A DNA stretch of 11,021 nucleotides from a virus. Taxonomy: Duplodnaviria; Heunggongvirae; Uroviricota; Caudoviricetes. Under the pieces are notes generated by a model. It was not told the origin of the DNA. It saw nothing but the letters and a program-made list of their open reading frames with translations, and made no database searches. Below, in pieces: positions 1 to 11,021 of the stretch. The stretch lies in the IMG/VR virus record IMGVR_UViG_2648501338_000008. One strand, written 5' to 3'. How positions within the stretch are numbered: position 1 is the first letter of the stretch; every line of letters starts with the position of its first letter. Both the position numbers and the translations under genes were made by a program.

Positions 1-204
1 GTGGACCAGTGCCACAATCTCCCCCTGCATCTCTGCCCGCAGCCAGTCTTCCGGTGCAATACGAAAATACGCCTCCGGCTCTGCAGAGATATTCACACAC
101 GGCAGATACCGCTCCCCCTCCGGCGTTCTCACCACGAAGCCGCACGACTCCGCAGGCACACACCGCCGGGTGTGTGCCAGAATCACTGATTCTGTCTGTG
201 TCAC
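1..204 (-). CDS. K: Tail tip assembly protein K (lambda gpK-like), N-terminal 68 codons only; gene runs off the low-coordinate edge
   Basis: Manual minus-strand translation from GTG at 204..202 gives MTQTESVILAHTRRCVPAESCGFVVRTPEGERYLPCVNISAEPEAYFRIAPEDWLRAEMQGEIVALVH, closely matching the lambda gpK N-terminus as I recall it (MTQTESAILAHARRCAPAESCGFVVSTPEGERYFPCVNISGEPEA...). Sits 5 nt downstream of the L stop, as in lambda (L then K). Not in the ORF track because no stop lies in the window. Confidence 0.8.
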   Translation of the reverse strand, partial: MTQTESVILAHTRRCVPAESCGFVVRTPEGERYLPCVNISAEPEAYFRIAPEDWLRAEMQGEIVALVH

Positions 205-209
205 TGGAT

Positions 210-908
210 TTACTGCGAAAGTTTGTTAATGGAAAGGAAACCGCCAAAATTAGCCACCATGCCGCGCATCTCACACCCGCGCATGCACTTGCTGCATCTG
301 TCCTTACGGATATCGGTGGTGGGTTTATCGAACTCATCCGCCACAGCCCCGCCCGTGTAACCACACTCATCAGAGCGGTAGGTCCACATACAGGTGTTCG
401 CCAGCATGATGCGACCGGGAAACAGCGCCCCGTCCGTCTCGGTCGGTGTGGCCAGCACAAACGAGGCCGTCATGGCCGTCAGCGATGACATCTGCTCCAC
501 CACCCACCGGTCAGTCAGCTCCTGCTCCGGGTCGGCCTCCGGATTGCCTGCCACAAAGTTCACCGCATCCAGAAAACGCGCATACACCCGGCGGCGGACC
601 ACCGTGGCACCCACCAGGCTCTGCAAATCCTCCGCCATCCCGGTGACAAGACCGAACAGATTGGACACCGTCAGCGACGGGCGGGCACTGCTGCCCTTTC
701 CGTTCATCTCAAAGCCACTGCCCTCAATCGGGTACGCCTCATACTGACGCCCCTGCCAGGTCACCGGCTCCCTTTTTTCATTCAGCTCATTGCAGAAAAA
801 ATACCGCTCACCACCCTGCACCGTCAGGTCAATTTCCCAGAGCACCACCCGCGGTGACTGCTCTGACTTAACCGACTCGTTCAGGCTTTCTTCGTGAATA
901 TCCTGCAT
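210..908 (-). CDS. L: Minor tail / tail tip protein L (lambda gpL-like), 232 aa
   Basis: ORF 210..935 used from the internal ATG at 908..906 (MQDIHEESLNE...). Near-collinear with lambda gpL as recalled (VVLWEIDLT, GGERYFFCNE, FPGRIMLANTC, GNFGGFLSINKLSQ end), and the same length as lambda L. The ATG overlaps the M stop (ATGA), indicating translational coupling. Confidence 0.9.
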   Translation of the reverse strand: MQDIHEESLNESVKSEQSPRVVLWEIDLTVQGGERYFFCNELNEKREPVTWQGRQYEAYPIEGSGFEMNGKGSSARPSLTVSNLFGLVTGMAEDLQSLVGATVVRRRVYARFLDAVNFVAGNPEADPEQELTDRWVVEQMSSLTAMTASFVLATPTETDGALFPGRIMLANTCMWTYRSDECGYTGGAVADEFDKPTTDIRKDRCSKCMRGCEMRGMVANFGGFLSINKLSQ

Positions 909-1249
909 CAGTTCACCACCTGCTCTATCGTGCAACTGAAATCACTGTACCGGGCATTATCCGTGACACTCCACTCACGGCACACAACCCTCACCGTCCG
1001 GTTATGTTTCGGCGGTCGCCACAAAAAGGCACGGTAACCACCATGCCACGATAAAAACTCTTCCAGCCAGCGCCGGGTTGACTCATCCGTCACCCGGAAC
1101 ACCGCCTGAAACGTCTTCAGTTGAGGATTCAGCCCTGTGGGGCGGCGCTGTTCATAACCGTCACCAAACCGCACCCTCACCACCGACGGCTTCTCACTCA
1201 CCTGCATCCCTTCACGCGGGACCAGATGCAGCGTTTTTATCTCAGCCAC
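908..1249 (-). CDS. M: Minor tail protein M (lambda gpM-like), 113 aa
   Basis: Translation MAEIKTLHLVPREGMQVSEKPSVVRVRFGDGYEQR...IEQVVN matches lambda gpM as recalled (VRKVRFGDGYSQRA ... EFEQVVN). Start is GTG at 1249..1247, overlapping the tape-measure stop (GTGGCTGA). AGGA lies about 10 nt upstream. Confidence 0.85.
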   Translation of the reverse strand: MAEIKTLHLVPREGMQVSEKPSVVRVRFGDGYEQRRPTGLNPQLKTFQAVFRVTDESTRRWLEEFLSWHGGYRAFLWRPPKHNRTVRVVCREWSVTDNARYSDFSCTIEQVVN

Positions 1250-2165
1250 TCAGCATTCCTCCGTCACGTCGCATGGACAGCATCACCGCCTGCACCCGCT
1301 GGTCAATCAGTTGCACAAGGCTGCCTGCCGCCTCCGGCCCTATCTGGCCATTAGTCCCGTCATTCTGAATGGCGATATGGTAGACCGGGGAATACACCAG
1401 ACCCGCACTGCCGTACATACTACCCACCGCGCGCACACCCAGCGAGCCATCCGCCGCCCGCGTCAGAGGCATAATGGCTTCAGGTCCGGCCTCCCCCATC
1501 AGTCCCGCCCCTTTTGCAAAGGCAAAGTACGTGGGCGTATCCACAATACTGTTGCTGTACGCACTCAGGTTTGCCGAGGTATACACGCCGCCTTTTGCAT
1601 TGGCCACCGCCCCGCCCAGCCAGTCACCAATGCTGCCGAGAAATCCTCCCGCACCGGACATACCGTTTGCCGCCGTCTTAATTCCGTTGACAATCGCGGC
1701 ATTCATAAGAACTTTTGATATTTCCTGCAGCACTGATGAGGCCCAGCTGCGCCATTCCACTTTATTTCCGTTCAGCATCTCCGTGATGTTATTCACCATC
1801 CCTGAGATACCCTCCGTCGCAAGCTGTGCTGCCTGTGAGGCGTAATCGGACGCATTATCCACCCAGTTACTGAATCCCTCCTGCAGCCCTTTCTGCCAGT
1901 CCGCACGCTGCACATCCGATTCGGCATAAAAAGCTTCCTGCTCTTTAAGACGTTCACTCAGATACTGCGCATTCTGCGCCAGAGCCTGTCTGTAAAAATC
2001 CTCACTGATATCCCCGGTCTGATACTGAGACTGAAGGTCCGCATCCTTCTGGCGGAAACTGTCGCGGATCTGCTGCAACTCCCGCATGCGTTCACGGAGC
2101 TCGCTCCCCCTGCCCGTACCCCAGCAGTTCAGCATCATTCGACGCACGCGCAGCCACATTCTCAT
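1242..2165 (-). CDS. Tail length tape measure protein, C-terminal segment (about 287 aa of real sequence), in the +1 frame relative to the N-terminal segment; likely one disrupted gene
   Basis: C-terminal region (NDGTNGQIGPEAAGSL..., RRDGGMLSG end) resembles the lambda gpH C-terminus (NNDGTNGQIGPAALKAV..., RDGGLFSGG). The first about 20 residues of this ORF (MRMWLRVRRMMLNCWGTGRG) look like out-of-frame read-through; the meaningful sequence starts near SELRERMRELQQIRD, just downstream of the C5 run at 2106..2110. Confidence 0.8.
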   Translation of the reverse strand: MRMWLRVRRMMLNCWGTGRGSELRERMRELQQIRDSFRQKDADLQSQYQTGDISEDFYRQALAQNAQYLSERLKEQEAFYAESDVQRADWQKGLQEGFSNWVDNASDYASQAAQLATEGISGMVNNITEMLNGNKVEWRSWASSVLQEISKVLMNAAIVNGIKTAANGMSGAGGFLGSIGDWLGGAVANAKGGVYTSANLSAYSNSIVDTPTYFAFAKGAGLMGEAGPEAIMPLTRAADGSLGVRAVGSMYGSAGLVYSPVYHIAIQNDGTNGQIGPEAAGSLVQLIDQRVQAVMLSMRRDGGMLSG

Positions 2166-4485
2166 TCTTCAGGGTCTCTTCCCGGGACCGCAACTGTTCC
2201 CGGATTTTTTGCTGGTCAATCAGGGCCGCATTACGCAGCAGCTCCTGCTTCTGCATCTCCGTCAGGGTTTTCAGTTCGCCCTGCGCAGTCTGGTATTTCA
2301 GCTTCGCCAGCTCTGTATTCTGCCCCACAAGTGCCAGTTGCTCTTTCTGCTGCTTCAGCAGCCGGGAAAAACTGTCTTCCGCTTTTTCCGTCTCTGATTT
2401 TCCACCCCGGGATTTGGGTTTATTCGCCTCGTTATTGCGCCAGGCTTCCAGGGCATTACTGATATAACGCTGTCTCGCCTCCTGATACGGATCACCCACA
2501 AAACCGAGGTCATCCGCCGCATACCCCAGCCGGACACGCTCTTTTTCTTCCCCTTTCAGTCTGGACAGGGCCAGCTCACGCTCTGTTTTTGTCAGGGCAC
2601 TCTGCTGTTTATCATCCAGAGTGGCCTGTGGCAGCCGTAACGGCACATTCACCAGTCCCTGCCGCTGCTGAAGCAGTTCATTACCCAGCCCCAGCAGACG
2701 GTTGAATTCCGTATGCTGACCGTTCATAACCAGCATGGACTGGTACACCTTATTCTGCTCTGCCGCCTGCTGACGAATTAACGCCACACGACGGTCTTCC
2801 AGCCCGGCAAGCACATCCTGAATGGACTGCGCTTTTTCCTGCATCTGTGCCAGACGGGACTGCTCAACGGCAAGCTGCTCTGTTGCCTGAGCAAGCCCTT
2901 CCGTTACGGTCTTCACCGAGGTCAGATGGTTTATCATGAATCCGTCACCGGTCGTCCAGCCCGGGTTCGCCAGAACATACTGATATCCTGCGATTTTTTC
3001 CTGCAGGGATTTCACCCGACTGGCCTGTTCATCAATCAGCCGGTTCTGCTCTGTCAGCGCCGCCCGTGTTCGTCCTTCATTATCTGAGGCTTCAGGCAAA
3101 GACATTGACGGCGTTTTATGCGCGATTTCATCTATCGTCAGTGCATACTGGCGCGCAGACTCCCTGGCCTGCTCCTGATTCTGGTACAGCGTATACCATG
3201 CTGCAGCCCCCAGCATCACCAGTCCGGGTACGCCACCAACCAGCCCCAACGCACCACTCATCAGACGTGAGCCCACCGCCGTTGTACTGTTCAGCGCATT
3301 CTGGGCGGCGCTTCTGGCAGCAATATTTCTGTTCAGGCGTTCCTGTGTGGCCGCCAGACGGGCCTCTGCAGCAATCTGCATCTCCGTCCCGCGGGCTGCC
3401 GCCACGGCCTGCTGAGCACGGTACACGGCTGCCCTTGCCCGCGCCGTGGCAATCTGCGTTCCCCTGAACTGTGCTTCCGCCAGTGCAACTTCATTACGTG
3501 CAGCCGTCACAAGTCCTGCCGTGGCAGACACCGCTCCGGAGGCCATATTGCCAAAGTACCGGGCAACCCCGACGGCAACCAGCGCACCCACAGCTGTTGC
3601 CACATTATCAATCTGTCCGGCAACACCGTTCAGCACGCCGGAGAGCGTTTTTGTCACCCCGCTGGCCTCATTCGCACCGCCCACCCAGGCCATAAAGGCG
3701 TTTTCCACCTTTGTGATACCACCAGAAACCGTTTCCGGCATGGCCGCATATTCATCACGCAATATCCCCAGCTGGCTGATTAACGCGGGCACCACTTTAT
3801 CCGCCGTCAGTTGACCATCATCCGCCATCGCCTTCAGATCTTTACGGGCCACGCCCATACCCGCAGCCAGTGCACGAACGATCCGGTCACCACTTTCATT
3901 GACCGAATTAAACTCCTCACCACGCAACACACCCTGCGCCAGCGCCTGACTGAACTGGGTGATCACCGAACCCGCCTCAGCCGTACTGGCACCGGAGATT
4001 TTCAGCCCCGTCGAAATGGCCTCCGTCACCTTCAGCACATCACCAGCACTGTAACCATATTCACGCATCGAGGCAGCCGAACGGGCAAACAGGGCCGCAT
4101 TATCCGAAAAAGCGGTACCTGTCCGCTGACTGATATCCATCAGCACTTTCTGTGATGACGAAAATTCATCCGATGACTGCGACGCCTGTTTCAGACGGGC
4201 ATTCACGGAACTCCACTCATCAGCCAGCGAAATCAGGTGTCCGGTGGCAAAGGCACCGGCAAACGCACCAGCCATTCCGACAGCCGAAGCGCGGATTTCC
4301 GTCAACTGGCTGTGCAGCTCAGCCAGAGCACGGCGCTGCTCCCGGGCTGCCGCAGCAGCCTGACGCCCGCCATTCTGCAGGGTCCGGTAATATTCACTGC
4401 CCATACGGGAAGCCCGCTGGATCTCCGACTGGAATGACTGTGAATTTGCCGAAATTTTGATAATCAGTTCACGTAACGTCGCCAT
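2092..4485 (-). CDS. Tail length tape measure protein, N-terminal segment (797 aa), ending at a premature stop right after a homopolymer
   Basis: ATG at 4485..4483 preceded by GGAG/AAGG. Long Ala/Gln-rich helical protein with hydrophobic Gly/Ala-rich segments (LVAVGVARYFGNMASGAVSATAGLV, LMSGALGLVGGVPGLVMLGAAAWY) typical of tape measure proteins. Position between the G-T chaperone genes and gpM is canonical for a tape measure. Confidence 0.85.
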   Translation of the reverse strand: MATLRELIIKISANSQSFQSEIQRASRMGSEYYRTLQNGGRQAAAAAREQRRALAELHSQLTEIRASAVGMAGAFAGAFATGHLISLADEWSSVNARLKQASQSSDEFSSSQKVLMDISQRTGTAFSDNAALFARSAASMREYGYSAGDVLKVTEAISTGLKISGASTAEAGSVITQFSQALAQGVLRGEEFNSVNESGDRIVRALAAGMGVARKDLKAMADDGQLTADKVVPALISQLGILRDEYAAMPETVSGGITKVENAFMAWVGGANEASGVTKTLSGVLNGVAGQIDNVATAVGALVAVGVARYFGNMASGAVSATAGLVTAARNEVALAEAQFRGTQIATARARAAVYRAQQAVAAARGTEMQIAAEARLAATQERLNRNIAARSAAQNALNSTTAVGSRLMSGALGLVGGVPGLVMLGAAAWYTLYQNQEQARESARQYALTIDEIAHKTPSMSLPEASDNEGRTRAALTEQNRLIDEQASRVKSLQEKIAGYQYVLANPGWTTGDGFMINHLTSVKTVTEGLAQATEQLAVEQSRLAQMQEKAQSIQDVLAGLEDRRVALIRQQAAEQNKVYQSMLVMNGQHTEFNRLLGLGNELLQQRQGLVNVPLRLPQATLDDKQQSALTKTERELALSRLKGEEKERVRLGYAADDLGFVGDPYQEARQRYISNALEAWRNNEANKPKSRGGKSETEKAEDSFSRLLKQQKEQLALVGQNTELAKLKYQTAQGELKTLTEMQKQELLRNAALIDQQKIREQLRSREETLKNENVAARASNDAELLGYGQGERAP

Positions 4486-4506
4486 TCACCTTTCTCCGGG
4501 CGAAAA

Positions 4507-4528
4507 AAAACCTGCCACAGCAGGTTTT
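4507..4528. terminator. Symmetric hairpin (9-bp stem, 4-nt loop) with flanking A8/T-runs between the G-T chaperone stop and the tape-measure start; possible attenuator or RNA-stability element
   Basis: Plus strand reads aaaacctgc caca gcaggtttt, preceded by an 8-A run (4503..4510). On the minus-strand mRNA the stem is followed by a U-run. Read directly from the sequence; function is inferred. Confidence 0.35.
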
Positions 4529-4537
4529 CATCATCAT

Positions 4538-5217
4538 TCATGACAGTGCTGCAAGGCTCAGCGCGTCTTCCAGCGCCGCAAACGGATCCACCTCCGGCTT
4601 ATCCTCATCCTCGCCCCAGCAGAGCATGGCGTCCTTCAGTGCAACATTCATCCCCTGTGCCCCGAAAACCGCTTTCACGATCTGTGCATTACGGATATCC
4701 CCGCGCTCATCACCCAGCGGGGACACCCTGTCAAACTCCATCCACATCATCGCCTCGCTCGCACTCAGGCTGTGCCGCAGTTCGGATAAGGTGCGCCCCA
4801 GACGGAGCGCAAGTCGCATCAGAAAGCGAATTTCCGGGCGGGCTACTTTTTTCTGGCCGACTCTGCATCAGCGATCAGTTCCAGTGCCTGACGCAGCAAC
4901 CGGGCATGTACCGGACCATAGACGGCCAGCACCTGCTCACGGTCGTCCGGAGTGAACACCCGTTGCAGGTCAGTATCACACAGGACATCGCAGAACAGCG
5001 TCACATCTGCTTCCAGGTTACGGCGGGTTTTCGCCACCACCGACAGGGTATCGTCATCCTCTCCATCACCATTGAGCACTTCCTGCCACAGATACCAGGC
5101 CTCTGCCGAAGGCTCCCGCAGCACCACGCTGACATTTCTCCATTCCGGCACCTTCACCGTTTTATGACGGAACCCCGACAGTCTGGCCAGCGCCAGTGTT
5201 TTCAGATCTTTTGCCAT
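4538..5217 (-). CDS. Tail assembly chaperone G-T fusion, made by a programmed -1 ribosomal frameshift at 4846..4852 (about 226 aa)
   Basis: The -1 frame is open from the slippery heptamer through ORF 4538..4819: ...KKVARPEIRFLMRLALRLGRT.... I checked the frame arithmetic: G codons end at coordinates divisible by 3, T codons at coordinates 1 mod 3, which is -1 on the minus strand. A G/G-T gene pair immediately upstream of the tape measure is the conserved arrangement in long-tailed phages. Confidence 0.7.
4843..5217 (-). CDS. Tail assembly chaperone (lambda gpG-like), 124 aa
   Basis: ATG at 5217..5215, 5 nt after the major tail protein stop. Acidic small protein (NGDGEDDDTL) ending ...ESARKK, with the slippery site as its last codons. 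Position between the major tail and tape-measure genes. Confidence 0.75.
   Translation of the reverse strand: MAKDLKTLALARLSGFRHKTVKVPEWRNVSVVLREPSAEAWYLWQEVLNGDGEDDDTLSVVAKTRRNLEADVTLFCDVLCDTDLQRVFTPDDREQVLAVYGPVHARLLRQALELIADAESARKK
4846..4852 (-). other. Slippery heptamer A AAA AAG for the G-T -1 programmed frameshift
   Basis: Minus-strand sequence CC AGA AAA AAG TAG: the X XXY YYZ motif lies in the G zero frame, directly before the G stop codon. Confidence 0.7.
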
Positions 5218-5222
5218 AAGCC

Positions 5223-5939
5223 TTATCCGCCCGCACCATTAACCGTTACCGTACACGCATCAGAGGTAATGCTCTGCGGCTGTTCTGCAGAATCCGTTAC
5301 CTCGCAGGTATAAGCCCCCTTATCACCTGACTGCGCATTGGCTTTACTGAAAGTGTCAGTAGTCTGTCCCTCTACCGGCTGACCATCCTTCTTCCAGGCG
5401 TGTTTATAAGGCGGCGTTCCCCCGTTGACACTGACTGACATTGTCAGCAGCGCACCGGTATTCACGGTAAGTGTCTTCTCCGGATTTTTCACAAACGCCA
5501 GCGGTACCACATAGGACACCGGTTTACCCTTCAGGCGAAGTGAAAACGTTGCAGCCACCACGCCGTTGGTACCGGATGACCAGGTGTGCTGACGCACTTC
5601 CGCCAGGAACTTAAAGCCCTTACCGGACGGAAACTGCACCTTAAACGCATACACCGTGTCATTGTCATAGGCATCACGCAGGGCGTTCTGGGCCTGATTC
5701 AGATAAAAATTACCCGACATGGAAATCTCGGACGACGCCCCCAGACCGTTGATGTTCTCCTGCTCTGTGGAGCAGAGCGTGGTCACATCAATATCCTGTT
5801 TCTGACCGGCGGTGAACTGGACTTCCTTGATGGCGCAGTCCAGGCGCAGATATTCCGCCTTCTCCATGGTTTCAGCAGTCGCCGGGGCAGATGAAATCAT
5901 CACCTGCGTCAGCTGTGAACGTTCATACAAAGCAGACAT
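5223..5939 (-). CDS. Major tail (tube) protein with C-terminal Ig-like (Big_2-type) domain, 238 aa
   Basis: Preferred start is the ATG at 5939..5937 (MSALYERSQ...), preceded by AGGAGG at about 5 nt. The track start at 6077 would overlap the upstream gene and read through a T-run as FFFFF. The C-terminal roughly 80 aa (PPYKHAWKKDGQPVEGQTTDTF...DKGAYTCEVTDSAEQ...CTVTVN) has the Ig-like signature seen on many siphovirus tail tube proteins. Confidence 0.75.
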   Translation of the reverse strand: MSALYERSQLTQVMISSAPATAETMEKAEYLRLDCAIKEVQFTAGQKQDIDVTTLCSTEQENINGLGASSEISMSGNFYLNQAQNALRDAYDNDTVYAFKVQFPSGKGFKFLAEVRQHTWSSGTNGVVAATFSLRLKGKPVSYVVPLAFVKNPEKTLTVNTGALLTMSVSVNGGTPPYKHAWKKDGQPVEGQTTDTFSKANAQSGDKGAYTCEVTDSAEQPQSITSDACTVTVNGAGG

Positions 5940-5942
5940 TCT

Positions 5943-5966
5943 GCCTCCTGATAATAAAAAACCCGC
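5943..5966 (-). terminator. Candidate weak intrinsic terminator or attenuator on the minus strand, just upstream of the major tail gene
   Basis: Minus strand reads CCCGC-CGCGU-GCGGG (5-bp GC stem, plus 5952..5956 pairing with 5962..5966) followed by UUUUUUAUUAU, then the RBS and ATG of the major tail gene. A second T-rich tract (T5-C-T8, plus 5992..6005) lies upstream of the stem. Confidence 0.35.
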
Positions 5967-6006
5967 ACGCGGCGGGGTATGGGTTCTGTAGAAAAAAAAG
6001 AAAAAG

Positions 6007-6351
6007 TCACACCGTGACCTGAAACTCCAGGGTTGCACGGTAACAGCGGTTTTCCGGAATATAGTCCTGCATTTCACTGACGGATCCCGGGGCCAGCAGC
6101 ATTATGGCTTCACGGGCGTCCTGACGTATCTGACGCGCCTGCGTCACAGTCCCGGCATAAACGTCTATCTGCACCGACACTGAGGACTCCGCCTGCCCGC
6201 CCATCACGTCCGCCGACACCGATGAAATCAGGCTGAAAACCACCCACGGAAGCGCCACCGACGGCCTGCCATCCAGCAGGGGGACCACATACGGGTACAC
6301 CTGCCCGCCGGCAAGATGCGCCAGATGAGGATACAAATCCGCCTCCGTCAT
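6007..6351 (-). CDS. Tail terminator / tail completion protein (DUF3168-like), 114 aa
   Basis: ATG overlaps the upstream stop (ATGA). Motif GGQVYPYVVPLLDGRPSVALPWVVFSLIS resembles DUF3168-type neck/tail-completion proteins. Position immediately upstream of the major tail gene. Confidence 0.55.
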   Translation of the reverse strand: MTEADLYPHLAHLAGGQVYPYVVPLLDGRPSVALPWVVFSLISSVSADVMGGQAESSVSVQIDVYAGTVTQARQIRQDAREAIMLLAPGSVSEMQDYIPENRCYRATLEFQVTV

Positions 6352-6794
6352 CGTCTCAGTACCTCATCAATGGCCCGGTTCATCCGAGCAATCGCCACCT
6401 GTGCCGCCTGTTCACTGCGCACATCAAATGCCGGGCGCACAAACGGGTGCGGTGGCATATTCACGGTCCCCATTTCCACAAACCGCCAGTAGAAAGCATT
6501 GCGCGGGTTATCCGCCTTCATGGTGTTATCGCTGTTACCGGTGTCCGGATTAACACCCCGGATATGGACACCGGATTCCATCCCGCCATCGCGGGAGCGC
6601 CGGGAAAGGACCACCACATTGCGGCGCAGTTTTCCCCTGCGTACCGGTGCCCGTGACACCACTTCTTCTTTCAGCACATTCGCACCCGCACGGGTTGCCT
6701 CACGCAGCACCCGGTTATTTTCCGCACCACTCAGAAGCTGCAAATCGCGGCTGATGTCCTCCAGCCCCGAAAAATCCAGCAGGGTTTCGATCAT
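6348..6794 (-). CDS. HK97 gp10-family neck/tail component, 148 aa
   Basis: C-terminal motif AFYWRFVEMGTVNMPPHPFVRPAF matches the HK97-gp10-like signature as I recall it (aromatic-x-F-hydrophobic-E-x-G-T ... P-F-hydrophobic-x-P-A). ATGA overlap with the upstream gene. Confidence 0.65.
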   Translation of the reverse strand: MIETLLDFSGLEDISRDLQLLSGAENNRVLREATRAGANVLKEEVVSRAPVRRGKLRRNVVVLSRRSRDGGMESGVHIRGVNPDTGNSDNTMKADNPRNAFYWRFVEMGTVNMPPHPFVRPAFDVRSEQAAQVAIARMNRAIDEVLRR

Positions 6795-7141
6795 TTTTCC
6801 CCTCCCAGCCGACAGAGAATTTCCAGACGCCCGCCGGTCGCATCCGGCACGGGCAGCCCGACAACGTTCAGGATCCGGTCACGCCATGGACCACTCAGCA
6901 CATGAAGTCGTGACGCTGCCGTGATTTCCCGGCCGGACTGACCGCGCACCCAGATGCGGATTTCCGCCTGCGCCATTTCCGCACCGGACTGCATCCGCTC
7001 CCGGCTGCTCCTGCCACGGATATCCGCATGAATTTTCCCGCATGACACCCATTCTTCCGTCATTTCTCCGGCAGCATTACGGGTTAACACCGGCTTCAGA
7101 ACACTTATCATCTGTGTCAGACGACCTGCAGATATTGCCAT
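6791..7141 (-). CDS. Head closure / head-tail adaptor protein (Phage_H_T_join-like), 116 aa
   Basis: ATG at 7141..7139 with AGGAGG immediately upstream. Sequence ...AEIRIWVRGQSGREITAASRLHV...RILNVVGLPVPDATGGRLEILC resembles head-closure proteins. Position after the gp6-like connector. Confidence 0.6.
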   Translation of the reverse strand: MAISAGRLTQMISVLKPVLTRNAAGEMTEEWVSCGKIHADIRGRSSRERMQSGAEMAQAEIRIWVRGQSGREITAASRLHVLSGPWRDRILNVVGLPVPDATGGRLEILCRLGGEK

Positions 7142-7151
7142 TCCTCCCTCC

Positions 7152-11021: not shown

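Follow-up and report, generated by a model that had tools for sequence, protein, structure and literature searches.

An apparent frameshift in a lambdoid prophage tape-measure gene is very probably a consensus artefact of collapsed prophage copies

The window, by which we mean the whole stretch of 11,021 nt that was analysed, is the entire contig JHSS01000079.1 of the draft assembly GCA_001266095.1. It holds on its minus strand a lambdoid prophage morphogenesis block with the genes in the order portal, connector, head closure, HK97-gp10-like, tail completion, major tail (Ig domain), chaperones G and T, tape measure, and minor tail M and L. The neighbours of the tape-measure gene belong by Pfam to Phage_TAC_1, Phage_tail_T, Phage_min_tail and Phage_tail_L. 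The portal ORF is intact (915 aa; 7475..10222, minus strand) and overlaps by 55 nt an ORF of 73 aa (10168..10389, minus strand). In the three closest complete-genome relatives PGAP lists the portal gene as a 'frameshifted' pseudogene (L001 1441-4025, L101 2429-5013 and L102 2276-5022), and these calls, of 2585 or 2747 nt, start inside the 73-aa hypothetical ORF. The programmed -1 frameshift of the tail assembly chaperones G and GT is the lambda paradigm. In the window the chaperone G ORF (4843..5217, minus strand) ends in GCC AGA AAA AAG TAG with a slippery A_AAA_AAG at 4852..4846, just before the stop, and the T ORF (4538..4819, minus strand) has its ATG at 4819 in the -1 frame, which fits a G/GT fusion. 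The conserved true frameshift of this gene block is thus present in the window; it concerns a different gene, goes in the opposite direction and is unrelated to the tape-measure break described below.

The tape-measure gene is spread over two reading frames. An N-terminal ORF of 797 aa in the ORF list (2092..4485, minus strand), whose product carries the Pfam domains TMP_3 and Phage_HK97_TLTM, runs to ...AELLGYGQGERAP and a TGA at 2094..2092, and its final three codons, GCT CCG TGA, are out of frame with respect to the orthologues. The C-terminal coding part lies in the +1 frame (1242..2091, minus strand), with Tape_meas_lam_C found on the 281-aa called product. The mechanical C-terminal ORF covers 1242..2165 (minus strand) from an upstream ATG at 2165, and orthologous coding resumes at about 2097. 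The three Pfam domains and the annotation of the orthologues as tape measure assign the gene to the lambda-H-like tape measures, in accordance with the first-pass annotation, which had proposed a tape-measure gene of about 1080 aa. That annotation had also correctly described the ORF layout, namely an N-terminal ORF that stops at 2092..2094 and a C-terminal ORF that reads in the +1 frame through the same stretch, as well as a run of five C in their overlap (2106..2110; G5 on the minus, coding strand).

Intact relatives of this gene are close at hand. The lambda gpH-like tape measures ORF67 of phage BP-4795 and gp51 of phage 2851 have 97-98% nucleotide identity to the contig gene, occupy the same place between the G/T chaperone and the M and L minor tail genes and belong to the same Pfam families, but they are single 3243-nt CDSs whereas the contig version has 3244 nt. 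The intact orthologues of complete E. coli genomes are likewise single CDSs of 3243 nt that encode 1080 aa. Around the break the orthologues show two forms. The first, ...GYGQGERARERMRELQQ..., corresponds to CAG GGG GAG CGA GCC AGA GAA with a G5 run; in BP-4795 and phage 2851 it reads CAG GGG GAG/GAA CGA GCC AGA GAA (Q G E R A R E), again with G5 present. The second form, that of E. coli NZRM3614, is ...GYGQGERLRERMRELQQ... or CAG GGA GAG CGG CTC CGT GAA (Q G E R L R E). The corresponding sequence of the window is CAGGGGGAGCGAGCTCCGTGAA. In a set of 97 comparison alleles (94 from an IMG/VR pattern scan and 3 reference alleles) the spacer between the conserved flanks is 13 nt long in 97/97, all of them in frame, and only the window has 14 nt. 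These 14 nt form a hybrid stretch, GGAGCGAGCTCCGT (2094..2107, minus strand), that starts as the BP-4795/UTME-9 type and ends as the NZRM3614 type. The flanks behave in the same way: just upstream of the site the window has the haplotype of BP-4795 and phage 2851, and downstream its sequence is identical to the NZRM3614 type, the linked T at 2058 included. The TGA (2092..2094, minus strand) is a false stop that arises from the frame error, and the same bases in the NZRM3614-type allele are part of CGT GAA.

The first-pass annotation had placed the extra base within the G5 run. A single-base insertion there, by sequencing error or by replication slippage, would agree with the position of the run 12 nt upstream of the stop and within the two-frame overlap, and deletion of one G does reopen the frame. 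Orthologue alignments with the same G5 refute this model, however. When intact orthologues were aligned and inspected for G4, the check that had been proposed, 43 of the 97 in-frame alleles turned out to carry G5, those of phages BP-4795 and 2851 among them, and the run at 2106..2110 is the normal allele state and not the indel site. The orthologues retain the N-terminal frame across G-E-R, so that the window is read correctly in this frame through G5 and two codons beyond it; the difference in length is located at 2098-2101, in non-repetitive sequence 5-8 nt past the downstream end of the run. The in-silico repair that had been offered, '...GYGQG-SELRERMRELQQ...', gives GQGSELRERM and matches no orthologue, all of which have one of the two forms above (GQGERARERM or GQGERLRERM). 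We also searched 5426 complete E. coli genomes and 50,697 phage records with 81 nt around the site and found no match better than 78/81, so that none of the known alleles can be turned into that of the window by a single indel. A homopolymer insertion is therefore hardly credible. Homopolymer errors as they occur with 454, Ion Torrent or nanopore data share with the window an apparent +1 break in an otherwise intact gene, a draft assembly and a homopolymer nearby, but the run in the window has its normal length and the extra base sits at 2098-2101. The option of a sequencing error thus survives in part: a technical error in a gene that is really intact is what we favour below, whereas the homopolymer as its mechanism and place does not hold against orthologues with G5.

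The same search bears on a biological reading of the two frames. In the complete E. coli genomes it returned 1621 matching places in 579 genomes, with a median of 3 and a maximum of 6 copies of the 81-nt stretch per genome having it, and among the matches listed, 40 places per collection, all span 80 nt. Programmed +1 (or -2) ribosomal frameshifting could in principle join the two ORFs into a full-length tape measure; what speaks for it is the ORF geometry only, along with the true programmed -1 frameshift just upstream in G/GT. A recoding site should be conserved, and none is conserved here: the frame change occurs in 0/97 alleles, at 0 of the 1621 places found in the E. coli genomes and in no phage record, and the exact 797-aa product is on record from contig JHSS01000079.1 only. 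Programmed frameshifting is thereby contradicted and its probability is negligible, which bears out the first-pass annotation in disfavouring it.

To describe the composition of the gene we aligned the window with 45 full-length tape-measure relatives. A greedy copying parse divides the window into 41 segments with no private variants, in which two donor types alternate every few sites. By minimal copying parse the window ranks third of 46, and the two alleles ahead of it carry 54 and 78 private variants. One pair of relatives, L001 (NZRM3614) and L019 (a BP-4795-type IMG/VR contig), accounts for all 506 variable columns; no column agrees with neither parent and no variant is private to the window. 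Over the 113 informative sites of this pair there are 56 switches of parent. The number of runs of parent choice is 57, compared with 57.5 +/- 5.3 expected for an independent choice at each site, and at a spacing of 1-3 nt the parent switches in 20 of 35 cases, as frequently as between distant sites. Template choice is independent between neighbouring sites and the gene has no haplotype blocks. As a proxy pair from complete genomes that had been finished independently of each other we used L001 and L101 (E. coli UTME-9), the latter picked solely by its similarity to L019. The site-wise blend of two alleles extends at least over 1404..4733, and 4 more fitting sites lie at 740..747. Outside this range the picture varies. 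In gene L (158..537) the contig is of the NZRM3614 type (L001) at 34/34 informative sites, regardless of alphabetical order, and both parents are seen from 740 on; this suggests that in 158..537 the two copies either do not differ or have diverged too far for co-alignment. Informative sites are few in 5001..7000, and in 7001..11021 the relatives are too distant, with 34-43 sites per kb that agree with neither.

The choice between the two parents follows the alphabet. On the plus strand of the contig A is preferred to the three other bases, C to G or T, and G to T; with L001 and L019 as parents 106/113 sites obey this order (binomial p = 8e-24). With L001 and L101 in 1001..5000 the alphabetical minimum is taken at 117/123 informative sites, with no site that agrees with neither parent (p = 8e-28). 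The sites in 1..5000 that carry the second parent's base are all alphabetical-minimum sites. Each proxy pair leaves 4-7 sites that break the rule, and these are probably private differences between the proxies and the true parents. Several controls were run. A maximum rule gives no improvement on the best single relative, and the same test in 55 other alleles gives a minimum fraction of 0.39-0.65. The overall directional bias of the window, 0.64, is the highest of 98 sequences and reaches 0.77-0.78 in 3001..5000; at 8001..11000 it is 0.59-0.65 against control maxima of 0.59-0.61, the sampled relatives being distant in 7001..11021. A base choice that depends on alphabetical rank on an arbitrarily oriented contig is a software signature and not a biological process. 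Since recombination and mutation are blind to the alphabetical rank of a base, the rule points to software.

These patterns speak strongly against a genuine mutation. Such a reading would hold that the prophage carries a real recombinant allele with its junction one base out of register, or with a later 1-nt insertion, leading to a truncated tape measure and a tail-defective prophage. Several observations are in its favour: at the site one haplotype gives way to another, tape-measure genes are naturally mosaic, and disrupted relatives exist, both among the full-length IMG/VR genes (9/45) and, by an IS3 insertion, in one complete genome (H169). An out-of-register recombination junction was at first favoured because of the haplotype switch at the site, and was dropped because the whole gene switches randomly and alphabetically. 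Recombination cannot tie the choice of parent to alphabetical rank at 106/113 and 117/123 sites, nor would it be expected to switch parent at about half of the informative sites, even 1-3 nt apart, without a private mutation. The allele is moreover found in no other assembly, and nothing in the complete genomes or phage records searched above matches it. We consider a genuine mutation very unlikely, and with it the proposal of the first-pass annotation that a real inactivating mutation marks a defective prophage, as the gene is a position-by-position blend of two alleles that is resolved alphabetically.

The alignment of the two intact alleles explains how a frame error can arise from blending. 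Within 2094..2107 they differ at 5/9 adjacent bases. Under CLC-like, megablast-like and bowtie2-like scoring the optimal alignment replaces three mismatches with two compensating 1-nt gaps, which gives on the plus strand the gapped pair TTCACGGAGC-CGC over TTCTCTG-GCTCGT. If the alphabetically first base is taken in each column, and a base over a gap, the result is TTCACGGAGCTCGC, which is exactly the plus strand of the window. The first gap column, at 2098, has a base only in the NZRM3614-type allele (A on the plus strand, T on the coding strand), and this base is kept in the contig. The second, at 2101, has a base only in the BP-4795/UTME-9-type allele (T on the plus strand, A on the coding strand), and as it is also kept one net base is gained. 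We then simulated the process by a global alignment of the intact 3243-nt genes of L001 and L101 (match 1, mismatch -2, gap -3). Over the whole gene gap columns occurred only at window positions 2098 and 2101. The consensus simulated in this way ('first base alphabetically, base beats gap') has a length of 3244 nt, and its first stop falls on codon 798, just like that of the window. Between this consensus and the window there are 6 mismatches, compared with 109 for the maximum rule and at least 53 for the best single natural allele. The same result was obtained with L102 or L002 as second parent. The false stop is reproducible from two intact genes. Under BWA-MEM-like affine costs the two gaps were absent, so that the artefact requires gaps to be cheap in the aligner or in the consensus step.

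We conclude that the frameshift is, with high probability, a consensus artefact of collapsed prophage copies and not a homopolymer indel, a pseudogene or a programmed frameshift. The read set would have contained two near-identical copies of a lambdoid prophage tail region. Several co-resident lambdoid prophages are usual in EHEC-type E. coli, and co-resident prophages would most likely be the source of the two copies; two strains or a mixed culture are possible and would have the same outcome. One copy would resemble E. coli NZRM3614 (L001) and the other phage BP-4795 and E. coli UTME-9 / 2014C-3061 (L002, L019, L101, L102), the nature of the two templates being deduced from proxies that come from other strains. 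Both copies would have been collapsed into one 11-kb contig in which every difference was written as the alphabetically first base (A<C<G<T) on the plus strand, and keeping a base over a gap at 2098 and 2101 would have produced one net extra base and the false TGA. The true forms across 2085..2115 would then be ...GGGAGAGCGGCTCCGTGAA... or ...GGGGGA[A/G]CGAGCCAGAGAA..., and the hybrid ...GGGGGAGCGAGCTCCGTGAA... would be a product of blending that exists on no single molecule. The underlying tape-measure genes are most likely intact, with about 1080 aa.

As a plain majority vote has no alphabetical outcome, a specific tie-breaking or ambiguity-resolving step must be assumed. We infer such a step from the pattern of bases, and it may have been either tie-breaking or the conversion of ambiguity codes to their first base; the identity of the software and the intactness of both copies are likewise deduced. 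The 'Vote (A, C, G, T)' conflict rule of CLC gives A-C-G-T priority on ties and offers a lead only. Our literature search found no publication or method for JHSS00000000 / JHSS01 / GCA_001266095.

Both parental alleles were found together in no complete genome. Two copies taken from strain 2013C-4225 have the same protein product, and draft genome 2537562191 has two different alleles at the site but other than the exact pair needed. The B-type 80-mer is present in 58 records, and in 59 records the best match is just 90-95%. This suggests that the exact parental pair is rare among complete genomes. A variant of the above scenario is that one prophage truly carries the hybrid junction, for instance if co-resident prophages had undergone gene conversion and two 1-nt loops had been repaired patchily, in which case the alphabetical pattern elsewhere would be an unrelated artefact. 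We regard this as highly improbable; if it were true, the junction would be a case of inter-prophage recombination caught in the act of inactivating a tail gene.

Collapse of this kind has a precedent. Repetitive, paralogous prophage regions of EHEC are left unresolved by short reads, and collapsed-repeat chimeric consensus sequences are known for EHEC lambdoid prophages (PMC5359411). Like these, the contig is short and contains prophage morphogenesis genes only; all its variants come from two known alleles with none private, and the frame error sits at a gapped alignment. The difference is that the contig is blended by a strict A<C<G<T priority, whereas a collapsed-repeat consensus has majority haplotype blocks. 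The biological interest of the locus is small, as the contig offers evidence neither of a defective prophage nor of recoding. The case does call for caution, since draft contigs from strains with multiple lambdoid prophages can be blends that exist in no cell, and blended contigs are no reliable basis for pseudogene calls, allele typing or inferences of recombination. Two cheap checks that need no reads expose the artefact, namely a two-parent test and an alphabetical-order test on the contig strand.

A further contig, L038 (IMGVR_UViG_2648501730_000008, 5382 nt), likewise has more alphabetically earlier bases than the other loci, 0.61 overall, and its two-parent test gives 0.65 and leaves 12 sites unexplained. 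This contig too may be a blend of two alleles, on evidence much weaker than that for the window. The nine disrupted tape-measure orthologues among the 45 IMG/VR drafts (L019, L023, L024, L043, L054, L059, L067, L083 and L094) have scattered single-base indels or premature stops, with Ns in one of the nine. Draft data of this kind thus commonly contain broken tape-measure genes, which are uninformative on their own. In E. coli PE164 (NZ_CP114128.1 2147325-2151880; H169) the tape-measure gene is interrupted by an IS3-family transposase, which is a genuine inactivation.
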